DNA of 64,000 nucleotides from Octopus sinensis (lineage: Eukaryota), in NCBI RefSeq assembly GCF_006345805.1, contig NC_042999.1:88412001-88476000 (forward strand), in the 5' to 3' direction. The translations under genes and the position numbers were made by a program. This document shows positions 1-64,000 of this stretch, one piece after another (positions within the stretch are counted from its first letter, which is position 1; each line of letters opens with the position of its first letter). The notes below the pieces were generated by a model, which was not told the DNA's origin, searched no databases, and saw only the letters and a list, made by a program, of their open reading frames with translations.

Positions 1-250
1 AGCCTCGGGCAGACTATAGCCTTGTGAGTGGATTTGGTAGACGGAAACTGAAAGAAGCCCGTCATATATATATATATGAGTGTATATTTGTATGTCTGAT
101 TCTGTCCCCCACTATCATTTGACAACCAATATTGGTGTGCTTATGTCCTTGTAATTTAGCGGTTCGGCATAAGGAACCGATAGAATAAGTACTAGGCTTA
201 CAAAAAGGTGGTGCTCCAGCATGGCTGCAATCAAATGACTGAAACAAGAA
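1..250 (+). mobile_element. Bipartite tRNA-derived SINE with internal (TA)n (family D), cut by the window start
   Basis: gtgagtggatttggtagacggaaactgaaagaagcccg + (TA)n + gacaacc..ttagcggttcggc..aatgactgaaacaag; same layout as the copy at 24744-25288. Confidence 0.75.
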
Positions 251-1515
251 TATATTTATGCATGTGTTCATGCATGTATATATCTTATTTTCAAGAGTCC
301 TGTAGTTTTAGCTAACATAATATTTCACATTTTCTAAACATAAATTCGTTTGTTTGCAGTGTTCTTTTATTATATTTGCGAAATATTTATTCCTGTTAAT
401 TACTAAAGTACTAATTTCTGTAACTTGATTTTGAATTATTTTTTTATTAATAACTTCATTTAATACAGCTTCTTTTTGTTAATCATTGTACAAGCAAACA
501 GTTAGTAACAGAATTCTCATTGCTTTTGGTTCCTGTCATTTTTTTTCCAGGGCTAATCACTATATTTTACTGAATTGGTATAAAGCTGTGAATTCCTGCT
601 AAGGTTACCTTTTCTTTGTTATTCACTGTTTGTTCTTTTACAACTGCATTTATTAAAAATACAAGCTCTCATATGAATGAAATATATTTAATATTGATAT
701 ATTTCTTTTTATAATTATTAGATTTTTCTCCACAAGTAAGGAATTGACTTCTAACACAAAAAGAAAAACAAGACACCATTACTGGAATTTGGTTAAGAAG
801 TTAACAGCAATGAGTATTATATGCAGGATTTGGAAAAGTGTTTCAGATTTTAATGTTCCCCTTATAAGTTGTGTTTGTAAAGTACATGCTAAATGGCCGC
901 AATATGTGCTCAAAATTTCTAGCTTTACCAGATGATTTTGATATTGGTTCATTTCATATCAAAAGATGATTACTGTTGGCTGAGTCATGTGATACACTTC
1001 TCATTGGTCTACTCAAAACGCTGTAAATAAAGTGGGTATTGAATTCGCTGTTTGGTAGAGCAAGAGTGTTATGTAACTGCGGTGGGATTGTTGTTTCATT
1101 AAATTCATACAAGGTAAGTCTAGGAGAGTACTGTGCATTAAAACCCAATTCAAATCCATTGTGGTGATGTGTGCATGTGAATGTAGTGTAAAGGAGGGAA
1201 TTGATGCATGAAAATGCAGAGAAAAAAATTAGGAGCATGCAGGTAAATATTCGGAAATCTCTACCATCAGAGTAAAAAATGGTCTTGGAAATATAACTAT
1301 AGAAATAATTGTTGCTCAAGAAATCTGTTATTTTCTTTTGATGAAAAATGGACAGAGATAAGAGGCTATAAGAAACAAAAAGGAAAGCAAAAAAGCCCTC
1401 TCTACTAATAAGAAAAAGAATGGACCTCAAGATAAGGCTAGAAAAATACATGTGGTAGAATCCGTTTTTGCCATGCTGGACTGAAGTTCACATTTTTCGC
1501 AAAAGACACGAAATA

Positions 1516-1737
1516 CAGTAATCCTTCAACTATCGCAGGTGTTACATTCCCAAAACCCATGCGATAGGTGAAAATCTGCGAAGTAGAAACAGTACTGTGC
1601 TGTTTATTTTTTTTTTATTATTTTCATAATTTGTAAATATTTATTTTATTATAAATGCAAAAAGACACCACGGAGGAATTAACAAGCTTAAATAATAAAC
1701 TGCGATAGGTGAACCGTGATATGGCAAGGGACTACTG
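1516..1737. mobile_element. pogo/Tigger-type MITE
   Basis: TA|cagtaatccttcaactatcgcag at left and gcaagggactactg|TA at right; imperfect TIRs, TA duplication on both sides, no ORF. Confidence 0.7.
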
Positions 1738-2349
1738 TATGAACTGACAGATGATGAAAGTACTACCATATGAACTGACAGATGTTGAAAGTACTAGTCA
1801 TGTGTTGACTGAAATCTAACCTTTCAAGCATCCGAGTGATAGGTTCCTTGTAAAATCATGCAACCAATGTATGAATTGCAATTTCTGTACATTATAATGA
1901 CGGGGATTTCATGCCCAGTCCAACAAAGTCACTCTTAGATATAATAATTTTAAGATCCAGCAAAATGAGAGTGTTGGATGATACGGTAATCCAATTTCAC
2001 CCTGGGGTGTTCACCCATGCGTGTATGTGGGCGGAGGTTACCCTACCTATTTTTCATGCACTTTTTAAACATTGTTTTACTTTTGTATGCTTTATATAAC
2101 TTTACATTTATTCTGTGTTTGATTTATCAGTTCTTTAGAAGGTTCTTTATTCGTATTCATATAATTTTGTCTTGTCCATCTTTCATATTTTGTAAGCCAC
2201 GATACTTTAATATGTATTCTTTTTATGAATTCTTGGCTGATAAAGAACAAAGAAATATTTTTTATTGGATTAAGAAATTACTATCCTTATTTGAACCCCA
2301 AAGGATGAAAGGTCAACTTCGCCTGTCATTCTTTTGTAGGTTAGTAAAT

Positions 2350-2790
2350 GAAGGTGAAGTGAACCCGTCAAGACAATTGGTCTAGGATCAGTATGGAGGC
2401 CAATTTTTTACCATATCAAACAAGACATTATCCACAAGATCCCAGACTTCATTCGCCCTCTGAGATGGAAGGAACCACATATTACGGTTGAGAGCAGAAG
2501 ACCTCGGTGCTACCTATGTATGGAGACTGGCCACTTGAAATATTTCTGCTCTTGACAGAAGATAGAATACCACAAGAGTCCCTTACTGCCAACACCAGGT
2601 GACCAAAAGTCACAATAACAAAACTATCAGCGACCAAGAGCAAAAGTGGTACCTGCCCCAGCAGCAACGGCAATAACAGAAGCACTAGCACCACCAGCAA
2701 CGCCAACACCAGCAGCAGATGCACCACAACCACCTTCGACAGTACAAAGAAAAATAACGGACATTGAAACACCTAGGGGCTCTCCCAACG

Positions 2791-2842
<52 letters not shown>

Positions 2843-3480
2843 CGTTTCTTCTAAACACAAACACAGCCTTTCACACAAACACAAATACACTTTCACCCGT
2901 ATCCGAAAGGGTTTCCACAGATACTTCTGCATCACGAAATGAAATGAAGGGAATTCCCAAAACCAAAGGAACTAAAACTAAAACACAAAAAAAACATCAT
3001 GCCTCAACCCAACATACACACCAAAAATAGAAAACTCACCCACTACAATCACAGACATATCTACACCAACACCAACTTTTCCAGCAACATAATCGTTAGC
3101 ACATCACCATTACCACAACAACAACAACTAATAGAAGAAAAGACACTCAACAAGAACAACAAACTACCCAAACACAAAACTTTGTGCTAGTGAGGAGGAC
3201 CAGTAAAGAATTGATGGCCCTCATAGCACGAAGTAAGGACATCAAGAGACAGAGTGTGATCTTCGGTACCAGCACCTTTCAAATGCCAGAAACACCGATG
3301 ATGGTACGTGTTCCACTGGAAACTTATATAAACATTAGGGAGAACCTTCCCACGACGTCGATCCCAAATTTGTGGTTTGGACGGTCAACTGAGACAGGAT
3401 CCATTGTCAGGGCCCCAGATAGTGTAAATTGAACATGTGCGTCAAGCTTTCAGAGACCGAGTTAGCAAGTTATTCTATCG
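2350..3480 (+). mobile_element. Decayed LINE ORF1 (L1/Tx1-like) with CCHC zinc knuckle
   Basis: Frame from 2415 reads IKQDIIHKIPDFIRPLRWKEPHITVESRRPRCYLCMETGHLKYFCS* (CX2CX4HX4C at 2508-2549), followed by a P/A/T-rich segment; interrupted by (CT)n at ~2793-2840; downstream boundary uncertain. Confidence 0.6.
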
Positions 3481-3589
3481 GAAGTTGTCGGGGGTATTTG
3501 TTAACAACCGATGGTGGAGACCCTAAAAGAGCGGCTATCAGTATAAAGGTTTAGAAAAGAAATAGCGTTAGAGGTGTCTAGAATATAGG

Positions 3590-4200
3590 GAAGCCTAGTT
3601 AGGAAGCTAGAAGCATAGTGACCGACATATTGGCGGCGCGATTGGTTCTTGATAAATTCTTCAATACTAAGTACACAGGTTGCGCTGCTAGAGCTTGGGC
3701 GCGTATTCTAAGATACGAGGGAACGAAAGCAGTTCGACGGGCCCGTTGGAGAAGGTGTATCTCCAGCGTTTCCTTGACGGTGAGCAGGTGCGGTCGCCGT
3801 TTGTCAGATAGGAGTTCCTGCAGTTCGTCTCATTAACGGACTTGCAATCCTTGATCAAGAGTAGACCGAGGCAGGGTGTTTGGCACTTTGAAAGCTGGCA
3901 GACGCTCACAGCCTTCCATCGGGCGGGTAATGCGGTGAGTTAAAGTTCCATCTTGGAGTTCTATAGGAGTGCAAGAGCGATAACGTTCTTGGGGAATATC
4001 TAGATATCAGGAGAGATCAATTAAACGATGGATAATTTCCAGAAATCCCTGACCTGGCAGTGCTGCCGGGGAGCTCTGCTAGTTTGAGATAAGCTCTACA
4101 GGCACAGAAGTGCTGTCAAACGGAACTGTTCGAGATGCGCGCAGAGCGATGAAACGTTCTGCATGCACTCGTCCAGTATCCGGCCATTAATGATTTGTGG
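3590..4200 (+). mobile_element. Decayed L1/Tx1 ORF2 C-terminus (RT-associated zinc-binding region)
   Basis: FQKSLTWQCCRGALLV*DKLYRH and NCSRCAQSDETVLHALVQYP (frameshifted) match the C-x2-C...H-x4-C motif at the end of L1-type ORF2; followed by (ATT)n. Confidence 0.6.
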
Positions 4201-4211
4201 AGCTTTGTCGA

Positions 4212-4253
<42 letters not shown>

Positions 4254-4259
4254 CCACTA

Positions 4260-4600
4260 CGTTCCAGTGAAACATTGGGGTTGATGTAATCGACTAACCC
4301 CCCTCTCCCTAAATTTCAGATCTTGTGCCTATAATGGAAAGGATTATTATTATTATTATTATTAACAAGACGGCCAGCTGGCAGAATCGTTAGCACACAG
4401 GCCAAAATGCTTGGCGGCATTTCGCCCCTACGCTACTTTCTGAGTTCAAATTCCGTAGAGATCGACTTTGTATTTAATCCTTTCGGGGTCGATAAACTAA
4501 GTAGCAGTGAAATACAGGAGTCGATGTAATCGACTAGCTCCCCCTCCCCCCAAATTTTGGGCTTCGTGCCTAGAGTAGAAACGATTATTATTATTATTAC

Positions 4601-4637
<37 letters not shown>
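4260..4637 (+). mobile_element. Two adjacent family-A tRNA-derived SINE copies with (ATT)n tails
   Basis: gctggcagaatcgttagc (A-box-like), ctgagttcaaattcc (B-box-like), tcctttcggggtcgataaa core, gatgtaatcgacta..tgtgccta..aaggattatt tail present twice. Confidence 0.8.
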
Positions 4638-4694
<57 letters not shown>

Positions 4695-4745
4695 GGTGAC
4701 GGTGGCGGTGGTGGCGGCGGCAGCAGCAGCAGCAGCAGCAGCAGT
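4584..4745. repeat. Compound trinucleotide microsatellite (ATT)(AGT)(GGT)(GGC)(AGC)
   Basis: Directly visible. Confidence 0.95.
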
Positions 4746-5000
4746 AGAATTTGCTGTTGTTGCAGTAGTGTTAGTGGAAGAAGAAGAGGATCAAGAAGAA
4801 AAGGAAGACGAGGTAACTTTTATTCTCATTTTACTTGTTTTTTTTTTTATATTTCTGTTTCAACATTTTTATATGAGGTTTTTAGGTATTCCTAATTTCT
4901 TAGCTTGCTTTTGATCGAATCGTTATCCAAGCAATTTTTTAAAAATGTTTCCTCAGGCAGATTCTTTGCTCAAATATGTGTCACGAAAATATTTTGAATC

Positions 5001-5001
5001 T

Positions 5002-5047
<46 letters not shown>

Positions 5048-5215
5048 GAGAGAGAGAGACAGAGAGAGAGAGACAGTGACAGGGAGACAGACAGACAGAC
5101 AGAGACAGAGAGAGACAGAGAGAGACAGACAGAGAGACAGAGAGACAGAGAGAGAGACAGAGAGAGACAGACAGACAGACAGAGAGAGAGAGAAAGAGAG
5201 AGAGGAGTGAGGGAG
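5001..5215. repeat. (GA)n/(GACA)n compound microsatellite
   Basis: Directly visible. Confidence 0.95.
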
Positions 5216-5386
5216 GGAGAATGGGGGATAATGTGGAAGGAAAGAAAATATCACCTATTACCAATGTTGCTATTGTTGTTATTGTTATTACTGCTGGTGA
5301 AGATGATGATGATGATGATGGTGATGATAATGAGAAGGAGAAGAAAGTAGTGGAGATAGAAGGGAATGACTATTTGAGAATTTAGT

Positions 5387-5417
<31 letters not shown>

Positions 5418-5609
5418 TATCATATTATATTATATATTTTTTATACATATACATATGTTATTTTTCCCTTGCGGGTTCTCCCTATTTTAGCAGTAAATAC
5501 CGAGTAAATGCACTGCACTTTCAGTATTGGGTTCATTTCCTAATTTCTTAGTTGTCTTGGAATTTACACCTACACTTCCGGCGTTGGAATCTTTATATGA
5601 TCACTCGAC

Positions 5610-5790
5610 CTGCAAGAATTAGCAACCTGTTCTGAAAAATGAGAGGAATTTTGGGTACTGTAGTTCCTATAAACGCAATGAGAAATGGTTGCGAATTTCA
5701 TAGATGGTGTGCCTATGATCATAGATCAACTCGTGCAGGGTGATTTAAGGGCAAAACCACGAGATTAACAACAACAACAACAACAACCGA
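5610..5790 (+). mobile_element. SINE-like repeat with (ACA)n tail (family E); related decayed copies at ~30980-31150(-), 41800-41900(-), 42070-42290(+), 50135-50300(-), 55880-56070(+), 61210-61380(+)
   Basis: Recurring tgatcactcgacc..gaaatagca..aaatctccctcaaat.. and cctttgatcatag..ggttaaacaacaac motifs. Confidence 0.55.
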
Positions 5791-6799
5791 TTCCACAATC
5801 TAAAGATCTTTTATGAAAAGGTTTGCTACTTTTTAAAAATTTGTTCCTTAAATTCTGAAGTAAACATCTTATTGGAATTGTGATAATTTTGTACGTGTTG
5901 AGAGATTTATATTGTTCCTTATATTTTCCTACAGATATATCGGATCTTATCTATCACGTTGGAAGAGATAGGAAATGAAAAAAAAAAAAAAAAAAAAAAA
6001 CTAGGTTCGATCTCATGTGAATATTTCTTTCAAGTTTTTAGAAGAAATAGAACAATTGTAATATTTCGCAAGTACTTATGCTATTAATTCCGCTGAGAGG
6101 ACAAAACAAAATCAGTCCCGATTGGATTTGAACGCAGAGTGAAAATTCCGCCGAATGGACATAACTAAACACAGCATGGGATTTAATGTTGCACGCTTCT
6201 ATTTCTGATATTCTACTTTCCTTTTATAATTGCATTAATGAAAACCTGAAGTTAACGTTATTAAGTTATTAACATTTTATTAAGGTTTTGTATGAAAATT
6301 AATAAATCTTCAAAGATTTACCCTGTTTCAACCAATTAATGGATTCATTAGAACAAAAGTCACTCTAGTTTGCCTTCCCATTTTCACCGTCATAACTATA
6401 ATGAAATCTTTTACAACGTGTAAACCAGAAAAAAAAATCCCCTTTCATAATGAAGCTTCACATTAAGCAAATAAAAGCCCATTCATGCTACTTGTGTTCT
6501 TGTTTATAATATTAAAGCCTATTATATCATTAGTTCAATGCAAATAACTTGGAAATTTAAGCCTTTAAAATTCAGTTTTAGGGAGTGTTGATACTGAAAA
6601 AATAAAGGAAAAATCTTTCATTCCTTTCTTGTCACTTCAATGGCTATTGGAAAGGTAACACACTCAAACATATATTTAAGTTCCTTCATTTATTTCTCCG
6701 TCAATCAGAGGAAGAAAGGCATCGTTCATGTTCTTTGTAGGCTCACTCAGAATTGTGAGTGATGAGTTGTGACGATGCAACTGAAGTTAAATGCGTTGT

Positions 6800-7250
6800 T
6801 TCTAGGGAAAAAGTGAAGAGGGGAAAATTCCAAAGAGACGCAATCCTGAGTACGAATGATTTCAAAAATTATATATGGTGTGGTGGAACATAATAGAGAA
6901 ACGGATGAGCAGCAGTGTGAGAGGTGCGTAACTAGATAATCTGTTTGGAGAAGTGGTCTTTGTAGTAGTAATGGAAGACAGAGAAGAAGAATGTATTTGT
7001 GAGAGGAAGATTATAAAATCATTTGAAGGTTAGAAAGCCCTGTTTTGGATACTGAACCATCGAAGATATTTGAACAGAATTCCAATATGTTTTAATCAAA
7101 TTTTTAGTTGTTCCGAAAATAATCAGAATTGAATTTTGTACTAAGTCTACCTAAGAATGGTATTCGCTATATAGTTTTGATAATGTTATATATGTAAGGA
7201 TTGGGTATGAAAACCTCATCAGGTATTATGAGGCATTTGTTGATATATTG
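6800..7250 (+). mobile_element. Heavily decayed CR1-like LINE 3' end
   Basis: Remnant peptides resembling CR1 RT C-terminus (KIIKSFEG; RIEFCTKST); weak. Confidence 0.3.
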
Positions 7251-7799
7251 GGAGATTTAATTGTGCTGCTCATGAATAGATAGACTGAGATATAAAACAT
7301 ATGTGTATTGATTGTGTATTTGTGTTGCTGAAAGAGTCAACAGTACTTTTGAGGCATCAGTTCATAGATCACTACTGATCAAGTGTGAAATATTTAGACA
7401 GCTCACAGATATAAGAAAAAAATTAAACAACCGGCCAACCGAGCTAAAATGTTTTCATGATACATACTGTCAAAATCTTTGCAAATAAGTGCAATAATCT
7501 TACTTTCTTCCAAGTCTCTAATAAACTGATGAGAAAGTTTAAGTCTCTGTTAGGTCTAAAAACTACTTATAGATAATGAAGGCATGCGTGTGTATTAGTG
7601 CGAGCGTGTGGGTATATTAGTACATGTGTGTGTGCATGTATAATTAGAGGAAGAGAGAGAGAGGGGAGAGAAAGAGAGAGAGAGAAACAGACAGACAGAC
7701 AAACAGATAGACAGACAGCTAGATAATGTTTGGAGTGGCATATAGCTAATGTTTCAAACTCTGTGTGTTCGGTTATATTTCAAAAGATCAACAGATGAA

Positions 7800-7955
7800 G
7801 AGTAAATGCGTTAGTATCTCTTATTGCCGTTCTGAGTTCAAATTCCACCGCGGTCGACTTCTCCTTTCATCCTTTCTGGGTCAATAAATTAAGTACCAGT
7901 TGAGTACTGAAGTCGAAGTAATTTCAGGCCTTGTGCCTACAGAAGGAGTATCTCT
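7800..7955 (+). mobile_element. Family-A SINE fragment (another decayed copy at ~17020-17160)
   Basis: ttctgagttcaaattccaccgcggtcgact..cctttcatcctttctgggtcaataaattaagtaccag. Confidence 0.75.
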
Positions 7956-8159
7956 TATTGCCTCCTGTATCGCCATTACGTCATTATGAATGTGACTAGC
8001 GTGAAGATAAATGGTTACGTTTTTTCAATACATCTTATAAATGTTACATTAGCACTGATCTCTGCTATTTAAGGAAAAATATTATGAACAGATTATTTTT
8101 AATGGAACACATCTGAGATGTATTAAATAACGTAATTATTTATCTATATACTTTTTATA

Positions 8160-8230
8160 TCAATCAGTCAGTCAATCAATCAATCAATCGATCCATCAAG
8201 CAATCAATCAATCGATCGATCCATCAATAA

Positions 8231-8302
<72 letters not shown>

Positions 8303-8342
8303 GTCTATCTATCTCTAATCCCTCTGTGTGTGTGTGTGTGTG
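8160..8342. repeat. (TCAA)/(TCTA)/(TG) compound microsatellite, probable RTE 3' tail
   Basis: Directly visible; abuts the 3' end of the minus-strand RTE ORF. Confidence 0.85.
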
Positions 8343-9061
8343 TATCACTCTAATAGACTATGAGATGTCCTTATCCATCATTGGTCAAAATGCTCTTCCA
8401 TTCTTCTGCTGACTGTGCCCTTTTCTTCCATTTGGGTCTGACGTTTTTGACTCTGTAGTGATCCTACAACGGCGCGCGCTCGCGCACCGTCCATTTGTAT
8501 TTCGCGCGTGTTGGGGCCTTTACCAAGGCAGAGAAAGGAAGGGCCCTCTCGCGCATGCGCGAACCACCGGAAGCACGACCCGCTTGCCTATCGTGGTAGT
8601 TAGCGAGGCAAGGGGGTCGTAGAACGTTTGACCACTAGCAGCAGTCATCGGGGACTTGGGACCCAGCGATTGAAGGCGGCGGTCACGCATATATTCTCTC
8701 CGGTTGATAGCAGCAGTCGGCCGAATGCCTTTAACCAAATTGTTGCCGACAACATTCAACTTCCCTGTTCGACGCCATCTTGACCCCTTTCTGGTTTAGC
8801 GGCTGGACATTGTAAATATTACAATCTATTAACTTTCAGCCTTGCGCGCCCAGAATCAAGGACATCAGATAACACACTTATTGTTATTGTTACCAAGAAA
8901 GAGAATAAAGTAGTTATATATATTTCACGTCTGCGTCTTGTTGTTTCTGACGGGCAGAGATTCTGGATTATTAAAGCAACGGCTAGTGAGAGTGATTGCC
9001 TTTCTTGTACCCCGAAAGTACAAGAAAGAGATATTCACATCACTCACTAAGTTCGTTTCAC

Positions 9062-9082
9062 TGGTGACCTCCCGACGTGATT
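9062..9082 (+). promoter_or_regulatory. Primer-binding site complementary to the tRNA-Trp 3' end
   Basis: TGGTGACC(TC)CCGACGTGATT versus the complement of eukaryotic tRNA-Trp 3' end, TGGTGACCCCGACGTGAT. Confidence 0.85.
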
Positions 9083-10595
9083 CTGGTCTAAAACCAGAGA
9101 TCACTTAACAACAAAAAAATCCAGTTTTTCTGCGAAGTCGGAACACGATTTAACTCTACACAATCATCTTTCGACGATTTGTTTCCGTCCTCTCGGACCG
9201 TTGTAGAAGGAGCCTCTTTCTTATTCTACAGCCATGATGACGAACGCCATCATATATTCGATGCCTTTTCTCCACCTTCGTCATCATCATCGTCGTCTTT
9301 CTACTTCACGTCGTCGCTATCTTCGTCGCCATCATCACTAAGAACGATGTTGTCTCAAGTCCACTACAGTCGCCTTCCACCACCACCGTCGCCTTTCAAC
9401 ACCGTCGACACAAGATGTACATAGCAACTCGCGGAAGTTTGGTCCACTTGCCGTTTGTGCATATGCACACCAAGGATTCACAGCACCGTCTATCTACGAG
9501 ATTCTTCTGTTCCAGTTAACCTGTCACAGCATCGAAGCCACAACCGTTACACGATATGTGTTCAACCGGCATCTGCATTTTGTGATTTCAACATTTCTGT
9601 TACAGAACGAACTGCTATTGTGCATCAGGCTATTATAGACTGGTAAACTAATTCCATTGTCTGGAATAGCCCGAGAGACATTTTTTCTATGCGCTGTATG
9701 TTTTTATATTTTGCTCGCATTCACCTTGTATGTATTTCTGTCGCACACACGTACACACACATAAATGCTCTCTCTCACATACATACGTCACACATGCTTT
9801 TCTCGCTTGTTTTTTCCATGCTAAATTTGCCTTTTGTGGACACCCCTCATTTCTATAGACCCTAGCGGTCACGTATACATAGAGAGCGTTGTTTGTCCAT
9901 TATAACGCGCCAGCATGTCATACCTTTGTTCCTGTACGAACGAGGCATATAATCGCTTAACCACTGGCATATTCTTGCTGTTTTTCGGTCTGGCAAGCAC
10001 TATTGCATTTCATGCGCCTTTTGCTCCGCACGTGTACTTGCCTTGTTTTTTGCAACACGTTTTGCGTTTAGCTTAGTTCTTTTCCCGACTCATAGGACGT
10101 CGGATGTTCAAATGCGCTGCGCCGATTTATAGGCGTAATTATTTTTCCCTGTTAGACCACTGTTGGTCACGTAATTAACAGAAAATTATCTGTGTCGCGC
10201 ATCACACCAGCGTGTTTGCACCTTTGCCTTTTGTGTTACTAGCGAGCTTCTGTCAATTCCATTTCCTCTCCTGCAGCAATTGATTTAACTGCTATTTTGC
10301 AGGATCAACTACCTTTAGAGAAGTTGGATTTTAATTTCGTTTAGGTTCATTAACTGTGAGTTTTTGCTTTCCCTCCGCTCCTTTCAGCGGAAGGGTTTAT
10401 ACTTTGTGACGTATACACTTTCATGCATGCACTCTTGATTTTTGCTCATTGAGTATTTTTTCTCTTTTTCCTTTAGTAAATTTCTTGTGTATGTTATAAA
10501 TTTTGCCATTATATTATTGTGTGCTATTTGGTTATCTGGTGTCCACCTTGAGTTTTGCAGTCACTACAATAAGTTTCCTTTCGTGCGTACGCACT

Positions 10596-10604
10596 GGAGG
10601 GGAG
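10596..10604 (+). promoter_or_regulatory. Polypurine tract
   Basis: ggaggggag two nt before the TG of the 3' LTR. Confidence 0.8.
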
Positions 10605-12054
10605 CCTGTAGTGATCCTACAACGGCGCGCGCTCGCGCACCGTCCATTTGTATTTCGCGCGTGTTGGTGCCTTTACCAAGGCAGAGAAAGGAAGGGCCCT
10701 CTCGCGCATGCGCGAACCACCGGAAGCACGACCCGCTTGCCTATCGTGGTAGTTAGCGAGGCAAGGGGGTCGTAGAACGTTTGACCACTAGCAGCAGTCA
10801 TCGGGGACTTGGGACCCAGCGATTGAAGGCGGCGGTCACGCATATATTCTCTCCGGTTGATAGCAGCAGTCGGCCGAATGCCTTTAACCAAATTGTTGCC
10901 GACCACATTCAACTTCCCTGTTCGACGCCATCTTGACCCCTTTCTGGTTTAGCGGCTGGACATTGTAAATATTACAATCTATTAACTTTCAGCCTTGCGC
11001 GCCCAGAATCAAGGACATCAGATAACACACTTATTGTTATTGTTACCAAGAAAGAGAATAAAGTAGTTATATATATTTCACGTCTGCGTCTTGTTGTTTC
11101 TGACGGGCAGAGATTCTGGATTATTAAAGCAACGGCTAGTGAGAGTGATTGCCTTTCTTGTACCCCGAAAGTACAAGAAAGAGATATTCACATCACTCAC
11201 TAAGTTCGTTACAACTCCGTTACCTACCCGTCATCTTGAAGATATTTCTAGTGGTCTCTTCCGATCTCTTAAATACCATTTGACAACCGCATTATCTCAC
11301 GTGTTGTTTGTAACTCTTGTTGCATACATGTCTGGCTCAGCAGAAATTGTGCTTTCGGTATTCCGTGATCACATCGTTCGCTTTATTCTATTCTCGACTT
11401 ACTTTGTTTCTGATATACTCTCGAAACGATATTCTTATCATGGATCTTTCCTAGGCTCCATGTGTCGTAGCTAGTCGTTGATTTCTTTCTTCTTAATAGC
11501 TCGTATCTCACTTGAAATAAAAACGCAGGTAGGGCGTTGCTATTAAAGAGATTGGTGCACAGGGTCTTGTCCAACTTTGCTTTGAGCATAACTTTAATCG
11601 AGGCAAATGCCTTTGACCCTGCTCTTCCTCTGCGCCTGATTTCAGTGTTCATGTTTCGACATAAATTTCGTGTTTGTCCCAAGGAGACGTATTTCTTCAC
11701 CACTTTATTTTCATTGCTCCCCAACACTATTTGACTTTATGCTATGCTTCCAGGCGGTTTATTTTGAGGTTTACGCTTTCAGATGCTTTATTTTGAGGTT
11801 TACGGCTGAACTCTGTAGGCTGAACTCTAGTGGGCAGCTGATCTGAGATTTCTCTAATGAGCACGATATCGTCTGCAAATTGGTAGTGTGCTCGTAGTTC
11901 GCTGTTGATGCTGATGACATCTTTCCTATTAATTCCTTTGATGTTTACTTCGAGGCAAGCGGTGAATAGTTTGGGAGAGATGTTATCACTTTATTTAACG
12001 TTCTTCTCAATGAGAACCCTTATAGATGGTAGCAGCAGAGATATATCAGTGGGA

Positions 12055-12470
12055 ATCGATCCTCCACCATAACAAGTGATGGAGAAAATGCCACCCATTT
12101 TCATCCAGTGAAATATAGAATGCTCTAAAACTGTTGGAGAATTATAATGCTCCAGGGAAAGACGTTATAACAACGGAAATATTAAGAAGCCGAAGAGAGC
12201 AGCTGCAAAAAATTCTTGTTCTATGTTACAATCGATATTTCAAAGAAGGGAAACTAAGCTCGCTATGGAAGGAGTCGAATATGATTTATGAGAAGGGTAA
12301 AAAGAACTATTGCTCTGTATGCCTCTGGTCTCGCGTCTACAGGCTCTTTACAAAAGTCATAGTCACCAGATTATCGAACCATTTCGACGTCCAACAGCAG
12401 AGAGAGCAAGTAGGTTTTAGGACGAACTACAGCAGAAGGGACTACGTATTCGTTATAATACCGATTCAGT
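12055..12470 (+). mobile_element. Inverted upstream RT segment of an RTE LINE
   Basis: ORF 12134-12478: NAPGKDVITTEIL..WKESNMIYEKGKKNYCSVCLWSRVYRLFTKVI..QQREQVGFRTNYSRRDYVFV = RT domains 0-2, opposite in orientation to the adjacent RTE 3' part. Confidence 0.8.
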
Positions 12471-12655
12471 ATTATTAAGATTGTTTCATGAACAGCCTCG
12501 TAAATCTCTGAGTAGAAATTTGTTGGGATTTTCTCAGCTTAATGAAATAGTATATTACTCTACTTTTGTTATTCGAGTACCATCTTTTGCAGTTTGTTTA
12601 GCAGCTATGTGCTTACTTGCGTGCGTGTGTATATGTATGTATGTATGTGCATGTA

Positions 12656-14187
12656 CAACCTTGGCCAAAAGTATTAGGCCAACCCAATGTTTTGGGGTTC
12701 TGCTATCTCAATGTTAATGAAACTCATGCACATAGTAGATTGTGGTATATTTCACAATAGGCATTAATTTTAATATCTGGTTGACCCTCATTTAGCATAA
12801 ATTACTGTTTTTATACTGTACTGTACATATGCAACCAATTATGAGTAAGACCAACGTCCAACATTAACTTATGTTTCCTTGATTATTTCAGAATTTTATA
12901 CTAAAATACATTGTAGATACAGTTAATAAGCAGTAAAATGCCTAAAACAAGGGAGTTGGGTGAGTGTAAGCGAGGTCAAATCGTAGATCATCATGAAGAT
13001 GGAATGTCTCAAAGGCAAATTGCTCAGAAGATGAAATGTTCTCGATGTGCTGTGAAAACGACCCTCAAGCACTTCAGAGAGACAAAACGTGTGAAGACAA
13101 TACAAAGAACAGGCAGAAAAAAGGTTACATCACCTCGTGATGATAGATCCATCATCCGTCAGTCGCTCAGAAACAGAAGAAAAACATCGTCGGAGCTCTG
13201 TGCGGACTTCAACAAGGCAGATACTTCAAAAATATCACCCAGAACTGTTAGAAGAAGGCTTGTAGAGTACGGTCTGAAAGGTTGTAAAGCCAGGAAGAGG
13301 CCATGGGTTTCTGAAGCGAATATGGAAAAAATCTGTGGGCCAAAAACCACTCAAATTGGACCAGTGAGCAATGGTCAAAAGTGATATGGTCTGATGAAAG
13401 TAACTATGAGGTAAGATAGTACATGTATTCAATCAACATATAAACTTAATGTAACTGGGTTGTTGCCCAAAATATATAAAGAAGTATCCGACATAAAGCT
13501 AATATTATTTTTCATATTCTTACTTGGGTTTTCAGTACATCTGGTGCAACTATTATGCGTCGCAGATGTGGGAAGCATTTAAGGTTGAATGTCTGGTACC
13601 AACCGTAAAAGATGGGAGTGGTTCTAACATGGTGTGGGCCTGCATGTCTGCCACAGACCCGGAGAATTGTTTTTATGTCAGGGAAGGATAAATTCAGCTA
13701 CCTCTGCTTCTATATTATCAGATATTTTAGAGCCATCAATTGCTAAATTGCATCCAGGAGTGTCGTAAAACAATGTTATCTTTCAACAAGACAACGCTCC
13801 ATGTCATACAGCAAAGAATACTCATTAATGGTTCAAGACACAGAGTATTATTCTCATGGACTGTCCAGTTCAAAGTCCCGATCGAACACCTAGATTCTTG
13901 GTGGAGCTATCAGGAACAGGAACACAACAATTGAAAATAAAGAGCATTTGTACCAAACGTTAAGAGAAGAATGGAGTAAAATTGCACCTAGCACCTGGAA
14001 GAAACTAGTTGATTCAATGCCTAACCGTATAAAAGCGGTAATCGATGCTAAAAGCGGGTCAACCAGATATCAACCCTAATGTATATTGTGAAATATGCCA
14101 TAATCTACCATGTGCATGAGTTTCATTAACATTGAGATAGCAGAACTCCAAAACATTGGAGTGGCCTAATACTTTTGGCCAAGGCTG
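12656..14187 (+). mobile_element. Tc1-family DNA transposon (DD34E), 1532 bp, decayed
   Basis: ~105-bp TIRs (ca[a/g]ccttggccaaaagtattaggcc...atttcacaata), TA on both sides. Confidence 0.95.
12938..14079 (+). pseudogene. Tc1 transposase pseudogene with a probable intron at 13411-13527
   Basis: MPKTRELGECKRGQIV HTH; WSDESNYE; ECLVPTVKDGSGSNMVWACMS; FQQDNAPCH; SPD; frameshifts and stops. Confidence 0.9.
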
Positions 14188-15374
14188 TATATATATATAT
14201 ATATATATATACACAAGGTTGCCAACCATCAATCCTCAAATGCCTGCACAGGTTGCCCCCACCCACAACATTATGCACCCTTGCAAAACTCTAATTTAGC
14301 TTCCATATACGAGATGTGCACACGCAGACGCACGCCAAACACTTATACGTACACACCCACACATACGCACACACATGTACACCCCCCCACACACACACAT
14401 ATTCACCAGCTTTACTTCTGCCATATTTAGACACTGCGGCCCCACCAGTTTCCGAAAAGGAAGTGTGGTCGCTGAACAACTGATATTCTTTGACAACACC
14501 ATGTGAACCACCTTGACCAATAGCAGCCTATCTTTTGGTAGCCATCTTGAACTTCCTGTATTTCTCCATTCGGCAATCCAAAGCCTGAAAGTGACGGGTT
14601 CCTGCTCGGGACCTGCGAAACTTTAAGTTGCATAGAACCGAATTGTTTTAAATCATATATGCGACTCCTACTTAACGTGTCCACACACTTGCCTACGCAC
14701 GCAGACACACGCAGACACACACACATATATAATTTAGGGGATTCTCTCGCCATAAAACTATCTTAATTGACTTCTTTTATCAACTTCTCTTAGTTTCATT
14801 ATATGCAAAATATACTAAATTAAAAATTCGATCTCGTGATTTGCTGGTCAAGGAATTATCCCGTATACAAAGGCTGATGTAACAAAATGAATCTTTCTAG
14901 CCTGTTATGCATTTTGATGTGCAATTCCCATGTTCACATAAACATTAGGTTATAGATTTCTGAAGTTCATTATCGAAGAAGCTCTACAATTACTGTTGTA
15001 TAATTAGTATGATACAGAACACATCACACTATCATTTCGTATACAAGCTAGATCATATGCATTTATCAATATAATTCACTGTAATTATCATGCTCTGAAT
15101 TGATGGCACTTACTAGTACACAATACTTCATCATCTTGCAGCTCATAGATGTAAATACAGCTGTGAAAACACCGTAGCAAGTGTTGTCACATACACGACA
15201 AAAGTTAATAGCTCCCAACACAATATCAGAATTACCAATATTACTTTTCACTGTGTGTGTATCAGCTGGAGTGATTGGGTAGACTGTGTAAAAACAATCT
15301 AACTTGGTAGGACAGTTGGTATTGGTTCCAGTGCAGCACTTACCTTTGTGTAGGGTTTCCATTTAAATTCGTTA

Positions 15375-16730
15375 GCAATCAAAGCTAAATGTTATAGAAA
15401 TTGCTAAGAAGACAAATAACCACGCTACTTGGTGTTTTAAAGAAACGTGAGATAGACTGGAAGCAGATAGCGTACAAACTTCAAACGATGCGAGTGTGCT
15501 GATGGAAATCAACCTTGAAAGAGGCCACAAATGGAGTATAAAGTTGCCGAGGAGATATTTGAAATTCATTAAGATGGAAAATGTTTATCTCCTGAATCAT
15601 ACGAATCAATGCGCAAAAGGAATCAAAGAGGAAATGTAAGATTTTAAAGCATGTGTCAAATGATGAACAAGGTTCATAGGATATATGATTTAGCACTTAC
15701 ATGGAGAACAAGGATTATACAAACGCTGCCTACTGATCTAGGTGATAGGATATTATCATTTCAGCAATTTATAATCAGAAATTGGTTGACGCGTGGTTAC
15801 AAGCTATCATCCATTGGAAACACGTCTTAATCTTGACATGTCAAACAAACGTACTTTCAACCGAATACTAGAAAAAACACTACCGGTAAAATCTACTGGA
15901 CATGAGAAAAACAGGTTTACTCTAAATTAAAATACGCACTTGTAATAGCCTTAGATTAAAATACCCGTATGTATAGCATTCATAATTGTTATACAAACAT
16001 GGAACGGCATTAACTGCAATGGATTTTCTTTAATTCATTCTTCTTTGACAAATGATTCTAAATTAAAAGAGATGATTGTTTTTAAGAGAAAATGTATGCC
16101 GTACCGAAAGAAATGCAGGCACATTACTGGTTGAAAGTCGTTGGATGATGAAAAAGGTTAAAGGAAGTTTCGAACCTGGTGATATATTGAAAGGAAAGTG
16201 TTGGCTCATCTTAGGTTATATCTGGCAAAATATTGTTGATAATGGCCGACCACAAAACAATGACATAGCGGTAATTTCTGTTGGATTTACAAGTATTTCT
16301 CAATAATTAGATGTTAATTTTCAATAAACCATTGAAAGACATTGTGGCGAGGAAATGGAGAGAATGGAGTGGGAAGTGCGATGAAGAGAGATCATGCACG
16401 AAAAGTGGAAGGAAATAATATATACATTCAAGAAATGTTGTATTTCTAATGTGTTGGATTGTACAGAAAATGAATATCTGTGGGATGATGATGGGAGTGA
16501 ACGACCGTGGTGATGAAGAAGAAGAAGAAAAAGGTGACGTTTATGAGAATGAGGATGATGATAGTGGTGGGAGTAACGACGACGACGGCGTTGGTGGTGA
16601 TGGTGGTCACGATGTTGATGATGATGCGCAGCCTATAATTACGGATAACGATGAGGAAGAATACTCGTATGATATCATTCACCCTGGTAATTATGCAAGT
16701 TTATTCAGTGCTGGAAATGATCAACTGTGA
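15375..16730 (+). pseudogene. pogo-superfamily (POGK-like) transposase remnant
   Basis: KLNVIEIAKKTNNHA (Brinker-type HTH), RTRIIQTLPTDLGDRILSFQQFII, KTLPVKSTGHEKNRFT, SKLKEMIVFKRK, DIAVISVGFTSISQ*LDVNFNKPLKD, acidic tail; TIRs not identified. Confidence 0.75.
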
Positions 16731-17399
16731 TTTTGCAGGAATGAAATTTGGTAATTGAAATATTTAAAATTTACCGTGTAATTGTAATTTAAAGCTATAT
16801 TGAATTTTAATTTCAGCTTTTCATTCACAAATAACGCTTACAAATTAATTTTCATTTATTGTCTTTGTAAAATAGCAAGTGTAAATATTCATAAGAGCTA
16901 CAGGACAATATTTACTTAGTAAGACGTTTGTTTTGATATGTATATTGTATAATTATTAATATCATAACAGTAATGGTGGATTTAGAGAAACATTATAGCG
17001 TTGAACAAAATTGATTTGTGGTATTTCTTCCGGCTGTTTAGGTTCTAAGTTGAAATTCCGCCAATGTCTGCTTTGCCCTTCATTATTACAGGATCGATAA
17101 AAATTACTGTTGAAAGTAGGGCAACATAATCGAATACATAAACCTTCCTTAAATTTGAGTCCTTTTACATAATTATTATTACTTTAGTACATTTTCCCAC
17201 TTTAGGCATTTAAGAAATTATTTGGGAGGAGGGGTTCTGCTACTGATATGGTACTTTGGATTCCGTCTTTTATCCCTGCCCTTCAAAAGTAGTATCTGTG
17301 TAATAGCCAAGCACTATAAATGTGGTCAATTAAATTTGAGTATCTGGAGAAATATGGTATATTCTTGTTTTATTTTGTTTTATAATCATATTTAAAACC

Positions 17400-17675
17400 T
17401 GAAGTATATTTGCCACTTAAATGTGGCTAACCCTTAAGGGTGGATGCTACTGTTGCTTGTAGCCCCAGGAGGATACCTCCTCCAGCTGGCTATTGCCACA
17501 CTTTCTGTGCCCTATCAGTATTTGCAAAGGGAAGCCATCCTTCCTATCTTCAATCTGACATGATACACACGGAGTCGAATTTCTGGGTATTGACCCGGGG
17601 CTACAAGCAACAGTAGCATCCACCCTTAAGGGTTAGCCACATTTAAGTGGCAAATATACTTCACATTGTCGTGCA
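17400..17675. mobile_element. Fold-back copy of the hammerhead-bearing repeat
   Basis: 17400-17466 and 17597-17663 are perfect reverse complements; the body is homologous to 21016-21225. Confidence 0.85.
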
Positions 17676-18761
17676 TATTTAAAACCGTCCTCAATCATCA
17701 CTTGCAATTAGAAAAAAAAATGGAAGATTAAGATGTTTTATCTTCAGTTTTCCCTGATATAACTCAAGGATGAATCTTTGTTTCTCAAACATTTACACAA
17801 AAATATCTCAAGATGTTTAAAAACACGAGTGTGTTTTTTATTTAAATTGATATATTTACAAATAGTAGTTTGTCATACCACCAAATACAACCCGCATCTT
17901 AGTTTACCATCTGGCAATAAGTTTTCTCAAGATTAGTCTAGAACCGAAGAATACATTTTTTACGTATGTTATTTAAAAGCTTCATAAAATTAGATCAGGC
18001 TTTCGTCTAAAAGCGTGTGAGAAGATTTCCGAAGAAATTCTTCCCCCATAAAACTACCAAAAATTGATCGCTCCACTTAAAGATTTCAGCGATAAAATTT
18101 GCACTCCGTTTATCAAAATAGTTTTCTAGATAGTCAAAAATATATTATTGTTGCATGATTTCATGATACCAATAAAACCTTACTTATTTCTAATAAATAC
18201 ACGTTAATTTCGTTGCCAACTGATTGTCTCTGATAAAATTCCTCGCTATCCTCTCTAGTATTGACAACTCCGTCTATAAATTCCGTTCGTAAGAATTTAT
18301 TACCCTGGAAATTAATACTAAAACTTCAGAATACATCGTATAAGAGATTATTTTTAAAAGGAAATGGAAAAGAATTCTAAATCCATCAATAAGATTAATC
18401 AATGAATTTAAAGCGAATCATTTGTATGAAGAATCATGGCTAAGTTTGTCTTGGAATATTTTTCAAGTTTCAAATTCCTTCATTTTGAATAGCTGTTAAT
18501 TGTTTTCTATATCTGAGGTCGACTGTCATATTTCATGTAGGGCAGTAAAGCTGACATAGCAAATGAACTCTTGATCAACAGCCATTTAAATATTTGAAAT
18601 ACGGACAAATGAATTGCTGTGTAACTTTAATCAAAAGCACATATACTCGCGCGCTTAAACATATAGACGTGCATACATAAAACATACATAGAAGTATTTT
18701 ATGTATGTATATATATGTGTGTTTGTGTGTACGTATATATAGTTATAGATGCATATAAGTA

Positions 18762-18799
<38 letters not shown>

Positions 18800-18801
<2 letters not shown>

Positions 18802-19087
18802 GGCGCATGGCTCAGTGGTTAGAGCATCAATCTTACGATCGTGAGGTTGTGAGTTCGAATCCCGGTACGGCCCGCGTGTTGTGTTCTTGAGCAAGACACT
18901 TTATTTCACGTTGCTCCAGTTCACTCAGCTGTAGAAATGAGTTGCGACATCACAGGTTATTCCCTTGGATAACACTGGTGGCGTAGAGCGGGGAGGCCGG
19001 TATGCATGGGCAACTGCTGGTCTTCCATTAACAGCCTTGCCCGGACTTGTGCAATCCCATGGTCAGTCATGACCGAAAGGGGTCTCA
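18800..19087 (+). mobile_element. tRNA-derived CORE-like SINE (family B); second copy ~51895-52225
   Basis: A box tggctcagtgg, B box gttcgaatcc, CORE-like ttcttgagcaagacactttatttcacgttgctccagttcactcagctgtagaaatgag; tail gcatgggcaactgctgg..caatcccatggtca. Confidence 0.85.
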
Positions 19088-19759
19088 GCATATATATATA
19101 TATGTATATATATGTATGTATATATATATGTATGTATGTATATATATATGTATATATATATATGTATATAATATATATATATATATGTATGCATGTATGT
19201 ATGTATGCATGCATGTATGTATGTGTGTGTATGTGCGTGTGTGTGTATGTATGTATATATGCGCGCTCGTGTGTGTATACATATATATATATATAACTGG
19301 AAAAGGGAAAGAAGAAAGTGTGTATACACATACATACAGACAGGTAGATAGACAGACAGATATCTAGATAGATAGATATTGAAAACTATTTCCAGTATTC
19401 AGTTTCCCAATTAGAAGAACTGGTTTTTGTTTAACTTAAACTTGCTTCAAAATAAAAACCACACTTAAATGTGGGTATGGCTGTGTGTATATGCGTATTT
19501 CTTTGCATACACACACACACACACACACACAACACACACACACATATATATATTATATATATATATATATTAAACGCACGCACCCTATTAAGTAAGATTG
19601 TTCTGTTTATCAAGTTAGCCTTGATATTAACTCTCACGCGACTCTGCATCTTTCTTTCTTTCTCTCCCATTCCCTTTTTCGTCTTTTTTCCCTCACTTAA
19701 CTTGTCTCTTCCTCTCTCTCTCATTCTTCATTCTCTCTCTCCCTTTCACCATTCTTCAT

Positions 19760-20385
19760 GGTCTCCTCGCACCATTCTCCTTCTTCTCTCTCTTCCTCTT
19801 GCTCCTCCTCCCCCATTCCCGTCGTCCATCTGCGACGATACTTCCGTCGTAACTGCTATCCTGTCTTTTCTCGCCCGCCTTCTAAGGCTACTGGTCGACA
19901 TTTTTTCTCTCTCGTCGTCCACTATAATCCAGCGTTTGCAATACTTTTTTCGTCTGGCGTTAACAGCCCTTCTTATCTTGTTCTCCTTGTCCTGTCTCTC
20001 ACTGTTATATATTTATTTTTCCACTGTTTATATATATATTTTTTACTGTTTATATGTTTGTACTGTCGTTACCGTCTTGCTTTTTTTACCCCTCTGCGAA
20101 AAGATCTCAGAATTTTAATTGATTTGCTTTTCGCAGGAAGGAAGTTTTCTTCGAAGTATACGTCTCGCTTTTATCCTTCGAAACGTTTAGTAGATGAAAC
20201 CTTAGCGACTGAAGAAGGGGATTTTTCGTTGTGCTTATTGTCCTGTATCTCTTTTTTTGCTTGTCTTTTTTTTTTTTTTTTTTGCTTGTCTTGTTCCTTG
20301 GTTTGTGTCTATGTTTTTCGTCTCTCTATGTGTTCGACGTCTTTTTGGTGTCCTGTACACATATATGCGTGTATATGTACATGTA
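19760..20385 (+). repeat. Unclassified repeat with a PLE-terminus-like end
   Basis: Ends actgaagaaggg..ttgtcctgt..cctgtacacatatatgc, resembling 63665-63780; flanked by microsatellites. Confidence 0.45.
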
Positions 20386-21015
20386 GAGGTAGGTACGTAC
20401 ATATATGTTTATATATATGCATATGTTCTATTTTATTAACATATATATATACATATATATGAAGAGAGAGAGAGAGAGAGAGAGAGGGGATGCAGAGTGA
20501 GGGAAATATTATATGCGTATGAAGAGAGAGATTTATTTATATATCTATCTGCATATGTGTATGTACACGCATACAAATATATAGGTATGTATATGTGTGT
20601 GTGCGTGCGTGTGCAAATATTGCATGTATGTTTAATAAATATGTTTCGTTTCACTGTGAACGTACATCCGGTAAATAAATTCCAGCAGTTTCGGTAGCTG
20701 GCACAAAGGAATTATCTCTCTGGTTTCGTTTTTTTTATTATTTTATTAAGATCGTAAGATCACTTATTTGACCACTGAACTGCTAAAGTAACAAATAATA
20801 TATCTTTTAAGAATAAGTTAATTAAACTATTTCTGACCTAAAGTCATTTGTGTAATAGCGCAAACTTGCACCATTGTATACATGACTTTAAAACAAAATG
20901 GTGAATCAAGATAATAACGTATGGCGTTGCACAAAATGGCGTCCAGTCATTATAAGGGTGAGTACATATGTATATATATACAATAATAAATCTCTGAACG
21001 AGGTATAAACAGTAG

Positions 21016-21262
21016 CTGCACGACAATGTGAAGTATATTTGCCGCTCAAATGTGATTAACCACTAAGGGTGGATGCTACTGTACCTTGTAACCCCAGGAG
21101 AACATCTTCTCCAGCTGGCTATTGACACACTTTCTGTGTCTTATCAGTATTTGCAAAGGGATGCCATCCTTCTTATCGTCCACCTGACGTGATACGCACG
21201 GACCCAGGTTTCTGGGTATTTACCCGTCGTCAGCGCACGACAATCACCGGTCTTCGATGCGA
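21016..21262 (-). mobile_element. Non-coding hammerhead-bearing mobile unit (retrozyme- or pLTR-like)
   Basis: Homologous to 17400-17675; gcacgacaat repeated at 21018-21027 and 21235-21244 (period 217 nt); abuts (TA)n. Confidence 0.75.
21189..21247 (-). ncRNA. Type I hammerhead ribozyme
   Basis: 5'-GUGAU UGU CGUGCG CUGACGA CGGG UAAAUA CCCA GAAA CCUGG GUC CGUGCG U AUCAC-3': full core, GUC site, stems I-III, U1.7 and a loop-2 terminal A. Confidence 0.85.
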
Positions 21263-21270
21263 TATATGTG

Positions 21271-21333
<63 letters not shown>

Positions 21334-21486
21334 ACATATATATATACATATATATATATATGTGTATATATATATACACACACATATATATATACATACA
21401 TATATATACACACACACATATATATATACATATATGCATAAGATAATAAAATTAGAATTGCGTTATAAACATAACTTTATATAGTT

Positions 21487-21490
21487 ATTA

Positions 21491-21550
<60 letters not shown>
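21487..21550. repeat. (TAA)n microsatellite
   Basis: Directly visible; flanks the R4/Dong element. Confidence 0.95.
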
Positions 21551-22852
21551 TGATAGCATTTCCCACACGCGGGTCCTCGAAACACTAGCCATGAAGTAGG
21601 TAGCACCAATAATTATCAAATACACAAAACACTATGAATAGATTGCCGACAGTGCTACAGCTCCAAACAAAAAAAAGAAACTCATGAAAACCAAAGCCAT
21701 TCTCATTTGAAGAGAAATATTCCAGGGAGACACGCTCTCTCCACTCCTTTTTATGCTTGGCACTGAGACCTTTATCTGACATGCTAATTAAAACTGGATG
21801 TGGATACAAATGTTACGGCAAAACAATCAGCCCCCTCTTATATATGAATGACCTAAAACTATACGCTACAAATGATAAACAGCTGGAAACACTACTACAG
21901 ACAGTATATGGACTTACTAAAGAAATAAATATGAAATTGGGCTAAGAAAATGTACCAAAGCAACCTTCAAAAGAGAAAAACTAGTTAAGAGTAGCAACAT
22001 CACATTAGATAAAACCAATGACATAAGAGAATTAGACCAAAGACTGTCATAGAAATATTTAGGAATCAATGAACTAGATAAAATACAACACACACAAATG
22101 AAAGAGAAAATAAAGAAAGAATACTATAGACGAGTTAGATCAATACTGAAAACAGAGCTCGATGCTAAAAACAAGATAATAGGCATGAACACTCTAGCCG
22201 TCCCAGTTGCAGCTACAATATCCTTAACTGGACACTAAATGAACTAACTAAAATAGACAGGAAAACAAGAAAAATAACGACAGTATCTAGGATGTATCAC
22301 CCAAAATCTGACATAGAAAAGCTATATATACAACGTATAGAATGTTGTAGAGGCCTTATACAGCTGGAAAACTATTATAAAATAACCACCATAGGATTGC
22401 AAAAATACCTACTTCAGAAGCAAGGAAAACTAATACAAATAGCCACAAAACACGATCTAAACAAAAAACTGTTTTCAGTATTTAAGGAAGCTGACAAATA
22501 CAAACAAGAAGTCATACTACCTAACAAATATGAAGAAGAAGAAGAAGAAGAAGAAGAAGAAGAAGAAGAAGAAGAAGAAGAAGAAGAAGAAGAAGAAGAA
22601 GAAGAAGAAGAAGAAGAAGAAGAAGAAGAAGAAGAAGCAACAAAAGCTATAAAACAAATAAAAATCAAACTAAAACTAGAACGACAACGGTCCTTGATAA
22701 AACGATGGCAAGAAAAGTCCCTGCATGGCAAATACTGAGCTAAAATAAGCGCAAAAGAAATAGACAGAGAAAAATCTCAGCAATGGCTCAGTAGTGAAGT
22801 GAAAGCACCTTATAAAAATAACAAAATACTGAATAGTAATAATAATAATAAT
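21551..22852 (+). mobile_element. R4/Dong-clade non-LTR retrotransposon fragment, 5'-truncated
   Basis: IFQGDTLSPLLF, LLYMNDLKLYA, KYLGINE, MYHPKSDIEKLYIQRIECCRGLIQLE, WQEKSLHGKY; (TAA)n on both sides; (GAA)35 at 22532-22636. Confidence 0.8.
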
Positions 22853-22859
22853 TGACTCT

Positions 22860-23095
22860 CCTGTGGAAGATGACGTATGATCATTCTACTTATGCCGAAC
22901 GATCTGTACAAATGAGTTGTGATGAAATGTTCGTGCCACACACTAGCTCACTCTCTCCATCAAATCGACGTTGTCTGATCAGATGCTCGGTGTGCCATGC
23001 GTCATATGAGTGCAGAACATCTAGAGATGAAGTGTTTTGCTCAAGAACACAACGCGCCATCCGATCTAGGAATTGAAATCACGATCTAGTGTCAC
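22860..23095 (-). mobile_element. CORE-like SINE copy
   Basis: Minus strand gcgttgtgttcttgagcaaaacacttcatc. Confidence 0.6.
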
Positions 23096-24079
23096 GTCCC
23101 TCGATTTCGACGTATGAGTGTTTGAATGAAAAGATTGAAAAAAAAAAACAAAAAAAAACAGCTGTATCTGTTTGTGGTGGATGCGTGAATGTAATTTGTG
23201 TTGAGGTATGGATTTTGCAATGAAGCCACAATGGAGACAATGATAATTTTGATTTGCCTGGAATTGGACAAATGTGTTTATTGATTGCAGGATATAGCTC
23301 TTTTGTTGTTCTGTTTCTTCAACTCAAATTGTTTAGATGCATCATGACACATTTTACACCACTCAGATCCATCTAGACAATAACTTTCCCGAGATGTTAT
23401 GCTAAGCTGTAGGGATTCCAGTGAATGTTTCAAATTATCCTTATACATTAGCAGAGGTCTTCCTTTACTGCAGAATATCCCTCTACTTGTTGGCCATACA
23501 AAAGAATTTTCGAAATGCGATCATCTTTCATTCAAGCATGTCCTGCCCATTTGCACTGAATTCTTAACAGCTTGTTTTCGATACTGGGATATCACATTAT
23601 TCTAAAACAATAACAATGATAATCTAATATGTAGTAAGTAGTAGTAGTAGTAGTAGTAGTAGTTTCATAGGCAAAAGGTGAAGTAACATGACTAGAAAAA
23701 ATTGAAGTTTGAGTACAGAATGGCTTGAAGTCTTCACTCTGGTGCCATGGCTTTGAGTTTAATCATTTCTGGTTCGATAAATACAATTATTACCAGTCCA
23801 GTATTAATTCTTGTTTCCTCTCTCTCTCCCCCTTTCTCCCCCCCTCTCTCTCTCTCCCCCTTTCTCCCCCCTCTCTCTCTCTCTCTTTCTCCCCACCACT
23901 CTCTCTCTCTAAGGAAAAAGTCGACTGTATTCAAACATGGAAATAACAGCGTCTCTACAACTCCACTTCATATTTCCCATTGTCATTCATATATCATAGA
24001 AGTGAGTAGAATAGAGGTTTCGAGTTACGGAATTCTATACTATCGAGAAGATTTTCAGAAACAACGTTTTAAATAATGT

Positions 24080-24560
24080 GTAGGGGAGGGGTTTGACGGA
24101 TGCCTGAAATTAAAGAGAAATAACTGAAATATGGTATTAATGGATATAGACAAAGTGACGACGTATGGCTTTATAAACGATAATGATAAATAAGTAATAG
24201 AAACGAGGCACGAATCAATCAATAAATATCTGGTTAAAGATTAGATTATTTATAGAGCTTAGGTCCCAATGTAGATGATTAGTCTGACAGGGATGAAAAC
24301 TAGGTGGATAAAACAGTAATAAGCTATTAGTTAGACGTAGTTCGACGTATTTAACTGAAGTTTAAGAGTGTAATGAGAGAAGCGAAGAGCATTACAGGAA
24401 GGTGATGAAATTAGTCAGGAGAGGTGTGAAGTGACTGCTGTGTAAGGAAAGTAATGTTCTAATATTTTACTCGGAGAGATAAGTAGTGTAGGTGGATTTT
24501 TATTGTAATAAAGATGAAAATGTGCCAACTGTTTATGTAAGAAAGAACATGGGGAAGTTG
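24080..24560 (-). mobile_element. Possible decayed L2/CR1-group LINE 3' end
   Basis: Composition and weak peptide resemblance only. Confidence 0.25.
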
Positions 24561-24743
24561 CTAAGACGGTGGTCAAGATTAGAAATAGGTAGGTTGGTAG
24601 GTAGGTAGGTTAATTCTTATTTTGGCAGGTGAATTGATTCTAATTTTAATGTATGTAACTAAATGGAGAAGATGGATGAGGTTAGGAGTAGAACATTTTT
24701 ATTCTAGTGCAGTGAGAAAGGAGAAAAAGTTACTATACATATA

Positions 24744-25288
24744 GGCGCAGGCATGGCTGTGTGGTAAGAAGTTTGCTTCTCAACCACATGGTTCCAGGTT
24801 CAGGCCTATTGTGTGGTACCTTGAGCAGATGTCTTCTACTCAGGCCGACTAAAGCTTTGTGAGTGGATTTTGTAGAAAGAAACTGAAAGAAACCCGCCAT
24901 ATATATATATATTCAGTTGAATAGAGTACTTAAGTTATAGGTACCAGAATTTAGTATGTTATTATCCATATAATTCAGAATGGGGTGATTATAATCAAAA
25001 TAAGCAACAAGGATATCTGCATTACCTCTGGATATCCTTGTTGCTTATTTTGATTATATATATACACATGTATGTGTGTGTATTCATGCCTGTCCCTTAT
25101 TACCGTTTGGCAACCGGTGTTAGTGTGTTTACGTCCTCATAACTTAGCGATTTGGCAAAACAGACCCATAAAATAAGTGCCAGGCTTAAAAACAAATACA
25201 AAACAATAATTGGTTCGACTAAAATTCTTCAAGTCGGTACCCTAGCTTGGCCGCAGTGAAATGACTGAGATAAGTAAAAGATAAAGAT
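24744..25288 (+). mobile_element. Bipartite SINE (family D) with an insertion in its central (TA)n
   Basis: ggcatggctgtgtggtaag..ggttccaggttcagg head, accttgagcagatgtcttctact, gtgagtggattttgtag; second half gcaaccggtgttagtgtgtttacgtcc..aaatgactgag. Confidence 0.8.
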
Positions 25289-25638
25289 ATATGTTGCAAA
25301 GAGAAGACAGTGAACTGGCAGAAACAATGATGTTGAATAGGATACTTTGCAACTTTTATTTCGATTCTCTTCATTTATTTTCAAACGCTGCTGTGGGTCA
25401 ATTTTCTCTTTCATTCTTTCAGAGTCGACAAAAAAAAAGTACTTATTTGCGGCGGTGAATTGTTTGGGTTTCGCATAGGATGCCATGCGATATTCGTTCC
25501 CATTTATTACATCCTGAGCTGAAATCCCGTTCCGTCACCGAAAAACTTTATGAAGTCCGTCGGGAGTTGCGACCGCTAGGAAGTATCAGAAAATTGGAAA
25601 ACTAACGGAAACATAAATTCCGTGGTTCGAGCGGGCTA

Positions 25639-26915
25639 CGAGGTGGTATCAAAATGTTTCCAGACTAGTTATATTTAATAAAAAGTAACTTATTCACCTA
25701 AGTTTTAACATCAACTTCGAAATTGTCACCTTGCGCAGCAATACACCGGTTCCAGTGTTCCCTCCACATTTAGAATCTGGCCTCAAATTCGTTTTCCGTA
25801 AGCGAATCGAGGAGTTTCTGCAATTCGCTCTGGATCGTGACAACGGTGTTAAAACGACGACCTTTGAGCTGTATTTTCATTGTGAAGAAGAGTTAAATCT
25901 CGCGAATAAGGTGGGTACGGAAGCGATAGTATGTTGTTTTTGGCGAGAAACTTACGAGTGAGGAAAGCTCGGTGGCAGGGTGCATTGTCGTCGTGAAGAA
26001 TCCAATTCTTCACGCTCCACAGATCCGGTAGCTTTCACCTAGTATCCTCCTCAAATGCTTCAAACATCGCTGTAGAACTCTCGATTGACGGTCTGGTTCT
26101 GGGGGACGAATTCTCGATGCACACTAACGCGGACGTCAAAAAAGACGATAAACATGCTTTTGATTGAGCTGCGGCTTTGTCGTGGCTTCTTCAGTCGTAG
26201 AGATGAAGGCTTCCTCCATTGCGGTGACTGCTGCTTCATCTCAGGGTCATGCACGTAAACATAGTTCTCTTCACCGGTGATGGTCTTCGACATGAAGGAT
26301 GGATCATCAGCGGCACGCTAATGAATATTTTGACAAACTTCGACCCGAAGTTTTTTCTGCTCAGTGGTCAGCATGCGAGGGACAGAAATACGCCGCGTGT
26401 TCAATTCAGACGTTAGGATTGCCTGTATGAACCCATACGACAGCAATGTCGTTGATTGTCCTCCGACGATCTTCATGCAAAAGCTGAATTTTCTCCCCAT
26501 TTCCGGGGGTGACGTTCGTGGCAGGTCTTCCAAATCGCTCATCGACTTCCAGGGACGTTCTTCCGTGTTTGAAGCGCCCATGCTAATCGAAACATTGCGT
26601 ATGACCCATTGCCATGTCGCCGTAAGCTTATGAAGCGAAGCATGCTCTTTGTCTATGTAGCAGACTTCCCAAGTTTAACGCAAAATTTCACTTCGGGCTC
26701 TTTGCTCAAACTTTCTGTCCATGACAAAATCGCAGACTGTAGCATACACGTGATAACAAAAACACAAATTTCACAACTTGCAAAGTAAGTACAGTGATGT
26801 CACTCGCACACTGCCTCATAAAGATCACTGCTGGCGCTCACTACACACGCAACTGTGTGCTGCTATCTCTTGACGTGCAACAGAACTAGTCCGGGAAGTA
26901 TTTGATACCACCTCG
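25639..26915 (-). mobile_element. mariner DNA transposon, 1277 bp, decayed
   Basis: TIRs TA|cgaggtggtatcaaa..gactagtt at both ends; transposase remnant 26722->25698: MDRKFEQR..VKFCVKLGKSA, ITGEENYVYVHDPEMKQQS, HDDNAPCH, HPPYS, QGDNFE. Confidence 0.93.
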
Positions 26916-28686
26916 TATCAATTACCACCAATATTAGAAGTAAAACTCGATTAACATATGGTGTGAAATGAGGTGTTATAGGTGGAAATTTAGAAATATA
27001 ATTAAAAATTATCAACGTGTGTATTATTAAAAGGGCTAGACGTAATAACATAATTCTAATTAGATTATTTTTACAACATAAAAAATAGCTATGGTGAGAG
27101 GATTTAGGGTCATGGTCAGGTAATATTTTCAGGCTTTTATATTCACATAGAAAACGCTTACTCTTCCCTACTCTGATTAATTTCTTTATTTTGGATTTAT
27201 ATTTGTGTAATAGTTCACACGCTTAGAGAATTACTAATAGAATTAAATTTGAGGCAGGTTATATTTTGGGCAATATTGACCTACCTTCACTAAGCACAAT
27301 GCTAAGTGAGTACATTCATATGAATAGAACTCAGTACAGTATTGGTACTTATTGTTATCAACTAAGCATATGTTTTGTCAATCTGTCTAATAGGAGTTGG
27401 AAAAGTATCATTACATTATAGTATGCATAAAGTACCCAATTCAAAGTAAAGTGTACAAAACCAAGTCGCTTCGATTTATGTTTTTGTGGGGAGGAAAGAT
27501 AATTACTATATAACAGTTGGACTCGACCCCACGTTTCACTGCAAGGAAATTACAAGTTGTTATGTGTGCAAACACCTTTTCTGTCCAATCAACGGCCTTT
27601 GATCACGTGCTAGTCTCACGGTATGACTAGGACTTTCTGTTAACAGAGCCAACAAATACAGCTCCTTTCAGCGCGAAAAGGGCCGAATGGATTTAGTCCT
27701 TGATAGAGTTCGCTCTGGACTCATATCTGTTCTCACGGCTACATGCTCAACCCGGTGCGATATAGCTGAAGAAACAAACTGTGGAAACACAGCAACAAGA
27801 GTAAGCATTGATGTGTAAAAATTAGTCTAAATGTTGAATTTCTGGTGAAGATCGTCTGCGCTTGTAATATACTCTGTTTCATATAAAACTTACTCTTCTT
27901 GTATTACATTAACACATTCTGTATTAATGTAGCAATAAATAATACCTATACACTTACATACCTTTCTTCATGACCACGCTACAACTGTAATAGTTAATTC
28001 TGGCAAAAAGGCAAGGAAAACAAGGGAAAGAATTTGGGAAAATAAATAAATTAAAATGAATTAAATTAAAGTCTGATTTTTTGTAGTAGTACAGTAGTAA
28101 TTTTAGGCACCTTGGAGGATTTTCTAAACGTTGATGGAAGATCTTAAAGTACCTAGGTAGCGAGGCTGTTGGATTCCAGTTAATAAACATTTTGTGGTGT
28201 GATAGATTAAATAAATAGCTGTGGAAAACTAACTAGGCATGCTTGCTTTACGTAAAAATCCTGGTAAAGTCGGCGCTAACATGCGTAGTGCATATTCTCT
28301 AGTTTAACTACCTCTTAATATCTTCGCGTGTGGAAACAATACCTAAGTTGTGGACACAATAGCTAACTTGCTAGAGAGACAGACAGATAAATAGTTGAGA
28401 GTATGGACAAGGTGCCAGACAAGTTTTTTTGGGAGGCGATGTTTCCTGTCTTTTTAATAATACATATCTGACCAAGACCATTATTTCTCTCTGCTTCACT
28501 TTACTTAGAGCAGTCTAGGTAAGTGGAAAAGATTTGTCTCATCCACATCATTATAGAAAGCAGAAGTAAGTACTGGTCCTATGAATTTCAACGTTTAACA
28601 AAGCATTGTAGGAGTCTATTGGAATGATAGTGAAATATGGTGTCACTGGTTACTAATCTTTAAACAATATAGTGAGTTATATATAT

Positions 28687-28790
<104 letters not shown>

Positions 28791-28806
28791 CATTTGAAGC
28801 TCACTC

Positions 28807-28865
<59 letters not shown>

Positions 28866-28869
<4 letters not shown>

Positions 28870-29119
28870 TTTTATTTGGTTTGCAAGATTCTTAATGTGA
28901 ATTCGTGTGCTGAAGCATATTTTATTGTTTTTGGGGAGATTCATTCTCTTTTAGTGCCTTATTACTTTAACACATTCACCGGTCTAATTTCCACTCATTT
29001 ACTTATTTATTTTATTAAAATTTTCGTAAAAATAAATAAGTAAATGAGAGGAAATCAGACCGGTGAGTGTATTAAATTAATAAGGCACTAAAAGAATGAC
29101 TCTCTGCAGACACAATAAT

Positions 29120-29120
<1 letters not shown>
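28866..29120. repeat. Palindromic arrangement of an interspersed repeat
   Basis: Arms ~28921-29013 and ~29028-29120 are imperfect reverse complements; flanked by microsatellites. Confidence 0.8.
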
Positions 29121-29151
<31 letters not shown>

Positions 29152-31896
29152 GTTACTGTGTATATCATAGTATATATTATTGTATATTATACAATGTCTG
29201 TTGTTGATAATTTAATACTGGTTTACCAGAGTATTCCGCTATATTGAAGATAAACTCCATTTGAGCTGGAATTTATATAATTAATAATTTGACTTGGAAG
29301 AAAGTCAATTTTTCTATGTGAGACGTATAATACCGGCTGTTTAGTTTATCGATTTTTTCACTACGACATGATTTGAACTCAAAACGTCGATAATTAAACT
29401 AAATATTGATTTATTTAAGCACAAGGCACATGGACGAACCGAATAGCCATTAGTGTTATAAAATCACCGAAGGCTGAGCTTTCAGATTTGCTCATACCAA
29501 ATTTTTTAGCCGTAACATTTATTGATTTCTTTTTCGTGGTCTTTATTTAATAAAATTTTGGTCTCGTGAAAAAAGACTGCGAGTGAAAGGTATCAACCGT
29601 CTCAACCAACCATGGAAACAAAATACCAGAAGACATTTAATCCGACAATTCACCACTTCTAGCAACAGTCCACTCTCGAATTCTCGCAATTAATAAATAA
29701 AGCTAATCTCTGAGTAGATGAAGAGAACAAAATAACACCAACGGCAACAACAACATAATTTATTAATTTCATAACAAACAGCATTAGAACAAGTAAATAG
29801 GAAAAAAAATATTAGACAGAAAGCAGCAAATGAAGCAAAGTTCTCCTAACCTATTGCAGAATGACAACTAATTGACTTTCTTTTGTTGAATGTTCAACTT
29901 TCAAATTCGTTCAATAGTATTCTAAAAGAATTGATACAATGGACGAACGAAGAAAAAAAATAATAGCCTTCCATTTTCAATGTTGATCAATCAATATCTC
30001 AACTTTTGAAGTTGATGCAAGAATTATTATGTAAAACAAGAAACAAAACATTAAGCAACTCAATCAAACTTAAAGCAGACTTTAAGGAAATGAACATAAA
30101 GTGAAGCATTGAACTTCGCTTGTTTCAATTAATATACATAAATATTCTCAGACTGAGTGCATTGCATGAAGCAGCATCACGTGCAGCTGCATTTATGCAA
30201 TCTATGCTTCGCATTCTTCATACAATGTTTGTGTTATCCTTATTCAAATAATAGATTGCTTAGATTTTCTTTCTTCCTTTCTTATATTCTGAAATATTCT
30301 GTCATAAGCGAAAGTATCAAGATTCCTTTGTGTTATTGAACATTTACCTTCGCTCTTTGTTTCCATTCTTGTGATTTCTTAAACTCTCTGATATGAAGTT
30401 ATCGTTGGTTACTGTTATAATAAGGTTATCACTGTCATCTTCAGCTGCCATGAAGCTTTACTTCTCATCTAGCATGTCATAGATTGACGAATATGTTGTT
30501 GTTACTATTGTTGCTGTGGTTGTTGTTGCTGCTGCTATTGTTGTTTCCGTATAGCACAAGGCATAACCTGATCCAGAGGTTCTATGGTATATATGTAAAC
30601 AATCTGATAACTAAGCACCTCATATAAACCACACCTCTGCCTCGTTGAGGGTCTATACTGTACATTCAGACTGAAGTGGTTTACTGTGAAGGGAAAAGTA
30701 AGAAAGTTGGGACATGTTGCTTATTTTTCTCACTGTTCTTGTGCATCTATAGGATTTGGTGGCAACCCCATCTGAACCAGACAAGGCAGAAAGGATCAAA
30801 ACATAACCACAGTTTAGTTTCTCTTCTTCCTTAAGCAATAGTATGTCCCAGAATGATGTTTGAGAAACTAAGATTTATGATGCTGCTGTTATATACGTTT
30901 ATGTTTTTTTCTTTCCTATTCGTCTTGGGAGAGGAATAATGTACCTTAATGTAGTTTTGTAATTGTTATTATCATTTAGCCTCAACCCAGGTAAAGATCG
31001 AACCGACCCTGAGCAATGGTAATCCAGTCTTTAATTAAAATTGTGTCGAAGTTTACACTATCCAATGTGTCTTACATTTTTTATGCAAAATGGTGTGATC
31101 TGAGAGGCGTTTTGTTGCTCATTCTCGTAGGTTGGGCGACCACATCGTGGAAGTACTGTCATGTCTTGTTTTTTGGAGCCGATTCTGCATGAAGGAGCAA
31201 GGTCTCAGTTAACTGGATCTTACTGTGGTCATACAGTGCATTCTTCTCATACCCAAGTGTCCTTTTAGGTTTTTAATGTATTCTCATTTTTATATTGTTT
31301 ATCTTTCCTTTGATTTTTTTTTTGCTTAGTCATCCTGAAAGGCTATTTTGTCATATTTTACATTAAATTTCAAGTGCAGCTAACACTTTGATCTGTTTCT
31401 AAATTTTGAATTTGAAGTTCACTAAGAAGTTTAATGTGCCGCACAAGCGATAATATGAGAGAATCTTGGTAAGAAAGGAAGAACGTCAGGAAATGATAAT
31501 GCTTTATCGCTTTAATATGTAGAGAGAGCTATTAAAGATTTACCGAAATCTTTCTTGAACGTATATAGTTGCCAATATCTCTCTATATATAATAATGTTA
31601 TTGAAATACACTGCATATTCCAAATCTTTAGTCGCTATTTAAATTTGTGGGGCTTGTTTTCTTTAGCAAATGTTTTAATACGTTTGACTATCCCATTGCT
31701 TAGTTCTAATTTGTTGTGACCAACATTTCGCAAGTCAGATTTGTTAGCTGTTTACTTTAGATATGTTTAACTGTATACTTTGATTTGCGTAAAATATATA
31801 TATATTCATCAAAGCTACAGCTAGTCTAAATGACATGACTGGTCAATTGATTGGCACAGCATTTTCACCATGGTCAAACAAATTATCTCTGTTTTA

Positions 31897-32691
31897 GGAT
31901 CTTTTCTGTTTGGTTGCCAGCGGCTCTTAAAATTAAAAATTACCGAAAATTTTATAATTTGGCACAATAATACAATTGCGCAAACTGAATTGCTGGAGTT
32001 ATTTAATTTTTTCCAGAAAAATATTTTTACAAAGTTAAAGAGGTTTAAAGTTTGATCATTTTCAACCAATCAGGAAACAGGATTTGAAAGCTGTCATTTT
32101 GTGCGTGGCTGCACATTTTGTCGTCAACATCTTGAAAATAGCATGTGTTGTCAATATTTATAAACAACACGTGTTATGTCTCCGGCAATTTTCTTTCATG
32201 TAAATAAATGCTTATATTAATTTAAAAGAGAAAAACGGTTAATTTTACATCTCTGAGCAAGATGTTGGCAAATAAACTTTAATTTAAAGATTTATCAAAA
32301 AATCTTATTTAGCTGTTATTTTTAGCACACCTCACAACCACCTCAATGCTCAATGACAAAAAGAAACGAGTAAACAAGACTGCTGCCAACACGTGCTTCC
32401 TCGCAGACTTTTTATAGGCTGTTACTATGGCATTTAGCAAAAGAGTTCCCATATTTCTGCTAGTTATTATCGAAACAGGCATGAATGTGTTTGTGGCTTA
32501 CGATTGGCTAAAATTACCAAACTTTTCAAACTTTAATAACTAATAACTCTTTATTTATTTATTGATTTATATCGAAAATTACTTTCACCTCATTAATTAG
32601 CCTATAAAAGTGTATCATTACACTGAACATGAAATCAATTCGAACAGAAAATTGACGCTGGTACCCGCTGACACCCAAACAGAAAAGATCC
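31897..32691. mobile_element. MITE-like element, 795 bp, 27-bp TIRs
   Basis: ggatcttttctgtttggttgccagcgg / ccgctgacacccaaacagaaaagatcc (2 mismatches); no clear TSD; body homologous to 59785-60150. Confidence 0.7.
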
Positions 32692-33251
32692 CAGTTTTAA
32701 TATGCTTAACTATCACATGAGAGTTGTATTCAGACTGAATGTATTGACAACGCTGTAGAGTCGTACAAAGTTTTATGAATTTAGATTTAGAGTGAACAAT
32801 GAAAATAGACTTCTACATTCCATTGCTTTATCTACAAGAAATCATTGAACTAGACCTCGAGCTATTTTAAGCTTCCACTGACGCCTCCCACCACCAACAT
32901 TTTTATTAACTGGCCATCTCTACCAACTAGCAACAATCAGAAGGACACGAAATACAGAAGTATGTGATTTTTACAAGAAAAATATGTGGAATGCCAAAAC
33001 TGATATTATGGAAGTTCAATTTAATTCATTTCAACTTTTTACCATTTTATTCAAGCCGAAACAGATCAGCTTAAACGACCGAATTGGCAGCTGCTTAGTG
33101 AAAAAAACGCATATTGGCGATCTATTTTCCGTGATAAAGTTCACAAGCATTTTCTTCTTATCTTTTCAATGTCTATTTACTCATGTGTAACCTCTTAACC
33201 TTTCAAATACACACACACACATACACACTCACACACACACGCACGCACGCA

Positions 33252-33575
33252 AGTGAAGACACGTGGCTAAGTGATTAGGTTAATCGACTCCCAGTTGTAA
33301 GGTCGTGAGTTTGATTCCTAGTGGTACGTTGTCTTCTTGAGCAAGATACTTTATTTCGCATTGCTCCAATCCACTCAGTTGGCAAAATGAGTTATGCTTG
33401 TAATTCAAAGGGCCAGCTTTGTCACATTCCTTGTCACACTGAATTTCCCTGAGATCTAAATTACGGTATGCGTGTCTGTGGAAAACTCAGTCACTTGCAC
33501 GCGAATTTTACGAACAGGCTGTTCGTTGATCGGATCAACTGGAACCCTCATCATCGTAACCGACAGAATGCTTGC
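33252..33575 (+). mobile_element. CORE-like SINE with a different tail (family C)
   Basis: tRNA head, cttgagcaagatactttatttcgcattgctcc, tail ttcaaagggccagc..gatcggatcaactggaaccc + (CA)n. Confidence 0.8.
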
Positions 33576-34816
33576 TCACACACACACAAACAAACACAAA
33601 CACACACATATACACACATACGTGTATGTGTGTGTTTCGTTTTGTGCTTGTCATATCAAAAATGTTCCCTATGAAACTATTTTCAATACTGGAGCTATTT
33701 CAATATACATCAATTTTCAGGCACTTTGAATTGGAACTGAACATTTTCGTTAATAGTATATTTTCATAATCTGAACTGTTCATAGAAATAAGGAAAATCA
33801 TTAAACAGCAACTTGCATGAAATAGCTGATAAATTTGATATTTAGCCATGCTGATTAAAACGCACGAGTCGAAACCTAAATTTCACGATATATTAATAAT
33901 CTAGATTCTGCTTGTAGTTAGGTTTATATTTACATAGGATTCCTGTAAATAATCTTCATATTTGTTTACAATGTTTACGATGTAACATGCTTGGGTTACG
34001 CTGAAGACGCTGGAAACTTTAATAAAGGTCAATAAATCACTTTAGTTCATGTGTTCTGACTACAATTTTTTTAATAAAGAATTCTATACAACAATACACA
34101 ATTTTCAGACAGAAATCTAAATTTTCATTATTGAAGTATGTTATAGAAATAGTTGCTACTCTATTGCCAAGCTATTCAACAAATATTGATTTCATATAAA
34201 TGAGGTACCAGAATACAATTTATAGGAGAAGGACAAGAGATTGTGTTACATCCATGTCTTTACCAGGGACAGATGTAGCGTGGGTAAAATGAATTGCTTC
34301 AGGGAAATGAAATGGAAACCACCTGCAATTTCAGATCACATAACATTAACTTTTTGCTCTCAAGTGCACGCCATTATGCTAAAAATGTTGTTGTCTTGTT
34401 TATAAGTCATAAGGGCACTGTATTTTAAAGGAAAGGTGAATTGACAATTTGTAACGTTTATTATATCTTGCCCAAAGGTCGTTAATCAATAAGTGAAATG
34501 AAGCTTGTCACAAACTCAACTTGGTGTAAAATTACTTGGTCAAAAACTCTCATTACATACACATATACGTACATATATACATGCATATGCAGACGCATGC
34601 ACAGAACAATTAGTTCAAACGAACACTTTCAAAAGTTTCAGAATGAAAATGGATTAATAGCATTATCCATTGAACCGATATTAGGTGAAACTAACAGTCG
34701 TAATGCTATTCATAATTAATCCAGATTTTGAGTATAGTTATTAGTCTTCACATTTTTGTATTGCTCTTATTATCTTTTAGCATGTATATATAAGTGTATA
34801 TGTATGCACATATATA

Positions 34817-34890
<74 letters not shown>

Positions 34891-35879
34891 GTTGATATAT
34901 GTGCGTGACTGCCAGGCTAATGTGGTGCCCATTACTATATGAATGTATTTCAGAAAGAAATTATATTATTGCCTTGGAAGTTTTTTTGAAAACGAACTCT
35001 TTGAGAGTAAGGAACATTATGATTTATCAAATTACTATAGATTGCTTTATGGGAAAGGCATAGGAAATTTCTGGTTACGGAAGGTCACTCTAACATTATT
35101 GCTAATTAAAAAGAAAATAGTGTTCCGTTGAGATTTCCTCTTACCTCTATTGGGATGCCGTTATGGATTTTAAGGATACACCCACGTATGTAGAGCCACG
35201 AACAGATTAATTATGTGCACTTAATCAATATTTTGGTTTGATGTTTCATGATCAATATACTTTCCAGAGTATAAAGGGTACAGAAAGTATTGAACTGTGG
35301 ATAAATTGGTGCTTTATCTAAAGCCGCCATTCAGTATGGAGTATATTGCTCTGTTTCAAAAACCAGATATATGTTGCCAGATCTGTCCAATCTTCGTTTA
35401 ATGTATTAAATGTGTGATTATGTTGGTGAAATCTGCACTTAAACTGGTTTCCAGTCAAACGTGTACGTAATAAAAACTGTTTTGCTTAATGTTGGTTGTG
35501 AAAAAGTTGCATATATAATTCATATTTCCAAGAAGTTTCTATTGAGAGGGCATACCCTCTGTTGCTGGCAATTTAATTTCTGTCTCCTAAAGAGTGCGTT
35601 CTGTTGGTCGGAATTTTATATTTCATTATTATCTTATTAGTATATGTAAAATTGTCGGCAAATTTCATTGGATTTGAATAGCTTGTAACTGAGATTGTTT
35701 AAAACGTTTTCCTGTTCGGGATGGGAGAATTAGAAAACGAAGAAAAGTGTCCATTCATTAATCGAATGTTTTGGGTTATTCCAGGCGATCATTTTATTAC
35801 ACTTTTTTCTGTTATGTCTCGTATGTTTATGATATTTTATAATTCATTCGAAATTATTAGATGTCAATGTTCTGTTGCA

Positions 35880-36010
35880 TATATTTGGTATCCTGCTGAA
35901 TAAAGTTTCGCCTTGAGGTTGTCGAGTTTTGTCTTCTGGCGGAAACAAGAGCATGGTGGCTGCGGGGAAGGTACCACCCTCAAGAAAAGAAGTGCGCCCT
36001 TCTAAATAAT
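35880..36010 (+). other. Possible pogo-like Brinker-HTH transposase remnant
   Basis: KFRLEVVEFCLL..GNKSMVAA (frameshifted) resembles FKLxVVEFA..GNRAAA; short and weak. Confidence 0.3.
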
Positions 36011-36855
36011 GATATTACGCCCTTTTATCCTGGAATTGTATTCCCTTCTGGCCCTGTGACATCCCTTCGAAAATCTCCTGGAACCACGCCTGAAACGGAT
36101 GGTCAGGTTTCTAAGAATCTAAGCTGAATGATCGCAGTTTATTATCTAAATATAAGAAATTAATTCTTTGTACGGTTGGAAGTCTTGAGCATTAAAGTTG
36201 AATGCCAACTATAAGGAATTGATTATTTTGTAGTTTAAACATTTTTTTGTAATCTTGAAGTTCAGGTAGTTATAAATTTTGGCTAATGTCTATCCTGTCT
36301 GACATTATCTCCTTCCTGTCCATCGATTGATGGTGTGTATGAAAGAGAAATTCTGCTCGATTGTCTTGGCTAGTTTTTGGCTTTCTTATATATATAGAAA
36401 TCAAAATATTTGTGCTTATTTTGTGTGAGCATATATGACTGCAACCACGTAAATAGTGAATTTGTATTTTTCTTTAGAAGTTGAAATTTTAAAAATCGTC
36501 ACTCCACATTTTTTGTGAACCATTTTCAGAAAATAAAAGTAGTATTTATTAAAAATCGATACTTATGCTACTTTTCAGAGCATTATATACATGCTGGTTT
36601 AGTTACTTTTGCATTATATGTTAGTTCCACATAAATATGGCACATCAGTCTATGTGGTGTAATGTCTATTAGGATCCTTCATTACTAATTACACCCTTTC
36701 AATATTAATTCTTATAAGGAACGAAATTAACCATTGTGTTTCAGTGGTAGTTCGTTGGTGTAGTGTTACATATGTTTTCGTGAGTTGCTTTAGTTGCAGA
36801 GAAGAAAGCATTACTATTGAAAAACGGAATAACCAGCTATAAACCAAACTTTTCA

Positions 36856-36886
<31 letters not shown>

Positions 36887-36993
36887 AGGTATTGGTTGGA
36901 TTTCTTTAGTCCCTTTTTATCACCATATATATATATGTATGCATGTATATATATTCATACATACGCTAATACATATTTATATACATGCACACG

Positions 36994-37041
<48 letters not shown>

Positions 37042-40000
37042 TGCATATATTTATATATATGCAGAGAGACTAATTGAAGGTCGATAGTGAAGGAGTTTGT
37101 GTTATTTTATCTGTAAGTGTAAATGTAAATATAATATATAAGTATATACAAAGATAATAACGGATTTTCTTCGATAATAAGTATACCTATAAATATACAC
37201 AATAGACGTGCATTTGTATGAATAGATATATTCAAAAATATTTCATTAAATATCCATACGAATCACTTCATATTACACACGTCTTTACACTGATACACCG
37301 CCATATCTCTGAGAGTTACTTAAAAAGATCTAATCAGAACACAATCTACCTTTTAGCCATTTAGAAATAAAGCATACTTATCGACAACATTGTGTAAACC
37401 GAGTTATTGTGTTTTTCCTCACTTTTGTAAAAAGTAAACACAGTTTTCTTAATGCTTCCTTTGTTTGAAATTATGCATTATATTTATATTCTATATCTGG
37501 CTGGCAAGATAAAAAAAAAAAAAAGACAGGAATAAACCAAAGTAAGGTTATCAAGGAAAAAACTGTATAGTATTTCTTTTATCGCTGATGAATAGAAAGA
37601 TAATTGAGTTTTATTATTCTTTTATAGCCTGAGATATGTTTAGGTCTATATTAATTCGGAAGAGTACTAATGATCCTTAGTGCATTACTTTACTGATTAA
37701 AGAATATAGATACTACTTATTCTCACAAGTTTCTGTTATTTATTTTGAAAATATAAGTTATTTCACATAAAAGTTTACATATTCATCGTGTGCTTATTAA
37801 TCTTATGGAAGTTTTATCAGTCAGTTTCAAATTATTCAATAGCGTCTAAGATATAGATGTAAATTATCAGAACTATCAATAATTACTTAACTAACAACTA
37901 GAACAAGGCACCGGCTTAGAATCATTATCTGTTATTTTGGAAACATTCGTAGAACTGGATACTAACATACGTCTTAGTTGAAGGGTTGAATGCTGTCAAA
38001 ACGACCGACCACTAATTAGTGAGAGAGCGAAATCCCGGACGATTTCTGTCGCAACCGATGATGATGAGGAGGAGGGTGAGGGGGGATGATGGTAGTGGGG
38101 TGATGATGATGACGATGATGATGAAAGATCAGTATGGGTTTCTGAATTCATCCTGTTTTCCTTGTATGAAAGCTTTGATTTAAACACTTGTAAGAAGGTT
38201 GTGGAAGTAAACTTGACTACTTCATTGAATAGAGCAAGCAACTACTAAAGATCTCTCTCTCGATTGACATAGAAACATAGCTCAAATTGGCATATACTTT
38301 TTTTTTCTTTTTAGATGTAACAACACGAGAAACATTTATATGACGATGATTACTTTGATTGTGATATTCAATTGAGATTATGCATCTTTCTTCAACTTGG
38401 TCACTCGTAACTTTCCAGAAGGTAAAAGTTTAACAAAATTTCTCGATGCCTCAATATCATGCTAGTCACTTATGCTATCTCTTTATGCACAGCTGGTCAG
38501 TATTCTCATCACCAGGTTTGCCTATTATTTCAAAGTTAAAAGATTAATGTAATGCACATGGATGCATGTCTATGAAACTAATTAACTAAATTTTAAAAAG
38601 AATTAATAGTAGGAGTGTAAGGATTAAAATACTTTATGAATATGCAGCTTGAAATTACATAAAGAGCCATAGAGTGAGGGCACTAATTTTGTCAACTTAG
38701 CGAAGTCCAGACAAATATTCTCTTTTTTTTTAAAAATTAATTCAAAGAAAATGTAACATTCATCAGCTCTAATAGAATAATGACAATGAAATGGCTTCAA
38801 TTAGAGGTGAATTCTTGCTCAGCGGAGCTAACCACGTACGGAATCATTGATTATTGCTTTATCTTTCAAATAAATTAGAATATGTTACCGAATAAAGTTG
38901 AATTTGCACGCTTCACGTTTCTATGTCATGGGTCATGGGTTATTTATGATTATCCAGACATAAATAATTTGACTATTTTACTATTATTTTATACAATAAT
39001 GTTAAAGGAAGCAAAAAAAAAACCTGCGTAGTTAATGTGCTGCCCGCATGCTTCTTTCAGTTATGGCATAGGAAATTTCTTGTGAAATCGCTCCATCCTG
39101 TGTATTAAATGAGCTTAGACTTACTATCTTTCGATTGTGATGTACTTCAGAGTTTAATTATATATTATAGACTTTGCTTTTCAATACATAAGCAACATAT
39201 TATTTGCCTCGTATTGCCAAATATCTCTTGTAATGACATTAAAACATAGATCGTCTCTTACTTATAACCTTTCTCACACAGGCATCAACTATACATAATA
39301 TGTACGATATCAAGTCAGATATAGTACTTCTATGAATAGAAACCTTGAAGTCGTCCTCCAATGAAGAAATGAAAACTTGGTCAAATTCAGTAGCATATCT
39401 CCTCCGTCAGTATCGGCGATGATTGTTCTAGTTCTTCGTTAAATCATAATGTAAGTGGCTGATTGCTCCACAAATACTTGCATTTTACAGTAATGTTAAA
39501 AGAGAATCAGCATAACAGCGTAACAAACTTGAATTACAAGTTTAATTTGTCTGATGTCCTTTTGCAAAGCTTTCGTCTATGCAATTTTACTCAGAAAGCT
39601 TTGCCTGATCTGATGTTATAATAAAAGACAAAACTATTTCTTGTAGGATGGAGTGCAATTTAATCCTAAACAGTCACTGAGCTGCTACGAAGTTCAAAGC
39701 ACAACTACATCGGACTGCTGCTTACATCCGCTTTCTCTCTTCGTTTCCGAAGATGAAAATCCAATTTCTTTGACACCGGCGCGCAACGGAGGACGTATTT
39801 GTGTAGGAAAATTGCAACTGTCCCTATCGATTCTACATTTTTTATATGCCTTCAGGGGTGAGGTACTACGAAAGTGGTGGTATTTAATTATCACAGTTAT
39901 TGATGGCACTCCTACCACCGCAATGAAAAGTCAGCTATCTATGTATTGTTCTCAGAAGTCCTAGTTTCGACTTGTACTGGATTTGAACTAAAGATAAGGG

Positions 40001-40847
40001 TGGGCTGTTCCGGACAATCAGCCTCGATCACGTCCCAGATTTACTAGACATATAGCAAGTTCAAACAAGACAATTGGAGGCACACTAAAAAGTCAGTGGG
40101 ATGACCAGGGCATTCTATGTGACAATGTGCTCGAGTGTATGTGCCCTACTGTATTTCGTCTTTCTACCCGCTGAAAATTGACTATTAATGGTGAAGATTA
40201 CTCAGCACTTTCTCTAAAAGTCTTATCTTTACATACGTATAGTGACAACCTCCAACGAATGTCACTGATATATATCTTGGGTTGAGAAACTGTTACACAC
40301 ACATATGCTTTGTATCGCATTGCCTCCTATTGCGTACAGACATTTCATTCTCACCATATTAACAAATCATTATCCATCTAAAGTGTTGCGGGGCCTACAA
40401 AAAAATCTTCCCTGATCTAAATAATAAAGAAGGGGATGGGGATACATGTTCTTGAATTTATATTTACCCTGTTTATAAATATGTTTAACTCTTAAACAAA
40501 TTAGTTATTTAACCAATCATGTATCTTGTTTTATTAAACAATCTCGGTTTTTATCAAGTTAACATAACTCTACCAGTCACCACACACAATACATTTACGA
40601 ATAGATAAGGTTTTCAAGACAATGACTGTGTTATGTAAAGTTTCGCGATAAGATATCTAGTTAAAATGTAATTGGTTTATGCTTTCCTGATAATGCATGA
40701 CATATTATTCTTGTTCTAGATGTTCTACAAAACACAAAACATCTTGCAAATAACATTTCCTCTTTTACTTTATAAACAACCTAATGATGTATTCGTTATA
40801 ATTCCTATCACAGTTACGTGTTTTCATTTATACTTGTTGCCGTTACT

Positions 40848-40899
<52 letters not shown>

Positions 40900-40955
40900 G
40901 TGGGGGTAGTGGTAGTAATAGTAGTAGTAGTAGGTGGGGGTGGTAGTGGTAGTAA

Positions 40956-41710
40956 GGGCGGTGAGCTGGCAGAATCGTTAGCATACAGGGCGAAATGCTT
41001 AGCGGTATTTCGTCTGCTGTTACGTTCTGAGTTCAAATTCCACCGAGGTCTACTTTGCCTTTCATCCTTTCGAGGTCGATAAAGTAAGTACCAGTTACGC
41101 ACTGGGGTTGATATAATCGTCTTAATCCGTTTGTGTGTCCTAGTTTGTCCTCTCTGTGTTTAGTCCATTGTGGGTAGTAAAGAAATAGGTTTTTCGTCTG
41201 CCGCTACGTCCTGAGTTCAAATTCCGCCATGGTCGACTTTACCTTTCATCCTTTCTGGGTTGATTCAATAAGTACCATTTACGCACTGAGGGCGATATAA
41301 TCCGTTAGTCTGTCCTTGTTTGCTCCCTCTGTGTTTAGCCCCTTATGGGTAGTAAAGAAATAGGTATTTCGTCTGCCACTATGTTCTGAGTTCAAATTTC
41401 GTCGAAGTCGACTTTGCCTTTCATCCTTTTGGGGTCGATTAAATAAGTACCAGTTACGCACTGGGGTCGATAAAATCGACTTAATCCGTTAGTCTGTCCT
41501 TGTTTGTTCCCTCTGTGTTTAGCCCCTTGTGGGTAGTAAAGAAATAGGTATTTCGTCCGTCCTTACGTTCTGAGTTCAAATTCCGCCGAAGTCGACTTTG
41601 CCTTTCATCCTTTCGGAGTAGATAAATTAAGCACCAGTGAAGTACTGGGGTCGATTACATCGACTAACCCCTCCGCCAAATTTCAGGTCTTGTACCTGTA
41701 GTAGAAAGGG
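40956..41710 (+). mobile_element. Family-A SINE concatemer: one head plus four tandem bodies
   Basis: ~180-190-bp units ttcgtc..ctgagttcaaatt..cctttcatccttt..gtcga; three end in ..gggtagtaaagaaataggt, the last ends in the standard tail plus (GTA)n. Confidence 0.9.
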
Positions 41711-41736
41711 TTATTGTAGTAGTTGTAGTAGTAGTT

Positions 41737-41794
<58 letters not shown>

Positions 41795-43041
41795 CGGCAG
41801 CTGCAATTTAGCCCCAAATCAGTTCTGATAGAACTGACTGACCTACGATCACATTTATTCTAGTCATAATCATCCCATCTTTAATTAAAATTACATTGTC
41901 CAATGAGCCCAGCTGTTTTTCAGGCGACACGGTGAAAATTTGAATGAAATTTGGCGGCTATATCGAGCATGTCCATCAACTATACAGAAGCGTCTTCATT
42001 GACTCCTGGTTATTTTGATAGTATACATTATAACAGGTTGCCATCCCTGATGCTAACAATGGTATCTCTACGTAATCACCCGATGTGCTAAAAGTAGCTG
42101 GAAAACATCCATTAAACCACATCCTAAGGTCTCAAAATAGATGATGTAAGATTTCGTCGGATAATATAATTTTAAATATACGATGTTAGAAAAGAAAAGA
42201 AAAAATAATTGACATGATTGGATCGCTTTGGATTATAAGAAAGCTCAATTAGGAACGACCTGGTGTTAAACAGTGCGACGACAACAACAGGCCATATCTG
42301 TCGATGTCAAAAACCTGTTCTGTTCAACATGATAATAATAACTTAACCTGTGTCATTATTTCAGTTTATCTGCACTAGACGTGATTGGTTTGTTCTCTCC
42401 CAGTTTTATTCAAAGTATAATATGTCAGCTAACACGATCTGCTAAAATAAAATATAAACAAACATTTTCCTGAAAAACTTTGATTTAAATCTAAAACCTG
42501 TTTTCGTAAAATTGAAAACATTAATATAAATTCCTTAATTCATTGGTTTTGATAGTAATCCGCTTATACGCCATTAAAATATCACGCTTTTTTTTATCAC
42601 TCTCTCTTTCTTTCTGAAAGATTAGCACGGATGAAGATTAGTTGCTCATGTTCTCCGTTCAATTATTATTGTTTGTGCAATAAACTTACTTCTGAAAGAT
42701 TTTATTCTTTTCTTCCATAGAGTCTCCGACAATTGGAAGAGGTGTTCTGTTCCTGTAATCCACAAAGTACTATTCTATGGAACATATTGCGATAACTGAT
42801 ATATATTTTAACAAATTTATACAGTTCCTTTCCTATTACATATTATGCTTATTATGATAGAGTGTGATGATACGTGAAGGTTTTCATGCTACTTGTGCTT
42901 GCAGAATTATATGAGTTTTCAGGATATTGACCTCTCGAACAAAAGCTTTGTGTTTGTGTTAACCCTAAATTCTCAAATTACAATGTATGTGCGCGCGTAT
43001 ACAGATATATGTAATACACACACACACAGACAGACAGACAG

Positions 43042-43131
<90 letters not shown>

Positions 43132-43134
<3 letters not shown>

Positions 43135-43512
43135 TGGCACTTCCTCGGTTACAACGACAAGGGTTCCAGTTGATCCGATCAATGGAACAGCCTGCTCGTG
43201 AAATTAACGCACAAGTGGCTGAGCACGCCACAGACACGTGTACCCTTAACGTAGTTCTCGGGGAGATTCAGCGTGATAAAGAGTGTGACAAGGCTGGCCC
43301 TTTGAAATACACGTACAACAGAAACAGGAAGAAACAGTGAAAGTTGTGGTGAAAGAGTACAGCAGGGTTCGCCACCACCCTCTGCTGGAGCCACGTGGAG
43401 TTTTAGGCGTTTTCACTCAATAAACACTCACAAAGTCCGGTCTGGGAATCGAAACCGCGATCCTACGACCGCGTGTCTGCTGCTCCAACCACTGGGCCAT
43501 TGCACCTCCGCA
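43132..43512 (-). mobile_element. tRNA-derived SINE sharing the family-C tail but with a non-CORE body
   Basis: Minus strand tggcccagtgg (A box), ggtttcgattcc (B box), tail ttcaaagggccagccttgtcac..gatcggatcaactggaaccc. Confidence 0.8.
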
Positions 43513-43559
43513 CACATGCACACACACACACACACCACACACACACACACACATCTATA

Positions 43560-45100
43560 TATATACAGAAGGAACTCTACAAATCCTACAAGCTGACACC
43601 AATATCCGCCCTTGACGACATCAACACCAACCATTACAAACTTCTGAATAAATTACACGTGGATGACCGCACAGAACCATACTGCCCTACACCTCCACGC
43701 TTCAACCTCAAAGATCATAAGAAGGGCTTTATAACCAAACCATCGATGCGCCTCATATGCCCCAGCAAATCCGACCTGGGAAGAATCAGCAAAATTATTT
43801 TGGACAAAATAATACCAATCGTCAAGGAGTGATTAAATTTATGGTCCAGTACAGGTGAAGTTATAACGTGGTTCCGTTTCTTAAACAACAAAACTCTTAT
43901 TCTTTCCTAAAATTCGATATAAATAATTACTACTCTTCTATTTCTACCAAATTTATTAATCAAGCTCTCCTTCTAGCTTGGAATCTAACTAACCTTACCC
44001 CACTAGAAATTAACATAATCCTTAGTGACCGTAAAACCCATATTTCTTTTGAGGACAAACTCTGGTACCGGGCCAATCACCATAACAATACCAATTTCCA
44101 TAACAATTTAGTTGACATTAACATGGGATCATCCTACACCGCCCAGGTCACCGACCCCGTTGGACTATACATACTCCACCAGCCCCAAATACATTTCCCT
44201 AGCCTTTAGGCTGGCCTCTACAGAGATGACGCCTTGCTAGTTACCAAGAGCGTAAATAATTCCTCTTTAGAACGAGCTAGAAAAGTTTTACACAGATTTT
44301 TCTTTAGCTTAAACCTGTCTATTACTTTTTGAAAATTACCACAAAACTACTAACTTTTTAGACGTAACTTTAAACTTAGAAACCTCCCAATACTCCCCTT
44401 ATCACAAACGTAACCAAGACATTAAATAGTTAAACATTCATTCTAATCACCAGAAATCCACCTTTGATAATATAGTCAAGGGTATTTCGATCCGTATATC
44501 TAACCTCTCTTCCACTGCGGAAATATTTAATAACTATGCACCATATTACAATCAACCGCTCGCTTCCAGCAGCTTCTCCCAACAAATAATCTCTAATCCT
44601 AGGTTCAAGCAACGTATATCTCAAATCACATCACAACGACACACCAACCACCAGAATCACAACAGACCACACATACACTATGCTATAACCCCAGGAGAAC
44701 CCGCATGAAGACAACCTAGACCCCACACGCACACCTATAACACTAGGTCAAAAGCTAAAACAACTAACAACAACGGCCATGCTACCCCACTCCATTTTCC
44801 AAAAATATAGATTGTTCTACCCCTAAGCACCCCCAAAAGTGGTTGACGCTTTATCTTGTGGTGTACACCCCCTTCTCACTAAACGTTAAAAACTTAGCTA
44901 AATCCTTCTTTAATATACTGGACTCCAACTTCCCTCGGCAACATAAATATTACTCTATCTTTAATGGATTTACCCTGAAGCTAACCTATTCTACCCCACC
45001 CAACTTCTGGTCTATCATAGCAGCCTCTTATTAACAAAAGCTTTCTCTCTACTATCAAAATTCACTCTATAACAACTCTGAATACACGAGCGCCCAACAA
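43560..45100 (+). mobile_element. Penelope-like element (PLE) reverse transcriptase, decayed
   Basis: FNLKDHKKGF..MRLICPSKSDLGRISKIILDKI, FLKFDINNYYSSIS, DINMGSSYTAQV, GLYRDD (YRDD 44219-44230), NFLDVTLNL, TPFSLNV..NFPRQHKY..LKLTYS; starts inside (CA)/(TA)n. Confidence 0.85.
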
Positions 45101-46989
45101 CTACACAACTCCTGCATTGAACCTCAAACGTTAGACCACAATCATAACCCAACCTATCCTATTAACACTATCCAGAATACTACCACAACTTCCACCACCG
45201 TTACAGGTAGAATAATTAACAACAACGATAGCAATAATAACAATGATAGTAATAATAATACTAATAACTTAGACCTTTCCACTCCCATCTATAACCTCTC
45301 CTCTGACAGTATTACCTCCTCCATTCCTGAAAATCGACTTTAACCTTTCTCAAAATATGCTGTATTTTGCTATTGTTAGAAATTACATTACCAGAATGCT
45401 TCATTTACATATAAGAGAATGAAGTTGATCAGAAACAAATTATAATTAAAATATGCGATACGTGACTTCACATAATATCATGGTGATCAACCCATAGACG
45501 GACAAATAAGAAGAGGGCTGCAGATTATGCACGGTTTACTTAAGCAAAGTAGCTTTATAATATTTCTTTGACTTACATATTGCAAACTTTCCACTGGAAA
45601 AAGTTACCTTGCTAGACTGGAGTTTCTCATTGTAATATTACAAAAATTGCGCCCATTACGCAGTGGAAATTCCAAGTGTGCAGAGTATTTCACAAGCAGA
45701 TATGTTCGAAATGACAGGCTGTTTATACGTGATAGCATATACTTTGTTGTAACTTGCCTGATCAACAGAAGTAACCAAGTAGAGCGAAGTAATATTAAAG
45801 AGTATTGTGATGTGTTATTAAGAAATACAGTTTTTATCTAAAGTTTTAGACAGGAAGGGTAGTACGCATAACACTTCATAGGGCACTCGATACTGGTATT
45901 ACGGATGGGAGGACTGTTTTCCCAAATCGGAGACTTCGCCTAAACTTTTCCAAAAAAGTAGAGTCTTCTGCTAAAGGAATCAAAACCCAGGTAATAACAT
46001 TAAAATGAGAAGCATTAAGTTTACTTAGTTTATTATTCAGTAAGGTTACTGCGGAACTTGAGCTCAGGACGTAAAATTTCAGAACAAACTTCGCAAAGTG
46101 CCTCCTTCAAAGTGCCTCTCGAGCTCAGATACGGCATGTAAACCTTAAGTTACCATCCATGGTTCAGGCTATAAATGCTCACCTAACTGCAAATACAAAC
46201 CTATATGGCAATTTATCCAAACATGCTGTTGGCTGCACAGGCTAATACAATAGTAACAAAAGCGTTATAAAGCTTAGTAACCGCGGCTGAATAGATTAAG
46301 AACAGCAACAATAATAACAACAACAACAAAGAACAGCAATTTCACCGCCATCGTAACCATTGAGACTGCCATCACCACCAACTATATCAACAACATAAAG
46401 ACTAATGATTTGCTTAAATATGATTGTAAGATATTGATATCAACAAGAAAGGCTCAACTAACCATGATAGGAGCACAATAGGAAAGACTTATCTACTATC
46501 TACTTCCTTCATTATGTATTCATCAGTCAGAGAAAAAAAGTGAAACTGATTACATTTTATGATTAAGATATATTTTTCAGATATATATCTTAAAAATTAA
46601 TTGAACCCAAGTAAACAGATATATATCTTTTCATCTCATTTCTTTCTCCGTCTCTCCTAACTCTCATACACTCACACATTCACTCACACACACACACTCT
46701 CTCTGTCTCTGTCTCTTTCTTTCTCTCTCTAATTCTATCTATTTATCTATCTAAGTAACATCGTAGTGAATGGGTGTGATAAATGCTGCTTCATATAAAG
46801 ATTCGTGAGTTCAAATGCAGTTCAAGCACATGTACATCAACATACCTCAGGGGTTTGATTACAGATGGAATCTCAACTTTTTGAAACATCATGTTTTGCA
46901 AAACCTTTTGAACTGGTGTTTAACAATTTCAAAAACGTTCAATACTAAGAGCTCTTATATGTGCGTGTAGATGCGCGCGTAAATAGTGC

Positions 46990-47300
<311 letters not shown>

Positions 47301-47504
47301 GTATAATTTTAAAATAGTTTAATTCGATTCTGTGCAACTTCAGGTTTCGCAGGCCCCTAACAGGAGCCCGACACTTTGAGGCTTTGGTTTGCCAATTGAA
47401 TTTGGATTTCGGAATGCTGACTGGGGCCTATGAAAACTGTTTTCAAATAATACATGTAACTCCTATTAAATATGTTGAATGTCCCTTTCTTTCATTAGTC
47501 CACT

Positions 47505-47885
<381 letters not shown>

Positions 47886-49565
47886 GTTAGACCAGTAGCC
47901 ACAACCGACACCCTACATGTCACACCAGTATTCTTGCTGAACATCAAGGGCCTTGTAACATCCCAACAACGCAAAATAGTATCTGAGCGACGTAGTGGCA
48001 TGTAATCAAGCAATATGTGCGTCACTAACAGAAACACATCTGAATATGGACACATCAAATGCTGAGATACACACACCAGGGTATGTTGTGTTTCGAACTG
48101 ACAGGAGAAAAAGGACTGATGGTGGGGTGACAATGTACATCCGGGAAGAGGTCACACCTGTAGTCCTGCTGTCACACTCAAATTCAATCTATGACACTGG
48201 TGGTACACATTAAACAGATGGAATTAATTATATGTACCATGTATCGCCCACCAGATGATCCAAATCATGGGGATTCATTTGAAGAGAATCTCCAAGAAAT
48301 GAGAGCCGGCACATACCTCTTTTAGGGGATTTCAACCTCCGTTACGTCAAATGGCCTGAAGGCCACATTCTCTCAGGTATGTCACTGCATGGCCTGAAGC
48401 ATACAGAATCTCTACTTGAGCTCACTAACATGCTCTTTATGGAGCAAATAGTGCTCCACCTAACAAGGGGTAAATGTCCTGGACCTCTATTTCACAAACA
48501 ACACGGTGCTCATCCATAATGTTGGTGTGACATCGATGATTTTCTCGGACCATAACTTAAAACTAACGATGTCTTGTCTGCATAAGACTACAGACATGCA
48601 GGCTACGGGAAGCACAGAACTCCTCAGCAGCCTGAATTTTCACAAAGCTGATTGGAAGGGTATCATGAAAGAGGTCATGGGACATAACTGGTGTGTCAGT
48701 TTCTCTACAGAAGAGGTTGACATAAAACTACAACACTTTATGACAATCATGCATGACGTCTGCAGTAAGTTTGCTCCAGAGAGAATACCAAGCCAGCAGA
48801 AAAATATAATACCCAGGGATAGGAGGATCCTAATGAGACGAGAGCAAAAATCTCAACTCGTCTAAAGGGGCCACCAAAGGCTAACAAGCAATTCTATTTC
48901 AAACGAACATTGCTCGAGATCGAAAATGAACTCAAACGCTTCCATGAAAAGGAGAGAGCAGAAAAGCAGGCCAGGGCTGTCAAAAATATTAAGACAAACT
49001 CTAAAGCCTTTTATAGATATGCAAAAGAAGCTGTTCAGTACGGTACAAAAGTGGGCCACTACTTGAAGAAAATGTCCCTCCGACTGCAGACCTCCAGAGG
49101 ATCAGTGAAATACCGAATGTGCAATACAAGAGCGTTTTCACAACTCCACAGGGACCCTTGTAAGTAGCTATGTCAGATGCGTGCTTTGGCTCTACAGATC
49201 TACAACTATATAGCAATTATTGACAATATCAACATAGAGGAAACTGATGTGATATTAGCCATTGATGAGATGAGCTCAAACTCAGCCACAGGACCTGACG
49301 GATTCCCAGCAATCCCCATAAAGAAATGCAAAGAGACTCTAGCTAGACCACTTCAGATTCTCTTTCAGAGCTTCCTCACAACAGGGAGACTTCCAAAAAG
49401 GTTAAAGGAAGGCATTATATGCCCTGTCCATAAGGGAGGTAGCAGATAGACGCTAAGAATTATAGACCTGTCTCTCTAACTTCCCATGTCAGCAAATTCA
49501 TGGAGATCACTGGCAGGAAGAAAATAATTGCGTTCCTTGAAGATAATGACTTGCTTCCTACCACA
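47886..49565 (+). mobile_element. CR1-group LINE ORF2 remnant: APE endonuclease plus RT N-terminus
   Basis: [49 protein letters not shown]; ATGPDGFPA..PVHKGGSR..KNYRPVSLTSHVSKFME; stops before the catalytic RT motifs. Confidence 0.85.
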
Positions 49566-52500
49566 CCCACACTGCTAGGCTGCATCGGACATTGCCGCCT
49601 TTCCCTTGAGCAACATCAGTGACATGGCAAAGGAAAATCTTCATGCGTGGGCAATTGCTGGTCTTTTCACCGGCCTATGGCATGATGACAATTTTTCAGA
49701 CTTGATCCGTAGTTTCATGAGACACATACGGTGGTACGAGATAAAAAGACGTCCGTAGAATCTTCAATAAATCTAATGCAAATGGCTTGTAAGTGCCAAT
49801 GGTTTCATGGAATAAATGCATGAGACATGCATTTCTCACGAAATAAGACGCCAGATTCATATGTCATGTTACTCATTCCCGCTACTGCAAAGTAAACTAA
49901 TGAGATATAAAAACAAAATGTACCACTCAAAAACGGACTGAAATTCAGGAATGATCCGCAGACAGACAGGCAAATGATTTATACACTTAGCTAGTCCCTC
50001 TCAAAATTAATTCTTCAAATCTATAGGTATACGAATGCCAGTCCTTTTTCTATTCCAATAATAGTTTTTGTGATGAGTGTATGGCTTCACTTAAAAAAAA
50101 TTCTTCAGTGTCATTTTAACTCCTAACGATAGCTGCTGCTGTTTAGCCCGATGTTAGCCTTAACTGAACAAAACTTTGATAAGAGTGACAACTTGCTCCT
50201 CTCTCTCAATCATTGCATATCTAGGAGTGTAGCGTTCCTCAGTTTTCGAGTCAGTAGAGTGTAGTTTAAGAAATTTGGCAGCTATTTATTGTAAGTCGAA
50301 AGACTAAGTACTTTGTTCCTCTTTGACTTGCACCAATTTTGACTTATTTTGGTTCCTGACATTTATTTCTTTCAAAAAGGTATCACAAAAAATGGCTCGT
50401 GGAGTTATCTTCCAGAATTTATTACTTCTGGCTTCTAGAGCTCTTTAGATATAAACAGAAGAAAATATGGTATGAAAATTTTGAATGGTACTCTAGGTTT
50501 TTCGAATAACTCACTTTAAAAGGAAAGAAAAAATTCAGGAATGATCTGTGGACAGACAGGCAAATGATTTATACACTTAGCTATTCTCTCTCAAAATTAA
50601 TTCTCCAAGTCTATAGGCATATACTGATGCCAGTATAATTAGTAGATAAATTGGAGACATACAAGCATCAAAGTTGAAATGAAATCATTTCATAAGTCAT
50701 GGCACAGCAAGATGTCGACTAAAATGATATTTTGAAAAAATTCAATGCAACAAATAAAACAGTATATTGATAAACGTATCTAGCTCTAAAAAAATTCGCT
50801 TTAGATACTGCAAAGCACCGGAGATTAGGTGTGTACAGTAGCCAAAGATAATTAATTCTTCTCATAACAGTAGATTAAGTGCAACCTATCTGATGAAAAC
50901 GTTGACATACATACTGAAGACATTTTACTATCGTTTGTTTGCTTCTGTTTCAATGTTTAATGTTTTTTAGTTTGCGTTATCAGATATGGAATTGGATAAG
51001 TTGTTCTAAAGTCACCAACATTCATATCAAGGTTAGATTTGAAAGTGTACTTATTTTGCAAGACGACTTACAAATTGAAACTATCAACTATCAGGAAAGG
51101 AAGTAAGCTATAGTCTCAAAGATAACAGAGATAAAATACATTAAAAAAAACATTCATGTAGTAAACAATTCTGGTTTGTAAAATATAATTAGAAATCTAA
51201 AAAAAATGGCAGATACTTCTCTTAAAAATGTATATTTTGTAAGTGGCTTCTTTTCCTTCTTTAATTACAGTTTTATGCATTGTTTCAACATAATACAATT
51301 GTGAAATATCTTGGAGCATATCTTATTTAATGCACGTATACATCTATTAGCCAATGTCATAGAAAAAAAAGATAAGGTCTGGGGAAGTCATTTATACAAC
51401 TTAGTTTCTATTCCGGGCTGGAGTTATTATTTCAAAACAATTTGAAAACATATTTTCACAAGTAATGATGATAACAAGTCTTCAATATTGGACACAGGAG
51501 ATCGAATAGATCCAAATTCAATAAAATGGAAAAGTGGTTAAACGGGAGACATACAAATACGCATGAGTCAGACAAGTTAAACAAATATGAAGGTAAGATG
51601 AAAGATGTGTACAGTGTTAACAAGTTAATTAAAAACAACGTACTTGATTACATTGAATTGATAGAAAAAAAGCATGGGAGAACATACATTTTAAAAGTCT
51701 ACTGGCATTGATCTCTCGACCTGTTTCTGGAAATATGAACGGACAATTTTTGTACGACGCCAAGATTACACCTAGTACCACCTCATGCTTCAGTACCATC
51801 TTAAGAACCTTCCTAACTTATTTTTATCATAGATCTTATACCTTCTAGGTAGAAAGCTCTTAAATAGTTTTTACTGACACGTGTAACAACCTGAAGTCGC
51901 ATGACTTGGGATCGCAATCAAAAGATACTGGGTTTTGTTTCCGGACCGGACTACGTGTTGTGTTCTTGAGCAAGACACTTTATTTCACGTTGCTCCAGTT
52001 CACTCACTAGTAAAAATTAGTTACCACCTCACTGGCGTCAAGTTGTATCGGTCTTTGCGTTTTTCTTGGATAACATCGGTGGCGTGACATGGAGAAGGAA
52101 AGCTGGCACGCATGGGCAACTGCTGGTTTTCCATAAACAATATTTCCCGGACTTGTTCCTCGGAGGGAAGCTTTCTAGGTACAATCCCATGGTCATTCAT
52201 GACTGAAAAGAATCTTTACTCTTTATCCAGTAATAGCTTAACCTGCTATCCTGGATACTGGATTTTAAGTCCTTGCCAAACTCTAAACTGATCACAAACT
52301 TCTGTATTGTTTTATCTTACAGAGCCAATAGTGTATGAATATCTATTTGACCCACCTCATATCTCTGAAAGGTGATAACTAACTAGAGGTCGAGATCGAC
52401 GTTGTGACCGATGTCTTTGATGGTGACCATTGTATTAGCTCCGTTCTCAGTTTTTAGATGATGCACAGAGTGTCATACGCTCTCCCTTTCCCAATAAAAG

Positions 52501-54362
52501 AGAATTATCTTAATGTATCTGCCAGCCTTATCTCCAACAAGGAAAGCACCTGAAGCTTTGGCATGGTATAAGCAATGACAGCTACCAATTAGATGGGCAA
52601 CAGCAATAGCCCTGAAAACCTTAGCTGCTACTGCTGTTGCTGTACCCACCACTGCTGCTACTGTTACTGCTACTAATAACAATCCTACCTCCTATTCCTT
52701 TCACTAACAGCCGGCCATTACAGTGGTTAACTGCCACCGGCAACAGTTAGCAGGAAATGAAATACAACATCATGTGAAATTCATAAAAAACACGTACTTT
52801 TCAGAGCTAATATCATGAAAGATTAATTCAATTTATTTCAGTCAATTTTCTCTTTTGTTTCAGTATGACTAGATCATTTTTTAAGCGATTGAAACCGGTA
52901 GTTGCTTAGTTAAAGTGTAAATACTGTCTTAATTTTTCCATGATAAAGTTCTTAAAGTATCTTCTTCTTTTCCATTTTCCCCTTTATCACACATACACGG
53001 GCACGCACGCACGCACGCACTCATATATATGTAATATTATACGCATATAACGCATCAAGAAAACTACTAGAATGTTGTCTTCGTTTTCATTTCAGCAGCA
53101 TTCAGTCTTTTGAGTTTTTATTTCTAACATTCATCTCTTTTCCGTATTATTTTTCTAATAAATTTCTTTGTGTCAAAATCGAAGCCTCATGTTGTATGTA
53201 CTATTTATAATGGTCGGTATAGTTTCTCACAAGTACATTGATTTATCGACCAGTGAAGAACGTAAATAAAACCATTGCTAAATGATGTTTTGAAGGGGAG
53301 TTTTTTTATCATGAAGTGAATTTCTAATTCTCCACAAGGTTAACAAAAGTTTGGATGTCCGTTGCTAGGATCATAAATTTAGTTACAGAAATGTGATTTA
53401 TTTCGGTGGTTGTTTTCAGTTTTATAGTTCAGTGATTAACAAATTAGTTCCATGTGTGGAAGACCGATATTACCAAAGTTACTTCTCTGAAGAATTGAAG
53501 AATTGTATGTCTTTTCTTTCCTTCGCTACAGTCATTGTAATAAAGCTGTTGTTTTCAGTATTGATGTTATAGAATTAGTTTGAGACACGAGAACTTGCAG
53601 AAGTTCTCACAAGAGAAGCTAAAGCTATAATAAACAAATAACGATTGATATTTTTGTACAATTCTTAGTTCTGACATTTAGTACTTAGAAACTGTAAGTA
53701 GGAAATCAAAGAAGTGGAGACATTTTGGTAAAGACTTGTTTAAATATTTTTTATTGCCTAAGTATTTTCACTCTTTTGACATAAAATTGTAAACATAAGC
53801 ACTCCTCCGCACACACACATACACATAAATGCACACCCTTTGCATACATCCAGACACATACACACCTATTTATGTGAGTGATTTTTTGTATGTAAGTATA
53901 TAAGGAAATTCATGACAGTTGTTACTAATACTATTTATGACAGGTGTTACTAACACTAGTGATCAAACAATAAACAATAATTGGGACCCACAGAAATTTC
54001 ATGTTTTACAAACATTACAATTTCTATTTAAATACGTATAGCTCTTCATAGCATTGTTTCATAAAATTGACAATTTCGATAAGTCTTTGATTTTATTCCA
54101 TTGTTAAGGTTGTTTAAAACATAACACTGTTATGCTCTGTCGATTCAGTCAATCAGTTGTCCGGAGAGAATAATAAATAATAAAATATCAAATACTATGC
54201 TTCGCTTTATTGAGAAAAATTTAGTTTGATTCTGTTATTCAATCTGTTCATATAAAATAAATTATCAAGGGTAGCTGAGAGCAAGACATAACGAGTTACG
54301 CAACCAGAGTGGCAGAATCATTTATATTCTTGTGTATGTAATAAATAAAAATGGTAGCGACA

Positions 54363-54442
54363 ACTACTACTACGACTACGACGACGACGACGATGATGAT
54401 GATGATGAGGAGGAGGAGGAGGAGGAGGGGGAGGAGGACGAT
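54363..54442. repeat. Compound trinucleotide microsatellite (TAC)(GAC)(GAT)(GAG)
   Basis: Directly visible. Confidence 0.9.
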
Positions 54443-56639
54443 GGCAAAGGCAACAGTGGACAGAACATGATGATAATGTAGGTGGCTAAATTAGCAATAA
54501 TTTTATATTAGAAGGTGCTAAAAATTTTCATTCTAATGCTGAAGATTTTTAGTACATTCGTTTCGTTCGTCTCAAGCATAGTACGTCAATATACTTACTG
54601 TGAAATAAACCCTTCATTTATTATTAAACTAATCCAGAAGAGTTTGGGGTTTATTAGATCTAAAGTGTAGTGAAAATGTCGTCATCTGTTTTTAACTTAA
54701 AATTCTAGCTCAGAGCTTTCCAACAGCAAAACTAATACATTTTCACATATAATCTATTTTTCATGCCTTTCTTACTAACGTCTCTGGAAATCCATATTTT
54801 ACAATAATATGCTTGTAAAATATAAATTTCATAATCCAGAGAATTTTTTTTCTAAATACAGAAGAGTTGCAACAAATGTTTATGTTATATACCCAGCCAT
54901 CCTTTCCAGCACTGTTAAATTGTTAAATTATTAACTGGATTGATATTTTGTTTTATCATTAGTAATTGTTGATCATCAGGATACTTCTAATCAAAAAGTG
55001 TTATCATCAAAGCGTTCCATCAGTGATCATCCCGTCAATTTCTTGGCATAACTAGAATTGCGTAAGTTAATGTGTTTGTTTTCTTCAAACTTTAGGGTGG
55101 TATGTGTGTGAGATTTAACCGCTGTTACTAGCAAATCGAGCTATTGCATAAAGGTTCTCTTGTTGATTTACTTTTGTATTAATCGCTCATCCATGTTGCT
55201 TTTATTAGCCACAGCCTAGGCAGCAGCTATCAGCTCATTGATGAAGACATTTCATTTAAGGTAACCATGCTGTAGGCAACAGTATGTTAGCAGTATGAAT
55301 CTGAAGTTTCAAATGTAAACTTCCTTTACAGCTTTGTCAGGTTTCAATGAAGAATTGTCATGTTCTGCATTGTTAATCAGCTTACCAATCTTCTCCACAA
55401 CCTAACGGAAAGAAAGTCTACATCCTTCCAGCAATATCTTACTCATAACCCGAGGCTAGGAAAATTTTAAATAGCTGAAAATTATTAAAAAACAAAATTG
55501 GTTTTATTAGGTTTATAAGAAGGAATAAGTGCGAAACTTCAAATTATTTATTTGCTGTAGAAGTAGCATTCGTTGGTTTACAGAATGTAATTTTGAACTT
55601 AAAGGGACTCGGTAGTCAAATAGTTAAAGTAGTTGAATTACTAACTGGGAAAATAAAGCTACAATTCGTACTGCTTAGTGACTATGTAAAAATATTTAAG
55701 TTTCAAGCGCTAAGACTTTTAAATTACATATTTGATCTTTAGAATTATTTTTCCTTTTTTTTATTTTTTGTTTCAATCATTAAAATTTCTATTAGCAATC
55801 TATTATGTATCATGCGGGTGTTGTTTCAGAATCCAGCCTTTCCTAGTATCAGTCATTAAACATCAAAATCCGCGAGGGACCTCTACGTGGTTGTTCGATT
55901 GTTAAAATGGTAACCAAATCTCCCTCAAATCTGGCCCTGCCGCATTATAAAAGATATGAAATATTGTAGTCATAGATACATAAAATAACGGAATGTTTAC
56001 GACTGGAAAGCCTTTGATCATAGATCCGACTTAACTATCAGGGTTGATATTGGGTTAAACAACATCAACGTCACAAAGTAAAAATGTCAGAAACATACCA
56101 TCTATGTGTAGCATAGCTTTTCCATCACATACATAAAAAGCTTCAGGTCATGATGAAGTAACATACAATTCCTTTTCTATCTTTTCTTGTCATCAACAAA
56201 TATGCGACTCCATATATGGATTTGATAATGCATTCATTGACCTTTCAGAAGTTAGGGCGAGATTTTTCATAACACGTCCTGTTCTCTTCAATAATTGCAA
56301 AGTAAAACTAATATTAGTCACCAACTAATATATTCCTAGCCACTTATTTGATTTTACTTAAATTTCTTGTTAATGTTTCAAACATCAAAATACTTTCACC
56401 TACTGAAACTCTAGCCCGTTGATTTCACGATTAAATTGGAAAAAAAGGTAGATATATAAGTGTACAGTCTAGTATTCCAAATGTCGGTACTAGCACTGGC
56501 GCTTTGAGAGCATTTTGCCTTATTGAATGCAAACAGCTCAAACATAACTTTTGAAATCTGCTGAAAAATTCCTTTCCATCAATTCCGAAATACTCGTATC
56601 AGTCGTCATTGGAGATAGGAGAGATGGATAGTTCATTAA

Positions 56640-56799
56640 TATCCATATTTCTCATCTGGTTAGCAATTTTTCCTCGACTGACAATGAACACTTATCTAAC
56701 CAAACTCCACTAATTTATCATAGGAGACTGCTGTGGCCAGTTCTAATTTCTCATGATGTCGCGAGTAATACTTGGACAACGTTTAAGGTCTACTACAAA

Positions 56800-56830
<31 letters not shown>

Positions 56831-57465
56831 AAAGTGAGAGACTGACATTGTTTCTCTCTTGTGTGAGTCCTAACATGTAGCTTTGTCATTTCCTCAACAA
56901 GTCTGACGCGGAATTCACGGCCAGGGCGGGCAGCATTATCTGTTGACAATCTGTTTGCAATTTCAGTAACTGTTACATTTCTTATCGAAATCTCTTTGGA
57001 CCATGTCGTAATTAATCTTAAAAATGTCATCCACTATTTCAGATAGAATCCTAGCAAGGCATAAGGACTCCAGCACCAGTGAATGAGGGATGTTTTCAAA
57101 TGTCTTCTTATTGCCTAGCCATGCCGTCAAGAGATTTTGGCGAAGTTGTTTTGCTTACTTCAGGACAAATTTGTTGAAACTGTTCAGCTCTGCCCCGCGT
57201 CTTTCTCTTTCCCGCTACCTGCTCATCAGTCACCATGTCATTTGTTTCGCTGTAATTCTGGAGAAACACATAAAAGCAACTTGTGTAATAGTTTATAAAA
57301 AATAACACTTTAGCATCCTACATGCCTGTAACTTTTAGCCATTTGTATCTCTTGGTCCTTATGTACGGGTCTTACCTGCGAAACTGTCGCTCAGTGTACC
57401 ATATCAAACTCAACGTCCTTGTTGCTATAAGAGCGAAGAAATTGCAAAAATTGCGGTACCTCATG
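56640..57465 (-). pseudogene. piggyBac (PGBD4-like) transposase remnant, internally deleted
   Basis: MVTDEQVAG..RGR..FQQ (cf. VTVDEQLVGFRGRCPFRQY), RNVTV, REFRVRLVEEM; may continue at ~60388-60450 beyond the hAT insertion. Confidence 0.55.
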
Positions 57466-57887
57466 ATCTAAGTCAGTGTTTCCCAAACTTTTCGCGCCAA
57501 ATTGCAATATCGCCCACCTGTCGGCCAAAATATGCTTCATCGCCCACCTGTGTAAAAAAAACTTCATACAACCCAACCAACACAAAATCCCTTAGCCCCC
57601 ACCCCCGTATCATTTCACACACACACACTATATCGTAGACTCAGTGCCCTGCTAGAGCCGTGTGTACTAAATATGCAATTGTTTACAAATCCCTTATTAT
57701 GGGTTTAGTTTTGCCATTAGTGTCAATAAAATTCTAACGCAAACTCTATATTTTCTGACAGATTAACTTCTGGAAACTTGCGCTTTCTTTTACACTGATT
57801 TTCATTTTCCCTAAATGAATCATTGATCAGAATTACCGATGCAAAAATAATTAATGATTGAATTATACAGGAAAAGTATAAAACTTT

Positions 57888-59662
57888 TTAATGAGAAACA
57901 TGTGTCTGGTGCAATGCAGCTAGTGCAGATACATTCGGTTTCAAACTTGTCAATTTTAGCCGCAAGTTTCCTCGTTGTGTCACATTCAGTCCAATTCTTT
58001 TATGGGAAAGTTCCATCATGGTTAAAACCAGATTCAACCAGGTATGTGGTAGGGAAGGCAAACAAAAGTAATTTCAGATGTTTCCACAAACTGGGGTAGG
58101 AATTCAGTATACTTTGATGGTACCACAAACCTTCTTTGCCATTACAGTGATATCGCATTGTGGTGTCATTGTCATTTTGTAGTTCTATCAATTCCTGCAG
58201 AACGCCATCCTCACAATCGACTGCATCGACCGCAAACGAATTGTTATACCAATTTGGAATATTCAGCGCAATAACATCTTGAAATTGCTCCACCATGTTA
58301 CCGTGCAAGGATTGTAAATAGGTGCGTTATGTAGTTGAATCCTAATCAACTAATTTATCTTTCAAAGAATCAAGTTGTGGAAATTGATGAAACTGACGTT
58401 TTGAAATGTTAGTCTTGTACAGCACCAATTTCGAAATGAAGGTAGTGATAAATGATTTACAATCAACGAGAGATTTTTTGTTTCCTTGCAACAATGTATT
58501 CAAATCATTTAAGTTTGTGAATATATCACACACACACTCACACAAAGAAAAAAGATATCGCATCTTGCAGCCATCAATGAAGCGGATAGTGGAGTATCTT
58601 CAAAGAAAGATATGATTATACGAAACAGTTCAACAAAGCGTAAAACACAGTTTCCTTTTGAGAGCCATCGCACTTCGGTATGTTATAAGAGTTTAGTATG
58701 GTCCTCATCATTTCTCAGACAGAGTTGACGGAAAATTCGATCAGACAAGGGACTGGACTTCAATTTGTTCACAGTCTTGATAACTAACTGTAGCGCACCA
58801 TTCAACCTACTGTTCATAATTTTTGCCATTAAAGGCTGCCAGTGTGCCAAGCAATGAACAGTTAGTATCTCGTGAGAAATTTCACGCTTTAGGAGAGATG
58901 AAAAACATCTGTATCTTCCTATCATCGAAGGGGCTCCGCTCCATCAGACACACAGGCAAGAAATATTATTGAGTGGGATATTATGTTCAAAAAGGAAAGA
59001 CTTGAGAGTGTGAAAAATAGTTGCACCTCTTGAATCAAGCGGCAATGTCTTTGTGCACAGCATTTCCTCTCAAGGTTGAAGATCTTCGCTGAAATACCGA
59101 ACATATACCATCATCAAACATTGATTGTCCGCAACAGTTGACTCATCCACTTGTTTAGAAAATTCAGAACGCTGGAGAATATTAATGAGCTGATGTTTGA
59201 CATCGTTGGCCTTTTCATCGATGCTTCGAGAAATTGTGTTATCACTAAGGGGGATCTTTTTCGTGCACAACGGTTGACAAAACCTCTTCGATAACTGGGC
59301 AAAATAATGTTTCTTCAATTGTGTGAAACTTCCCAGACTTAGCAACAATCAATGCAATGTTGTACGATGCAATCAGCCATATTTCTCCTGTTTATTAGTT
59401 TCCTGGAGTAGCATGCTGAATGTTTGTATTTGCTTTTTGAAAGCGGAGCTCAGTTGCAAAAAGTATGATATCGGCTTGTCCTTCTTGTCAGAATACTTTG
59501 CATCAAAGTGATACCTCAAGTGTGAAGGTTTCATTGCTTCGTTGGTCAATGTTTGATGCAAAGAAGGCACTTCGGTAACTGACAGTTCTGAGGAGAGGGA
59601 ATAAATTCAAACGATAAAAAATCACTACTGTACTGTCGACAAATTTTGTTGACTGGAGGCAT
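57888..59662 (-). pseudogene. hAT/Buster transposase pseudogene
   Basis: CRQYSSDFL..PKCLLC, NEAMKPSHL, FSKQVDEST, CVSDGA, HCLAH, HTEVRWLSKG, FPTTYLVESGF; several frameshifts. Confidence 0.9.
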
Positions 59663-59784
59663 CAGTAAAGTGAAAATGTGAAAACGAATTTCTATAGATG
59701 GCATCAGAAAAGCAGTATGACAGTCCCAAAGAGAAGAAATCAATAGAGCAGAGTCAGATGACACGTCTTTACTGGAGTAAATAC

Positions 59785-60150
59785 GGATCTAGTTCGTTTG
59801 GCTGCCAGCATTTCAAAAGTTAAAGTTTATAGAAAATGTTAAAATTTGGCACATTAATATACCTTTCCAAGCTAAATTGCTGGAATTATTGAACTTTTTC
59901 CAGAAAAATGTTTTTAAAAAGTTATAGAGGTTTAAAGTTTGATCATTTTCACTCAGTCAAGAAACACGATTTCAAAGCTGTCATTTTGTGCGTGACTGCA
60001 CATTTTCTCCACATCCTGAAAATAGCACTTGTGTTTTAATATGAAATCACAGAATTACGCAAGACATATAACCCTTATACCTTTTTCTTTGCACGCATGA
60101 CAACCATCTCAATGACTGCGACAAAAATATTCGATCGATAAACAAGTCCG
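59785..60150 (+). mobile_element. Partial copy of the 31897-32691 MITE nested in the hAT 5' region
   Basis: ggatct..gtttggctgccagc; tttttccagaaaaat..gaggtttaaagtttgatcattttca..aaagctgtcattttgtgcgtg shared with 31897-32150. Confidence 0.75.
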
Positions 60151-62904
60151 CGTCTCATGTGAGTGGTCAAATCGATAAAAGTGCATCCTTATTCTAGGCA
60201 TGCTGATATCTATCAGTAAATGCAGACTTAATTTCTCAACATTCATGTCACCCACAAAATGTTCATATCGACCGCCAAAATCTCAAATCGCCTACCATTT
60301 TCAAGAAATTCGCCCATAGTCCACCTGTAAGTTGAAATCAGCCATCGGTGGGCGATATCACCCACTTCAGGAAGCTATGGTCTAAGTTGTTCCTAACACC
60401 ACATCTACCAAAATGATAATATAATTCACTTGAGATCTATGATTCTCATCGCAAGGGAAAACATTTGACCATTAGTCTTATAATGGTGTTGGGTTGCGCG
60501 TTTATCGATATCACTGCCTATGTGCTGAAGGAGATAAATCTTGTTGTAAGGGTGGCCTAAGATGACTGGTGCCTCCCCCCCCCCCAATTTCAAGATGATA
60601 CCAGAAATTTAGCTTGTGAAAACCACCTAAAAGTTAATCGTCATAGTTTTTTCTCTTTTCTTTCCAGCCTCTATGTTTTGAGACTCCCGTACAAGGCAGC
60701 AGAGAAGCGCAATTAAGTTGCTCCTACAACGGCAAAGTAGCCCTAAATACTCTTTTCCAAGTCAAAAATTTTGATAAGAATTAGGAATGCGTTACTGTTT
60801 CTAGACAGACATTCACTCTATGCTTGGTTTAGCCATCCTTTTAATAGTTCTTGTTTCCGTACTGTTGAATTTTGAAGCAACCCTATTTACCAAGCTACCT
60901 GGAAGGTGTGCAGGTTTAGTTTCCTCTGATTTTACCATGAAATACATTATACCGGATTACATGCTGCCAGAAGCTATCACGGCAACATATTACATTTAAT
61001 CACGCAGCATCACCGCTATGCTGTTATTTACATTCCAGATTTCCAAAATTTACTCCAGATCATATATTTTCTTAACTGAGAAGATTTTGCTGCGCTTCAT
61101 AGTTAGAATTTTTCTGTTAACTCTTAGGTAAAAAAAAGAAAAATGCTACAATAACTGCTAATAATATGAACTACCATTATCAATAACTTATGAGCCTCTA
61201 CATTGTCTTTCGATATGTAAGAAATAGCAACCAAATCCTCCTCATATCAATTATTCTACCGTCTTAAAAAAAGAAGTGTTCATTAGATAATGATGTCCTA
61301 GAAACACTCTGCCTGATAAAATGACGAGGTGGGCAAGGCTGCAAAACTTTTGATGATAGGTCTACTCTATCATACAATAATGATCATTCACTCTACGTGT
61401 ATTAAGTTTTTCTATCACACATGTTATATGCAAGATACAAATTGGACATTCTAATTTGATTCTTTGAAAATAAAGTCCTTTCCAATTACTAATTTCTGGT
61501 TGTATTATATCTTTTACATACTTTTAATAGTAATCGAAGACGAACATAATAGTTTAGTAACCTCTTATTCTGCTTATTCGACTCTGACAGCCATTCTTCG
61601 GGAAAATTATATTTTTATTTCTTGGTTGAATACATTTGGTGTAAGTTAGTTCCATTTAAAATTTTTATTAGTAAAATTACCTGTTTGGTGAACATAATAA
61701 ATATAGTATCTAATACGATTCCTGACAGACAGAAAAGTAATCATATAAATTATGTGTAAGATTACAACTAAATCGATTGAATGGAGTTGCAGGCAACATA
61801 GATCTGATAGAGAGGAAATATTGGTTTAGGCATTATGACAACAGAAATGTGTCTAGACAAATGGTAGCAAAAATCCACAGTCAGTCTCTGATTGCTTACT
61901 CTAATCAGTTGGTGTGCTATATTGACATCTTTGTTTCAGAATGAATTTTATGTTGTCAAGAAAACAACCATTTTGGCTATTTCCTAAAATGAATGGGAAC
62001 CAAGAAACTTTGAAAATGCCCATAAAAGAAACTTTTAAAATATGTATTATCATATGCTCTTCTAGTTTTGATGAATAAATGCATTTGTCTAATCCAAGCT
62101 GTATTAAAAGTGAACTTAAAACTATCATATAGATTAATATAAAGGTTCGTTTGTCAAGATTAATCTCTTATGGTGTTAAATATGAACCCATTCTTAAAAT
62201 ACGTGTTGAGTGAACATTAGTAGAGAGGAAGAAAATATTGATCATGGAATTAAGCTATTTCATCTGATATCTACTTTTCCCAAAATCAGCATAGTGGTTC
62301 TGCATAATCTTCCTATATGTAGTTACTGTAATTTGTTCTCAAACATAACATTCAAATACAATATCTTTATAAATTAAAGTCAACCTGAAGATTGAAGTTT
62401 TCTAGACTGTACACTAACGTCTTCAGTTTAAGTATAACCATTGTCGATTACTTTGATACTTTAATTTCTGGATAAACATTTTAGGTCATTCGAGAGTAAA
62501 GGAGAATGTTACAATTTGCATACGTAATAATTACGTCACACAAAAACAAAACTGTTTTGAATGGTTACATAAGCCCCATAAGTGTGTTACAATCTAATGG
62601 TATTGACTGTAAATACTCATAATATCAAAACAACAAAGACCTTCCCACATATGTCTTCTGTATGACGAATATACAGATAAGTGCATTTTACATATTTAAT
62701 GTAATGATCCAAAAGTATGTTGTAAGTAACAATGATTTCATTCTGGTCAAGAAAGAACATTAGTGTTAATGGTATGTCTTGTTCATAGAGGCAAGAGGAA
62801 ATTCTTAAATGATGAAGAACGATCCTCGAAACGTTATATGCCCACTCTTTTTCCCATCTATATACACTTGGAAATGGATGCATCGCATACAATTAAATAA
62901 TAAA

Positions 62905-62950
<46 letters not shown>

Positions 62951-62951
<1 letters not shown>

Positions 62952-63159
62952 CGGGAAAGTTTACGAAAATAAACAAAAGACGAAGGCAGGTGGAGTACAA
63001 ACAAACAAATGTATTAGTATAGCGCTCAGGAATAGAAATAGACAAAGTCTTTTATGTTTCGAGCCTACTCTCTTCGACAGAAAGAAACACAGAAAAAAAT
63101 AAGGAGAGAAGCAAGGAGTGAAAAAAATGCGTGTAGCAGCAAACGATTTATCATGGCGT

Positions 63160-63162
<3 letters not shown>
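62951..63162 (-). repeat. Short repeat embedded in (TA)n with a degenerate hammerhead-like core
   Basis: Minus strand TCGAAGA GAG tagg CTC GAAAC at 63056-63077. Confidence 0.45.
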
Positions 63163-63214
<52 letters not shown>

Positions 63215-63228
63215 GCATATATGAGTGT

Positions 63229-63772
63229 ATGGGTACATGACGTCACCACAGGTGCAAATAACATGAAATACGTAAACAATGAGAAGAAAAGGAAAACGGG
63301 ACAAATTAATACACAAAAAGTACCCTTCGTTAGTTGTGGGCTATCTACTCCTCATTTCGAGCATTCAACGACAATATGAGTCTTCAAAGACAGTTGCTCC
63401 CATAAATTCTAAAATAAAATTTAGGATTTATGGAGGAACAAAGTTGGGAACAAAAAAAAAATGACAGTGGAGGCATACAAGGAAACCAAACGAAAAAATG
63501 GAGTGTCGTTAAACCAGAACGAGAGGAAAATAGTGAACGCTAAGAGAAAAATCTTTTGACTCTCCATAAATCGTAAATCTTATTTTAGAATTTATGGGAG
63601 CAACTGTATTTGAAGACTTATATTGTCGTTGAATGCTCGAAACGATGAGTAAATAGACAGCCGACAACTGATGAAGGGTTCTTTTTCTGTGTTAAGTTGT
63701 CCTGTTTTCCATTTTTTCTCGTTGTTTACGTATTTCATGCTATTTACACCGTTGATGACGCCCTGTACCCAT
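63229..63772. repeat. Inverted pair of ~205-bp repeats around a ~125-bp spacer (PLE-terminus-like)
   Basis: 63229-63435 versus the reverse complement of 63562-63772, roughly 85% identical by eye. Confidence 0.8.
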
Positions 63773-64000
63773 ATATGCATATATCTCAAACAATGAAATC
63801 AAAGAAATGATTTGTACAGTACACAACGGTCATATCTGCAACACTGGCATATCCTTGTATAATCATATCGTATATCAGATTCATTGTATATTTCAATCAG
63901 AAAGCATCTCCACATACCTGTACCATCTTTCCAAAAACGACTTGAAAATGTTGACGCATAAACAAGAAGGTGCAGATGTCATTAATGCAAAGCCCAAAAT

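What the first reader, a model, noticed from the sequence alone, without database searches (positions are those of the whole stretch)
21189..21247. Type I hammerhead ribozyme with a full catalytic core and Schistosoma-like tertiary-contact geometry (minus strand)
Seen: the minus strand reads GUGAU-UGU-CGUGCG CUGACGA CGGG UAAAUA CCCA GAAA CCUGG GUC CGUGCG-U-AUCAC. Core residues C3-U4-G5-A6-N7-G8-A9, G12-A13-A14-A15.1 and U16.1-C17 (GUC triplet; predicted cut between plus coordinates 21201 and 21200) are all present. Stem I is 6 bp (2 G-U), then an internal loop, then a perfect 5-bp GUGAU/AUCAC helix. Established: in the S. mansoni hammerhead, U1.7 pairs with the 3' A of a hexaloop (CAAAUA); here position 1.7 is U and loop 2 is UAAAUA. 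A very short stem III is typical of PLE and satellite hammerheads, which can act as dimers. Caveat: pair 10.1-11.1 is a C-A mismatch, which may reduce activity in this copy. The ORF track gives no hint of this element.
Basis: partly seen in the sequence, partly recalled or inferred. Interest (0 to 1): 0.9.

Follow-up and report, generated by a model that had tools for sequence, protein, structure and literature searches.

The report
Hammerhead-like motif at octopus repeat junction
A sequence with every conserved base of a type I hammerhead ribozyme sits where the tail and head of a short octopus retroposed repeat meet; it is most likely a crippled relic of a known kind of ribozyme-carrying mobile element, not a proven working ribozyme.

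Summary
All core bases, a GUC site and three possible helices are present. A motif this good occurs in about 0.2% of shuffled windows, and in none of 2884 when the outer 5-bp helix is also required.

Evidence that it is a working or conserved ribozyme is weak:
- Rfam does not report it, but Rfam also misses a conserved Penelope-element hammerhead that I used as a control.
- The hammerhead fold is strongly disfavoured: -10 against -20 to -35 kcal/mol, with helix II pair probability 0.0005.
- Helix II has only 3 bp above a C-A mismatch.
- The only paralogue, at 17400-17673, lacks the 5' third of the motif.

The window is octopus DNA. The motif straddles the boundary of a ~200-nt retroposed repeat. 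The repeat's first ~45 nt supply helix II, loop 2, GAAA, helix III, GUC and the 3' strand of helix I. A 16-nt direct copy of the repeat's own 3' end supplies the rest.

This head-to-tail layout is that of animal retrozymes. My best reading (0.45) is a decayed retrozyme-like junction. A chance composite remains a serious rival (0.35). More genomic copies would decide it, and none could be reached here.

The parts
21189..21247 (-). Hammerhead-like motif (type I topology), as reported
   Evidence: Read. It is the only descriptor hit in the window.
21227..21233 (-). CUGACGA box (C3-A9). It lies outside the block shared with the paralogue. CUGAC belongs to the 16-nt left direct repeat.
21213..21226 (-). 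Helix II and loop 2: C10.1, GGG, UAAAUA, CCC, A11.1. C10.1-A11.1 is a mismatch, leaving 3 bp.
   Evidence: Conserved in copy B as GGG-UCAAUA-CCC-A.
21201..21212 (-). G12-A13-A14-A15.1, helix III (C-G plus CUGG loop), U16.1, C17. The predicted cut is 3' of 21201.
   Evidence: In copy B, GAAA and UC are kept but the 6 nt between them differ at 5 of 6 positions (UUCGAC).
21202..21217 (-). Competing perfect hairpin ACCCAG-AAAC-CUGGGU. It sequesters the 3' strand of helix II, G12 and helix III.
21173..21189 (-). CGUCAGGUGGACGAUAA, complementary to the motif's 5' third (UUGUCGUGCGCUGACG). A second competitor that takes the CUGACG box.
   Evidence: MFE structures. Coordinates.
21229..21244 (-). Left direct repeat ATTGTCGTGCGCTGAC. 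It supplies most of the 5' strand of helix I and CUGAC. Its first 10 nt equal the repeat family's 3' end.
   Evidence: The 3' end is also seen in copy B's inverted arm.
21028..21228 (-). Copy A of the repeat unit (201 nt, 47% GC).
   Evidence: 85% identical to copy B over 198-206 nt.
21012..21027 (-). Right direct repeat ATTGTCGTGCAGCTAC (14 matches and 2 indels against the left one).
   Evidence: (local alignment p=0.0065).
21262..21435 (.). (TA)n/(CA)n microsatellite, 18 nt upstream of the motif.
17400..17596 (-). Copy B, direct unit (197 nt). It starts at GGGTCAATACCC, which corresponds to helix II of the motif, and has no CUGANGA upstream.
17597..17673 (-). Copy B, inverted 5'-truncated arm: 10 nt CACGACAATG, then 67 nt that are 67/67 complementary to the 3' end of the direct unit.
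17674..17686 (-). Copy B target-site duplication GGTTTTAAATATG (left copy). The right copy is at 17387-17399.
   Evidence: The two copies match 13/13.

Best explanation
Organism and element. The window is octopus DNA. The motif is the one head-to-tail junction left at this locus of a short (~200-217 nt) non-coding retroposed repeat.

How the motif is assembled.
- The first ~45 nt of the unit carry helix II, the UAAAUA loop, GAAA, helix III, GUC and the 3' strand of helix I.
- The last ~16 nt of the unit (ATTGTCGTGC-GCTGAC) carry the 5' strand of helix I and most of the CUGANGA box.
- A hammerhead therefore exists only when a unit's 3' end is followed by a unit's 5' end, that is, in a tandem or circular template.
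- This is the layout of animal (non-LTR) retrozymes and of hammerheads in Penelope-like element terminal repeats.

Inferred mechanism for the family. Multimeric transcripts cut themselves after GUC. The unit-length RNA is ligated into a circle. A retroelement reverse transcriptase copies it for roughly one turn and integrates it.
- Copy A is slightly more than one turn, hence the 16-nt terminal redundancy.
- Copy B is slightly less than one turn, plus an inverted truncated copy.

State of this copy. I take it to be a decayed relic with little or no monomer activity, for three reasons:
- C10.1-A11.1 mismatch.
- A 3-bp helix II.
- Two much stronger competing hairpins.

Shown: the sequence, the repeat structure, the direct repeats and the fold energies. 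Inferred: the tandem or circular template, self-cleavage, and the identity of the mobilising enzyme.
For: (1) The full core and three helices are unlikely by chance: 6/2884 shuffles, and 0/2884 with the distal helix.

(2) Peripheral features match the Schistosoma-type type I design: a 6-bp proximal helix I, an internal loop with U1.7, and hexaloop UAAAUA against CAAAUA (PMC2632901).

(4) The 5' third is a direct copy of the repeat's own 3' end.
- That 3' end (CATTGTCGTG) is family sequence, not local target DNA.
- It also ends copy B's inverted arm.
- B is a young insertion (arms 67/67, duplication 13/13), yet differs from A by 15%.

(5) The element behaves like a retroposon of the Penelope or retrozyme style:
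- a 13-bp duplication;
- an inverted 5'-truncated copy abutting a direct copy;
- insertion beside (TA)n (PMC8557442; PMC7229834).

(6) Unit size (~200-217 nt) and 47% GC fit the 170-400 nt, <50% GC range.

(7) GAAA and UC are identical in A and B, while the helix III segment between them changed at 5 of 6 positions. That segment stays largely self-complementary: CCUGGG against UUCGAC, with one double and one single compensating change.

(8) The Rfam negative carries little weight. A hammerhead conserved in both terminal repeats of ten Penelope-like contigs is also missed.

(9) A mismatch at the base of helix II occurs in that control (U-U) and in axolotl retrozymes.
Against: - Only two copies could be examined, and B cannot show the 5' third because an inverted arm abuts helix II.
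- No tandem array and no second junction exists in the window.
- No copy of the repeat and no hammerhead motif was found in 148 kb of other cephalopod DNA.
- The 16-nt flanking repeat is in the size range of an ordinary target-site duplication, and its inner edges coincide with the A/B homology block.
- Both units start 24-27 nt upstream of the putative cut site, so their templates were not cut there. In the control Penelope-like element, the 5' end maps about 8 nt downstream of its cut site.
- The hammerhead fold is thermodynamically negligible in A.
- Helix I is still unfavourable in a chimera of A's 5' third with B's 3' part.
- The sequence beyond the right repeat does not continue as a second unit (p=0.84).
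Confidence: 0.45

Rival explanations
1. Chance composite at an insertion boundary. A ~200-nt SINE-like retroposon with a fixed 5' end at (GA)CGGG inserted into a site that reads ATTGTCGTGCGCTGAC. The 16-nt flanking repeat is its target-site duplication. The duplicated target happens to supply CUGAC and a strand that pairs with the quasi-palindromic CGUGCG inside the element. No ribozyme was ever involved, and the RNA folds as a long hairpin.
For: - The inner edges of the 16-nt repeat coincide with the ends of A/B homology, and both copies start within 3 nt of each other.
- The repeat length (16) is like B's duplication (13).
- The paralogue lacks the 5' third.
- There is no Rfam hit.
- The hammerhead fold is negligible against the competitors.
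- CGUGCG pairs with itself, so helix I costs little.
- The base descriptor rate of 0.002 per window implies tens of chance motifs per octopus-sized genome.
Against: - CATTGTCGTG would have to be both A's target and the 3' end of B's source, although B is young and 15% diverged from A.
- Several independent coincidences would be needed: CUGA at the exact register, the 5-bp distal helix (0/2884 shuffles), an AAAUA-ending hexaloop, U1.7, and a 2-bp helix III with a tetraloop.
Confidence: 0.35
2. A currently functional type I hammerhead at this locus. It would self-cleave after C21201 as a monomer helped by loop 2-internal loop 1 contacts, or as a dimer through an extended helix III.
For: - Full core and a Schistosoma-like periphery.
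- ACCUGGGU is self-complementary if G-U pairs are allowed, as a dimeric helix III requires.
- Mismatches at the base of helix II are tolerated in some natural hammerheads.
Against: - C-A at 10.1-11.1.
- A 3-bp helix II with pair probability 0.0005, and helix III with probability 0.0.
- The competitors are 10-23 kcal/mol better.
- Cofolding two copies gives no extended helix III.
- There is only one copy at the locus, so no dimer can form in cis.
- No conservation.
Confidence: 0.08
3. A foldback or MITE-type DNA transposon whose long hairpin RNA or DNA is the only real structure. Copy B, with 67-bp inverted arms, would be the typical form. Copy A would be a left-truncated derivative, and the hammerhead resemblance would be irrelevant.
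For: - B has perfect 67-bp inverted arms and is nearly palindromic overall.
- The 209-nt stretch 21244-21036 around A's motif folds better than shuffles (z=-2.4).
Against: - B's arms are unequal: the left has 10 extra terminal nt inside the duplication.
- A 13-bp duplication is atypical for cut-and-paste families (my own knowledge).
- A has no left arm but does have a direct, not inverted, copy of the terminal 10 nt.
- No transposase partner shares the ends. The window's Tc1, mariner and hAT remnants are unrelated.
Confidence: 0.07

Closest known systems
Schistosoma mansoni Sm-alpha type I hammerhead (canonical metazoan type I)
   Same: - Open helix I with a 6-bp proximal part, an internal loop and a distal helix.
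- A U at the 5' end of the 3'-strand side of the loop (U1.7).
- Hexaloop 2 ending AAAUA (UAAAUA here, CAAAUA there).
- Full core and a GUC site.
- Residence in a short non-coding retroposon-like repeat.
   Different: - The helix II base pair is a C-A mismatch, leaving 3 bp.
- The internal loop is 3x1, not 4x4.
- The hammerhead fold is not the favoured fold.
- Rfam does not recognise it.
- No activity data exist.
Animal non-LTR retrozymes (tandem 170-400 nt repeats with type I hammerheads; PMC7229834)
   Same: - Unit size of about 200-217 nt and GC 47%.
- Duplications longer than 4 bp.
- A hammerhead that needs a head-to-tail junction.
- Helix III of 2 bp with a tetraloop.
- A helix II base mismatch is known in axolotl HHR_Amex2.
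   Different: - No tandem array here: one unit plus 16 nt.
- No second copy with the 5' third.
- Unit ends are not at arbitrary positions and not at the cut site.
- Circular RNA was not tested.
- No cephalopod retrozyme appears in the held literature.
Hammerheads in terminal repeats of Penelope-like elements (control family L005-L014, 'Hydra-clade'-like)
   Same: - Insertion architecture: an inverted truncated copy, partial tandem, and (TA)n neighbourhood.
- A mismatch at 10.1-11.1 (U-U in the control).
- Rfam is blind to both.
- A decayed element of this clade lies in the same window at 43.6-45.1 kb.
   Different: - No reverse transcriptase ORF next to the motif.
- No sequence similarity to the control hammerhead or to the window's PLE remnant.
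- The control folds into the hammerhead shape as its MFE, and its element 5' end lies just after its cut site. Neither holds here.
SINE-type retroposon with a target-site duplication
   Same: - A discrete unit of about 200 nt with the same 5' start in both copies.
- 13-16 nt flanking direct repeats.
- No coding capacity.
   Different: - No tRNA-like part (ARAGORN found none).
- No poly(A) or simple-repeat tail.
- The flanking repeat of copy A begins with 10 nt of the element's own 3' end.

Membership tests
Hammerhead ribozyme, type I | Conserved core C3-U4-G5-A6-N7-G8-A9, G12-A13-A14, A15.1-U16.1, H17 (not G) | tested here: met
   CUGACGA 21233-21227, GAAA 21212-21209, U 21202, C 21201.
Hammerhead ribozyme, type I | Three helices around the core, with helix I open and helices II and III closed | tested here: met
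   Helix I is 6+5 bp, helix II 3 bp, helix III 2 bp with a tetraloop. It is the only such site in the window.
Hammerhead ribozyme, type I | Base pair at 10.1-11.1 closing helix II on the core | tested here: not met
   C21226 opposite A21213. A11.1 is shared with copy B. Natural exceptions exist: U-U in the control PLE and in axolotl Amex2.
Hammerhead ribozyme, type I | The hammerhead secondary structure is an accessible fold of the RNA | tested here: not met
   -10.0 against -19.8 kcal/mol (59 nt) and -35.1 (93 nt). P(helix II pairs) = 0.0005. The control PLE hammerhead folds correctly as its MFE. Tertiary contacts are not modelled.
Hammerhead ribozyme, type I | Match to the curated covariance models (Rfam Hammerhead_1 and clan) | tested here: not met
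   no hit at gathering score or at E<=10. Sensitivity control: a conserved PLE hammerhead is also missed, so this test is weak.
Hammerhead ribozyme, type I | Core and helices conserved, with compensatory changes, across homologous copies | tested here: inconclusive
   one paralogue only. Helix II, loop 2, GAAA and UC are kept. Changes in the 3' strand of helix I are C-to-U at CpG and keep pairing. Helix III is broken at 15.2-16.2. The 5' third is absent because an inverted arm abuts it.
Hammerhead ribozyme, type I | Site-specific self-cleavage giving 2',3'-cyclic phosphate and 5'-OH | not testable with these tools
   Needs in vitro transcription or RNA end mapping.
Animal non-LTR retrozyme | Head-to-tail tandem units of 150-450 bp, each junction carrying a type I hammerhead | tested here: inconclusive
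   one 201-nt unit preceded by a 16-nt copy of the unit's 3' end (period 217). There is no second unit, and the sequence after the right repeat is unrelated (p=0.84).
Animal non-LTR retrozyme | Low GC (<50%) and duplications longer than 4 bp when present | tested here: met
   GC 46.7-46.8%; 13-bp duplication around copy B.
Animal non-LTR retrozyme | Expression as linear and circular unit-length RNA | not testable with these tools
   No transcriptome access.
Penelope-like element terminal-repeat hammerhead | Motif lies in a terminal repeat flanking a reverse transcriptase/GIY-YIG ORF | tested here: not met
   the neighbouring ORF remnants are a decayed LINE on the other strand. The PLE remnant is 22 kb away and shares no sequence.
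MITE / foldback DNA transposon | Terminal inverted repeats at both ends and a duplication of fixed length | tested here: inconclusive
   copy B has 67-bp inverted arms, but they are unequal by 10 nt. Copy A has none. The flanking repeats are 13 and 16 nt.
tRNA-derived SINE | tRNA-like 5' part with A and B boxes | tested here: not met
   ARAGORN finds nothing in the window. Only a weak B-box-like TTCGACTCC appears in copy B.

The most novel reading that the evidence does not exclude
Octopus genomes carry a live, so far undescribed retrozyme-like family of about 217 nt. Its Schistosoma-style type I hammerhead is split across the unit ends and works only in tandem or circular RNA, probably as a dimer through a self-complementary helix III. 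Copy B, with perfect arms and a perfect duplication, would be a recent product of that cycle. This would be the first cephalopod example.
Probability: 0.2. Interest if true: 0.5.

Novelty: new member of a known kind. Interest (0 to 1): 0.3.

Why it matters
If the family consensus proves to be a hammerhead junction, it would extend ribozyme-bearing circular-RNA retroelements (retrozymes) to cephalopods. It would also give a small, recently active element (copy B) in which to study how such RNAs are copied back into DNA.

If it proves to be a chance composite, it is a useful caution. A perfect hammerhead core with three helices, and even Schistosoma-like loops, can arise at a repeat boundary. 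Neither an Rfam hit nor an Rfam miss settles such cases, because Rfam also missed a conserved Penelope-element hammerhead here.

Either way, this individual copy is unlikely to matter to the host.

Tried and rejected
RNA family searches.
- Rfam at gathering score and at E<=10 on 601-nt and 91-nt sub-windows gave no hammerhead, only microsatellite-driven miRNA noise.

Searching for more copies of the repeat. All attempts failed.
- nhmmer and BLAST within the window found only copies A and B.
- Exact scans of the metagenome collection found nothing: a 19-mer of the arms, then a helix II/loop 2 pattern.
- An exact scan of viral contigs found nothing.
- A protein search with the repeat's open frame found no candidate.
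- A profile search of 1.84 billion representatives with the frame covering the motif gave two spurious hits to repeat proteins.
- Exact look-up of ten window ORFs found none in the collection.

Fetching other cephalopod DNA.
- I used LINE and PLE protein homologues: O. bimaculoides L001 and L003, O. sinensis L002 and L015, Argonauta L004, 148 kb in all.
- They held no copy of the repeat and no hammerhead descriptor hit.

Ideas considered and rejected.
- A tRNA origin for the repeat: ARAGORN found nothing.
- The 38 nt after A's right repeat being a degenerate second hammerhead: not significant (p=0.84).
- An extended dimer helix III: cofolding does not form it.
- B's lineage folding better: a chimera of A's 5' third with B's 3' part forms helix II (P=0.84) but not helix I.

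Literature.
- Searches for hammerheads or retrozymes in cephalopods found nothing specific.
- The Martick and Scott paper was not held.

Full report
1. The observation

- CUGACGA is at 21233-21227, GAAA at 21212-21209, U16.1 at 21202 and C17 at 21201. The predicted cut between 21201 and 21200 is correctly placed.
- Helix I can form 6 bp (two G-U), then a 3x1 internal loop, then GUGAU/AUCAC.
- Helix II is only GGG/CCC above a C10.1-A11.1 mismatch.
- Helix III is A-U plus C-G with a CUGG loop.

Is it more than chance?
- The bare core pattern is expected about once per window.
- A structural descriptor finds only this site in the real window. The descriptor requires the core, helix I 6/6, helix II >=3/4 and helix III >=2 bp.
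- It finds 6 hits in 2884 dinucleotide shuffles, and none when a 5-bp distal Watson-Crick helix is also required.
- The motif is therefore unusual for one window. The base motif alone would still recur by chance tens of times in a 2-3 Gb genome.

2. Direct tests of the ribozyme reading

Rfam.
- It reports no hammerhead at the gathering score, nor at E<=10 in 601-nt or 91-nt searches.
- I checked how much that means. A relative of a Penelope-like element (PLE) found in this window was fetched on ten contigs (L005-L014).
- It carries a hammerhead conserved in both terminal repeats: CACGGCAC-CUGAAGA-U-CGCC-UCCAA-GGCG-U-GAAA-CUACUAG-UC-GUGC.
- Rfam misses this too. The Rfam negative is weak evidence.

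Thermodynamics are a stronger negative.
- The hammerhead secondary structure scores -10.0 kcal/mol. The MFE is -19.8 for the 59-nt motif and -35.1 with 30 nt of flanks.
- In the ensemble, helix II pairs have probability 0.0005, helix III 0.0 and proximal helix I 0.04.
- There are two competitors. A perfect ACCCAG-AAAC-CUGGGU hairpin (21217-21202) takes the 3' strand of helix II, G12 and helix III. UUGUCGUGCGCUGACG pairs with CGUCAGGUGGACGAUAA (21189-21173) and buries the CUGACG box.
- The control PLE hammerhead adopts the hammerhead shape as its MFE.
- Cofolding two copies does not give an extended helix III.
- These energies ignore tertiary contacts and co-transcriptional order. However, the first competitor forms from the same nucleotides and in the same order.

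3. What the motif sits in

The window is eukaryotic: 35% GC, rich in microsatellites and full of decayed transposons. A LINE remnant at 47980-49446 has its best protein matches (79-82% identity) in Octopus bimaculoides and O. sinensis, so the window is octopus DNA.

Copy B.
- Self-comparison shows that 21029-21226 has an 85% identical paralogue at 17400-17597.
- Copy B is a complete, young insertion.
- It has a 13/13 target duplication GGTTTTAAATATG (17686-17674 and 17399-17387).
- It has an inverted 5'-truncated arm (17673-17597) whose 67 nt are 67/67 complementary to the 3' end of the direct unit.
- It has a direct unit of 197 nt (17596-17400).
- The inverted arm carries 10 extra terminal nt, CACGACAATG, the complement of CATTGTCGTG.

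Copy A.
- It is a 201-nt unit (21228-21028).
- It is flanked by a 16-nt direct repeat: ATTGTCGTGCGCTGAC at 21244-21229 and ATTGTCGTGCAGCTAC at 21027-21012.

How the motif maps onto copy A.
- A/B homology starts at C10.1/G10.2.
- Helix II, loop 2, GAAA, helix III, GUC and the 3' strand of helix I are therefore the first ~45 nt of the repeat.
- The 5' strand of helix I and CUGAC lie in the left 16-nt repeat.
- In B, the corresponding upstream sequence is the inverted arm (GCUUGUAGCCCC), so B neither shows nor refutes the 5' third.

4. Two readings of the 16-nt repeat

Reading one: target-site duplication.
- This would make the motif a chance composite.
- In its favour, its inner edges coincide with the homology block, both units start within 3 nt of each other, and its length resembles B's duplication.

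Reading two: terminal redundancy.
- The cDNA was copied for slightly more than one turn from a tandem or circular template.
- In that case the hammerhead is a designed feature of the unit junction, as in retrozymes.

The key discriminator available here:
- CATTGTCGTG follows ...ACTTCA both at A's right end and in B's inverted arm.
- B is young (perfect arms and duplication) yet 15% diverged from A, so B was not copied from the A locus.
- The 10 nt are therefore family sequence rather than A's private target.
- That makes the left repeat in A a second copy of the family's 3' end, placed directly before the unit's 5' start. This is the head-to-tail arrangement.

Points against the second reading:
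- The sequence after A's right repeat does not continue as another unit (p=0.84).
- Both units retain the 24-27 nt upstream of the supposed cut site, so their templates were not cleaved there.
- In the control PLE, one insertion (L005) begins about 8 nt after its hammerhead's cut site, as expected if cleavage defines the 5' end.

5. Peripheral features and context

Peripheral features.
- PMC2632901 confirms the Schistosoma contact. The Schistosoma hammerhead has a CAAAUA loop 2 whose 3' A pairs with the 5' U of internal loop 1, and a pyrimidine at the 3' end of that loop inserts into loop 2.
- The candidate has UAAAUA, U1.7, and a U closing the 5'-strand side of the loop.
[quoted passage not shown] It reports a U-U mismatch at the base of helix II in axolotl HHR_Amex2, retrozyme RNAs of ~170-400 nt (tandem repeats of 150-450 bp), GC <50%, and duplications longer than 4 bp.
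- The unit here is 201-217 nt at 47% GC.

Context.
- PMC8557442 describes PLE insertions as partial tandems, often with an inverted 5'-truncated copy, short tails, and a bias for microsatellites such as (TA)n.
- Copy B has the inverted truncated copy. Copy A lies 18 nt from a 174-bp (TA)n/(CA)n array.
- About a dozen such arrays occur in 64 kb, so this adjacency has roughly a 1-3% chance.
- A decayed PLE of the short single-ORF type lies at 43.6-45.1 kb. It has 964 homologues, one with a GIY-YIG domain. It shares no sequence with the repeat.

A versus B within the motif.
- GAAA and UC are unchanged between A and B.
- The 6 nt between them differ at 5 positions, yet both versions remain largely self-complementary: CCUGGG and UUCGAC. 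This is a weak hint of a dimeric helix III.
- The two changes in the 3' strand of helix I are CpG-to-TpG transitions and carry no information.

6. Verdict

The formal hammerhead is there and is hard to attribute to chance once the distal helix and loop 2 are counted. This copy fails the fold test and has a mismatched helix II, and conservation cannot be shown.

My probabilities:
- 0.45: a decayed junction of a retrozyme-like, hammerhead-bearing short retroelement of octopus.
- 0.35: a chance composite at a retroposon boundary.
- 0.08: a ribozyme that is active as it stands.
- 0.07: a foldback or MITE reading.

The decisive step could not be run with the collections at hand. It is a census of the family in the source genome, together with an orthologous empty site. 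Every route to further copies failed.

If real, this is a new member of a known kind, and I found no cephalopod precedent in the held literature. I rate its interest as modest.

Noticed in passing
window 17387-17686: Copy B of the repeat looks like a very recent insertion. It has a 13/13 target duplication and 67/67 inverted arms, with one arm 10 nt longer than the other. This head-to-head double copy is the form described for Penelope-like element insertions.
   Followed up: partly
window 43600-45100 (+): A decayed reverse transcriptase of the short single-ORF Penelope-like type (YRDD and FLDVTL blocks). It has 964 homologues of ~700 aa on 2.4-3.5 kb contigs, one with a GIY-YIG domain. The only cephalopod hits are a 58% identical O. 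bimaculoides fragment and an Argonauta protein.
   Followed up: partly
L005-L014 (e.g. L006 376-440 and 2878-2942): The intact relative of that element carries a conserved hammerhead in both terminal repeats, with a U-U mismatch at 10.1-11.1. Rfam does not report it even at E<=10 in a 91-nt search. In L005 the element's 5' end starts about 8 nt after the cut site.
   Followed up: partly
window 41004-41665: A tandem repeat of a 184-bp unit (3.6 copies, 82% matches). It has a tRNA T-arm-like GAGTTCAAATTCC segment and is bracketed by (GTA)n arrays at 40848-40933 and 41716-41794. ARAGORN and Rfam report nothing there.
   Followed up: no
window 8523-9047 and 10676-11200: Identical ORF-sized stretches recur at an offset of 2153 bp, which indicates a recent local tandem duplication of about 2.15 kb.
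   Followed up: no
window 21560-22740 (+): A 5'-truncated, frameshifted LINE reverse transcriptase remnant next to the motif on the opposite strand. It is interrupted by a perfect (GAA)35 array at 22532-22637 and preceded by (AAT)20 at 21491-21550.
   Followed up: partly
window 12917-13381 (+), 26063-26674 (-), 47980-49446 (+), 58003-59788 (-): Remnants of a Tc1 transposase N-terminus (Pfam HTH_Tnp_Tc3_2), a mariner-like transposase, a LINE endonuclease/RT (best hits in Octopus) and a hAT-like transposase. No intact host gene was seen in the 64 kb.
   Followed up: partly
window 21312-21417: The (TA)n/(CA)n microsatellite draws many sub-threshold Rfam miRNA matches (mir-297, mir-466 and others, 27-57 bits against gathering scores of 75-110). 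These are low-complexity artefacts.
   Followed up: yes
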